Shown here piece after piece: positions 1-46,660 of a DNA stretch of 46,660 bases. The position numbers and the translations under genes are program-made. The notes below the pieces were generated by a model. That model was not told where the DNA came from. It saw nothing but the letters and a program-made list of their open reading frames with translations, and did no database searches. The number at the start of each line of letters is the position of its first letter. Within the stretch, counting starts at the first letter, position 1. The stretch lies in assembly GCA_029861425.1 (NCBI GenBank), contig JAOTZH010000003.1, positions 1 through 46,660 of the forward strand. The letters run 5' to 3'. The DNA is from Gemmatimonadota bacterium. GTDB lineage: Bacteria; Gemmatimonadota; Gemmatimonadetes; Palauibacterales; Palauibacteraceae.

Positions 1-2
1 AC

Positions 3-593
3 TTGCTCTGTCCGACCGGGTTCTCGGTGCGCTGGAACGGGAGGCGGGATCTCGAAAGCATCAGCTTCAAATGGGATGACACGCCGCACGAAGCGGTGGC
101 GTCGCACTTCGGAAGCGGCGTGCTCACCTTCACCCCGGGGTACCTCTTCCGAACGACGAAGGATCACAACATGTGGGTGAAGGGTGCCCCGAACATGCCC
201 AAGGACGGGATCGTCCCCCTCGAGGGTGTGATAGAGACCGACTGGGCCCCATTCTCTTTCACGATGAACTGGAAGATCACACGTCCCAAGCACTGGATTC
301 GGTTCGACAAGGGCGAACCGATCGCGCGGCTCGTGCCGTTCCCGCGCCATTACCTCGAGAGCTACCGGCCGCGGATGGCTCCGATCGCGAGCGACACCCG
401 GATCTTCACCCAGTATGAGCAATGGAGAGAGTCACGCTCGCAGTTCATCGAGGACCTCGCCGCGCAGGAGGAGGAAGCGGTCCAGTCCGGCTGGCAACGG
501 ACATACGTGCGCGGCGAAAACATGCGGGGAACCAAGATGCAGGATCACCAGACGAAGCTGCATCTGCGGGAGTTCATCCCACCAGGCGACTGA
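3..593 (+). CDS. DUF6065 family protein (5'-truncated by window edge)
   Basis: Motifs SHFGSGVLTF, GYLFRT, G.PN.PKDGI.PL.GV.ETDW.PF.FTMNW are characteristic of DUF6065; ORF is open from the window start. Confidence 0.8.
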   Translation: MLCPTGFSVRWNGRRDLESISFKWDDTPHEAVASHFGSGVLTFTPGYLFRTTKDHNMWVKGAPNMPKDGIVPLEGVIETDWAPFSFTMNWKITRPKHWIRFDKGEPIARLVPFPRHYLESYRPRMAPIASDTRIFTQYEQWRESRSQFIEDLAAQEEEAVQSGWQRTYVRGENMRGTKMQDHQTKLHLREFIPPGD

Positions 594-630
594 GTCCCGC
601 TGCATGGCCCGCCGAGGTTCGCCTGGACAG

Positions 631-760
631 GCTAACTGTAGCTCGCTAGTCCCGGGAGGGGACTTGCCGTCGAGACAGTCGTGCCAAACACTACTCCCAT
701 AGTCGTGCCAGCATTCATAGTCGAGTGAGCGTTGCCCGAAACGGGCAGACTCGAGTCGTG
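631..760. promoter_or_regulatory. Repeat-rich putative operator/promoter region
   Basis: AGTCGTGCCA direct repeat at 677-686 and 701-710; CATAGTCG at 698-705 and 716-723; inverted ACTA-N6-TAGT at 690-703; hairpin TGCCCG-AAA-CGGGCA at 733-747. Confidence 0.4.
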
Positions 761-776
761 TGGGGGGGTGGTGAAG

Positions 777-1019
777 ATGAGGATACGAGAGCTCCCGGAT
801 CTCATGGATGTCGCACCGGCTCCGCGACCCGTTCTCCGCGCGCGGGAGCCCCGACCGAGTTCGGTCAGACCCGCCCCAACGTTCCTGCTGGTCGCCGGTC
901 TGGCGGTCCTGGCCCTCGTGGACTGGCGGGCGACACTCGGCGTCGCCCTGGTCTGCGTCGCCCGAGACGTACAGCTCCGAAACACTCTCAGAGGCGTCCT
1001 CCCGATCAGGGGCCGCTAG
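777..1019 (+). CDS. Small hypothetical membrane protein (~80 aa)
   Basis: ATG at 777; hydrophobic stretch TFLLVAGLAVLALVDWRATLGVALVCVA; co-oriented with neighbours. Confidence 0.5.
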   Translation: MRIRELPDLMDVAPAPRPVLRAREPRPSSVRPAPTFLLVAGLAVLALVDWRATLGVALVCVARDVQLRNTLRGVLPIRGR

Positions 1020-1092
1020 CGCGCTCCCTCCATTGGGGCAGCTATATCCGCGGGGGGGCGATTACGAGGTGGGCGGGCTAAGGGAGATGCAT

Positions 1093-1560
1093 ATGAGCGA
1101 TAGACGGATAGCGCGACCGTTGTTGACCAGGCGCGAGCTGTCTTTCAGGCAGCGCCTCGACTACCTCGAGTTGGGTCTCCGGGCCGAAGTCGGGCTCGAG
1201 GAGGCCATCCGACTCCTATCGCCGCGCGACAGTCACGAAGCCGACCCCAGTCACCTCGAGCGCCTCTATCGTTCCGTAAGACGGCTCGACGGCGCATGGC
1301 TGACCGTCCATGCCGATCTGACCTCCTTTATATCGGGGGATCTCAAAGTCAGACCGCCCGCGCGGTGCGTCAGTCGCAGAGTGGACGAGCGGACAGCGCT
1401 GCTCTCGTCCATGCCTGGGGACGTGCTCCCTTCGGTCGTGCTGACTCTGGCGGGAGACATCATCGATCGATGGGCCTCGACTCGGCCATGTGGTGGACTC
1501 GAAGAGGAGAGGGGCGCGGCCGAGCGGCATCGCTCGGGACTGGATGCACGCGAGATGTGA
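1093..1560 (+). CDS. Hypothetical alpha-helical protein A1 (paralog of 2439-2969)
   Basis: AGGGAG RBS at 1081-1086 then ATG at 1093 (alternative ATG 1087); ungapped similarity to the 2439-2969 protein (RLDYLE.GL..E.GL.EA.R.L, RRL..A...VH.DL.S..S.D.K.R) supports that both are coding. Confidence 0.75.
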   Translation: MSDRRIARPLLTRRELSFRQRLDYLELGLRAEVGLEEAIRLLSPRDSHEADPSHLERLYRSVRRLDGAWLTVHADLTSFISGDLKVRPPARCVSRRVDERTALLSSMPGDVLPSVVLTLAGDIIDRWASTRPCGGLEEERGAAERHRSGLDAREM

Positions 1561-1657
1561 GGATTTCGGACCTTGACGATAGACCGGCGTCGGAAGGCGG
1601 CAGGGACCGCCGTTCGGGCGAACAGACGAGGGCACCCGACGGGTTAGGGGGGCGGAC

Positions 1658-1891
1658 GTGGACACGAAAGAGATGTGCGATCGGGCGGCGATTCGTAACG
1701 CACTGGCGCCGCGAGAGCGCCAGGTACTCACAGAGCTTCTGGACGGGCGCACCGAAGCGACGATCGCCCGTCGTCTGGCGATCTCCCCACACACGGTGCA
1801 CGCACATATACGGAGCGTCTATTTAAAGCTGAGGGTCCACAATCGGGTCGAGCTAGTCCGGCGAGTCCTTTCACACCACGAAACTGCCTGA
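1658..1891 (+). CDS. Stand-alone LuxR/GerE-type HTH transcriptional regulator L1
   Basis: L.PRE.QVL..LLDG.T...IA..L.IS..TV..H...VY.KL.V..R.EL matches the LuxR C-terminal HTH; no receiver or sensor domain. Confidence 0.9.
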   Translation: MDTKEMCDRAAIRNALAPRERQVLTELLDGRTEATIARRLAISPHTVHAHIRSVYLKLRVHNRVELVRRVLSHHETA

Positions 1892-2013
1892 AGATCGGGA
1901 CATAATGTCGGATACTGAACCATGGTGTAAGGAAAGTTCGGGGTCGGGCCACTAACAGTCTGGAGCCAGGGTGGCGAGGGGAGTGAGAGGTGGCGTGAAC
2001 CAGGGGAAGGGCG

Positions 2014-2241
2014 ATGGACACGAGAGAGCTCACCGAGCGGGCGGCGCAGCGAATCCCATTGGGCCCCCGCGAGATGGAAGTCCTGGAGAAACTGCTTGAC
2101 GGAGAGACGGAACGGGCGATCGGCCGGGCCCTCGACATTTCCACCCATACCGTTCACTCCCACGCCCGCAGTCTCTATCTGAAGTTCGATGTCCATAGCC
2201 GCCTCGAGCTCTTCCGGACCCTTGTCCTGAACAGCGGATAG
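2014..2241 (+). CDS. Stand-alone LuxR/GerE-type HTH transcriptional regulator L2
   Basis: Same HTH signature; 41/75 residues identical to L1 in an ungapped manual alignment. Confidence 0.9.
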   Translation: MDTRELTERAAQRIPLGPREMEVLEKLLDGETERAIGRALDISTHTVHSHARSLYLKFDVHSRLELFRTLVLNSG

Positions 2242-2438
2242 CGGACGGCCACACCCCGTAAACTGCCGGTACGCCCCCCCCAAGACAGTCGCCCGAACCG
2301 GCTACTCCGCACGTGTCAGACTCTCATCACTAGGCCATATATGCGGCTTGCGAGCGACATATGCGGTCCGGACACTATCTGCGTGGCTGGCGGGGACAAC
2401 CCTCGCCTCTGTGAGGGGCTGGGGGATGGGGGGGCCGG

Positions 2439-2969
2439 GTGGATCACGGACACGACGCAGACAGGCCCGCTCGCAAAGTCGCGAGGAGGGACGCGAGTCT
2501 CCGGGAGCGACTCGACTACCTCGAGTCCGGGCTGGCCACGGAGCTGGGACTGCGCGAGGCCGTGCGGAGACTGGGTCTCCAGGGACTCAAGGCCGAAGAG
2601 CCCTGCCAACGGGACCGCCTCGAGGTCCGTATCCGTCGACTCGAAACCGCCTGCGACGACGTACACGACGATCTGATCTCCTACCTCAGTCGGGACGGAA
2701 AGCTCAGACGGCTGGCGTCGGCGGACTCCGAGATGATCCGCGCGCGCGCCCAGCAGTTGATCGGCCTTCCGAGCGACTCCGTTCCCTACGAGATCCTGGA
2801 GATCGCCAAGGAGCTGGTTGAGGCGTGGGGTCTCGCGTATTTGGAGGCAGAGGCTCGGGGCAGCCCCGAAAGTGCATCGCCATCCGAGGGGCACCCCGAC
2901 CGCATCGAGAGCGAGAGGCCCAGCGCGAACGCGCCCCCCACGCGTCCTGGTATCGGTCGCACCGCATGA
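2439..2969 (+). CDS. Hypothetical alpha-helical protein A2 (paralog of 1093-1560)
   Basis: GTG start; 45/115 ungapped identity with A1; its TGA overlaps the ATG of the next gene (ATGA at 2966-2969). Confidence 0.8.
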   Translation: MDHGHDADRPARKVARRDASLRERLDYLESGLATELGLREAVRRLGLQGLKAEEPCQRDRLEVRIRRLETACDDVHDDLISYLSRDGKLRRLASADSEMIRARAQQLIGLPSDSVPYEILEIAKELVEAWGLAYLEAEARGSPESASPSEGHPDRIESERPSANAPPTRPGIGRTA

Positions 2970-4681
2970 GCCGCGGCCGCCGTGGTGATCTGGACTCCGG
3001 GGAGCTCTACGAGACTCTCAGGAGCCGGGCGTCGCCGGAAGAGAATACGCCGCCCCGACGAGCCGTCTTTCTGACACTCGCCTGTCTGCTGGCCGCGATG
3101 ACAGTGAGCCTGACGGACCTCGGCTCCGCCGCCCGCTACTCGAGCTTCGTCTGGATCCTGGCGATTCTGCCGGTCTTCCTGCTGTCCTATTACCGGGGTT
3201 GGCAGGGGGCCAGCCTCGCGGCCGTCTTCGGCATGCTCGCCCTGACTGCCGTCGAGGTGATCGGCCGCGTTCAGGGTGGTGCGATCGACTGGTGGCTCGT
3301 CGGTACGGCGACGACGCTACTGGTCCCGATCACCATCGGTTCGGGCATGGTGAGCGAGGTCCTCCGGCGGCAGCGGGCACTCGCCATGGAAATGGCGTAT
3401 GGCGACCCTATGACGAACGTCGCGAACCGGCGGTGGCTCCGGGAGGCCGTCGCCCAGGCGATCAAGGAGGCGCAGGAGAACAACGTAGGTGTCGGCCTGA
3501 TCTTCCTGGATCTCGTGGACTTCAAGCGGGTGAACGACCGCCATGGTCATGTGGTAGGGGATGAGGCCCTCCGACAGCTCGCCGACAGGCTGGTGGGCGG
3601 CTGCCGTGGTGGCGACTCGGTCGCTCGCGTGGGGGGAGACGAGTTCGTCATCTGTTGCGCCCGCCTGACTTCGATCGACACGGCGGTGAGGATCGCCAAC
3701 CGTACGCTGGATTCCCTCTCGCACCCGGTCCGCGCCGCCGGACACGAGATCTATCTCAGGGCCCGCATCGGCGTAGCGTGGTACCCTGAGCACGCCGCGA
3801 CCTTCGATGAGCTCCTCTCGCATGCGGATCCCGCGTCGACCGGGCGCGGAAAGCCCGCTGGAGGCGAGATCGTGGTCTTCAACCCGACCGAGGACGCGTC
3901 CGCCGAGGACCGCCAGCTGATCGAGCGCGACCTGCGTCAGGCCGTGAGGAACGACGGCCTGTTCCTCGCGCTGCAGCCCATCGTCACCGCCGGCAGCACG
4001 TCGATCGTCGGTGCCGAAGCGCTCGCGAGACTCGACCACCCGCGTCTGGGCATGGTACAGGCACATGCGTTCGTCGCCACCGCCCGGGCCACCGGGCTGA
4101 TCTACGAGCTCGACATGGCGGTCCTCGACATGGCCATACGACAGGCTCGGCCAGACAAAGGCGCGGGGCTCGAATGGCTCGCCGTCAACGTGTCCTACGA
4201 ATCGCTGTCGACGTACGGCTTCCTCCAGGAGCTCGAGAGGTTGCTCGACGTGCACGAGCTACCCGCCGAGCGACTCGTCGTCGAGGTCTCGACTGGCCCG
4301 GCGATCCGGAACTCGGACTGGATCACTGCCACCCTCCAGTCGGTCCGGGGCCTCGGCGTCCGTCTGGCGCTCGACAATTTCGGACCCCGCACGTTCTCGC
4401 TCGCGTACCTGGAAGACGTCGAGGCCGACTTCATCAAACTGGATCGATCTCTCGTCCAGGGGGTCGGCTCGATCCCGCAGAACGAGCGGGTGGCGCGCGG
4501 GATCATCGGGCTGGCCGATGCACTGGACATCACCACCACGGCGGTCGGTGTCGAAACTCCCGAACAGCTCTGCTGGTTGCGTGACAACGGGTGCACACTC
4601 CTCCAGGGATTCCTCACCGGGCACCCGATCCGGGCATCGGACTGGGCGACGGCGACCGCGGACCAGGCAGTCGCCGGATGA
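2966..4681 (+). CDS. Membrane-anchored GGDEF-EAL protein (diguanylate cyclase with degenerate EAL domain)
   Basis: About 4 N-terminal TM helices; DPMT.VANRR, DL.DFK.VND.HGH..GD, RGGD I-site, RVGGDEF; C-terminal LQPIV..AEALAR, AVNVS, IKLDRS, LLQGF. Confidence 0.92.
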   Translation: MSRGRRGDLDSGELYETLRSRASPEENTPPRRAVFLTLACLLAAMTVSLTDLGSAARYSSFVWILAILPVFLLSYYRGWQGASLAAVFGMLALTAVEVIGRVQGGAIDWWLVGTATTLLVPITIGSGMVSEVLRRQRALAMEMAYGDPMTNVANRRWLREAVAQAIKEAQENNVGVGLIFLDLVDFKRVNDRHGHVVGDEALRQLADRLVGGCRGGDSVARVGGDEFVICCARLTSIDTAVRIANRTLDSLSHPVRAAGHEIYLRARIGVAWYPEHAATFDELLSHADPASTGRGKPAGGEIVVFNPTEDASAEDRQLIERDLRQAVRNDGLFLALQPIVTAGSTSIVGAEALARLDHPRLGMVQAHAFVATARATGLIYELDMAVLDMAIRQARPDKGAGLEWLAVNVSYESLSTYGFLQELERLLDVHELPAERLVVEVSTGPAIRNSDWITATLQSVRGLGVRLALDNFGPRTFSLAYLEDVEADFIKLDRSLVQGVGSIPQNERVARGIIGLADALDITTTAVGVETPEQLCWLRDNGCTLLQGFLTGHPIRASDWATATADQAVAG

Positions 4682-4715
4682 CCTCGCCGAAAGAGGCTAG
4701 TGGCTGTCGGCTAGC

Positions 4716-4743
4716 GACTATCGGCGATCGCGAGCCGATAGTC
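4716..4743. terminator. Hairpin between convergent genes (possible bidirectional terminator)
   Basis: Perfect 10-bp stem GACTATCGGC / GCCGATAGTC with 8-nt loop; no U-tract. Confidence 0.5.
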
Positions 4744-6049
4744 AGGACGAGCCACGGATCTGGTTCCCCGCGATCCAGACCGATTCGATCGATCTGAGGT
4801 TGGCGATGTCGGACAGGGGGTCGGCTCCAAGGATCAGGAAGTCCGCCCACTTGCCCGGCGTCAGCGTGCCGATGTCGTCGCGACCGATGCAACGTGCCGC
4901 GTCGCCGGTCGCCGCGACCAGGATATCCGCGGGTGACATACCCGCTTCCGCCATCAGCGCCAGCTCCATGTGCTCGTAGAAGCCCTGGAAGCGCCCGGGC
5001 GGCCCCGTGTCGGTGCCCATGGCGATCGTCACGCCCGCGTCCGAGAGGGCTTTCACGTTCGACTGGGCCTGGCGAAGGGCGGCCTTGTAGGCCTGGGCGG
5101 TCGCGCTGTTGCGGACGCGTTCCTGGCGTTCCGGGGCCTGGAGCGCTTCGACTACCGCGGGATCGGCCTCCGCGAGGAAGAACGGGTCGGAAAAGAAGTC
5201 CGGAGTGTCCTCGTAGACGAACGTGGTGACTTCGCGGGCTAGCGTCGGCGAGTAGCAGACGTCCGCCTCGACCAGAGCCCGCGCCAGCTCACCGTCGACG
5301 TCGGTGTCACGAACGCTGTGGACTACGAAGTCGACCCCCGCGGCCAGCAGGCCCTTCGCGTCGTCCAGGTAGAAAAGGTGCGCCGCGACAGGGAGCCCCA
5401 CCTCGTGGGCGCGGTCGATGACCGCCTGGTAGATCTCGGGGGTCATCTTCGCCGTGGCTCCCAGGTTGTCGTCGACGCGGATCTTGATGAAGTCTGCACC
5501 GAGCGCCGCGTTGCCGTCGATCATCTCGCGGACGGCGCTCTCGGTCTCGCCGGCGACGACGGCCCCGGCGACGTACAGGCGCGCCCGGTCGAGATCGGCC
5601 GAGTCCTGCTCATCCCGCACGACGACGCCCTCCTCGGCATCTCCCCCCAGGCTCAGAACGGTCGTAACTCCGTAGCGTGCGTAGAGCCCCAGCTGGGCGA
5701 GCACGTTCTCGCGCGAGTAGTGGCCGGCCTCGAGTCCGCGTGTGTCCCCCACGTGGCCGTGGGCATTGATCAGGCCGGGCACGAGGTAGCGTCCGGTGAC
5801 GTCGATGATCGCCGCTCCCTCGGGGACGGTTACCTCATCCGCCCCTCCCACCGCGGCAATCCGCCCGTCGGCCCCCACCACCATGACGCCATTCACGATG
5901 GGGCCACCACCACCGCCATCCACGATCGTGGCGCCGACGTAGGCTCTCCCGCTTCTTTCGTCCGACGCGGTCGTGGGCGCCTCCTCCGTGGGGGCGCACG
6001 CCGTGACGACGAGCAGAGTCGCTGTAGAGACGCGGTTGCTAACAGACAC
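4742..6049 (-). CDS. Amidohydrolase family lipoprotein (imidazolonepropionase-like)
   Basis: PGLINAHGH metal motif, FIKIRVDD, AAH, VH, MGTDTG, G.L.PGK.ADF; GTG start with GGGAGG RBS; lipobox-like VTAC. Confidence 0.85.
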   Translation of the reverse strand: MSVSNRVSTATLLVVTACAPTEEAPTTASDERSGRAYVGATIVDGGGGGPIVNGVMVVGADGRIAAVGGADEVTVPEGAAIIDVTGRYLVPGLINAHGHVGDTRGLEAGHYSRENVLAQLGLYARYGVTTVLSLGGDAEEGVVVRDEQDSADLDRARLYVAGAVVAGETESAVREMIDGNAALGADFIKIRVDDNLGATAKMTPEIYQAVIDRAHEVGLPVAAHLFYLDDAKGLLAAGVDFVVHSVRDTDVDGELARALVEADVCYSPTLAREVTTFVYEDTPDFFSDPFFLAEADPAVVEALQAPERQERVRNSATAQAYKAALRQAQSNVKALSDAGVTIAMGTDTGPPGRFQGFYEHMELALMAEAGMSPADILVAATGDAARCIGRDDIGTLTPGKWADFLILGADPLSDIANLRSIESVWIAGNQIRGSS

Positions 6050-6137
6050 GCTTTCCTCCCTAGTCGGATCGGATGTGGTCGAAGCAACGTCGACACCGCT
6101 CCGGGCGCCGGCCAGACCCGCTGCGGAGGTCGACCAC

Positions 6138-6311
6138 CTACCCCGCCATCTCCGCCTCGAGTCGCGTCGCCACCTCGGGCGAGAACTCCAGTTGCGTCGC
6201 GAGGCTCGAGAGGATCGACCGCTCGCGCTCCGAGACGTCCCTATCTTCGAGCGCCCCCTCCAGCGCCGCCCGATACACCTGGTGCTTCTGACGGTCCCGG
6301 TACTCCGGGTT
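6138..6311 (-). pseudogene. Start-less 57-codon gene remnant resembling a TerB-like C-terminal helical domain
   Basis: The minus-strand frame between TGA (6312-6314) and TAG (6138-6140) reads NPEYRDRQKHQVYRAALEGALEDRDVSERERSILSSLATQLEFSPEVATRLEAEMAG; protein-like; not in the ORF track. Confidence 0.55.
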
Positions 6312-6443
6312 TCACTCCGCACGCACTCTCAAGCCCGCGGCCGGAGAGGCCGTCATTCGAACCGCCGTGGGGCGTTCATCGGGCGATATCAGCCGGGGCT
6401 GACGCCCTGCGCTCCCGACGCCGCGCGGGTGGGCGGGCCTCCT

Positions 6444-7145
6444 CTAGACTGTGAGGAGGGGTCGGTTCTCGAAGGGCTGCTCGCGATAGGTCGAGTTGCC
6501 GAATCGTGTGAGGGCCTGGATCTCGCCGAGGACGCGGACGGCGCCCGTCTTCTCCGCGGTGCGGGCCGACGGCCGGTTCGACGGAGAGATCGCGCGCCAA
6601 CCCAGGTCGAATCCCGCTTCCCGGGTCCACGCGAGTCGCGCGCCGGTCAGCGCAGTCCCGATCCCCGCGCTGCGCTCCCGCCGAATCACGAAGAGATCCC
6701 ACAGGTAGGCAGCACTGTCGGGGAGGGCGAGCGGCAGCCCCTCGATCGACGGGTCGATCCGGGTGGACATCCATGTGTACCCGATCACCCGGTCACCTCT
6801 CCAGGCCAGCAGGCACGCACGCCCCGATCGAGCTCGAAGCTCGAACTGGCGACGGACGGCGCTCGTCAACAGCGGGGCGACCGCATCCCACTCGTCCGCA
6901 AAGGCCGACACCCGGACTCCCTCGGGCACGCGGGCCTCGATCAGCTCGTCGATCCGCTGCTCGATGACGAGATACCGCTCCCGGCGGTACACCCTGCCCG
7001 CCAACCCCCGGGCCACCCTGGACACGAGCTCGCGGGTCCCGGCCGTCTCCCGTCCGACCCGAAGATCACGAACCACGCGCTGGAGGGTTCCCGGCTCGGC
7101 TCGCTCGACGGAGGACTCGACGGACAGGGGTCGGCGCTCGCTCAA
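6444..7145 (-). CDS. GNAT family N-acetyltransferase
   Basis: VIGYTW, AYLWDLFV.R.ERSAGIGTAL (acetyl-CoA motif A), N.PS.R..EK.G; probable TTG start overlapping the upstream stop. Confidence 0.75.
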   Translation of the reverse strand: MSERRPLSVESSVERAEPGTLQRVVRDLRVGRETAGTRELVSRVARGLAGRVYRRERYLVIEQRIDELIEARVPEGVRVSAFADEWDAVAPLLTSAVRRQFELRARSGRACLLAWRGDRVIGYTWMSTRIDPSIEGLPLALPDSAAYLWDLFVIRRERSAGIGTALTGARLAWTREAGFDLGWRAISPSNRPSARTAEKTGAVRVLGEIQALTRFGNSTYREQPFENRPLLTV

Positions 7146-7714
7146 CGAGGGCCGGGGACCAGGCCCTCCGGGATCGTCTGCCCGGGTCCCTCGAAGTCGG
7201 TCGTGATCGCCGCGATCCACCAGCGGACGCCATCGAACGAGAGCTCGATGCTGTCGAGCCCGCGGATCTGTCTCGGTGGGGTCGTCCCGCCGACGAGCGG
7301 CTCGAACACCACCCAGGCGTGTGCGAGCCCCCCGAACTCGTCGACTCGTTTCGCGGCGATGGTCTCGTAGAAACCCTTGTCTTCCAGCTCGGCGTCCCTG
7401 AAGAAGTCTCGCCAATCCTGGATGAAGCCATCCACGGACATCACACGCATCGGCTGGTTCCCCCGCGGAGAGAAGACGATCACGGCTTCCTCCAGGAAGA
7501 CCTCCCGGAACATCTCCCAGTCGGGTTCGGGGCCCGGGCCGAACGAGACCATCTCGTAGAGCGCGTCGATCAGCTGGCCGGGGTCGAGCGCGGCCTGGTC
7601 GATCGAGGGTCGGTCTCGGACATCCTGGGCTCTGAGGGCGGACACGCCCCCGCTCGCTATGAGGACGAAGGCCAGGAGCGTCGTGGAGAATCGTCCCGGG
7701 ATGGTTTCACTCAT
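7142..7714 (-). CDS. Secreted NTF2-like (DUF4440-type) protein
   Basis: Signal peptide ending ALRAQ; IDALYE.VS....PDW..FR.VF, GFYE......D.FG.LAHAW, RG.DSIEL..DG.RWWI pattern. Confidence 0.7.
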   Translation of the reverse strand: MSETIPGRFSTTLLAFVLIASGGVSALRAQDVRDRPSIDQAALDPGQLIDALYEMVSFGPGPEPDWEMFREVFLEEAVIVFSPRGNQPMRVMSVDGFIQDWRDFFRDAELEDKGFYETIAAKRVDEFGGLAHAWVVFEPLVGGTTPPRQIRGLDSIELSFDGVRWWIAAITTDFEGPGQTIPEGLVPGPR

Positions 7715-7751
7715 GATCCTCTCCATGCGGACGGCGCGCTGGCCACCCGGC

Positions 7752-8453
7752 CTAGAAGGGGTTGGTCGCGAAGACGGCGAACTCCGGCACGAACCCCCGG
7801 CTGTCGACCTTCAGAGCGCCGATGATCGCGTCCGCGATCTCCCGGGCCCGAAGCTTCTTGGGCGACGGCGGTTGGTCGAAGCCGAGCTTCGACGCGAACT
7901 CGGTCATGACCTCGCTCGGGTTCACCAGCATTACGCGCACATCGTGTCGTCTCAGCTCATCTCGCCAGCACTCCGTCATGCCCCGGAGAGCGAACTTCGA
8001 AGAGCTGTATGCGGTGGACATCTGGCCACCGCGGAGCCCGGACGTCGACGAGATGTTGATCAACTCGCCGGACCCCTGCGCGATGAACTGCTTCGCCGCT
8101 TCGCGCCCCATCAGGAACGCACCGAACACGTTCGTCCGATAGACACTCTCGAGCTCTTCGAGCTCCATCTCGACGAGCGGTTTGAAGAGCCCGATGCCCG
8201 CGTTGTTTACGAGGATGTCGAGTCGCCCGTGCTTCTGCACGACTGTCGCGACCGTCGCGATGGCGTCGGCTTCGACGCCCACGTCCCCGGCGATCCAGTC
8301 GACCCCCAGTTCGTTTGCCCTGGTTTCCAGGACGTCCGCCCGACGCCCCGTGATCGTGACGCGGGCGCCATTCTCCTTCAGCGCCTCCGCGATTGCGGCC
8401 CCGATGCCTTCGCTGCCGCCCGTGATGAGCGCCACGCTTCCGTTCAAGTCCAT
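7752..8453 (-). CDS. Short-chain dehydrogenase/reductase (SDR)
   Basis: TGGSEGIG, NNAG, NISS, YSSSK catalytic motif. Confidence 0.93.
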   Translation of the reverse strand: MDLNGSVALITGGSEGIGAAIAEALKENGARVTITGRRADVLETRANELGVDWIAGDVGVEADAIATVATVVQKHGRLDILVNNAGIGLFKPLVEMELEELESVYRTNVFGAFLMGREAAKQFIAQGSGELINISSTSGLRGGQMSTAYSSSKFALRGMTECWRDELRRHDVRVMLVNPSEVMTEFASKLGFDQPPSPKKLRAREIADAIIGALKVDSRGFVPEFAVFATNPF

Positions 8454-8572
8454 TTGAGGCTCCTGTCTATCGGTCGAGAGAACGAAAAGGAGGCGTTAGG
8501 TTGTCCCCCGCAATCGCGCGCGCCTGTCGCGCCTCGAAAAACGTCCGTTTGTGGCACATCAGGAGTTCCTTC

Positions 8573-10102
8573 ATGAAGGCTGTCGCCGAGCCAACTCCCA
8601 GCGCCGAGTCCGCGATACCGGCGATCCCGCACCTGATCGGAGGGGAGCGTGTGTCCGGAACCTCCGGACGCAGCGTGGCCGTGTTCGAGCCCGCCACGGG
8701 CAGACATTCGGGAGAGCTGCCGCTGGCCAGCGTGAAGGAAGTCGACGTCGCGGTGGCCTCGGCGCAGGCCGCATTCGGGCAGTGGCGCGACGTCAGCATC
8801 GCACGACGCACGAAGCTCATGTACGCGTTCCGGAACCTCGTGGCCGACAACGCCGAAGAGATCGCCCGTCGGTTGACGGCAGAGCACGGAAAGGTGTTGA
8901 GCGACGCCCTCGGAGAGGTCGCGCGCGGCCTCGAGAACATCGAGTTCGCCTGTGGGCTCGCCGAGCACCTCAAGGGGACGTACAACGAGCATGCGTCGAC
9001 CGGGGTCGACGTGTACTCCGTGAGAAGGCCACTCGGAGTCGTCGCCGGGATCACGCCGTTCAACTTCCCCGCGATGGTTCCTCTGTGGATGCTCCCGAAC
9101 GCGATCGCCTGTGGAAACACGTTCGTGCTCAAGCCGTCGGAACGGGATCCCTCGGCCCCGACCTTCATCGCCGAGCTGTTTCACGAGGCCGGTTTTCCGC
9201 CGGGGGTCCTGAACGTCGTGCATGGAGACAAGGTCGCGGTCGACCGGCTGCTCGAGCACCCCGAGGTGAAGGCCGTGAGCTTCGTCGGTTCGACGCCGAT
9301 CGCCAGGTACGTCTACGAGACCGCCGCGTCTCATGGGAAGCGCGTCCAGGCGCTAGCCGGCGCCAAGAACCACCTGGTGGTATTGCCCGACGCCGATATC
9401 GATCTTGCGGCCGACTCGGCCGTTTCCGCCGCCTATGGCTCCGCCGGCGAGCGCTGCATGGCGATCTCGGTCGCGGTCGCGGTCGGCGATGCCGCCGACC
9501 CGCTGGTCGACGCGATCGCCGCCCGACTGGAGAAGCTGCGAATCGGTCCCGGAACCGACCCCGACTCCGAGATGGGCCCGCTGATCACGCGCGAGCACCG
9601 CGACCGCGTCGCTGAGTACGTGGGGATCGGCGATTCGGAGGGAGCCACGGTCGTCGTCGACGGACGTGACGCGGAGTTCGAGGGCGACGGTTTCTTCCTC
9701 GGCGTCACGTTGTTGGATCACGTGACGGCCGACATGAGGGTCTACCAGGACGAGATCTTCGGTCCCGTTCTGAGCGTCGTCCGGGTCGAGTCTTATCACG
9801 ATGCCGTCGACCTGATGAAGAACAACCAGTGGGGAAACGGAGCGGCGATCTTCACGCGGGACGGAGGAGCCGCCCGGCAGTTTCAAGAGGATGCCGACGC
9901 CGGGATGGTGGGAATCAACGTGCCGATCCCGGTCCCGGTCGGATATCACTCCTTCGGCGGCTGGAAGGACTCGGCGTTCGGAGACACCACGATGTACGGA
10001 CCCGAAGGCATCCACTTCTACACCCGGCCGAAGGTGATGACCTCGCGGTGGCCGGACCCGTCGCGCAGCGCCGTCGATCTGGGGTTCCCGACAAACCGCT
10101 GA
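8573..10102 (+). CDS. mmsA: CoA-acylating methylmalonate/malonate-semialdehyde dehydrogenase
   Basis: GITPFNFPAMVPLW, KPSERDP, SFVGSTPIA, GAKNH, AGERCMA, EIFGPV, GINVPIPVP, SFGGWK; AGGAG RBS. Confidence 0.95.
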   Translation: MKAVAEPTPSAESAIPAIPHLIGGERVSGTSGRSVAVFEPATGRHSGELPLASVKEVDVAVASAQAAFGQWRDVSIARRTKLMYAFRNLVADNAEEIARRLTAEHGKVLSDALGEVARGLENIEFACGLAEHLKGTYNEHASTGVDVYSVRRPLGVVAGITPFNFPAMVPLWMLPNAIACGNTFVLKPSERDPSAPTFIAELFHEAGFPPGVLNVVHGDKVAVDRLLEHPEVKAVSFVGSTPIARYVYETAASHGKRVQALAGAKNHLVVLPDADIDLAADSAVSAAYGSAGERCMAISVAVAVGDAADPLVDAIAARLEKLRIGPGTDPDSEMGPLITREHRDRVAEYVGIGDSEGATVVVDGRDAEFEGDGFFLGVTLLDHVTADMRVYQDEIFGPVLSVVRVESYHDAVDLMKNNQWGNGAAIFTRDGGAARQFQEDADAGMVGINVPIPVPVGYHSFGGWKDSAFGDTTMYGPEGIHFYTRPKVMTSRWPDPSRSAVDLGFPTNR

Positions 10103-10201
10103 GCCGGCTGGAGACGGCCGGCGGGACCCTCTTTCGCGCGGGAGTCGCGTTTCCGACGTTGGATTGGTCGGGTCCGAGTGTCGCTAGAGAAGGAGGGTGC
10201 C

Positions 10202-11110
10202 ATGGAGGTCGATCGCCGCAAATTTCTCGCTTCCATTGGTGCCGGCGCGCTGGCCGTCATGTCGCACGAGGACCGTGCGGAGGCCCTGGAGCATTACATG
10301 GTCGACGTGCTCGACGGCGAGGATCCGCTCCACGGCGATCATGACCACGACCACGTTCCCGCGAACGCCCCCCGCACCGAGGACTTGTCCGAGCGACTCC
10401 TGGACGAGAACGAACTGCTTCGGGATGCGGCCGACGCCGAGGCGGAGCTCGCCGACCACGACGACCACGAGGCCGAGCAGGAGGCACAGGAGCAGCGGCC
10501 TCCGCGCGGGGTCGGGAATCTGTTCCGCCCCGGCGACGGCGAGTTCGAGCCCATGCCCGACAACGCGACGCTGGAGGACTTCTTCCGGCTACGCTTCGCG
10601 CCGGCGAACCACGTGCTCCAGAGCGCGACGCACGCGCTCGAGGACGGACAGCCCGAGGAGAACATCATCGCGGGCCTCCTGCACGACACCGTGCAGAACC
10701 TGATGAAGGTCGACCACGGGTGGTGGGGGGCACAGCTCTACGAACCCTACGTCTCAGAGTACATCAGCTGGGGCATCAGGTATCACGCCGCGCTCCGCTT
10801 CTATCCGGATGACCAGTACGGATACGAGTATCCCGAGCTCTACAACCGGATCTTCGGCGAGGATTACGTCCCGCCGGACTACATCCGCCAGCAGTACGAG
10901 TTCGCGAAGACACACCCGCTCTACGTGTCCGCCCGCATGATCTGCGTGAACGACACCTACGCGTTTACGGAGGGTCAGGAGGTCTCGCTAGACCCGTTCA
11001 TCGACATGATCGGACGCCACTTCAAGCAGCCGAAGGAAGGGTTGGGGTACGACAACAGCCCGGTGGCGCACATGTGGCGAACGATCGCGATGCCGAACAA
11101 CCCGCTCTGA
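10202..11110 (+). CDS. HD-domain protein (PhnZ/TmpB/MIOX-like diiron enzyme) with Tat-like N-terminus
   Basis: DRRKFL plus hydrophobic segment; HVLQSA, LLHD, DH, YH, ND give the H..HD..H..H..D ligand set. Confidence 0.75.
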
Positions 11111-11181
11111 GCGAGTCCGCCGCCGGCCACACGTCACCCTCAACCGGTCCTCGCCGACGTCGTAGCAACGAGCAGGAGGCC

Positions 11182-12522
11182 ATGACAACCGACGTGCTGA
11201 TCGGCGAGACCGAATACTTCCCGGGTCTGGGGCCCGTCTCCTTCGAAGGCCCGGGGTCCGATAACCCGCTCGCCTTCGCCTGGTACGATGCGGAGATGAT
11301 CGTGGGGGGACGCGCCTTGCGCGACCACCTCCGGTTCTCGATCGCCTACTGGCACAGTCTGGTGGGAGGGGGGCAGGACCCGTTCGGGGCATCGACCCGT
11401 CCGATGGCCTGGAACGAAGCGTCCGATCCGATGCGTGCGGCCCGCGACCGTCTGGACGCCGCGTTCGAGCTGATCACGAAGCTCGGTGTGCCGTTCTACT
11501 GCTTCCACGACCGCGACCTCGCGCCCGAGGGCGGATCGGTCGACGAGTCGGCCGATCGCCTCGCGGAGATGGTAGAGCTGGCGCGTGGAAAGCAGGACGC
11601 ATCGGGAGTGCGTCTGTTGTGGGGGACGGCGAATCTCTTCTCCCATCCACGCTACATGAACGGGGCGGCGACGAACCCCGACTTTCAGGTGCTGGCGTAC
11701 GCGGCGGCACAGGTGAAGGCCGCCCTGGATGCGACGGTGGCGCTGGGGGGCGAGAACTACGTGTTCTGGGGAGGGCGCGAAGGGTATTTCTCGCTCCTCA
11801 ACACGGACATGGAGCGCGAGCTCGACCACCTCGCGGGATTTCTCCGGCGCGCGCGGGATTATGGTCGCTCGATCGGGTTCGAGGGCGCGTATCTGATCGA
11901 ACCAAAGCCGATGGAGCCCACGAAGCACCAGTATGACTTCGACGTCGCGACGGTGATCGCCTTCCTGCGTCAGCACGACCTGACCGACGACTTCAAGCTC
12001 AACATCGAGAACAACCACGCGACTCTGGCCGGGCACACGTTCGCGCACGAAGTCGAGATCGCGGGGTCGGCGGGGCTGCTCGGGAGCCTGGACGTGAACC
12101 AGGGCGACCCGCAGAACGGTTGGGACACCGATGAGTTCCTCCACGATCTGCGCGATACGGTCGAGATGTGCCTGGCTCTGATGCGACATGGGGGGCTGGG
12201 GTCCGGCGGGATGAACTTCGACGCCAAGATCCGGCGGAGCTCGACCGACCCGGAGGACATCTTCATCGCCCACATCCACTCGATGGACACGATCGCCCGG
12301 GCGTTCATCGTCGCGAGTCGGATTCTCGAGGAGTCCGACTTTCTGGAGCTCAGACGCGAGCGCTACGCAAGCTATGATTCCGGCGCCGGAGCGCGGTACC
12401 AGGCGGGTGAGCTGGACCTCGCCGACCTCGCGCGCCTGGCTGGTGAGCTGGGAGAGCCCCCTCTGAAGAGCGGACAGCAGGAGCGCTACGAGCAACTCCT
12501 GAGCCGCTACCTGACCCGTTGA
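11182..12522 (+). CDS. xylA: Xylose isomerase (class II)
   Basis: [60 protein letters not shown]. Confidence 0.97.
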
Positions 12523-12529
12523 TGTCGGG

Positions 12530-14155
12530 GTGTCGAGGTTGAATCTCGCGGCTGGCGGAACGCCCTTGTTCGGGGGGCTCGACGTCTCCACACAGGGCTG
12601 CAAGCTCGTCGTCATCGATCTCGAAGCCGCGGACGTGATCCACGTGGATCGCGTGGGTTATGACGAGGACCTGCCGCAATACGGCACGAGAGACGGAGTG
12701 ATCGCGGATGCGCCCGAGGGTGTCTCGGAGTCCGATCCGCGGATGTGGATCGATGCCGTCGAGATGATCCTGGCCAGGCTCGCGTCGTCCGGGGTGCCGG
12801 GGGATCGGATCGGGGCCCTCGGCGTGTCGGGTCAGCAGCACGGTCTCGTCGCTCTGGACGCTACAGGCGGTCTGGCCCGGCCGACCAGCAAGCTCTGGAA
12901 CGATTTCTCCACGGCCGAGGAGTGCGCCCTCCTGACCGCGGCGGTCGGCGGAGTCGACGAGATGATCGCCGAGGTAGCCAATAGCCAGCGGACCGGCTAT
13001 ACGGCCGGGAAGATCTATCACCTGGTCCGCCACGAGCCGGAGGCGTATGCCCGCGCGGCGACGCTCTTCATCGTCAAGGACTTCGTGAACTGGTTCCTCA
13101 CGGGCGGGGTCGACGGCGGCGTTCGAGCGATGGAGCCCGGCGATGCCTCCGGAACGGCTCTGTGGAACCCGGCGACGGGACGGTGGTCTGAGAGACTGCT
13201 GAGCGCGATCGATCCGGGGCTGGCGGACAAGCTGCCACCGGTGGGGTCGTCCGATCGCCCGATCGGCCGGTTGGCGCCCGCGCTGGCCGATCGGTTCGGT
13301 CTTGCCCGCGACTGCCTCGTGGCCCCCGGATCGGGCGACAACATGTGCGCCGCTGTCGGCACGGGGAACGTCTGCGAAGGCGTCGTCACGATCAGCCTCG
13401 GTACGAGTGGGACCGCCGGCACGTATCGTGAAGAGCCCTTCGTCGATCCGGCGGGTGAAATCGCCTCCTATCGGGACGCGACCGGCGGATACCTGCCGCT
13501 ACTCTGCGTGTCCAACCTCGCGAACGGATACAACGAGCTCCTGCGGCTGCACGGCCTGACCCACGACGCCTTCGACGAGATCGTCGAGGCCGTCCCTCCC
13601 GCGAACGACGGGCGAGTCCTGATCCCATGGTACGCCGGCGAGCGGACGCCGGACGTTCCGAACGCGTCGCCGATCTACTTCGGCTTCGACCTCGAGAGTC
13701 TGGAACTCGCTCCATTGTGCCGGGCGGTCCTGGAGGGACATGTGCTCAACCTGCACGCCGGATTCTCGGGCATGCCGATCGACCTGCGGCGGGTCTCCGA
13801 GATGCGCTTGACTGGCGGGTTGGCACGATCGCCAGGGTGGTGTCAGACGATCGCCGACGTGTTCGATACCCCGGTCGTGCGGGTGGCGGGGGAGGGGGCG
13901 GCGCTCGGCGCGGCCCTGACGGCGGCCTGGGTCTGGCTCGCCGACCAGGGCCGGGCGGCTCCGATCGATCAGGTCGTCGACCCCTTCGTCAAGCTGGAGG
14001 GTGCAAGTCGGAAGGATCCGCGCGCCGAGCATCGGGAGGTCTACGAGCGGCTGCGGCAGCTTTACGCCGCATTGAGCGGTCGGATCAGAGGGCTGGAATC
14101 CGCCGATCCGTTCGAGCTGCGTGCCGCTTTGCTGGGCTCGCGATCCGCCAGCTGA
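12530..14155 (+). CDS. xylB: Xylulokinase (FGGY kinase)
   Basis: GLDVSTQ, SGQQHG, LWND, GDASGT, GDN, SLGTSGT, GERTP, LTGG; directly after xylA. Confidence 0.88.
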   Translation: MSRLNLAAGGTPLFGGLDVSTQGCKLVVIDLEAADVIHVDRVGYDEDLPQYGTRDGVIADAPEGVSESDPRMWIDAVEMILARLASSGVPGDRIGALGVSGQQHGLVALDATGGLARPTSKLWNDFSTAEECALLTAAVGGVDEMIAEVANSQRTGYTAGKIYHLVRHEPEAYARAATLFIVKDFVNWFLTGGVDGGVRAMEPGDASGTALWNPATGRWSERLLSAIDPGLADKLPPVGSSDRPIGRLAPALADRFGLARDCLVAPGSGDNMCAAVGTGNVCEGVVTISLGTSGTAGTYREEPFVDPAGEIASYRDATGGYLPLLCVSNLANGYNELLRLHGLTHDAFDEIVEAVPPANDGRVLIPWYAGERTPDVPNASPIYFGFDLESLELAPLCRAVLEGHVLNLHAGFSGMPIDLRRVSEMRLTGGLARSPGWCQTIADVFDTPVVRVAGEGAALGAALTAAWVWLADQGRAAPIDQVVDPFVKLEGASRKDPRAEHREVYERLRQLYAALSGRIRGLESADPFELRAALLGSRSAS

Positions 14156-14187
14156 TCTCCTCCTCCGCGAGCCGGGTCGTGGAGCCC

Positions 14188-15798
14188 TCAGCTTGCGCCG
14201 CTAATGTCGAGATCGGCTTGCTTGAGCTTCTCGCCGAGCTCCCGCGCCAGGTTCCGATACAGAGCGACGCCGATATCGGGACGCTGACGGACGAGTCGCT
14301 CGAGTGGCTCGCGACCGAGGGTCCCCGCTTCCACCGGCTCGCTCGCCACCGCGGTCGCAGAATGCGGCGCCCTCGTGAGCAGCGCGACCTCCCCGACACA
14401 CCCACCCGGTCCGACCTCGCCCACGGCTCCATCCTCGCCTTCGATCGTGACGCGTCCCTCCGTCACCAGGAACATGCGGTCGCCGGGCTCCCCCCGTTCG
14501 AACAACCGTTCTCCGGTTTCGAGGCGGGTATACTCGAGTAGCCCCTCGATCCGGCCGGCCTGCTCTTCGGTGAGGTCGGAGCAGAGAAGGACATCCTCCA
14601 GAGCCCTTCGGATGCGCGGCCGCCTCTCCTGCTGACGGAGCTGTTCAAGCACGACTTCGGTGACCGTCATGGCCGCGGCGGGCAGCTCATCGGACGGTAC
14701 GACGGCAGGCTGGAGGAGACGCCACATCTTCACGACATCTCTCCTCTCGACCGCGTGGAACGAGTGGGCTGGCAGGTACGCCGCGGGTCTGTAGTCCAGC
14801 TCGAGAAGGGTGCGCTGCAGGCTGGGTGCATTCGCCGCCACGTCGATCTCGATCGTAACGAGGTCCCACTCCTCCACGGCCCGGCGTCCGAGGTCGGCGA
14901 GCAGCTGACGGGCGACCGCTTGATCGACCTGAATCAGCTCGAAGATCCGCAGATGAAGGTCCTGCCGATCGAGGATGAAGCCGACGGCGCCCACCACCCT
15001 GCCCCCGTCCCTGGCGATGAGGTAGTGCGCGTGAGTCGCGAGAAGCTTGAACCGACCGTAGTGAAGCTGGAGCGGTCCGAACACCTCGCGGTTCCGTACC
15101 CTGCCGCGTTCGATCCTCAAGAGCGACGTGTACCCTTCCGCCTGTAGCTTTTCGATCTGTACGTCCCCGCCGTGCGGATAGGGCGCTGCCTGCTCGTCGA
15201 CGATCACGTCGAGGTCGAGCCCGACGTTTTCCATCGCGAGGCCCGCGAGCGCATACGCCTCCGGGATGATTCGCGGGTGGTTGTTCCGCAGGGACAGCGC
15301 ATCGCCAAAATGGCGCATGTACAAAACGGCGTGCTCACGTGAATTCGAGAACACGAGGCCGTTCGGCAGCATGCCGACGGGTGCGAACTCGTGCCTCGTC
15401 GCGAGACGGCACGCGTAGGGGTGAATCGTCCGGGCTTCGACGATCCCGACGTGCAGTCGATCCTTGACTCGATCCAGTCGAGCGCGCATGAGGTGCGTCG
15501 CGACCCCCTGGTTTCGGAATTCCGGGTGTACCACCAGCCGGCCGAGCTCGCCGATCAGGTCCGAATAGGCACCGATCTCGAGCATGACGGACGCGGTTCC
15601 AACGAGCCGACCGCTAGCGTCCTCCGCGACGAACATGAGGGTGCCTTCCGAGAGGATCATCTTCCGGATGCTCAGATCCTCGTAGTACTGGGGGTACATG
15701 TACCCGTCCCCGTAGCCGGCAATGAAGAGCTCGATGATGGCGCCGGCGTCGGCCTCCGTTGCCTCGCGGATCTGAACGGGAGACCGGTCGTCACTCAA
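14188..15798 (-). CDS. GNAT acetyltransferase fused to C-terminal cNMP-binding domain
   Basis: N-terminal GRLVVHPEFRNQGVA; second GNAT-like segment; C-terminal LFERGEPGDRMFLV..G.V, GEVALL..APHSATA. Confidence 0.85.
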   Translation of the reverse strand: MSDDRSPVQIREATEADAGAIIELFIAGYGDGYMYPQYYEDLSIRKMILSEGTLMFVAEDASGRLVGTASVMLEIGAYSDLIGELGRLVVHPEFRNQGVATHLMRARLDRVKDRLHVGIVEARTIHPYACRLATRHEFAPVGMLPNGLVFSNSREHAVLYMRHFGDALSLRNNHPRIIPEAYALAGLAMENVGLDLDVIVDEQAAPYPHGGDVQIEKLQAEGYTSLLRIERGRVRNREVFGPLQLHYGRFKLLATHAHYLIARDGGRVVGAVGFILDRQDLHLRIFELIQVDQAVARQLLADLGRRAVEEWDLVTIEIDVAANAPSLQRTLLELDYRPAAYLPAHSFHAVERRDVVKMWRLLQPAVVPSDELPAAAMTVTEVVLEQLRQQERRPRIRRALEDVLLCSDLTEEQAGRIEGLLEYTRLETGERLFERGEPGDRMFLVTEGRVTIEGEDGAVGEVGPGGCVGEVALLTRAPHSATAVASEPVEAGTLGREPLERLVRQRPDIGVALYRNLARELGEKLKQADLDISGAS

Positions 15799-16987
15799 CG
15801 GACTTCCGCTCCCGGATCGCCCGCCCGCCGACCCTCACGACCTCGATCATCCACGCCGCACCCGTCCGGAGAGCTTGCTCGTCGAAGTCGAAGCGGCTCG
15901 AGTGAGCGGGGAAGCCGGCCCCTCCCTCCACCTGCGAGCCGACGCGGATGTAGCAGCCGGGGATCTGCTCCAGGAAGTAGGCGAAGTCCTCGCCACCCAT
16001 GTTCGCCTGCGTCAGCTCCGTCACCCGACCCGGGGCGCACACGGCGCGTGCCGCCTCGCGGGCCAGCTCGGTTGCGCCCGAAGTGTTGCTCACGACGGGC
16101 GTGCCGGATCTGAAATCGATCTCCACCCGCGCCCCGTGGAGCCTCCCCACCGACGTGGCGATCCGCTCGACGGCGGCCTTGAAGCTCTGACGCGACGCCT
16201 CGTCCTGGGTCCTGATCGTCCCTTCGAGAACCGCCCGACCGGCGATCGCATTGCCGACCGTGCCCGCGTCGAAGCGACCCACGGAGACCACGGCGGGGCT
16301 GGCCGGATTCACCTCACGCGAGACGATGGTCTGGATCGCCATCACCATGAGACTGCCGACGACCACCGCATCCACGCTCTCGTGAGGGCGCGCGGCGTGC
16401 CCGCCCCGCCCCGAGATGTCGATGCAAAACGCGTCCGTCGACGCGCTCACGGCTCCCTCGGTGACGACGAGGGTGCCCGGGGAAAAGTGACGGTCGAGAT
16501 GCGCACCGAAGATCAACTCGACATCCTCGAGCACACCCTCATCGACCATGGCCTTCGCCCCCGCGCCCTTCTCCTCAGCCGGCTGAAAGATCAGCCGGAT
16601 CGCGCAAGGAAGGTCGTCCATTCGACTGAGGACCTCGGCCGCGCCGAGGAGCATCGACACGTGACCGTCGTGCCCACACGCGTGCATGACTCCCGGTGTC
16701 TCGGACGCGAAGGGGAGTCCGGTTTCTTCATGTATGGGGAGGGCGTCGAGGTCGGCGCGAAGAGCGATCAAGGGGGCCCCCTCCGGACCCGCGATTTCGG
16801 CGACGACGCCGGTGTCGCACAGACGTCGGTGCGGGATCCCGAGGGCATCGAGCGCCTCGCCGACTTTGCCGGCGGTACGGTGCTCCTCCCAGCTCAGCTC
16901 GGGGTGGCGGTGAAGATCACGACGTACCGTAACCATGCGCTCGAAGATGGGCGCTTCGATCAAGCCGGCGATCTGCTGCGCGGACAT
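15791..16987 (-). CDS. M20D family amidohydrolase (hippuricase/aminoacylase-like)
   Basis: RRDLHRHPELS, ALRADLDALP, MHACGHDGH, FQPAEE, GGHAARPH, GGEDF, H..RFD.DE. Confidence 0.93.
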   Translation of the reverse strand: MSAQQIAGLIEAPIFERMVTVRRDLHRHPELSWEEHRTAGKVGEALDALGIPHRRLCDTGVVAEIAGPEGAPLIALRADLDALPIHEETGLPFASETPGVMHACGHDGHVSMLLGAAEVLSRMDDLPCAIRLIFQPAEEKGAGAKAMVDEGVLEDVELIFGAHLDRHFSPGTLVVTEGAVSASTDAFCIDISGRGGHAARPHESVDAVVVGSLMVMAIQTIVSREVNPASPAVVSVGRFDAGTVGNAIAGRAVLEGTIRTQDEASRQSFKAAVERIATSVGRLHGARVEIDFRSGTPVVSNTSGATELAREAARAVCAPGRVTELTQANMGGEDFAYFLEQIPGCYIRVGSQVEGGAGFPAHSSRFDFDEQALRTGAAWMIEVVRVGGRAIRERKSVE

Positions 16988-17271
16988 CGTACCCCCAGGG
17001 TGAAAACACGGTCTGGGGGCGCAAGCCGCGTTCCCGCTGTCGGGGGCCGGTGCTGGGGTCTCAAGTGCCTGTGAATAAAGCGGATATGGGGATGCGGACT
17101 CGCCGGCGCCGGCTGCTATCTCCCGCATGAGCGCGTCATTTCGTCCCCGTTAGGGACAGGGAGTCCCGAATCGTGCGACCGGTGGGGCCCTGTCCGGGAA
17201 CTACCGGGCAGGAGCCTTCGTTCCCACATTGCGCGTTCGCGCTCGGTCTGCTCACTGACACGGAGGTCTCT

Positions 17272-18231
17272 CTGCCGGCCCTGGGGACAGCGAAGTTCAC
17301 CGATCCGCACCTGACTGCGAAGGGAGACCGTCGTGCGACGGTCCGGCTCGACTCGCTCGATACGCTCTGGTTCAACACCGGGACGCTCTGCAACATCGAG
17401 TGTGCCAACTGCTATATCGAGTCGAGCCCGACGAATGACCGCCTGGCGTACCTGTCCCTCGGCGAGGTTCGGACGTACCTGAACGAGATCGCGGACTCGG
17501 CGTTGGCGACGCGCGAAATCGGCTTCACGGGGGGAGAACCCTTCATGAACCCGGAGCTGATCCCGATGCTTCGCGAGGTCCTCGGCCGGAGGTTCGAGGC
17601 GCTCGTCCTGACCAACGCCATGCAGCCACTCCAACGTCCTGCCGTGAAGTCCGCTCTCCTCGAACTGAAGGCAGAGCTGGAGGCGCGCGGGAACGGCGCT
17701 CTGGATCACCTGACCTTCCGGGTGAGCCTGGATCACCACCGCGCGGAGCTGCATGACCGGGAGCGTGGGGATGGGTCCTGGCCAACGGCCGTCGCCGGTC
17801 TGGAGTGGCTGCGCGACCACGGCTTTCGGCTGAACGTCGCCGGGCGGACCTGCTGGGGTGAGGAAGAGGCCGCGGCGCGCGTCGGGTACGCCCACTTCTT
17901 CGCCGACCATGATCTCCCGATCGATGCGAATCACCCTGGGGAGCTCGTCCTGTTCCCGGAAATGGACGAGTCGGCGGACGTGCCGGAAATCACGGTCGAT
18001 TGCTGGGATATCCTCGGCCAGAGTCCGTCCGATGTGATGTGCGCGTCGAGCCGCATGGTCGTGAAGCGGACGGGCGACGACCGGCCGGCGGTGCTTGCCT
18101 GCACGCTTCTGCCCTACGACGAGGCGTTCGAGCTCGGCTCTACGCTGGCGGAAGCGGACGTCGAGGTCCCGCTGAACCACACGCACTGCTCGAAGTTCTG
18201 TGTTCTCGGCGGCGGGAGCTGCAGCGCCTGA
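17272..18231 (+). CDS. Radical SAM protein with Cys-rich C-terminus
   Basis: CNIECANC (CxxxCxxC), FTGGEPF, LTNA, VSLD; C-terminal MCASSRM, ACTLL, HCSKFCVLGGGSCS; start uncertain (CTG 17272 after GGAGG, or GTG 17173). Confidence 0.88.
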   Translation: MPALGTAKFTDPHLTAKGDRRATVRLDSLDTLWFNTGTLCNIECANCYIESSPTNDRLAYLSLGEVRTYLNEIADSALATREIGFTGGEPFMNPELIPMLREVLGRRFEALVLTNAMQPLQRPAVKSALLELKAELEARGNGALDHLTFRVSLDHHRAELHDRERGDGSWPTAVAGLEWLRDHGFRLNVAGRTCWGEEEAAARVGYAHFFADHDLPIDANHPGELVLFPEMDESADVPEITVDCWDILGQSPSDVMCASSRMVVKRTGDDRPAVLACTLLPYDEAFELGSTLAEADVEVPLNHTHCSKFCVLGGGSCSA

Positions 18232-18237
18232 CGCGAC

Positions 18238-18720
18238 TCAGACGCTCCTGCGACTCGCCTGCACCGCTTCGTCCAGTCGCTGGAGGAACCTCGAACGGTC
18301 GCGTCTCTCGAAAGGCTTCGGTCCACCCGTGGTCAGCCCGGCTTCGCGCAGGTCGGCCATCATGTCGCGCGTCGCGACGGCCTCTCCGATCGTGTCGTCA
18401 GTGAAGACCCGCCCTCGCGGACTGATGACGCGTGAGCCTTTCTCGAGGCATCGTGCGGCCAGGTGGACATCCTCGGTGATCGCGATGTCTCCTGGACCCA
18501 CCTCCTCGACGATGCGGTCGTCGGCGGCGTCCAGCTTGCCTTCATCCTTCACGAGCACGAATTCGACGCGGCCGTCGTCGGGCACCCGAATCCAGGAGGC
18601 CGCGACGACGAGCACCCGGAGGTCGTAGCGTTTGGCCACGCGATAGACCTCCTGCTTCACCGGGCAGGCGTCGCCGTCGACGGCGACCAGGGGGCTGTCG
18701 TTCCGCGCGGGGTCGTTCAG
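18238..18720 (-). CDS. YaiI/YqxD (UPF0178) family PIN-like protein
   Basis: VDGDACPVK, AADD.IV, DI.IT.D..LAARCL, TGGP.PF...DRSRFL..LD; only a CTG start is apparent. Confidence 0.88.
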   Translation of the reverse strand: MNDPARNDSPLVAVDGDACPVKQEVYRVAKRYDLRVLVVAASWIRVPDDGRVEFVLVKDEGKLDAADDRIVEEVGPGDIAITEDVHLAARCLEKGSRVISPRGRVFTDDTIGEAVATRDMMADLREAGLTTGGPKPFERRDRSRFLQRLDEAVQASRRSV

Positions 18721-19484
18721 GGGCCACGCCCATCCCGGCCCACGGGAGCCGGACCCTCGAGCTCCCTGACCCAGATGTTCCGATAGCTGACGGGGTTCCC
18801 GTGGTCCTGTAGCAGAATGGGCGCGCGATCGCCGTGGGCTTCGTACTCGGGCTCCCCGATGAAGACCGTGGGTCCATCGAGGACAGCGTGGTTCTGTATC
18901 AGCACTCCGTTGTGAAAGACGGTCATCGTCGCTGGAGCGAGGACCGACCCGTCGTCGCCGAATCGTGGGGCCGCGAAGACGATGTCGTAGCTCTGCCATT
19001 CGCCCGGTCCGCGCGACGCGTTCACGAGCGGCACGTGCTGTTTGTAGATCGACCCGGCCTGACCGTTCGAGTACGTCCGGTTCTCGTATGAATCGAGCAC
19101 CTGGAGCTCGTAGCGTTCCATGAAAAAGACGCCACTGTTCCCCCGACCCTGACCTTCGCCGGACGCCCCGGCCGGGGACCGCCACTCGATGTGGAGCTGA
19201 ACACTCCCGAAACCGCGCCGCGTCCGCAGGTTCCCGGACCGGGGGACGACGGTCAGTGCGTCACCCTCGATGAGCCAGCCGGCGGTCGAGCCATCCTCGT
19301 TGCTCCAGGCGGAGAGGTCCGACCCGTCGAACAGGACGATCGCGTCCGACGGGGGCGCGCCGGCGGTACCGGGGGCGACCACGATCGGCTCGGGCTCCCA
19401 GACCTCGGTGTCCTCTGGTCGCTCCTGCGACACCGCGCCCAGCGGCGTCGCGCCGATAACCGCGCCCAGCACGAGCGCCTTCAT
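18717..19484 (-). CDS. DUF1080 / 3-keto-disaccharide hydrolase family secreted protein
   Basis: PPSDAIVLFDG, QLHIEW, GNSGVF, YELQVLDS, GEWQSYDI, HNGVLIQ, LQDHG..V.YRNIWVREL. Confidence 0.92.
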   Translation of the reverse strand: MKALVLGAVIGATPLGAVSQERPEDTEVWEPEPIVVAPGTAGAPPSDAIVLFDGSDLSAWSNEDGSTAGWLIEGDALTVVPRSGNLRTRRGFGSVQLHIEWRSPAGASGEGQGRGNSGVFFMERYELQVLDSYENRTYSNGQAGSIYKQHVPLVNASRGPGEWQSYDIVFAAPRFGDDGSVLAPATMTVFHNGVLIQNHAVLDGPTVFIGEPEYEAHGDRAPILLQDHGNPVSYRNIWVRELEGPAPVGRDGRGP

Positions 19485-20809
19485 ACCGACGGGAGGGCCC
19501 AGGGGGCCCGATAATCCGGGAACAGAAGGGCGTTGGCGTCGGCATCGCCCGGGAACGACTGCGTGGCGTCGTCCCATGTCAGGCGACGGCCCGTCTTGAA
19601 CGCGATGTTGCCCAGGTGGGCGGTGATCCCCGCCCTGGCGGCGACTGCGGCGTTGCACAGCGGCTGCTCGCGGCTCTTCATGCATTCGACGAAATTCCTC
19701 GTGTGGGCGTCGAGCCCGCCGTCGTCGATGCGCCGCTGCGCCGGAAACGCGGTCGTCATGTTCTGGACGTTGCCGTCGACGTTCTCGGTCTCCGGCAGCA
19801 CCTCCCATTTCCCCCGATCGACGATCACGGTCCCCAGGTTTCCGATGAACGCGACTCCGTGGTCGCGCTGGTAGGGGCCGAGGTCGATCCCCGTGGCGTG
19901 TTCCCAGAGCATGGCGTAGTCCTCGAACTCGAACGCCGCCTGAAGCGTATCCGGCGTTTCCGAAGCGTCATCGGGATAGGCGAACTTCCCGCCGTTGGCC
20001 GTGACTCCCTTCGGTCCCGCGTCGCCCATGCCGTAGTGCACCATGTCGATCATGTGCACCCCCCAGTCCGTCATCAGACCGCCCGCGTAGTCCCAGAACC
20101 ACCGGAAGTTGAAGTGGAACCGGTTCGGGTTGAAGGGCCGCGCCGGCGCCGGACCAAGCCACATGTCGTAGTCCACTCCGTCCGGAACGTCCTCGTCCGG
20201 CTTCACCGGGATGGCCTTCATCCAGCCCTGGTAGGCCCACGCCTTCACGAGCCGGATGCGGCCGATCGCGCCGGACTGGATGTACTCGGCCGCCTCGGTC
20301 CAGTGTCCCCCGCTCCGCTGCCACTGACCGACCTGGACGACCGTCCCGTACCGCTCGGCCGCCGCGACCATGAGCCCACATTCGCCGATGGAGTTCGCGA
20401 GCGGCTTTTCGACGTACACGTCCTTCCCGGCCTCGCAGGCCATGACCATCATCAGACAATGCCAGTGGTCAGGCGTCCCGATGATCACGGCGTCGATATC
20501 GGGATCGTCCAGCACGCGTCGGAAGTCGGAGTGCAATGCCGGCCGAGTCTCCGTCTGCTCCTCGACTTCGTCCGCGCGCGTGTTCAGGACGGAGTCGTCG
20601 ACGTCGCACAGGGCCGTGCACTCTACCTCGGGCACCTTGAGAATCGAGCGGAGGTCGGCAAACCCCATCCCGTTGCACCCGATGACGCCGACCCGAATCA
20701 CATCGCTGCGGGCCACGCCCGCGGTCTTGGCACGCAGCACGTTCGGGAACGCCAGGGCCCCGGCGGCTACCAGGCCGGAGTCCTTCAAGAACCGCCTTCG
20801 CGACGTCAT
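19481..20809 (-). CDS. Tat-exported Gfo/Idh/MocA family oxidoreductase
   Basis: SRRRFLK Tat motif; GVIGCNGMG, TPDHWH, YVEKP, QVGQWQRS, DWGVHMID. Confidence 0.93.
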   Translation of the reverse strand: MTSRRRFLKDSGLVAAGALAFPNVLRAKTAGVARSDVIRVGVIGCNGMGFADLRSILKVPEVECTALCDVDDSVLNTRADEVEEQTETRPALHSDFRRVLDDPDIDAVIIGTPDHWHCLMMVMACEAGKDVYVEKPLANSIGECGLMVAAAERYGTVVQVGQWQRSGGHWTEAAEYIQSGAIGRIRLVKAWAYQGWMKAIPVKPDEDVPDGVDYDMWLGPAPARPFNPNRFHFNFRWFWDYAGGLMTDWGVHMIDMVHYGMGDAGPKGVTANGGKFAYPDDASETPDTLQAAFEFEDYAMLWEHATGIDLGPYQRDHGVAFIGNLGTVIVDRGKWEVLPETENVDGNVQNMTTAFPAQRRIDDGGLDAHTRNFVECMKSREQPLCNAAVAARAGITAHLGNIAFKTGRRLTWDDATQSFPGDADANALLFPDYRAPWALPSV

Positions 20810-20889
20810 GTCCGTCTCCCGTGTCTTGGCACGCACAACGGTTCGGCTCAGCTTGGGAACGCTACGGGTACTCGAGCCGGGAGAACAGC

Positions 20890-22125
20890 ATGCGCCGTTC
20901 ATTGGTCCTCTTCGTCTGCCTTTTCGTCCAGACCGCCGTTCTCGCGGCGCAGGATCTCGTCCTCACGAACGCGAACGTGGTGGACGTCGCCGCGGGGACG
21001 ATCCTCGAGGGCGCGACGGTCGTCGTGTCCGACGGACGCATCCGGACGATCGCTTCCGGGGACCTCGAGCTGCCGCCGGGCACCGAGGTGGTCGACCTGA
21101 TGGGTCGGTTCCTCGCTCCGGGGCTCTTCGACGCTCATGTGCACGTCGGCGACGCGGCGAGCGCGCGACGGGCCCTCGAGACCGGGGTCACGACGATGCG
21201 GAGTATGGGGACGTCCCATTACGTCGACGTCGGGATACGCGATCTACAGGCTGCCGGGCACCTCGAGGCCCCCCAGCTTCTGGCCGCCGGATACCATGTT
21301 CGTCCGCCCGCCGCGGAAGCGTTCTTCCAGGACCATCCGGAGCTCGGTCACCTGTTCGGGCAGGAGATCAAGGGAGACGAGGCGGTCCGCGCCATGACCC
21401 GCGCGATCGTCTCCCGAGGCGTCGATTTCGTGAAGACGAACGCTACCGAGCGGGCGGGTCTGCCGGACACGGACCCGCGGAAGGAGTTCTACTCCGAGGC
21501 CGAGCTCGCCGCGATCGTCGAAGAGGCTGCGGCTGGAGGTATCGGGGTGGCTGCCCACGCGCACGGGGACGCGGGTGCCCGGTCGGCGGTTCGGGCGGGA
21601 GTGAGGAGCATCGAGCACGGTACCTACATGAGCCCGGCGACTCTGGAGCTCATGGTCGAGCGCGGGACCTTCCTCGTCCCCACCATCGCGGTCGTCCGGG
21701 ACCTGACGATTCCGGGCGGCAGCTACGATAATCCCGTCCTGAACGTACGGGGCCGGCACATGCTGCCGCGGGTCCAGGACATGGCGAGAAACGCCCACGG
21801 GATAGGCGTGAAGATCGTGGCGGCGACCGATACGGGGTACGGTCCGGAGAACGTGACGACCCTCGCCCACGAGCTCATGGAGCTGGTGGGGATCGGGATG
21901 TCGCCGCTCGAAGCGCTGCGCGCGGCCACGACGACGGCCGCGGACCTTTTCGGTCTGACGGACCGGACGGGCCGGGTCGAGGAGGGACTCGAGGCGGACC
22001 TCATCGTGCTCGAGCGGAATCCTCTCGAGGACATCGGCGTGATGCAGGACGTGCTGATGGTGGTCAACGATGGGAAGGTCGTCGTCCAGCGGGGAGATTG
22101 GCCCGCACGGCGAACGGTCTCGTAG
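20890..22125 (+). CDS. Secreted amidohydrolase family protein (prolidase-like subtype)
   Basis: Signal peptide; PGLFDAHVH, VK, AAHAHG, SIEHG, ATDTG, G.EADL. Confidence 0.9.
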   Translation: MRRSLVLFVCLFVQTAVLAAQDLVLTNANVVDVAAGTILEGATVVVSDGRIRTIASGDLELPPGTEVVDLMGRFLAPGLFDAHVHVGDAASARRALETGVTTMRSMGTSHYVDVGIRDLQAAGHLEAPQLLAAGYHVRPPAAEAFFQDHPELGHLFGQEIKGDEAVRAMTRAIVSRGVDFVKTNATERAGLPDTDPRKEFYSEAELAAIVEEAAAGGIGVAAHAHGDAGARSAVRAGVRSIEHGTYMSPATLELMVERGTFLVPTIAVVRDLTIPGGSYDNPVLNVRGRHMLPRVQDMARNAHGIGVKIVAATDTGYGPENVTTLAHELMELVGIGMSPLEALRAATTTAADLFGLTDRTGRVEEGLEADLIVLERNPLEDIGVMQDVLMVVNDGKVVVQRGDWPARRTVS

Positions 22126-22141
22126 GCCAGGAGCCTCGAGC

Positions 22142-24451
22142 ATGAAGACCCGTCGGATCGGGACGCGAGCGGCGACGCTCCTCGTCGGGGCGGCCCTGGC
22201 CGGGTGTGGGGAGGGGGCGATTCCCGACGTCGACCGATTCGACGTCTATCTGGCGGGGGTCCCCACGGCGAGGATCGTGTCCGACACCACGGTCGCCGAC
22301 GGCTTCACCGACCCGGCGGAACGCCGGTTCCTGATCGAGTTGCGCGATCCTCGCACGGCGGAGTGGACGCCGGCTCGAGCAGTGACGGGAGGCCAGATTG
22401 CGAGCGGCGCGGCGATGTCGGAGATCGGGTTCGGCCTCCCCCTGCCGGCGATCCTCGCGGAGACCGATGCCTGGGTGGCGGAAAACCCGGATCGGTTCAT
22501 CTGGCCCGGCACGATCACGTCTTATGTGCCACATCGAGAGCTGACCGGGTCCGTCGACGGTCGGCCGACGTCGGCGACCTACTGGGCGGCACAGGAAGAA
22601 TCGTCACCGACCGACGTGGTGCTGGACGATTCCGGGCGTCTGATCGCGGCCGTGAATCCCTCGGTCGACCTCGTACTCGTGCGCCGCGGATATGAGGACC
22701 TCACCACCGTCGGTCGCTGGCGCGCGGCAGGCGTCTCCCGACCGGAGTACGGATTCACCGAGCTCGAGGAGCGCGTCGAGATGTCGGATGGCGTCGGCCT
22801 CGCGACGCTCGTCTATCTGCCGTCGGGTGACGTCGACGGTCCGTACCCGACGATCTTCATCCGGACGCCCTACGGCATCACCGATCTCGTGGGTCAGTAC
22901 TTCCACTACCCGGCGCGCGGGTTCGCGCTCGTGCTACAGGCGGTGCGAGGGACGGCGTACTGGGACCCGGATCGGCGCTCGGAGGGCATCTGGGACCCGA
23001 TGGTGAACGAGCCCCGCGACGGTGCGGACGCCCTCGCCTGGATCGTCGAGCAGCCCTGGTCGGACGGCAACATCTGCATGCAGGGCGGTTCGTACGTCGG
23101 CTACACCCAGTGGTCGGCCTCCATGGCGGACAACCCGGCCCTCAAGTGCACGGTCCCCGAGAGCTCGATGGGCACCGCGTTCAGCGACCAGCCGTTCATG
23201 GGCGGCGGGTTCGTCGAAGGCCTCGCGTACTACATGTTCTGGATGCTGGACATCGAGATCCTCCCCGAAAGGACGTGGACCGAGATCCTGCACCACCGGC
23301 CGATTGCCGATATGGACGTGTTCGCCACGGGTCGGGACATCCGGCAGTGGAACGAGATGGTCGACCACTGGCGGAACGATGCGTTCTGGAAGCGGCAGGA
23401 CTGGTACGCCGACGAGGGTGAGAGATCCTTCGGGACGCTCCAGATCAGCGGGTGGTTCGATGACGACTATCCGGGGACACAGAGCAACTGGGAGCTGATG
23501 CAGCGACGCTCGAGCGCCCCGCAGCACCTGGTCGTCGGTCCCTGGAGGCACGGATACAACCGTGATCGGCGGTTGAACGGCCTCAGCTTCGGGGTGGACG
23601 CGCTTCGCGACGATATCTGGCTGCTCAAGCAGCGGTGGTACGACCATTTCCTGAAAGGCATCGACAACGGTGTTGGCGGGACGGTCGTCGACTACTTCGT
23701 GCTCGGGGACAATGAATGGCGGCAGGCCCGCAACTGGCCGCCGGAAGAATCCGTCGAGGAGCGCTGGTACTTCCACAGCGACGGCGCCGCGGCCGGGTCC
23801 GCCGGGGGCGTCCTGACCACCGCTCCGCCGGAGATCGAACAGCGGGTCGATACCTACGTGTACGATCCGACGGACCCGCCCACGAACTGGACCGATTTCG
23901 ACGGCATGACGCAGTGGGAGGACATCCAGAGCTTCCCCGCCGACTTCGCGGAGATGGAGGCTCGTGACGACGTCGCCGTGTTCACCTCCGACCCGCTCGC
24001 CGAGGACCTGACGATCGCGGGTCCGATCGTGGTCGAGCTCCACGCGTCCACGGACGTCCCGGACACGGACTGGTGGGCCCACATCTCGGACGTCCAGCCC
24101 GACGGGCGGTCGATTCGGCTGTCGACCGGCCTGATCAGGGCCCGGTTCCGAGGCCTGGACGACCCGGTGTTCAAGATCTCCGGCTCGAACTTCGAGACGG
24201 AAGAGCTCCTGTCGGGCGACCCGTCTCGGGTCGTGCGCTACGAGATCGGTCTTCCGGCGGTCGCGAACACGTTCAAAGCCGGCCACCGGATCCGGATCGC
24301 CGTCATGAACGCGCTCGACAACTACTCGTTCCCGAACTCGAACACCGGCGAGCACGAGGCCCACGTGACGACGACGCGCCCGGGGACGATGTCGCTCCAT
24401 CATTCCCCCGGGCGCGCCAGCCACGTCCGCTTTCACGTCCTTCCGCGGTAG
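22142..24451 (+). CDS. CocE/NonD family serine hydrolase lipoprotein
   Basis: Lipobox LAGC; DGVGLAT.VYLP, RTPY, GGSYVG nucleophile elbow, GWFDD, GPWRH, C-terminal jelly-roll-type motifs. Confidence 0.92.
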   Translation: MKTRRIGTRAATLLVGAALAGCGEGAIPDVDRFDVYLAGVPTARIVSDTTVADGFTDPAERRFLIELRDPRTAEWTPARAVTGGQIASGAAMSEIGFGLPLPAILAETDAWVAENPDRFIWPGTITSYVPHRELTGSVDGRPTSATYWAAQEESSPTDVVLDDSGRLIAAVNPSVDLVLVRRGYEDLTTVGRWRAAGVSRPEYGFTELEERVEMSDGVGLATLVYLPSGDVDGPYPTIFIRTPYGITDLVGQYFHYPARGFALVLQAVRGTAYWDPDRRSEGIWDPMVNEPRDGADALAWIVEQPWSDGNICMQGGSYVGYTQWSASMADNPALKCTVPESSMGTAFSDQPFMGGGFVEGLAYYMFWMLDIEILPERTWTEILHHRPIADMDVFATGRDIRQWNEMVDHWRNDAFWKRQDWYADEGERSFGTLQISGWFDDDYPGTQSNWELMQRRSSAPQHLVVGPWRHGYNRDRRLNGLSFGVDALRDDIWLLKQRWYDHFLKGIDNGVGGTVVDYFVLGDNEWRQARNWPPEESVEERWYFHSDGAAAGSAGGVLTTAPPEIEQRVDTYVYDPTDPPTNWTDFDGMTQWEDIQSFPADFAEMEARDDVAVFTSDPLAEDLTIAGPIVVELHASTDVPDTDWWAHISDVQPDGRSIRLSTGLIRARFRGLDDPVFKISGSNFETEELLSGDPSRVVRYEIGLPAVANTFKAGHRIRIAVMNALDNYSFPNSNTGEHEAHVTTTRPGTMSLHHSPGRASHVRFHVLPR

Positions 24452-24485
24452 CGCGAACGCACGGGCGACCGCGGTCGCCTGCCGT

Positions 24486-26675
24486 TTACGGAGTGCCGAT
24501 CAGCTCCTGCAACAGCGCCTCGGCCTTGTAGACGCTCCTCAGCGCCTCGGTGATCCCGGCCGAATGCACGCCCACCGTGCGCCCCGAGCCCGTCCGGAAC
24601 AGGAACTCGTTCGGCAGCTGCTCGATGTTCCCGTCGAACGCGATCCCGACGACGCGCGCATCCTGGTCGATCATGGGGCTGCCGCTGTTTCCGCCCGTGA
24701 TATCGTTCGTCGTCACGAAGTCGAGTGGCGCGTCCAGGTTCACGTCGGCCCGGTTGGCCTCCCAGGCGGCCGGCAGCGTCCAGGGCATCTCGTTGCCGAA
24801 GGCCGCGGCCCGTTCGTACATGCCACCCATGGTGGTGTTCGACGGTGCGAACGTCCCGTTGTACGGGTAGCGCTTCACCACTCCGTCCGTGATCCGGAGC
24901 GTGAACGTCGCGTCCGGCGGCAGGTCGGTCCCGAACGCCGCGAACTGTGCCCTGGCGAGTCGCTCCTCCTGTACCACCTCGGCGGCCTGGATCCCCTCCC
25001 AGCGCGGCAGGAGTTCCGCGTGGGCGTCCACCATGTGGATTGCCAGGCGAAGGAATGGGTCGTCGGTGGTCGCGAGGGTCGCGGCCCCCTCCGCCATCAA
25101 AGCGCCGCGCCGGTTCGGATCGAGGACCTCTGTCGACGCCAGTAGCCGCGAGGCCGCTTCGGCGGGCGTCTCGTCACCCTGGAAGGCCAGGGCCAGGAAC
25201 GGATCGTCCTCCGCCAGCCACCGCCGCGCGACGTCGAGCCGAAGCTCCAGAAGCATCTCCGCAAGCTGGACGGGTAGGCCCGGCGGTCCTCTCAGTTGCG
25301 CCTCGGACGCCGCGAGCGCCTCACCCTGGAATTCCTCCGCGCGCTCGGCCTCGGGCATCGCCATGTCGCGCAGATACCGAACGAGCATCGTGGCCATCAT
25401 TACGGTCGGATCTCCGCCTCCGAACAGCGGGTCGTTCGCGTTCAACGCCGGACTCACACGCATCTTGTCGTACTGGATGTCCGTAAGACCGTCCCACGTA
25501 TCGCCGAACTCGGCCGCCAGATCGGGGTCGTTCGCGATTCGGGTCCGGAACTCGGCCTCCCAGCTCATCTTCTGACCCATCAGGAGCGTGTCCCGGAGTC
25601 CCTCGAGCTGGCCGCTCAGCGCCTTCAGACTGTTCTCGATGCCGAAGATCTGCTCCCGGACGCTCCGCTCGGCCTCCGGGCCGAAGCCCGCGATGGTCCT
25701 GAACACATCGCGCTGGCCCTCGAGCACGCGGATCAGGAACGGGTGTCGATATGCCTGCTCGTAGAGGAGCTGCCCGACCGTCGCGCCCCGGTCCGTCGAA
25801 CCCGGATTCCCGGTAACGAACACCACCTCGCCTTCATCGGCTCCCTCGGCGTCCCATTCGAAGTGGTGTGGCGTCGAGCTGGGTGTCGTCCCGTCTTCCT
25901 CGTAGGCTCGCACGAACGCCACGTCGAGCGCGTAGCGCGGATACGTGAAGTTGTCGGGGTCCCCGCCAAAGAACCCGGCCTGGAGCTCGGGCGCGAAGAC
26001 GAGCTTCACCGGGGAAAAGCGCCGGTACTCGTACAGCTGGTACTGGCCACCGTTGAAGAGCGCCACGACCTGGCACTCGTTCTCCGAGTCCGTCTCGCAG
26101 GACTCCTCGATAGTGGTGCGTTCGGCTTCCTGCGCCGCCGCGGTCTCCTGGTCCGACCCGCCGGCCTCCGCTGCCGCACGCACCCGATCGGTCACGCTCG
26201 AAATCGCGACCAGCTGGTCCAGAAACAGATCCGGGCAGACGAGCTCGTCTTCTCGCGTCGCGGCGTAAAAGCCGTCCTCGACGTAGTCGCTGGCAGCCGT
26301 CGACACCGCCTCGACGCACGCCCGCGCGCAGTGGTGGTTCGTCATCACGAGCCCGTTCGGGGAGACGAACGACGCCGAACAGCTCTCTCCGTAGCGCACC
26401 GATGAGAGCTGCACGTGTTCGAGCCACTCGGCGGTCGGACGGAACCCGTATGCCTCCTCCCAGTAGTCGAGCGGGGCGTTCTCGAACGTCCACATCGTCC
26501 CGGTCTCGATACCCGAGAGCTGGGCCCGCTCCGCGGCGCGTTGTGCCTGCTGTGACGGCTCGAGCTGCACGGTCTGACCGCGGACGGGCTGAACCTGCAT
26601 GAGTCCGATCAAGCCCAGTCCGAAAGCGACGAGCGGGCGAAGTAAACGTTGGCGGAGCGAGACGGTACCGGACAT
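24486..26675 (-). CDS. S46 family dipeptidyl peptidase
   Basis: GTMWT, CSASFVS..GL.MTNHHC, FGGDPDNF.YPR, PDATFTLR, DITGGNSGSP, FDGN. Confidence 0.94.
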   Translation of the reverse strand: MSGTVSLRQRLLRPLVAFGLGLIGLMQVQPVRGQTVQLEPSQQAQRAAERAQLSGIETGTMWTFENAPLDYWEEAYGFRPTAEWLEHVQLSSVRYGESCSASFVSPNGLVMTNHHCARACVEAVSTAASDYVEDGFYAATREDELVCPDLFLDQLVAISSVTDRVRAAAEAGGSDQETAAAQEAERTTIEESCETDSENECQVVALFNGGQYQLYEYRRFSPVKLVFAPELQAGFFGGDPDNFTYPRYALDVAFVRAYEEDGTTPSSTPHHFEWDAEGADEGEVVFVTGNPGSTDRGATVGQLLYEQAYRHPFLIRVLEGQRDVFRTIAGFGPEAERSVREQIFGIENSLKALSGQLEGLRDTLLMGQKMSWEAEFRTRIANDPDLAAEFGDTWDGLTDIQYDKMRVSPALNANDPLFGGGDPTVMMATMLVRYLRDMAMPEAERAEEFQGEALAASEAQLRGPPGLPVQLAEMLLELRLDVARRWLAEDDPFLALAFQGDETPAEAASRLLASTEVLDPNRRGALMAEGAATLATTDDPFLRLAIHMVDAHAELLPRWEGIQAAEVVQEERLARAQFAAFGTDLPPDATFTLRITDGVVKRYPYNGTFAPSNTTMGGMYERAAAFGNEMPWTLPAAWEANRADVNLDAPLDFVTTNDITGGNSGSPMIDQDARVVGIAFDGNIEQLPNEFLFRTGSGRTVGVHSAGITEALRSVYKAEALLQELIGTP

Positions 26676-26799
26676 CGAGCGTCCTTTCTGAAAAAGCGCG
26701 TGTGGCGGGTTCGAACCTGCCTACGGAGGATACCGGTGGCGTTCGCGACGGAGTACCCCGGTGCGTCGGTTACGATCACCCGGACTCGAGGGATAGGCG

Positions 26800-27288
26800 A
26801 TGATGATGAAGTACAGGATCGCTCTGGCAATGCTGGCGGCGGGCGCAGTCGCGTGTGGCCCCGACGAGCAATCGACTCTGGAGGAGCGCCACGAATCGGT
26901 CGCTGAAGCGGGAGCCTCCGTGATGCCGTTCGATCTCGACGAGACCACGCACGTGTTCGAGATCGACGAGACCGGTGGCCTGCAGCAAGTCGTCGCGGAC
27001 TCCAATGACGCGGAGCAGATCCGCTTGATCCGAGGGCATCTGTCCGAAGAGGCCGCGCGGTTCGCGCGTGGCGACTTCCACGACCCCGAGATGATCCACG
27101 GGCACGATATGCCGGGACTCCACGCTCTCGTCACCGGACAAGACCGTCTGACGATCGAGTACTCGGAGATCGAGCGCGGTGCGCAGATCATGTACTCGTC
27201 GGAGGATCCGGCTCTGGTACAGGCGATCCACGAATGGTTCGAAGCTCAGCTCGCGGATCATGGGGAGCACGCGCAGGCGCATCGTTAG
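26800..27288 (+). CDS. Hypothetical His/Met-containing lipoprotein
   Basis: Lipobox AVAC; VMPFDL..TTH.F, IR.HL, GDF.DP..IHG.DMPGL, AIH.WF.AQ..DHG pattern. Confidence 0.7.
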   Translation: MMMKYRIALAMLAAGAVACGPDEQSTLEERHESVAEAGASVMPFDLDETTHVFEIDETGGLQQVVADSNDAEQIRLIRGHLSEEAARFARGDFHDPEMIHGHDMPGLHALVTGQDRLTIEYSEIERGAQIMYSSEDPALVQAIHEWFEAQLADHGEHAQAHR

Positions 27289-27341
27289 GCACCGACGCCG
27301 ATCCATCGTCCCGCGGGGCGGGGACGTGTAGCTTCGCGTTC

Positions 27342-28397
27342 ATGCCAATGCTAGCTCGAATCGGCTCGTTCGCCGTTCTGGACACCTGGAGCCTGCGGTT
27401 CATGGCCGTGTTCATGTACGGGGCCTTCCTCGTCTTCGCGGGGGCGGCCACGTATGTCGTCGTCGAAGGGTGGAGCTTCGCCGACAGCCTCTACATGTCC
27501 GTCATCACGCTCACGGCGGTCGGATACCAGGAGGTCCGCCCGCTGACTCCCAGCGGGCGGGTCGTGACGATGGCGATTCTCGCTCTGGGGATCACGTGGC
27601 TCGGGATCTGGTTCGCGCTCATCACCTCGTTCATCGTCGAGCTCGACGTTCGGAACTTTCTGCGAAAGCGCCGCATCATGAAGGAGATAGAATCGCTGTC
27701 AGGCCATGTCATCCTGTGTGGTGCGGGGCGGACCGGCATTCGAGTGATCGAGGAGCTGATGCCGACCCCGGAGACCCTGGTCGTCATCGAACACGACCAG
27801 GCTCAGATCCAGGCGGCTCGCGAGGTCGCGGGGGAGAAACTCCTGGTCGTCGAGGGAGACGCGAACCACGACTCGACTCTCCATCAGGCGGGCATCGAAC
27901 GGGCGTCGGGTCTGGTCGCTTCGCTCGGGCGTGACGAAGACAACGTCTACGTTTGCCTGTCCGCGCGAGCGCTCAACCCCGATCTGACGATCGTGGTTCG
28001 TGCCTACGAGGAAGAAAGCACGGAGAAGCTCTACCGGGCGGGAGCCGACCACGTCGTGAGCCCGAACGTTACCGGCGCGGTGCGCATGGCGTCGGTGCTG
28101 CTCCGACCCTCGGTGGTGTCCTTCCTCGACGTTGCGACCCGATCTCCCGAGATCGCTCTGCGGATCGAGCAGTCGACGGTGGGCCCTCGTTCGGGCTTGA
28201 ACGGGAAGACGCTCTTCGAAGCCGAGATTCGGGAGAACACGGGTCTGATGGTCATTGCCCTCAGGAAGAAAGAGGGCGCGGACGGCGAATTCGTCTTCAA
28301 CCCCGGCGCCGACACCCGGCTCGACGCGGGGGATGAGCTCATCGTCCTGGGCAAACCGGACCAGATCGAGACGCTCCAGGGATACGCCGAGGGGTAA
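27342..28397 (+). CDS. Potassium channel protein with TrkA-N/TrkA-C (RCK) domains
   Basis: 2TM pore with ITLTAVGY; H.ILCGAGRTG, GDA, AGADHVVSP, FNP....L..GD.LIVLG. Confidence 0.9.
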   Translation: MPMLARIGSFAVLDTWSLRFMAVFMYGAFLVFAGAATYVVVEGWSFADSLYMSVITLTAVGYQEVRPLTPSGRVVTMAILALGITWLGIWFALITSFIVELDVRNFLRKRRIMKEIESLSGHVILCGAGRTGIRVIEELMPTPETLVVIEHDQAQIQAAREVAGEKLLVVEGDANHDSTLHQAGIERASGLVASLGRDEDNVYVCLSARALNPDLTIVVRAYEEESTEKLYRAGADHVVSPNVTGAVRMASVLLRPSVVSFLDVATRSPEIALRIEQSTVGPRSGLNGKTLFEAEIRENTGLMVIALRKKEGADGEFVFNPGADTRLDAGDELIVLGKPDQIETLQGYAEG

Positions 28398-28424
28398 CCG
28401 TCCTCGAGAGGCCGGCGGCGAGAG

Positions 28425-29672
28425 TCAGGCGGCCGCCGGGCCGCCCCCGCTCAGGAGCGTCGTCAGGTGTGCGCTCAGGTCGGTCGCGTCGTCGGCCGCC
28501 CCGTCGATGAGGCTGGACTTCCGCCTTCGCTGAAACGGCAGCCCCATCACGTACACGCCCGGAGCTTCCACGACGCCCCCCTCGTGCTCGAGACGTCCCT
28601 TTCGATCGAACACGGGAAGGTCGATCCAGGAGTGATCCGGGCGGAAGCCCGTCGCCCACACGATCGTTCGGATCTCGCCGGACGCGAGGTCCATTCCGAG
28701 CGGCGGTGACGCGTCGACGCGCGTCGTCTCGAACCGTTGAGCCGGCTCCACGACGCTCTCGAGCGCGTTCTGCGCCACCCACTCGTCGATGGTGTTGAGC
28801 AGTCGGTTCATCTTCAGGTCCGCGAGGGACGCCAGGTTCGGTAGCGACCCCGAGAACTGAGCCTTTCCGCCCGTGATCCCGGCAAGCCGTCCGATCAACT
28901 TCACGCCGAGGTCGGTGAGCGAATTGAGGTCGACCGTCCGCCGGTCGTTCGATCCCGCGAGCTGCAGGGACGGGAGATTACGCACCCGCTCGAGGTTGTC
29001 GTATGCCTCATATCCCTCGTCGAGCACACCGCAGCGGTCCATCCACCACTTGATGTCGCGCCCGCGGTACACGCGAGGGACCCGTACGTGCTCGCCGACC
29101 GACAGCGTCACCTGACGGCCCGAGCGCTGTAGCTCCGCGGCGATCTGGGTGCCAGTCGATGAGGCGCCGACCACCATCACGCCGCCATCGGCGATCTGAT
29201 CCGGATTCCGATACTCCTTCGGGGTGATCTGCTCGATTCCCGTCGGGATCGCCACCGCCAGCGCGGGGACGTTCGGGACCGCGCACGCCCCGCTCGCGAC
29301 CACCACCGTCTTCGCCTGCCAGCCCCCCCGGTCGGTGTCGACCACGTACCCGCCGTTTCTGGCACGGACCGACGAAACGCTCGTGTGGGTTCGGATGGGC
29401 GCGGAGATCACCTCGGCGTAGCGCTCGATGAAGGAGATGGTCTCCGACATGTCCCGGAAGCCATCCGGGTCATCCCCTTCGTAACCGAAGCCGGGGAGCC
29501 GGCTCTGCCAGTTGGGGGTGAGCAGGCGGAGCGAATCCCACCGTTCCGTCTTCCACGTGTTCGCCACCTCGCCGCGCTCGAGGACCACGTGGTCGATCGA
29601 GCGTTCGGTGAGGCAGTGGCTCATCGCCAGTCCGGCGTGCCCCGCTCCAATGACGACCGTCGTCGTTCGCAT
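28425..29672 (-). CDS. Flavin-containing monooxygenase-like NAD(P)/FAD oxidoreductase
   Basis: IGAGHAG, W..ERWDSL.LLTP, VVGASSTG.QIA.EL, WATGF. Confidence 0.88.
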   Translation of the reverse strand: MRTTTVVIGAGHAGLAMSHCLTERSIDHVVLERGEVANTWKTERWDSLRLLTPNWQSRLPGFGYEGDDPDGFRDMSETISFIERYAEVISAPIRTHTSVSSVRARNGGYVVDTDRGGWQAKTVVVASGACAVPNVPALAVAIPTGIEQITPKEYRNPDQIADGGVMVVGASSTGTQIAAELQRSGRQVTLSVGEHVRVPRVYRGRDIKWWMDRCGVLDEGYEAYDNLERVRNLPSLQLAGSNDRRTVDLNSLTDLGVKLIGRLAGITGGKAQFSGSLPNLASLADLKMNRLLNTIDEWVAQNALESVVEPAQRFETTRVDASPPLGMDLASGEIRTIVWATGFRPDHSWIDLPVFDRKGRLEHEGGVVEAPGVYVMGLPFQRRRKSSLIDGAADDATDLSAHLTTLLSGGGPAAA

Positions 29673-29703
29673 CGAACTCGTCTCACGAATCCGGTCGGCT
29701 CGG

Positions 29704-30261
29704 CTAGTTGACCGAGACCGACACGTTGGTCGGGTTCGTGATGACGTCGTATACGGCGGAGCGCTTCTGCGACTGCGCGACCACGGCCGCGATGTCTTCC
29801 TCGCTCGCGTCCGCGTCGATGTCGTAGTGCACGTTGATCCCGTCGAAGCCGTTCCGCACCTCTCCGTCGATCCCGAGAATCCCCTGGAGGTCCATCCCGG
29901 CTTCCAGCGTGGCGGTGACCGAGCGGAGCTGGATGTCGCGATGCTGTGCGACGGAAGCGACGCCCGCTGTCAGGCAGCTTGCCAATGCCGCCAGAATGAG
30001 TTCGGTCGGTGTGGCACCTTTGTCTTCCGAGGCGAAGACCTCCGGGTGGTCTGCATCGAACGTGAACTCGGTGCGGTGCGCCTGCTCTTCGCCGAGTCCG
30101 AAGAAGCTCTTGACCGACGACCGACTGTGCGTCCCGTTGATCCACTTGCAGCTCGCCCGCCACTTGAACTGTGCCGCCTCGGGGGCTTCGGTCAGGGCCT
30201 CGCGGGCCCCCAGCAGGGCTTCGACATCGACGCCGTTGTCGACGGGGGTAGCGGTCTCCAT
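29704..30261 (-). CDS. OsmC family protein (single conserved Cys)
   Basis: NGVDV..L, AQFKWRA, DHPE.F...D...TP.E..LAALASCLT, S.VYD...NPT; GGAGGA RBS. Confidence 0.88.
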   Translation of the reverse strand: METATPVDNGVDVEALLGAREALTEAPEAAQFKWRASCKWINGTHSRSSVKSFFGLGEEQAHRTEFTFDADHPEVFASEDKGATPTELILAALASCLTAGVASVAQHRDIQLRSVTATLEAGMDLQGILGIDGEVRNGFDGINVHYDIDADASEEDIAAVVAQSQKRSAVYDVITNPTNVSVSVN

Positions 30262-30423
30262 CGGATCCTCCTCCGTATTTGCTCGTTCATGAGCGGGCTC
30301 GCACACTAGTCACCGGCCGTCCGACGCGGCAACGTCCCGGCGCTCAGCCAATCCGTCGCTTGTCGCCCTGGTCCGACGAGCCGCATCATCCGGTACATCC
30401 CACATAACAGGAAAGGTAGGGAA

Positions 30424-31587
30424 TTGGGCTCACCGTTCTCCCGAGTTCGCTACGACGTGGTCATTGCGGGCGCCCGGTGCGCTGGAGCGTCAACGGCGAT
30501 GTTGCTTGCCAAGCGCGGGCTTCGGGTCCTGGCGGTAGATCCGGTCGCCTACGGTCGAGACACCCTGTCCACGCACGCGATGATGCGGGGTGGGGTGCTT
30601 CAGCTTCACCGCTGGGGACTGCTCGACCGGGTGCGCGCGGCCGGAACGCCGCCGATCGCCAGCACCACATTCCACTACGGTGGTGAGTCCGTGCGCGTCG
30701 AGATCAAGGAGCGCGACGGCGTCGATCGACTGTTCGCCCCGAGACGGACGGTCCTCGATCCCATCCTCGTGGACGCGGCGAGAGAGGCCGGTGCCGAGGT
30801 CGTGTACGGCCAGTCACTGGTCGATCTCCTGCGCGACGACGAGGGTCGAGTGGTCGGTGCGCGAATGTCCGGTCCGGACCGGGAGGTCACGGATGTCACG
30901 GCCGATCTCGTGATCGGGGCCGACGGCATGCGGTCCAGGGTCGCCCGCATCCTCGGTCTCGAGGCAGACTACACCGCCCCGCATGCCGCGTGCTCGATTT
31001 ACGGCTACTGGCCGGACGTCGCTCTCGAAGGAAATCACTGGTTCTACGAGGCCGACGTCAGCATCGGAACGATCCCCACGAACGATGACGAAACGTGTGT
31101 TTTCGCTCTGATCCCGCGCACCCGCTTTGCCGCGCGAGGCGAGAGAACGACGGGGGAGCTTCACCTCGAAGCACTCCGAGCGGTCTCACCCGATCTCGGG
31201 GACGACATCGCATCTCGGACGGACACGGTCAAAGTCCGCACGTTCGCAGGAGCGCCGGGGTTTCTCCGGCCGGCGGCCGGCCCGGGTTGGGCGCTCGTGG
31301 GCGACGCCGGCTATTTTCGCGATCCGATCACGGCACACGGGATCACCGACGCCCTGCGGGAGGCGGAGCTACTCGCTCGGGCGATCACCGGGAACGGTTC
31401 CGGCGACCTGTCGCACTATCAGGCCGGGCGGGACGCCCGGGTGAAAGGGCTCCTGGACGTGACCGACCGGCTCGCATCGTTCGATTGGACAATGGACGAG
31501 GTGCAGGAGCTCCACCTGGAGCTCACGCGGCAGATGAACGCCCAGGTCGCCGTGCTGACGGCTGGAGGAGAGCCTCACCAGCCGTGA
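30424..31587 (+). CDS. FAD-dependent oxidoreductase (geranylgeranyl-reductase/monooxygenase-like)
   Basis: DVVIAGARCAG, DTLSTH, PRRTVLD..L, IGADG, GWALVGDAG...DP..AHGITDA. Confidence 0.88.
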   Translation: MGSPFSRVRYDVVIAGARCAGASTAMLLAKRGLRVLAVDPVAYGRDTLSTHAMMRGGVLQLHRWGLLDRVRAAGTPPIASTTFHYGGESVRVEIKERDGVDRLFAPRRTVLDPILVDAAREAGAEVVYGQSLVDLLRDDEGRVVGARMSGPDREVTDVTADLVIGADGMRSRVARILGLEADYTAPHAACSIYGYWPDVALEGNHWFYEADVSIGTIPTNDDETCVFALIPRTRFAARGERTTGELHLEALRAVSPDLGDDIASRTDTVKVRTFAGAPGFLRPAAGPGWALVGDAGYFRDPITAHGITDALREAELLARAITGNGSGDLSHYQAGRDARVKGLLDVTDRLASFDWTMDEVQELHLELTRQMNAQVAVLTAGGEPHQP

Positions 31588-31609
31588 AAGACGCTGCGCC
31601 GAAAACTCT

Positions 31610-32869
31610 TCAGCGACCCTCCGTTTGGCTCGATCCTCGCCCCACCTCGAGACGCACGATGTACTGCACATCGAGGTCGTCTCTCCACACGCCGTAGATC
31701 CGGTCGCCGACGAACGTCCTCGGCTGAAAACGCGGAGGCATCTCGACCACGCCGAGGTAGCGGCCCTCCGCGTCGAACACGTCCCATCCCGGCGCCCCGA
31801 AGTCCTCGATGAAGTTGTACCGCTCGATCTCTTCGTCGGAGAGGTCGGCAGGGGACTGGACCGGTTGCACCCACATCGAACCGTCCGGGCCCAGCCGCAG
31901 CATGTAGAACGCCGGGAAGAACTCGGCGAACCCGACGCGGCGGTGGTTCTCGGCGATGCCCGCCGGCGTCACGCCGATGTCCGTCCACCGGCGATCGAGA
32001 TAGATGAACAGCGCCCGAATGTCACGCTCCCCGATCGGCCTCGGCTCATGCGCCTTCGAAACAATACGCCGGATGTTTCCGTGGCGATCGTGGAACATGA
32101 TTCGGTACTCGCTGTTCACGGCGTAGAGAACGGTGAGCGAGTCGCTGAGGATCCAGGTCGGTTCCGGCGTGAAGAACTTGAGACCGCCTTCCTGGAACAA
32201 CCCGCCGGACGGTACGACGAGCAGGGTGTCTCCGAACTCGCCCGAGGTCTCGACGACCCGAATGACGTCGCTCGAGTTGGCGAGCGGGTCCCTTGGTGTG
32301 CCGGGACGGACCTGGACGGCGCCTTCTTTCGAGGTCGGATCCCAGATGAAGTTCAGCGGTCGTCCGAGATCGAGGTCGACGCGCGCACTCGCCCCCGGGC
32401 TCCCGTCAGGGAGAAACCGGTTGATGCGCTGATTCGCGAGGTCAGGGACGAGCAGCGTGTCCCCTTGTGTGATCAGGATCTGCATGACGCCCGGAGCGAA
32501 CTGACCGGGACCGGAGCCGGGCGCGCCGAGCGTGTGGATGAACTCCCCGTCGGGGGAGAAGACCCGCACCTCGCTGGCCTGCCGGTCCGAGACGAAGATC
32601 TCGCCCTTCGAGTTGACGCCGACGGAGCCGACCTGGCCGAACTGGTAGTCAGGGTCGCCGCCCGCCGCCCCGATCCGGAGATCCTCGACGACCGTCCACC
32701 TCTCGTCTTCGCGCCACAGTCCCCGGTTGGAGTTCGCCACGACGACGACCCCGGCGCTGTCCGAGACGACGCCGGACCAGCCGGTGTTGCTTTCGTTACG
32801 ATCGCCCGGGGAGCAGGCGGTCGAGGTCGCGAGGATGATCCCCGCGAATAGGAGTCGGGACCGCGTCAA
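31610..32869 (-). CDS. 6-bladed beta-propeller lipoprotein (TolB/NHL-like)
   Basis: TTG start, lipobox STAC; DSAGV..V.N, IFVSD...EVRVF, G.PG.GPG.F, WDVFD..GRYLG, D.LDVQYIVR. Confidence 0.8.
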   Translation of the reverse strand: MTRSRLLFAGIILATSTACSPGDRNESNTGWSGVVSDSAGVVVVANSNRGLWREDERWTVVEDLRIGAAGGDPDYQFGQVGSVGVNSKGEIFVSDRQASEVRVFSPDGEFIHTLGAPGSGPGQFAPGVMQILITQGDTLLVPDLANQRINRFLPDGSPGASARVDLDLGRPLNFIWDPTSKEGAVQVRPGTPRDPLANSSDVIRVVETSGEFGDTLLVVPSGGLFQEGGLKFFTPEPTWILSDSLTVLYAVNSEYRIMFHDRHGNIRRIVSKAHEPRPIGERDIRALFIYLDRRWTDIGVTPAGIAENHRRVGFAEFFPAFYMLRLGPDGSMWVQPVQSPADLSDEEIERYNFIEDFGAPGWDVFDAEGRYLGVVEMPPRFQPRTFVGDRIYGVWRDDLDVQYIVRLEVGRGSSQTEGR

Positions 32870-33672
32870 TCCCGCTCGCCTGAGGACGTCGCGAGCGCAG
32901 GGGGCGGGGTCACATGGAACGCCTTCACCGCCTCCACGATCCCTAGCGCCGCGCGCTCCTGCTCGTCGACGATCACGCGTCGGTCCGTCGGGCTCGTGAG
33001 AAAACCCGTCTCCAGGATCACGGCGATGGTCATCGGGTGCAGCGCGTGCTCGTACCGGCGGTAGTTGAACGCGTAGTAGTTCTGCATCCGGTACGTCGTG
33101 GTCGGGAGCCGCCTGAGACCGGTCGCCTCTCCGTACGTGTCCCTCAACAGCTCCGCGATTCCGGAGGCGCGGCCGGTCGCATCGCGTCGCGGTGCGGCGA
33201 CTCGATACCCGGAGGCCGCCGGATTGTCGCTTCCGTCCGCGTGGATCGCGACGAACAGGTGCGCCCGGTAGTCGGGCGGGATGACGGCTGGCAGGATGTC
33301 CACCTCGTAGCCGAGCTCGATCAGTTGGGCGGCCGCCACCTGAGCGATCTCGAGGTTCACCTCCCACTCGGCGGTCTCACGCCACCGGGTTCCGTTGTCC
33401 TTGAGGCCCGACAGCTCGCCTGGCGCCTCGTGCGCCCGCCAGTGCCCCGCCTGGAGCGCGATCTTGACGGGGCCTTCCGGAGCCCTCCATTCGGCCGGTG
33501 TCGGGATCGGGCCGGGATACCGGTTGTAGTTCCGCCACCGTCGGCGTCGCGACGAACTCGTCTCGGTTGTCGAGCGACGGTCGACGGACCGGTTCTCTTG
33601 AGCGACCACGGGGGTGGGCATCCGCACGTCCGCGGCGAGTATGAGAAGCAGTGCGAGGCCGGTCGCTCTCAA
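32866..33672 (-). CDS. N-acetylmuramoyl-L-alanine amidase (Amidase_3)
   Basis: LQAGH, E..VNL.IA, AIHADG, ILETGFLT...D zinc-amidase motifs; signal peptide; GGAGG RBS before TTG. Confidence 0.88.
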   Translation of the reverse strand: MRATGLALLLILAADVRMPTPVVAQENRSVDRRSTTETSSSRRRRWRNYNRYPGPIPTPAEWRAPEGPVKIALQAGHWRAHEAPGELSGLKDNGTRWRETAEWEVNLEIAQVAAAQLIELGYEVDILPAVIPPDYRAHLFVAIHADGSDNPAASGYRVAAPRRDATGRASGIAELLRDTYGEATGLRRLPTTTYRMQNYYAFNYRRYEHALHPMTIAVILETGFLTSPTDRRVIVDEQERAALGIVEAVKAFHVTPPPALATSSGERD

Positions 33673-33873
33673 CCGTCCCTCCCCTTTGAAACGGCAACAT
33701 CGGAAGTGGGGCGGGGGGCGCCCCAACGAACAACGGACGATGACGCTACTCGCGTGCCAAGACGGCGGCAACGGGCCGGAGACTCAATCGACCCTTACGT
33801 CTTGCCCACGCCCCTCGTGGTCTCGACCTTCGCTTCGTCCCCCCCGCGCAACGTTTGATGGAGATCGCAACGC

Positions 33874-35598
33874 ATGCTGGGTGCTTCGGGCCTTCGGGCA
33901 AGATGGCTGACCGCCCTCGTCCTGGGCCCTCTGCCGTTCGTGTGGGGCTGCGCATCCGAGGCCCCGGACTCTGTCGGGTCGGGCGCGCCCGCGGAGATCG
34001 CGGCGGTAGATACGATCTTCGCCCGGTTCGACGGAGCCGAGACCCCGGGGTGCGCGGTAGCGGCTTCAGTCGACGGGGAGGAGGTCCTGGCCCGCGCCTT
34101 CGGGCAGTCGACGCTCGAGTTCGACGTTCCGAACACGACGACCACCGTCTTCGAAGCCGGGTCCGTGTCCAAACAGCTCGTAAGCGCCGCGACCGTCCTG
34201 CTTGCGGTCGACGACCGCATCTCGCTCGACGACGACATCCGCGACTACTTCCCCGAGATCCCGGACTACGGGGAAGTCATCACCGTTCGCGATCTGATCA
34301 ACCACACCAGCGGCCTGCGGGACTGGGGAGTCATCGCCGGCATCCATGGATGGCAGCGGACCACGCGACGGCACACGCACACCCACACGCTCGACATCGC
34401 CGGCCGCCAATCCGTCCTCAACTACCCGCCGGGACAGTTCTACTCGTACACGAACACCGGCTACAACCTCCTGGCGGTGCTCGTCGAGCGCGTCACCGGC
34501 CGGTCGCTCGACGACTTCTCCCGCGAGCGGATCTTCGAGCCGCTCGGCATGACACAGACCGAGTGGCGTGACGACTACACGGAGATCGTGCCGGACCGCG
34601 CCACGGCGTACAGACGGACGGCCGACGGGGCCTTCCATCAGCTGATGCCGTTCGAGGACATCTACGGGAATGGCGGTCTTCTGACGACGCCGAGCGATCT
34701 TCTCCGCTTCACTCACAATCTCGAGACGGCGGAGGTCGGCGGCCCGCTCTTCGTGGAAGAGATGCACCGACAGGGCGTCCTCGACTCGGGACGTCAGATC
34801 AAGTACGCCGGAGCAGTGATCCACGGGGAGCATCGTGGCGTCCGTGAGGTCCATCACGCCGGCGCCACGGCCGGGTATGGGGCCTTTCTCACGCGCTTCC
34901 CGGAGGAGGGGGTCGCGGTCGCGGTGATGTGTAACGTGGCCGGGGCGAACCCACGAGGGCTCGCGCACGAGGTCGCGGACCTTCTTCTCGGCGACGCGAT
35001 CGACGATGCCGTGCCGGCCGGGATGAGCGGTCCTCCCGTCGGGTTGGGCGCCGACGAGCTGGAATCGCTCGCGGGGGGGTACCGCGATGCCTACTCGGGC
35101 GGCTTCTGGGAGATCGAAGCCGGGGATGGGCGGCTACTCCTGAACGGCGTCCCACTCAGACCCGTCAGTGACACGCGCTTCGAGGGGCCGAGCGATTACG
35201 TGCTCGAGTTCGAGAGTCCGCCGGCCGAAGAGGGACGCCCCGTGGGAATGCTCTACTCTCAGGTGCTCGATCGGGCCACGCTCGAGCCCGTGGAGCTGTC
35301 CGAGCCCGGGCCGGCGCGATTGCGGGAATACGTCGGGACGTACCGGAGCGACGATGCCGAAGTCACGTACCGGATCGAGCTCGATGGCGAGCAGCTCGTC
35401 TCGCGGCAGCGCTACGACGTCAACATGGCGCTGCGTCCCGCGTACGAGGACGCGTTCACCGGCTGGTCCGCGATTACCGAGACGCCGGCCCGCTCCGGAT
35501 CGACATTCATCTTCCGAAGAGACGCAGCGGGTCGGGTGACCGGGTTCAGCATGAGCCGTGGCCGCGTGTGGAACCTGCGCTTCGAGCGCGTCCCTTGA
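33874..35598 (+). CDS. Serine hydrolase, beta-lactamase/AmpC-like lipoprotein
   Basis: GSVSK (SxxK), HTSGL, YTN, EPLGM, HAG motif; Cys after signal region. Confidence 0.9.
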   Translation: MLGASGLRARWLTALVLGPLPFVWGCASEAPDSVGSGAPAEIAAVDTIFARFDGAETPGCAVAASVDGEEVLARAFGQSTLEFDVPNTTTTVFEAGSVSKQLVSAATVLLAVDDRISLDDDIRDYFPEIPDYGEVITVRDLINHTSGLRDWGVIAGIHGWQRTTRRHTHTHTLDIAGRQSVLNYPPGQFYSYTNTGYNLLAVLVERVTGRSLDDFSRERIFEPLGMTQTEWRDDYTEIVPDRATAYRRTADGAFHQLMPFEDIYGNGGLLTTPSDLLRFTHNLETAEVGGPLFVEEMHRQGVLDSGRQIKYAGAVIHGEHRGVREVHHAGATAGYGAFLTRFPEEGVAVAVMCNVAGANPRGLAHEVADLLLGDAIDDAVPAGMSGPPVGLGADELESLAGGYRDAYSGGFWEIEAGDGRLLLNGVPLRPVSDTRFEGPSDYVLEFESPPAEEGRPVGMLYSQVLDRATLEPVELSEPGPARLREYVGTYRSDDAEVTYRIELDGEQLVSRQRYDVNMALRPAYEDAFTGWSAITETPARSGSTFIFRRDAAGRVTGFSMSRGRVWNLRFERVP

Positions 35599-37322
35599 CC
35601 GGGCGCGATCGGCCGACCACGCGCGACGCGCGACCGCTCCTGGGCCGCGGGCTCGTCGCATCCGTGTCGCTCATCGCGGCAACCGCCGTCGGGTGTTCCG
35701 AGACGGCGCCCGCGGACCTCGACGCGCCGGGCGACCGGGTCGCGACGACGGCGCTCGAGGGCACATCAGGCGGCCCGCGGATCGCCGCACAGGCGGCGTT
35801 CGACGTCCGCTTCTACGACCTGACGGTCCGGGTCGAGCCCGCCGACTCGACAATCATGGGACGGATGGACGCGACCGTCACCGCCCTGGAAGTCCTCGAT
35901 GAGGTCGTGCTGCACCTCGACAGCCGACTAACGGTCACGACGGCCGGGCCTGTCGCGGAGGGGGAATTCAGGCCGACCGACTTTCGTCACGAAGATGGGT
36001 TGCTCTCCGTCCCGATCGGGCGGGAAATGGCGCCCGGCGAGGATGTCGAGGTGCGGATCGACTACGGTGGACGACCGCTGGTCTCCGAGGCGGTCACGTC
36101 CTGGGCCGATGGCTTCTACTGGCGGGAGACCGCGACCGGTGAGCCGTGGATCGGCGTCGTGTCGGTCCTTCAGGGTGGTGACCTGTGGTGGCCGGCGGTG
36201 GATCACCCGGCGGACGAGCCGGACTCCATGGCGATCCGCGTGCGGGTCGCCGACCCCGTCCTGGTCGCCGCCAACGGGACTCTCCGGCGCGTAGAGTCGC
36301 ACGGTGACGGGACGTCCACACACCACTGGTTCGTCTCGACTCCGATCAACAACTACGCGGTCTCGATCAACATCGGCCCGTACGAAGTGCTCGAGACCAC
36401 CTATGAAAGCGTTTCCGGTGAGGAGTTTCCGTTCCAGTTCTGGGTGCTCCCGGAGAGTCTCGACGACGGCCGCCGCCTGTTCGAGCAGATGCCTCGGGAC
36501 ATGGCGTTCTTCGAGGAGCTGCTGGGCCCGTACCCGTTCCGAGGCGACAAGTACGCTCTCGTCCACACGCCGTACATCGCGATGGAGCACCAGTCGGCGA
36601 TCGCGTATGGGTCCGATTTTCGAAACAACGACTTCGGGTTCGACTTCTATCACTTCCACGAGCTGGCGCACGAATGGTGGGCCAACAAGCTCACCGCGCG
36701 AGATTGGCGCGACTGGTGGCTTCATGAAGGGTTCGCGACCTACATGGAGGCGCTCTATGCGGAACAGTTGGGTGGCCCCGAGGCCTATCACGAGTATGTG
36801 TCGGCCTGGCGACCGCGCATCGCGAACGCGAGTCCGGTCGTCCCGGGCCCGGACGCCACGACGCACGACGCCTACACGGGCGACATCTACCGGAAGGGTG
36901 CGGCTGTCCTCCACACGCTCCGGTACCTGATCGGTCGCGACGCGCTCGTGGAGGTATTCCGCCGTATGCATGACCGACCGGCGGATCCGGGCGGCGAGGC
37001 GTGCGGGTGCCGATCGATCGATACCGGCGAGCTCGTGGACACGATCCGGGAGGTGGCCGGTACCGACGTGACGCGCATTCTCGCCGTCTACCTGCGCGAG
37101 TCGGCCCTGCCGGAGCTCGAGGTATCGCCGTCGGCGGCCGGGCTCGAGCTTCGCTGGAGCACCGAGGGCAACGAGCCCTTCGATCTGCCGGTCGAGGTTC
37201 GTGTGGACGGATACGTGCAGCGGATCCCCATGACGGGCGGGGTCGGCACCCTCGAGGTTCCCGAGGGCGCCGCGGTGGAGATCGATCCGGAAGCGTGGAT
37301 CCTGATGAGCTCGGGCGGTTAA
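35595..37322 (+). CDS. M1 family zinc aminopeptidase (lipoprotein)
   Basis: AMEH, HELAHEWW..., WLHEGFATY, IYRKGA; lipobox AVGC; TTG overlaps upstream TGA. Confidence 0.92.
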   Translation: MTGRDRPTTRDARPLLGRGLVASVSLIAATAVGCSETAPADLDAPGDRVATTALEGTSGGPRIAAQAAFDVRFYDLTVRVEPADSTIMGRMDATVTALEVLDEVVLHLDSRLTVTTAGPVAEGEFRPTDFRHEDGLLSVPIGREMAPGEDVEVRIDYGGRPLVSEAVTSWADGFYWRETATGEPWIGVVSVLQGGDLWWPAVDHPADEPDSMAIRVRVADPVLVAANGTLRRVESHGDGTSTHHWFVSTPINNYAVSINIGPYEVLETTYESVSGEEFPFQFWVLPESLDDGRRLFEQMPRDMAFFEELLGPYPFRGDKYALVHTPYIAMEHQSAIAYGSDFRNNDFGFDFYHFHELAHEWWANKLTARDWRDWWLHEGFATYMEALYAEQLGGPEAYHEYVSAWRPRIANASPVVPGPDATTHDAYTGDIYRKGAAVLHTLRYLIGRDALVEVFRRMHDRPADPGGEACGCRSIDTGELVDTIREVAGTDVTRILAVYLRESALPELEVSPSAAGLELRWSTEGNEPFDLPVEVRVDGYVQRIPMTGGVGTLEVPEGAAVEIDPEAWILMSSGG

Positions 37323-38446
37323 CCCCAGACCCGTCCGTACACCCTCAACCAGTTCCCGCCGAGCACCTTGTCGAGTTCGTCTTCCGACCAGCCACGTCCA
37401 CGCAGCCCCTCGACGAGGTTCGGCAGCTTCGAGATGTTCTCGAAATCCTTCGTCAGCTGCGGGATGCCCTCCCCCAGGGCCTCTGAAGGGAAGGCGATCG
37501 AAACCGACGGGTCATGGTCGAAGACCTCGCCCCAGCCCCACACGAAATCGGGGCCCAGACCGATGTGGTCGATGCCGATCAGACGCTTCAGGTAGTCGTA
37601 CTGGTCGAGGTGATCGTCGAGCGTAGCCTGGGGGCTCCGGGGGCCGTGGCTCCGGTAGTTGTCGGGATTCCGCTTCTGGAAGTCCGAGATCGCGGTGATC
37701 CCGACGACCCCACCTGTGCCCGCCAACGCCTCGAACAACCGGTCGCTCACGGCCCGCGGGTTCGCGTTCAGCGCCGCGACGTTCGTGTGCGTGCACACCA
37801 CCGGGACGCCTGACGAGATCTCGATTGCGTCGAGACTCGTTCGTTCGGCCGTGTGGCCTCCGACATCCAGCAGCATCCCCAGACCGTGGATCTCCTCGAC
37901 CAACCTGTGCCCAGCCCGGGTGAGAGGGACGTCGTGGTCGAGGCAGCCTCCGCCGAAGATGTTCGTGAGGTTGTAGCAGATCGAATGAACGCGTAGCCCG
38001 AGTTCGTAGAACGCGCGCATCGTCGAGACCATCGGCGCGTAGGTGCCTGTCGGGCTCTTGTCCAACCGCTGTTCCAGCAGGTTTGCGGATTGGGTTCCCA
38101 GCACGAAGGAGATCCTGCCGTCGGCCTTCGCCCGCCAGATCTCGTCCACGGTTGTCGCCACGGTGGCCTCGTCGGCGTGGTCCTCCAGGAACGCATACAG
38201 GTCGCCGTACGAGGGGAAGTCGCCCATGCTCTTGTGCATGCAGTCGACGCCGCCCTGCCGCAGGAGACCGAGGAACTCGGCGTTCACGATCGACGTGTCG
38301 AGACCGTCCACGACGAGTCGCGTCTCCTGCCCCGCTCGGCCAGACTCATCGGCGGCGGTGCCGAGGAGCGACCGAGCCCCGATCGAGCCGAAGATGGGCG
38401 CCGCCCCGACCGCCGCCGTCCCCTTGAGGAAATCCCGTCGATCCAT
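37319..38446 (-). CDS. Tat-exported membrane dipeptidase (peptidase M19)
   Basis: DRRDFLK; YN..N.FG.G, LT..G..LV, THTN, R...D, GGVVG, GIDHIGLGPDF, K.LGGNWLRV. Confidence 0.87.
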   Translation of the reverse strand: MDRRDFLKGTAAVGAAPIFGSIGARSLLGTAADESGRAGQETRLVVDGLDTSIVNAEFLGLLRQGGVDCMHKSMGDFPSYGDLYAFLEDHADEATVATTVDEIWRAKADGRISFVLGTQSANLLEQRLDKSPTGTYAPMVSTMRAFYELGLRVHSICYNLTNIFGGGCLDHDVPLTRAGHRLVEEIHGLGMLLDVGGHTAERTSLDAIEISSGVPVVCTHTNVAALNANPRAVSDRLFEALAGTGGVVGITAISDFQKRNPDNYRSHGPRSPQATLDDHLDQYDYLKRLIGIDHIGLGPDFVWGWGEVFDHDPSVSIAFPSEALGEGIPQLTKDFENISKLPNLVEGLRGRGWSEDELDKVLGGNWLRVYGRVWG

Positions 38447-38570
38447 GCCTGCCTCCTCGTGCTGGCGTGCGTTCCGGTCCCCTCGCCGGGGTCAGGTTCC
38501 GAGTATAGGGTCACCGTAGCTCGGTCCGCAGGACCGACGCGGGAGTCCGCAGCCGAAGCGGGAGATGATC

Positions 38571-40232
38571 ATGGACCGTAGGAAGTTCGTCGGAAGCGTG
38601 GCCGCCGGGAGCGCCGCGGCGGTGTTGACCGGATGCGGGAGCGATTCGGGCTCTCCGGCAACGGTCGCGACCACAGTCCCGACCGGCGGCGGTTTCGTCG
38701 ATCCGGACCCCCTGGCCGACTTCCATGCCAGCGGTCGCACCGTCGCGGTCGCCACCACCGCGCGCGAGGCCACCGACGCCGCCTTCGACGTCCTCGAGCG
38801 CGGCGGCAATGCCGCCGATGCCTACATCGCCGCGGCGGTAACGCAGGCGGTGGTGGAGGTCGGGCTCGTCTCGATCGGCGGTGCGTTCGGGATGACCTTC
38901 TTCGATGCGGCGACCGGCCAGACGGCGAGCGCATCGGGCGGCTTGGGGCCCGCCGCCGCCGAGCCCTACGACTTCGACCGATTCGACGCGGCCACGCTTA
39001 CGGGCCGCGCCATGCCCATCCCCGGCTACATCGCCGGCGTCCATGCGGGGCACACCGAGTTCGGTCGGCTGGAGTGGGGTGGCCTCTTCGACGCCGCGAT
39101 CGGCTATGCGCGCGAGGGGGTCGCCGCGTCGGATGTCATCGTGTCCTCGGCCAGCCGGTCGCCGCGAGCGACCCGGTTTCCGGAAGGCCAGGCGATCTGG
39201 ATGCGCGGCGGGCGCTATCTGCGTGCTGGCGAGCGCCTCATCCAGTCCGACATCGGACGGACGCTGCAGGCCGTGGCCGAGGGCGGGCCGGAAGCGTTCT
39301 ACGAAGGCGAGTTCGCGAAGAGCTACGTAGCACGGGCGGGGTCAGATGGCGGTCTCCTCACTCTCGACGACATGTCGGGCTGGCGCGACCGACAACGCGT
39401 GCGACGTGGCGAGCCCGAAGGGGACTATCGGGGTCATCAGGTATGGGCGCCGACGGCCGGGCTGCTCACCTACGCGCTCCACCTGAGTGAGGCCGCGGAC
39501 CTGCGTGGATCGGGTCCCGCGGCGTCGAGCGCCGAGAGCGTGTACCGCCAGATGCGGATCATCGAGGAGGTCTTCCTCTCGACCACCGACTACGACGAGG
39601 ACACACACGCCCGGTTCGTCGATCCTGCATACGCGCGCGAGCGGGTGGACTTCGTAATCGAAAGCCCGATGCGCGACCTGAACCTGGACGCACTGTTCAA
39701 CACGAGTTTCATCGTGGTACGGGATGCGGACGGCAACTGCGCCTGGGGCACGCACTCGATCAATACGCCGACGGCGTTCGGCGCGGGCATCGTGGTCGAC
39801 GGTGTCTACGCGGCCCACGCGATCAGCCGCGCGCACGTGTACGGAAGCGGCGGCACGGCCAACGGGATCGGGACCAACTTCGCTCTGTTCCGGGATGGGA
39901 GACCCCGGGCGGTTTTCGGCTCGCCTGGGTTCGGGTTCGTCCACGGACCCTACCAGGCGGGGACGGCCGTGATGGAATGGGGCCTCGAGCCCATGGAGGC
40001 CGTAGCCGCGCCCCGGTTCGGCTTCCCGTCGGGGGCGACGTTCGGCCAGCCGTTCCTCGAGGGGCACTACGAGGAGTCGGTCTACGAGGGGCTCGAGGCG
40101 CGCGGGGTCCCGCACGTGAGGGCAAACGCCTCGGTGTCGACCGGGCTGGTCGGAGCCCTCGTCATCGACGAAGAAGGTGTCCTGCACGCGGCCCAGGATC
40201 CGCGCCGGGCCGGCTTCGCGCGGGCAGTGTGA
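38571..40232 (+). CDS. Tat lipoprotein, divergent gamma-glutamyltransferase family Ntn hydrolase
   Basis: DRRKF plus LTGC; GGNAADA.IAA, IGG, PG..AG, AI.YA..G, FY.G..A, Thr at NTSF, GSPG, DPRR.G. Confidence 0.85.
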   Translation: MDRRKFVGSVAAGSAAAVLTGCGSDSGSPATVATTVPTGGGFVDPDPLADFHASGRTVAVATTAREATDAAFDVLERGGNAADAYIAAAVTQAVVEVGLVSIGGAFGMTFFDAATGQTASASGGLGPAAAEPYDFDRFDAATLTGRAMPIPGYIAGVHAGHTEFGRLEWGGLFDAAIGYAREGVAASDVIVSSASRSPRATRFPEGQAIWMRGGRYLRAGERLIQSDIGRTLQAVAEGGPEAFYEGEFAKSYVARAGSDGGLLTLDDMSGWRDRQRVRRGEPEGDYRGHQVWAPTAGLLTYALHLSEAADLRGSGPAASSAESVYRQMRIIEEVFLSTTDYDEDTHARFVDPAYARERVDFVIESPMRDLNLDALFNTSFIVVRDADGNCAWGTHSINTPTAFGAGIVVDGVYAAHAISRAHVYGSGGTANGIGTNFALFRDGRPRAVFGSPGFGFVHGPYQAGTAVMEWGLEPMEAVAAPRFGFPSGATFGQPFLEGHYEESVYEGLEARGVPHVRANASVSTGLVGALVIDEEGVLHAAQDPRRAGFARAV

Positions 40233-40245
40233 GCGGGGCGTAAGG

Positions 40246-41223
40246 GTGCGACTCGACCTCGCGATCGTGGGCGCCGGCCCGTGCGCGCTCGCCGTGGGCG
40301 TTGCCGCGCGTGAAGTGGGACTGCGGGCGGCTCTCTTCGACCGGGGCTGTCTGGTTCAGTCGCTGGTCGACTATCCCACGTACATGACCTTCTTCAGCAC
40401 GCCGGAGCGACTCGAGATCGGCGGCGTCCCGTTCGTCGTGGCCGACGCCAAGCCGACTCGGCGAGAAGCGTTGTCCTACTACCGGGCCGTCGCCACCCGA
40501 CACGAGCTGGACGTTCGCGCCTACGAGGACGTGGTTCGCGTCGTACTCGAGAACGACGCCTTCCGCCTGGAGACTCGACCTCGCGGCGCCGCGCCGAGGG
40601 AGACCCTCGCCTCGGCGGTCGTCCTGGCCACGGGAGCGCTGGCTCATCCGAACCGACTCGGAGTCCCGGGCGAGGACTCGTCGAAGGTGCTGCACGCGTT
40701 TCGTGAAGCCCATCCGTACTGGCGTCAGGACGTGATCGTGGTGGGTGGCGGGAGCTCCGCGGTGGAAGCCGCGCTCGAGCTATACCGGGCGGGCGCGCAC
40801 GTCACGGTGGTCCACTTCGAGGACCAGTTCGACCGAGGCGTGAAGCCCTGGATCCTTCCCGACATCGTGAATCGGATCGACGACGGATCGATCGCCGTCC
40901 GCTGGCGGACCAGGGTCGAGGAAGTGCGTCCCGATGCGGTCGTTCTGCGGAGCGAGGATTCCGAAGAGGAGCTCGCAAACGACTGGGTGTTCGCGATGAC
41001 GGGCTGGCAGCCGGATCACGCGTTCCTGAGAGACGTCGGAGTCCGCTCGGACGCGGAGACGGGCATCCCGGAGCACGACCCCGAAACGTTCGAGACCAAC
41101 GTGCCGGGCGTGTTCGTGGCCGGGGTGCTGACCGCCGGGTTCGACGCAAACAAGGTGTTCATCGAGAACGGGCGAGACCATGGCGAAGCGATCGTCGCGG
41201 AGTTGACCCGCCGCCGCGCCTGA
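40246..41223 (+). CDS. ypdA: YpdA family putative bacillithiol disulfide reductase
   Basis: YP..MTFFST.E.LEIG, KPTR.EAL.YYR, H.F.EAHPY, VKPWI.PD, ETNVPG...AG, FIENGR.H. Confidence 0.88.
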   Translation: MRLDLAIVGAGPCALAVGVAAREVGLRAALFDRGCLVQSLVDYPTYMTFFSTPERLEIGGVPFVVADAKPTRREALSYYRAVATRHELDVRAYEDVVRVVLENDAFRLETRPRGAAPRETLASAVVLATGALAHPNRLGVPGEDSSKVLHAFREAHPYWRQDVIVVGGGSSAVEAALELYRAGAHVTVVHFEDQFDRGVKPWILPDIVNRIDDGSIAVRWRTRVEEVRPDAVVLRSEDSEEELANDWVFAMTGWQPDHAFLRDVGVRSDAETGIPEHDPETFETNVPGVFVAGVLTAGFDANKVFIENGRDHGEAIVAELTRRRA

Positions 41224-41312
41224 CTCACTCGGGAACCCCCCGTCCCCCTCCGGGTTCGAACCGCAGCAGGGTTCTCTTCGACATCGAGTGAGATGGGGGC
41301 AATTTGATCAGG

Positions 41313-42008
41313 ATGATTCGGAAGCGGCCGCGGCGCCGGAATCCACGGACGGGTTGGCTAATCGCCTTTCCGGTGGCGTTCGGCATGGCATGCGGGTCGG
41401 CCGAGCCTACGGGGCCGGGCGACCCGGGTACCCCGGCGACGGCGACCTACCGCGTGACCTTCGAGGCCGCATGGAGCGCCGGCACGCACCCCACGTCGTT
41501 TCCCCCGAACGCTCACTTCTCCGGCCTGATCGGCGGGACACACAGCGATGCCGCGGTGCTGTGGGCTCCTGGCGGGCTCGCATCCGCGGGCATCAAGAAC
41601 ATGGCCGAGACCGGCAGCAAGACCGCCTTGACCGACGAAGTGAGCGCGGCGATCCAGGCTGGAGCCGCTGGAAGCCTGCTGTCGGGCAGTGGCGTGAACC
41701 CGGCCCCGGGCACGGTCAGCCTGACGTTCGAGGCGCACGAGGACTTCCCGCTCGTCTCGTTGGTATCCATGATCGCGCCGAGTCCCGACTGGTTCGTCGG
41801 GGTCCACGGGCTGGATCTCATGCAGAGCGGTGAGTGGGTCGAGTCGGTCACCGTGGAACTACTTCCGTACGATGCCGGGACCGACAGCGGGACGATCTAT
41901 ACGTCGCCGAACTCCGTGACGACGCCTCCGGCCACGATCCAGCGGCTGACCGGCAGTCCGTTCGACATGAACGTCCCGCTCGGCACCTTCACCTTCGTCC
42001 GCCAGTGA
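41313..42008 (+). CDS. Spondin_N domain lipoprotein
   Basis: Lipobox GMAC; ATY.VTF...W, HFS...G..H, MAE.G, SMIAPSPDWFVG, YDAGTDSG. Confidence 0.88.
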   Translation: MIRKRPRRRNPRTGWLIAFPVAFGMACGSAEPTGPGDPGTPATATYRVTFEAAWSAGTHPTSFPPNAHFSGLIGGTHSDAAVLWAPGGLASAGIKNMAETGSKTALTDEVSAAIQAGAAGSLLSGSGVNPAPGTVSLTFEAHEDFPLVSLVSMIAPSPDWFVGVHGLDLMQSGEWVESVTVELLPYDAGTDSGTIYTSPNSVTTPPATIQRLTGSPFDMNVPLGTFTFVRQ

Positions 42009-42030
42009 GTCGACCCCGGGCGAGCTGCGG

Positions 42031-43197
42031 CTACACGGCCAGCAGATCCCGGATTCGGACCCGGTCCCCCGGGAGACCTCCCCCCAGCTCGTGGAGCTGA
42101 AGCCCGCCTCCGCCCTTCGAAACATGTCTGAGCTTGCCGAAGAAGTGGGCCGGTCTCAGGCACTCGGGCGCATAGATCCCCGGGCCCTCGAACGGGCGTT
42201 CCCCCATGAGAAGCACACCCGCCGCGGCCGGGACGCCCGTCGCCTCGTCCATCGGCATCTCCGAGCCCGCGGCGAATCGGTATCCGTCGCCGTCGATCGT
42301 CACGTCGATCTGCATCCCCGAGCCGAAGCGTTGCCCCTCACCGACGATCTCCCGCTGGATCCGCTGGAACTTCGAGAAGATGTCCTCCGGCATGGCGTGG
42401 CCGTGCACGGCGTCCGCTTCGCGGGCGAACTCCCAGTACGGCCGTAACACCTCTTCCGGCGCGAGTCCCCCGTGATTCGTGACACGCGGGACCCCGAGAA
42501 ACCGGGGGATCGTCAGCGGTTCGGGATGTCCATGCAATATGACGAGTTGTCGGCCCACCGGGTCGGGGAAGTCGACCATCTTCGGGTCCAGCTCATCCCA
42601 TGGCGGCACGCCCTGCGAGCCCGGCACGGCAGTCGCGAGACAGTGGATCGCATGGATCAGGGCCGCACGGGTCATGTCACCGACGTCGACGATCCATGCC
42701 AGGCGTACCTCGGCCGCCGCGGGGTCCCCGAGCGCATCGAGTGCCGCGCGGATCAGGATGTTCGTCGTGCCAGGTGACGACCCCATGCCGAGGAGGGCAT
42801 GGATGCCCGCTGCTTCCACCCGGTCAGACAGGGCGAGGGCATCCTCGGTCGCGTCGACGTCGTCGCAGATGTCGAGGTAGTCGGCCCCGATCTCCATCGC
42901 CCGCTCCAGCGGCGCGGTCCCCAGGACGTAAAACGGTCCTGCCATGTTGACGAGGAGCCCGATGTCGCCGGCTCGAGCGTCCAGCAGAGAGCGGTCGGCC
43001 CCGAGCACGTCCGCCGTCACTGTTTCGATGCCGAGAGCCGCGTACTCGGACTCGACCTCGGGATCCCAACGGAGATCGATCGCGAGAAGACCTGCCAGGT
43101 CGCCGGCTCGCCCGAGCGCGCGAATCATCCCGCGTGCCTGACTCCCGGCGGCCCCGAGGACCGCGATCGACGATGCATCCACCTGGTGCTCCTTCAC
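42031..43197 (-). CDS. Saccharopine dehydrogenase-like NADP-binding oxidoreductase
   Basis: LGAAGSQA, VNMAGPFY..G, YLDICDD, GMG.SPG.TN, GHPEPLT.PR, G..APE. Confidence 0.85.
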   Translation of the reverse strand: MKEHQVDASSIAVLGAAGSQARGMIRALGRAGDLAGLLAIDLRWDPEVESEYAALGIETVTADVLGADRSLLDARAGDIGLLVNMAGPFYVLGTAPLERAMEIGADYLDICDDVDATEDALALSDRVEAAGIHALLGMGSSPGTTNILIRAALDALGDPAAAEVRLAWIVDVGDMTRAALIHAIHCLATAVPGSQGVPPWDELDPKMVDFPDPVGRQLVILHGHPEPLTIPRFLGVPRVTNHGGLAPEEVLRPYWEFAREADAVHGHAMPEDIFSKFQRIQREIVGEGQRFGSGMQIDVTIDGDGYRFAAGSEMPMDEATGVPAAAGVLLMGERPFEGPGIYAPECLRPAHFFGKLRHVSKGGGGLQLHELGGGLPGDRVRIRDLLAV

Positions 43198-43298
43198 TCC
43201 ATGACGTCGGTGCGAGGGAATGCCGGCGTTGCCGCGGCCGACCCAGAGCTTCTAGGGTATGTGCCTGGAGCCCTCCCGACGACACAGGTCATGGACCG

Positions 43299-44054
43299 AT
43301 GCCGAAACCCGCGCTGCTCGCCATCACGCCCGACAACGTCGACGAGTTCGGGATCCACTGCGTCGCGGACAGGAAGCACCCCGGCCGGGCTCTCAAGATC
43401 GCGTGGTTCAAGCAGGAATACGCGAACGGGCTTCGCATCGCGTTGCTTGTCGATGAGAACGGCAAGTCGATCGGCTTCATCGAATACGCTCCCGGCGAGC
43501 ACGCGTGGCGGGCGGTCGAGGCTCCAACCTACCTGGTGATTCACTGTCTCTGGGTCAAAGCGGCCGGCTCCGGGTTGGGGTCCCGGTTGATCGCCTACGT
43601 GGTGGCGGAAGCGAAGAGCCAGGGGAGGGACGGGGTCGCGGTGGTCGCGAGCAGCGGGACCTGGTGCACGGATTCGCGCATCTACGAGAAGACCGGTTTC
43701 GAGATCGTCGAGACCTGGGGCGAGACGTTCATGCTGTGCGTCAAGCCTGTCGTTTCCGGCGCCGCGAGCCCGACGTTCGCGGACTGTCCGGCTCCGCCCT
43801 CGACCGGGAGGCTCGAATTCAGGTACTCGGGCCAGTGTCCCTACGTGGCCAGGTGCGTCGACGAGCTTCCAGCCGAAGCCTCGGCCAGGGGGGTCGATCT
43901 CGAGGTCACGGAGATCGCTACAGCCGCCGAGGCTCGCGCGTCCCCGACTCCCTACGGCGTGACGTCACTGGCGCTCGGAGAGAAGGTGCTGGTCGATCAC
44001 GCGATCAGCCGCACCCGCTTCCGGAACATCCTCCGGCAGGAGGGGCTGCCCTAG
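43299..44054 (+). CDS. GNAT family acetyltransferase with YoaP-like C-terminal domain
   Basis: K..W, GFIEY.P.E.AW, I.CLWV, G.G..L, Y..QCPY, A...PTPY. Confidence 0.85.
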   Translation: MPKPALLAITPDNVDEFGIHCVADRKHPGRALKIAWFKQEYANGLRIALLVDENGKSIGFIEYAPGEHAWRAVEAPTYLVIHCLWVKAAGSGLGSRLIAYVVAEAKSQGRDGVAVVASSGTWCTDSRIYEKTGFEIVETWGETFMLCVKPVVSGAASPTFADCPAPPSTGRLEFRYSGQCPYVARCVDELPAEASARGVDLEVTEIATAAEARASPTPYGVTSLALGEKVLVDHAISRTRFRNILRQEGLP

Positions 44055-44094
44055 GAGCGTCGGGCGGTGGCGGACCGCCGAACGCCCGCGTGGT

Positions 44095-44595
44095 TCAGGC
44101 GTCGCTTCGCAGGGTCTCCCGCAGGTGCACTGCCACATCGGTCACGAATCGGTGCACCGACGCGTCCGCGATGCGGCGGCCGATGATCGCTTCGACCGCC
44201 GTGCCCAGCGGGCCGAGCGGGGTCTCGTAGGTCCCCTCGAAATCGAGCTGCGTCTCCTTCGCCGTCAGCGCGTAGACAGACAGGACGCCGGTCATTTCGG
44301 GGAACAGCCGCGGGTTCTTCGCCGCCTTCCAATCGAGTCTGATCCGGGTCCTCTCGCCGGACGCCCCTGAGCCCGGCTCGAGGTCGATCTCGCTCACGTT
44401 CAGGGAGATCTCGGTCCCGACCTCGAACCCGCCGATATTCACGTGGAGCAGGGAGGCCACCGCGTGAGCTCGCGAGGCGGCCGCACGCGTCCCCTGCTGG
44501 AGCACCCGTTCGGTGTCGTCACGCAGCGCCTCCCGCACGCGCTCGTAGGGGTGGTTGACGTAGTCGAAGGCACGGATATCGTGGCGGCTACTCAT
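44095..44595 (-). CDS. Hypothetical protein (possible SRPBCC/START-like fold)
   Basis: GAGG RBS; W.....LFP...G.L, L...G.Y..PLG..G.......A..SV..F..DV pattern. Confidence 0.65.
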   Translation of the reverse strand: MSSRHDIRAFDYVNHPYERVREALRDDTERVLQQGTRAAASRAHAVASLLHVNIGGFEVGTEISLNVSEIDLEPGSGASGERTRIRLDWKAAKNPRLFPEMTGVLSVYALTAKETQLDFEGTYETPLGPLGTAVEAIIGRRIADASVHRFVTDVAVHLRETLRSDA

Positions 44596-44610
44596 CAGGT
44601 TCCTCTCCGT

Positions 44611-45114
44611 TCATTCGATTCCGAGCTCCCGGCGGCCCGTCGTTTCGGGCCGACAATGCGGGTGACGCTCGACCATCCTGACGCACGTGTTCCAGCGCAG
44701 GATCGCGTCGTCGTCCCCCGGCGCCCGCTCTTCGATCGCGCGCCCGTAATGCTCGAGCGCCCGCTCGAACCAATGGTACGCAGCCACGCCCGATTTGCGT
44801 GCCCGGTGCTTGAGCAGCGCCTTGGCCTGACGCTCGCACGCGAGACCGGCGTAGTAGGCCCGTTGGTACGTGCCCTCGAGCCGCGGGAGCACCTCCTTGG
44901 CCCGATCGAGCGCGTGGCTGTCCCGCTCGAACTGCTCGGTCTGTGCCAGGAGAAGCTGAACGAGCGCACCCTGATTGTCCGCGTCGACCTCCAGGATGTC
45001 GACGCAGACGCTCTCCGCCACCTCGGGCTCGTTCAGGAGACGGTATTGCTTCGCTTGCTCGAGGGCCCTCGGGATGGCTTCGAGAGACAGGGCCTTCAGT
45101 TCACTCATCGTCAT
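44611..45114 (-). CDS. Hypothetical TPR-like helical protein
   Basis: AL..A..YRLLNEP..AES.C.D.L, YY.G..CER, A..WF..A...Y..A, DA.LRWN.C.R; follows sdhB. Confidence 0.7.
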   Translation of the reverse strand: MTMSELKALSLEAIPRALEQAKQYRLLNEPEVAESVCVDILEVDADNQGALVQLLLAQTEQFERDSHALDRAKEVLPRLEGTYQRAYYAGLACERQAKALLKHRARKSGVAAYHWFERALEHYGRAIEERAPGDDDAILRWNTCVRMVERHPHCRPETTGRRELGIE

Positions 45115-45133
45115 GCCTCATGTTCGGGTGCGG

Positions 45134-45916
45134 CTACTGCGGCACCATCTTCCCTCGCCGGTCGATCGGCTCGCGAAGCACGGCCCGGGTGTAGTCCCGG
45201 TTCATGCGGCCGATGAAATCGATGCTGATCCCCTTGGGACACTGCGCCTCGCACTCGGCGTAGTTCCGACAGGAACCGAACCCCTCTTCCTCCATCTGCG
45301 CGACCATGCGCTCGACCCGCTCCCACCGCTCAGGCTGGCCCTGAGGCAGCAAACCCAGGTGCGAGACCTTGGCGGACGTAAAGAGCATCGCAGACGCGTT
45401 CGGACAGGCCGCGACGCAGGCGCCACACCCGATGCACGAGGCGGCATCGAGTGCCTGCTCGGCGATGTCGGGCTCGATCGGGATGGAGTTCGGATCGGGT
45501 TTCGGGCCCGAGTGAACGCTGATGTAGCCGCCCGCCTGGATGATCCGGTCGAATGCGCCGCGATCCACGACGAGGTCGCGTACGAGCGGGAAGGCGGCGG
45601 CCCTGAACGGCTCGATCGTGATCACGTCACCGTCCTCGAAATGGCGCATGTAGAGCTGACAGGTCGCGGTCCTGCCGAGTGGGCCGTGCGGCTGCCCGTC
45701 GATCACGAGCGAGCACGTGCCGCAGACCCCTTCGCGGCAGTCGGAGTCGAACGCGACCGGCTCTTCGCCAGAGGCGATCAACTTCTCGTTGAGGGCGTCC
45801 AGCATCTCCAGGAAGGACGTCTCGTCGGTGATTTCCTCGACGGAGTACTCCACGAACCGCCCGGAGTCGTCCGGCCCTTCCTGCCGCCAGATCCTGAGAT
45901 TCAGACTCTTGGTCAC
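45134..45916 (-). CDS. sdhB: Succinate dehydrogenase/fumarate reductase iron-sulfur subunit
   Basis: [34 protein letters not shown]...CPK. Confidence 0.95.
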
Positions 45917-46660
45917 CGGTCGTAACTGCGCATCGAAAGTGGAAGGGCTTCGAACGTCAGCTGCTCCCGGTGCATCTTGGGAGCGGCATCCGGCCCCCGG
46001 TACTCCCAGACCGACGCGTGGGCGAACCTTTCGTCGTCCCTCAGCGCCTCGCCGTCTTCGGTCTTGTACTCCTCGCGGAAGTGACCGCCGCAGGACTCCT
46101 CGCGCTGGAGTGCGTCCCGACACATCACCTCGGAGAACTCGAGGAAATCGGCCAGCCGGCCGGCGTGTTCGAGCGCCTGATTGAGCTGCTCGCCTTTGCC
46201 CGGGACCCTGAGATTCGTCCAGAACTCCTGCCGAAGCTCCGGAATCCGCTTCAGCGCCCTGTTCAAGCCCTCCGCGTCACGTGACATCCCGCACTCGTCC
46301 CACATGATGCCCCCCAGCTCGCGGTGGATGGACTCCGATGTTCGGGTCCCATCGATGGAGAGCAGGCGATCGACGCCGGCGCGCGTTTCGCCGAGAGCTT
46401 CCTCGAAGGTCGGGTGGGTCTCGTCGATGTCCCCGTACGGGTGGCGGCTCAGGTGGTCGGCGATCGTGATCGGAAGGATGAAGTATCCGTCCGCCAGACA
46501 CTGCATGAGCGCGCTGGCTCCGAGACGGTTCGCCCCATGATCGGAGAAATTGGCCTCTCCGATCGCATACAGCCCGGGAAGGGTCGTCATCAAATTATAA
46601 TCGACCCAGAGCCCGCCCATGCTGTAGTGGGGTGCCGGGTAGATCCGCATCGGGCTGTCC
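45913..46660 (-). CDS. sdhA: Succinate dehydrogenase/fumarate reductase flavoprotein subunit (3' part; truncated by window edge)
   Basis: [34 protein letters not shown]. Confidence 0.95.

Follow-up and report, generated by a model that had tools for sequence, protein, structure and literature searches.

Small, mostly helical proteins that are encoded close to LuxR-family regulators, which they bind and thereby control, are known from the TraM-TraR, QslA-LasR and RapF-ComA pairs. In their regulators, TraM and QslA target the ligand-binding or receiver domain. RapF is reported to bind the GerE-type DNA-binding domain itself (PMC3246441), providing a precedent for an anti-activator that works on this domain. 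In parallel, the RsiG-(c-di-GMP)2-WhiG system of Actinobacteria brings together a helical antiparallel pair, a c-di-GMP enzyme context and a sigma-region-4-like HTH target; as described in PMC8325347, the nucleotide arms a helical anti-sigma, and the c-di-GMP motif E(X)3S(X)2R(X)3Q(X)3D is placed on the coiled-coil helices. Regulators of about 75 aa made of a GerE HTH alone are also described, namely B. subtilis GerE and Synechocystis PedR. GerE is governed by its own expression and can act without a partner. PedR is reported to interact with thioredoxin (PMC4361706). Local c-di-GMP signalling modules, as reviewed in PMC10211494, consist of an enzyme and a dedicated effector or transcription factor.

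Here, we analyse a locus of a sediment Gemmatimonadota genome, contained in a window of 46,660 nucleotides (the whole stretch of DNA that was studied), where two paralogous orphan genes (A1 and A2) enclose two genes for small GerE-type regulators (L1 and L2), and the second orphan gene runs into that of a GGDEF-EAL enzyme. An earlier note, made from the letters of the DNA, had found this architecture unfamiliar, and our literature search likewise turned up no account of a cassette of this kind. The features of the locus are as follows.

3..593, + strand: DUF6065 core gene, left flank, outside the island (PF19541, E 7.9e-73; 81% identical to the G030 copy)
594..4741, no strand: inserted accessory island (blastn/tblastn against G030 and G017)
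732..1019, + strand: possible small membrane-protein ORF at the 5' end of the island, uncertain as a gene (95 aa if read from the TTG at 732, 80 aa if from the ATG at 777)
1093..1560, + strand: A1, orphan protein predicted to form a four-helix bundle, 155 aa (translation; AF2)
1658..1891, + strand: L1, stand-alone GerE/LuxR-type HTH protein, 77 aa, GTG start (PF00196, E 1.3e-18, 66.8 bits)
2014..2241, + strand: L2, stand-alone GerE/LuxR-type HTH protein, L1 paralog, 75 aa (PF00196, E 3.2e-15, 55.9 bits)
2334..2366, + strand: 13-nt direct repeat in tandem between L2 and A2, GCCATATATGCGG / GCGACATATGCGG, the two starts being 20 nt apart (repeat search)
2439..2969, + strand: A2, orphan protein predicted to form a four-helix bundle, A1 paralog, 176 aa, GTG start (translation; AF2)
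2966..4681, + strand: GGDEF-EAL protein, 571 aa, putative 4-TM N-terminus (Pfam EAL, GGDEF, partial MASE1)
4707..4738, no strand: GC-rich inverted repeat lying where the enzyme and amidohydrolase genes converge (arms of 10 nt with 1 mismatch, by palindrome scan)
4742..6322, - strand: amidohydrolase core gene, right flank, outside the island (PF01979, E 1.8e-23)

It is in the comparison with close relatives where the unity of this locus becomes clear, and the recognition of 594-4741 as an insertion between core genes is new here. Adjacency of the flanking core genes was inspected in two close relatives, G030 and G017, and in both the DUF6065 and amidohydrolase genes adjoin each other (tblastn); by blastn, window positions 1-579 and 4763-5938 align collinearly with the G030 junction, where just 44 nt lie between them. 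In the window, a block of about 4.15 kb (about 594-4741) sits between these two conserved convergent genes, and among the genomes inspected the five genes stand there in this genome only. Because the block is an insertion between core genes adjacent in both relatives, the five genes arrived as a unit. We tentatively read 594-4741 as a signalling island gained by horizontal transfer. GC content is 0.62-0.65 across positions 1-2500 and 0.64-0.71 across 2501-8500. The amidohydrolase core gene is present in 34/36 genomes of the genus.

All five genes are on the + strand and co-oriented, just as had been noted, with spacers of 97 nt (A1-L1), 122 nt (L1-L2) and 197 nt (L2-A2), and the codon-position GC pattern in their named frames is coding-like. 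The claimed overlap of the A2 stop with the start of the membrane enzyme gene was also confirmed, the TGA at 2967-2969 overlapping the ATG at 2966-2968 so that the two genes share 4 nt.

Both L1 and L2 exceed the PF00196 cut-off of 23.5 bits, and their HTH spans residues 15-69 and 16-68, respectively, with no other domain in either polypeptide; the open frames that hold them are just 102 and 80 aa long. They differ in this from the targets of TraM and QslA, given that they lack any ligand-binding or receiver domain. We found 40 of 68 aligned residues identical between them (59%, E 3e-27), close to the 41/75 previously claimed, and the recognition helices read ISPHTVHAH in L1 and ISTHTVHSH in L2, nearly identical as reported. 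Among PDB sequences, L1 best matches the DNA-binding domains of NarL and FixJ, and it also matches Sigma70_r4_2 (E 2e-06). In size and composition the two proteins resemble GerE and PedR, and L1 matches the PedR model (NF052366) across positions 2-60 of 74 (E 1.9e-10); however, neither is a PedR equivalog, since L1 and L2 score 40.8 and 29.2 bits, far under the cut-off of 120. A single Cys near the N-terminus of L1 is common to its G017 homolog, and L2 has no Cys. Judging by GerE and PedR, the premise of the earlier note, by which a GerE protein devoid of a sensor requires a partner, does not hold in general.

A1 and A2 are indeed paralogous and unfamiliar, as had been stated, with 45/118 identical residues (38%, E 4e-23) and no named family. 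For A1, Pfam gives nothing at E<=1, and for A2 the sole Pfam match is at chance level (Uds1, E 0.048); across the family, no single Pfam family is matched in more than 3/44 members, NCBIfam and PHROGs match at most 1/44 members each, and PADLOC has no match for A1 or A2. The AF2 models suggest that both fold confidently as the same four-helix bundle, A1 with pLDDT 91.8 and pTM 0.80 (helices 18-42, 52-81, 91-106, 113-128 and 135-152), and A2 with pLDDT 84.9 and pTM 0.72 (helices 21-51, 55-84, 94-108 and 116-134) and, past about residue 140, a C-terminal tail modelled with low confidence. Foldseek gave no significant PDB match for either model, and neither sequence nor fold matches any solved protein, TraM, QslA and RapF included. 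Furthermore, the family is very rare and thinly scattered across distant lineages; a profile search of 1.84 billion proteins returned 47 representatives, one of them spurious and none fused to an HTH or GGDEF domain.

The 46 credible relatives reach down to about 20% identity and have conserved columns, none of them invariant; three, an Ala, a Leu and a Pro, are nearly so. Such sparse conservation, together with a confident helical bundle, fits a binding or scaffold protein. Orthologs were found for A1 (P0008, 64%; P0011, 47%; P0010, 46%) and for A2 (P0006, 60%; P0007, 49%), and the A1 start at 1093 agrees with those of P0008 and P0011. In the tree, the A1 clade (support 100/96) and the A2 clade (100/99) are sisters (99/80), each including metagenomic orthologs; therefore, the duplication is old and both copies were kept. 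Long shadow ORFs abound on either strand of high-GC DNA, and A1 and A2 might on that ground be chance ORFs of GC-rich DNA, a reading to which we give next to no credence and which is refuted by the relatives, the conserved columns and the AF2 models, besides the coding-like codon-position GC. We conclude that A1 and A2 belong to a real, uncharacterised protein family.

The enzyme is well recognised by Pfam in both catalytic domains, EAL (PF00563, E 5.2e-57, 193.4 bits, cut-off 31.3) and GGDEF (PF00990, E 1.4e-35, 122.9 bits, cut-off 23.8). Its best solved relatives are the 5m3c protein (E 2.8e-66) and MorA of P. aeruginosa (4rnf, E 3.5e-60), with which both domains align end to end as a tandem sharing the GGDEF, RxxD and EAL motifs. 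The GGDEF motif is intact in the translation, with RGGD (RxxD) five residues upstream, and the enzyme has the EAL triplet. At the metal site it has DNFG (NNFG in the MorA chain, DDFG in 5m3c), followed by an unusual GPRTFS in place of the GTGYSS of its relatives. Metal-site and loop 6 residues of EAL domains matter for phosphodiesterase catalysis. The enzyme differs from both relatives, besides this GPRTFS, in its short N-terminal module, which has four putative TM segments and lacks PAS domains; four hydrophobic stretches were judged by eye at about residues 33-127. Membership in MASE1 (PF05231) was rejected, with 27.1 bits under a cut-off of 29.8 and profile positions 178-254 of 299 alone covered. 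The six closest orthologs (P0054-P0059) are 57-68% identical, and the 571-aa start agrees with five of them (553-585 aa), the remaining one having 524 aa. This gene is one of at least 10 GGDEF-EAL matches in the genome.

Outside this genome, a single A gene occurs in each of 4 among 144 other genomes of the order, and in those four the GerE matches lie on contigs other than that of the A gene and no linkage of A to GGDEF genes exists, a result that covers distant A homologs of about 30% identity; the closer orthologs sit on short metagenome contigs. Among these distant homologs, the expected co-occurrence of A with GerE genes across genomes failed to appear. The neighbourhoods of A homologs vary: in G001 the gene follows fliD-fliS-(fliT-like)-flgM, and in G036 it comes after a 316-aa uncharacterised membrane protein and faces glycosyltransferase genes, a layout whose ORFs recur in L015 (a 758-aa ORF, a 315-aa ORF, then A). 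The A family is not the FlgN flagellar chaperone (PF05130), matched by 1/44 members at E 0.036, and G005 carries flgM with no A gene after it; in the window's own genome (90% complete), tblastn did not find FliD, FliS or FlgM. Conversely, no A gene adjoins the L-like mini-regulators of G017 and G005. The enzyme orthologs and the A orthologs come from like source types (NCBI, JGI, ENA and Logan), which is compatible with the island being present in a few other populations and is no proof of it; the lengths of the contigs bearing A orthologs (6475, 2541, 1254, 2116, 2618, 1915) match none of those bearing enzyme orthologs.

Several explanations of A1 and A2 compete. According to the earlier note, A1-L1 and A2-L2 would be cognate pairs, A1 and A2 serving as anti- or co-activators in the TraM/TraR or QslA/LasR manner, a duplicated two-state switch setting the expression of the enzyme. 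The gene order A1-L1, L2-A2 with both families duplicated, the inheritance of the island as a unit, the absence of sensor domains in L1 and L2 and the RapF-ComA precedent favour this partnership, which we nevertheless regard as unlikely, given that the linkage is absent from the 4 other A-bearing genomes of the order (0/4), that L-like proteins exist without A, and that the tightest physical link of any A gene is to the enzyme and not to L. Moreover, the divergence is very unequal (38% for A1/A2 versus 59% for L1/L2), not as a single duplication of a co-evolving pair would predict, although rates can differ. Hence, the single unit and the new family of the earlier interpretation stand, the A/L partnership finds no support, and the phrase that the switch "controls c-di-GMP synthesis" is too specific for an enzyme carrying both GGDEF and EAL. 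A different possibility, which we hold to be improbable, is that A1 and A2 are c-di-GMP receptors that, once loaded by the adjacent enzyme, bind or release the sigma-region-4-like L proteins, as in RsiG-WhiG. The predicted long antiparallel helical pair with many arginines, the translational coupling of A2 to a c-di-GMP enzyme, the Sigma70_r4_2 score of L1 and the anti-sigma-28-like flgM gene adjoining the G001 homolog would fit it. Yet the RsiG signature occurs in 0/44 A members, strict and relaxed, W[FLM][TS]R in 0/44 and the PilZ-type [DN]xSxxG in 1/44, no RsiG entry is among the Foldseek matches listed, and most A members in other genomes are without apparent c-di-GMP context; besides, the targets here would be GerE mini-proteins and not a sigma factor, in another phylum. 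It is also conceivable, if doubtful, that the job of A1 and A2 is unrelated to L or to the enzyme, the island being shared by descent alone and L1 and L2 being ordinary constitutive or expression-controlled regulators. The three different neighbourhoods of A homologs, their thin spread over distant lineages and the partnerless action of GerE agree with this, whereas the retention of both paralogs since an old duplication, flanking two L genes in a 4-kb island, and the 4-nt overlap with the enzyme gene argue against it.

The explanation we tentatively prefer, while granting it somewhat less than an even chance, is that of a horizontally acquired local c-di-GMP signalling module with A1 and A2 as non-enzymatic adaptors, A2 being the closest to the enzyme. 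As in the described modules, an enzyme gene is packaged with transcription-factor genes in one unit; unlike them, the island has no recognised c-di-GMP-binding domain, and its possible effector A lies outside the described families. The membrane-anchored enzyme would make and/or degrade c-di-GMP, L1 and L2, attached to DNA as homo- or heterodimers, would constitute its transcriptional output, and A1 and A2 would act through protein-protein contact inside the module. Given its translational coupling to the enzyme, A2 most likely works with it, and as A1 is directly upstream of L1, the A proteins may be what connects the L regulators to the enzyme or to its local c-di-GMP. The model builds on the observed gene content, paralogies, gene overlap and insertion, on the predicted fold and on the scarcity of the family; in it we infer all of the physical contacts, which DNA is targeted and in which direction the enzyme works. 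As for the partner of the A proteins, the enzyme is an unlikely candidate and L1/L2 an equally unlikely one; both together, or a c-di-GMP-dependent contact, is a long shot, and none of these is a possibility that we take seriously without expecting it, the remainder being undecided. The boldest form, to which we assign a low probability, is that A represents a new four-helix adaptor class, whose old paralogs tie a c-di-GMP enzyme to GerE mini-regulators, possibly with c-di-GMP as glue, in an undescribed, transferable and self-contained circuit. If A does connect the enzyme to these regulators, it would be a new effector/adaptor family for c-di-GMP signalling and would show sensor-less LuxR-type proteins put under second-messenger control in the barely studied regulation of Gemmatimonadota; if not, what is left is a GGDEF-EAL gene that shares an accessory island with two small regulators and one rare orphan protein, of annotation value and unsurprising. 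Being compact, with a confidently predicted fold, the A family lends itself readily to tests by expression.

The remaining elements of the locus are minor. The ORF at 732-1019 has no match in NCBIfam or PADLOC, and its codon-position GC of 0.75/0.53/0.77 is coding-like, in contrast to the overlapping frame that extends A1 upstream. The true start of the amidohydrolase gene is probably downstream of 6322. Promoter and terminator scans of the cassette gave no more than chance and lend no operon support; the inverted repeat at 4707-4738, a possible bidirectional terminator, lacks a T run and was not flagged by a simple terminator scan. The 46.6-kb window holds two copies of CATATG, each within the cassette (at 1090 and at 2358), a total at chance level (1.94 expected). 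Finally, the tandem direct repeat at 2334-2366 is a candidate operator.

The cassette is a transferable package that combines two old paralogs of an orphan helical protein with two GerE-type regulators lacking a sensor and with a membrane enzyme of c-di-GMP metabolism, and the strongest evidence that its five genes form a functional package is their insertion between core genes. The features of this region are the following:

1093-1560 (+), A1, orphan helical protein of 155 aa (ORF list, translation)
1658-1891 (+), L1, stand-alone GerE/LuxR HTH protein of 77 aa (PF00196, E 1.3e-18)
2014-2241 (+), L2, stand-alone GerE/LuxR HTH protein of 75 aa (PF00196, E 3.2e-15)
2334-2366 (+), tandem 13-nt repeat whose palindromic core is AT-rich, located 73-105 nt upstream of A2; a lead only
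2439-2969 (+), A2, orphan helical protein of 176 aa (ORF list, translation)
2966-4681 (+), GGDEF-EAL enzyme of 571 aa (GGDEF E 1.4e-35, EAL E 5.2e-57)
4707-4738 (no strand), GC-rich hairpin between convergent gene ends; a lead only
4742-6322 (-), amidohydrolase of the right flank, a core gene present in 34/36 genus genomes

The ORF list, the translations and the sequence itself uphold in every point what the earlier note had observed here, namely five co-oriented genes on the forward strand, in which A1 and A2 are paralogs (38% identity over 118 residues, E 4e-23), as are L1 and L2 (59% over 68 residues, E 3e-27), with both L proteins carrying the GerE/LuxR HTH (PF00196) and no other domain, and with the TGA stop of A2 and the ATG of the enzyme sharing ATGA at 2966-2969. 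A third A copy was not found in the window's own genome, where the two matches in total are A1 and A2 themselves, and besides L1 and L2 this genome holds only one L-like HTH, a weaker one on contig C100; all genomes compared here are of MAG quality, and the window's own is 90% complete.

The insertion was recognized from the flanks. The most similar amidohydrolase copies, in the relatives G030 (78%) and G017 (77%), have a DUF6065 gene directly next to them and convergent, and in the window the DUF6065 gene ends at 593. By blastn, window positions 1-579 and 4763-5938 match the junction of G030 in collinear order, and only 44 nt lie between the two blocks in G030; window ~594-4741 is therefore an inserted island of about 4.15 kb. 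The insert consists of exactly these five genes and a leader of 500 nt, and GC is 0.62-0.65 in the first 2.5 kb vs. 0.64-0.71 over 2501-8500. The stretch occurs in two sediment-metagenome DNA runs from two studies, with none of RNA among those listed, and over the listed island pieces, on short contigs, both runs were identical, so no island variants were seen in them. Within the leader, an ORF starting at 732 or 777 and ending at 1019 (+) encodes 80-95 aa with one or two hydrophobic stretches and has coding-like codon-position GC; no match to it was found in NCBIfam or PADLOC, its product may be a small membrane protein, and it could be the sixth gene of the island.

As for regulatory elements, Rfam families, among them the c-di-GMP riboswitches, were not found in 1-5200, nor tRNAs in 1-8000, and promoter and terminator scans stayed at chance. 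CATATG occurs at two sites in the window, both in the cassette, two being the total expected by chance. The motif TCGCCCGAACSGG, a TCGCCCGAAC(C/G)GG-like word, is present in three island spacers (732-744, 1609-1621 on the reverse strand, and 2289-2301); it was rejected as an operator, given that its window total is 15 vs. a chance expectation of 12.0 +/- 3.7 and that it was derived from the same spacers. CATATGCGG-like sites, being at chance overall, were also rejected as operators.

The enzyme has a hydrophobic N-terminus with a sub-threshold MASE1 match, and both of its domains align with those of 5m3c and MorA, which are tandem GGDEF-EAL proteins of solved structure (E 2.8e-66 and 3.5e-60). 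It carries the GGDEF motif, an RGGD five residues upstream (the RxxD site) and the EAL triplet. These relatives have GTGYSS after the metal-site motif, whereas the enzyme has DNFG followed by GPRTFS. The loop after the DDFG-type motif matters for EAL activity, and the enzyme may therefore make c-di-GMP, degrade it, or do both. Orthologs with 57-68% identity occur in metagenomes (P0054-P0059, with P0055 on a contig of 27 kb); a phylum search of limited sensitivity, scoring the best 3 candidates per genome, returned only the window's own enzyme and none in 400 other genomes. The window's own genome has at least 10 GGDEF-EAL matches at E<=1e-30, the enzyme among them, spread over several contigs. 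Similar numbers, 5 to 8, occur only in the genus subgroup G001, G004, G005 and G017, and 19 of the 23 genus members searched besides the window's own genome have none at the same threshold; c-di-GMP signalling seems expanded in one sub-lineage of the genus.

The A proteins form a very rare family that has no name. When 1.84 billion representatives were searched exhaustively by HMMER with a profile built from A2, A1 and the close homolog P0006, 47 proteins matched at E<=0.001, of which 13 reached <=1e-10 and 6 reached <=1e-30. One of these, P0009 (2081 aa, E 2.5e-35, 32 matched stretches), was rejected as a false positive, being a translated tandem repeat of ~65 residues, and was dropped from all alignments. 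The 44-row alignment also leaves out four fragments of 82-110 aa (P0040, P0048, P0049 and P0052) and the window's own protein P0005, and the 43-row alignment A8 additionally leaves out P0039. The 41 further matches aligned comprise 40 stand-alone proteins of 117-175 aa and P0039, of 229 aa with a basic N-terminal extension. With P0009 set aside, none of the matches has an HTH, GGDEF or other recognizable domain; every Pfam family was found in at most 3/44 members, at chance-level E-values throughout, and each NCBIfam or PHROGs family in at most 1/44, with no PADLOC match for A1 or A2.

Built on the family alignment, the AlphaFold2 models of both proteins are confident. That of A2 (pLDDT 84.9, pTM 0.72) predicts helices at residues 21-51, 55-84, 94-108 and 116-134 and a tail of low confidence from about residue 140, and that of A1 (pLDDT 91.8, pTM 0.80) shares these four helices and has one more at 135-152. 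Neither model had a Foldseek match in the PDB at E<=0.001, the weak top rows being generic up-down helical bundles such as a pectin-methylesterase inhibitor (E 0.31) and the Tar ligand-binding domain (E 0.13-0.3, TM ~0.2); a sequence-profile search of the PDB reached E 0.014 at best, BFVD gave nothing at E<=0.001, and the ESM Atlas had nothing usable for A2 and, for the family member P0014, just unnamed clusters of "hypothetical protein" entries. The alignment has no invariant column, its three nearly invariant ones being Ala, Leu and Pro, and no catalytic signature was seen in it; we infer from this that the family acts by binding or as a scaffold.

A maximum-likelihood tree of 46 family members places A1 with P0008, P0011 and P0010 (support 100/96) and A2 with P0006 and P0007 (100/99), next to which stands P0012 (95/84), and the A1 and A2 groups are sisters (99/80). 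Identity is 64% for A1-P0008 and 60% for A2-P0006. Given these separate, supported clades, both paralog types have been kept in several lineages since the duplication.

Outside the window's own genome, the A profile found the family in 1/35 genomes of the genus (G001) and in 4/144 of the order, namely G001 and 3/3 members of genus g2 (G036, G507 and G508). An even draw of the phylum, at reduced sensitivity with the best 10 candidates per genome scored, gave no credible match in 400 others; two weak matches, in frames of 827 aa and 1135 aa, were taken as coiled-coil noise. Metagenome contig scans with A2-type and short-type alignments confirmed no relative, a viral contig scan and tblastn against plasmids found nothing, and a word-based search with L2 returned only L2 itself, from 2 candidates. 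The contigs of close A orthologs are short (1.3-6.5 kb), and none equals in length any enzyme-ortholog contig.

Each of the four A-bearing genomes has a single short-type A gene with ~30% identity to A1/A2. In G036, the gene faces PMT_2 and GT2 glycosyltransferase genes, which are downstream of it on the opposite strand, and upstream of it lie a TonB-type receptor gene and then an unknown membrane protein of 316 aa; of two further G036-like loci (L015 and L016), L015 keeps the ORF layout upstream of A. This 316-aa protein (L006, G036:C27, 4931-5881, +), directly upstream of A, has a C-terminal hydrophobic segment, no Pfam match and, by eye, an N-terminus resembling a degenerate BY-kinase or MinD-like domain; L015 has a 315-aa ORF in its place. 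In G001 (L007, G001:C164, 3870-8941), the A gene follows fliD, fliS, fliT-like and flgM-like genes and is cut by the contig end. This flagellar position is not conserved, since in G005 the same flgM block lacks A. Because tblastn found no FliD, FliS or FlgM in the window's own genome, flagella appear variable within the genus. The idea that A is FlgN, suggested by the G001 homolog after flgM, was dropped because there is no FlgN profile match, the flgM of G005 lacks A, and the search for flagellar genes in the window's own genome was negative.

The earlier note took A1 and A2 for cognate anti- or co-activators of L1 and L2, forming a switch that controls c-di-GMP synthesis, and proposed co-occurrence of A homologs with stand-alone LuxR and GGDEF genes across genomes as a test. 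Among distant A homologs, such linkage was not kept: in the four A-bearing genomes, 9/9 GerE profile matches lie on contigs other than that of A, and tblastn with L1 found no GerE match in the A-bearing loci L006, L007 and L015-L018. L1-like domains are present in 17/41 relatives' genomes, the window's own included, and two small stand-alone L-like genes that were inspected, G017:C241 (50% identity to L1) and G005:C234, have no A neighbour. A linkage to GerE is therefore not conserved for distant homologs. The one point in favour of the cognate-pair switch is gene order, and we consider it unlikely; when the complex of A2 (residues 1-140, alignment of 44 rows) and L2 (alignment of 16 rows) was predicted, it scored 0.01 against a mark of 0.32, an outcome neutral on binding. 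No A gene has a tighter link than that of A2, by translational coupling, to the enzyme, and we therefore place A2 working with the enzyme no lower than A pairing with L.

Our tentative preference, held at somewhat under an even chance, is for a local c-di-GMP signalling module in which A1 and A2 would serve as adaptors through contacts with other proteins. A function of A unrelated to that of its island neighbours would fit its varied contexts elsewhere, and seems rather improbable. An RsiG-like arrangement, in which a c-di-GMP-armed A would bind the sigma-region-4-like L proteins, is attractive by analogy (PMC8325347), but the defining c-di-GMP motif is found in 0/44 A members, and we regard this arrangement as very doubtful.

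Both L proteins and the enzyme are ordinary representatives of known families, and an architecture of this kind was not found in full-text literature searches. Control of a LuxR-family regulator by a small helical protein is well known from TraM, QslA and RcsA. RapF-ComA is a further case (PMC3246441). In the cassette, the interaction that would define such control is putative.

The only Cys of L1 is residue 7 (EMCDRAA), in the N-terminal extension before the HTH, and recalls PedR, a redox-controlled mini-LuxR of which L1 is not an equivalog; L2 has no Cys. The closest L-like protein (G017, L033:1501-1722, -) carries a Cys at the position aligned to that of L1 (RLCDRVA).
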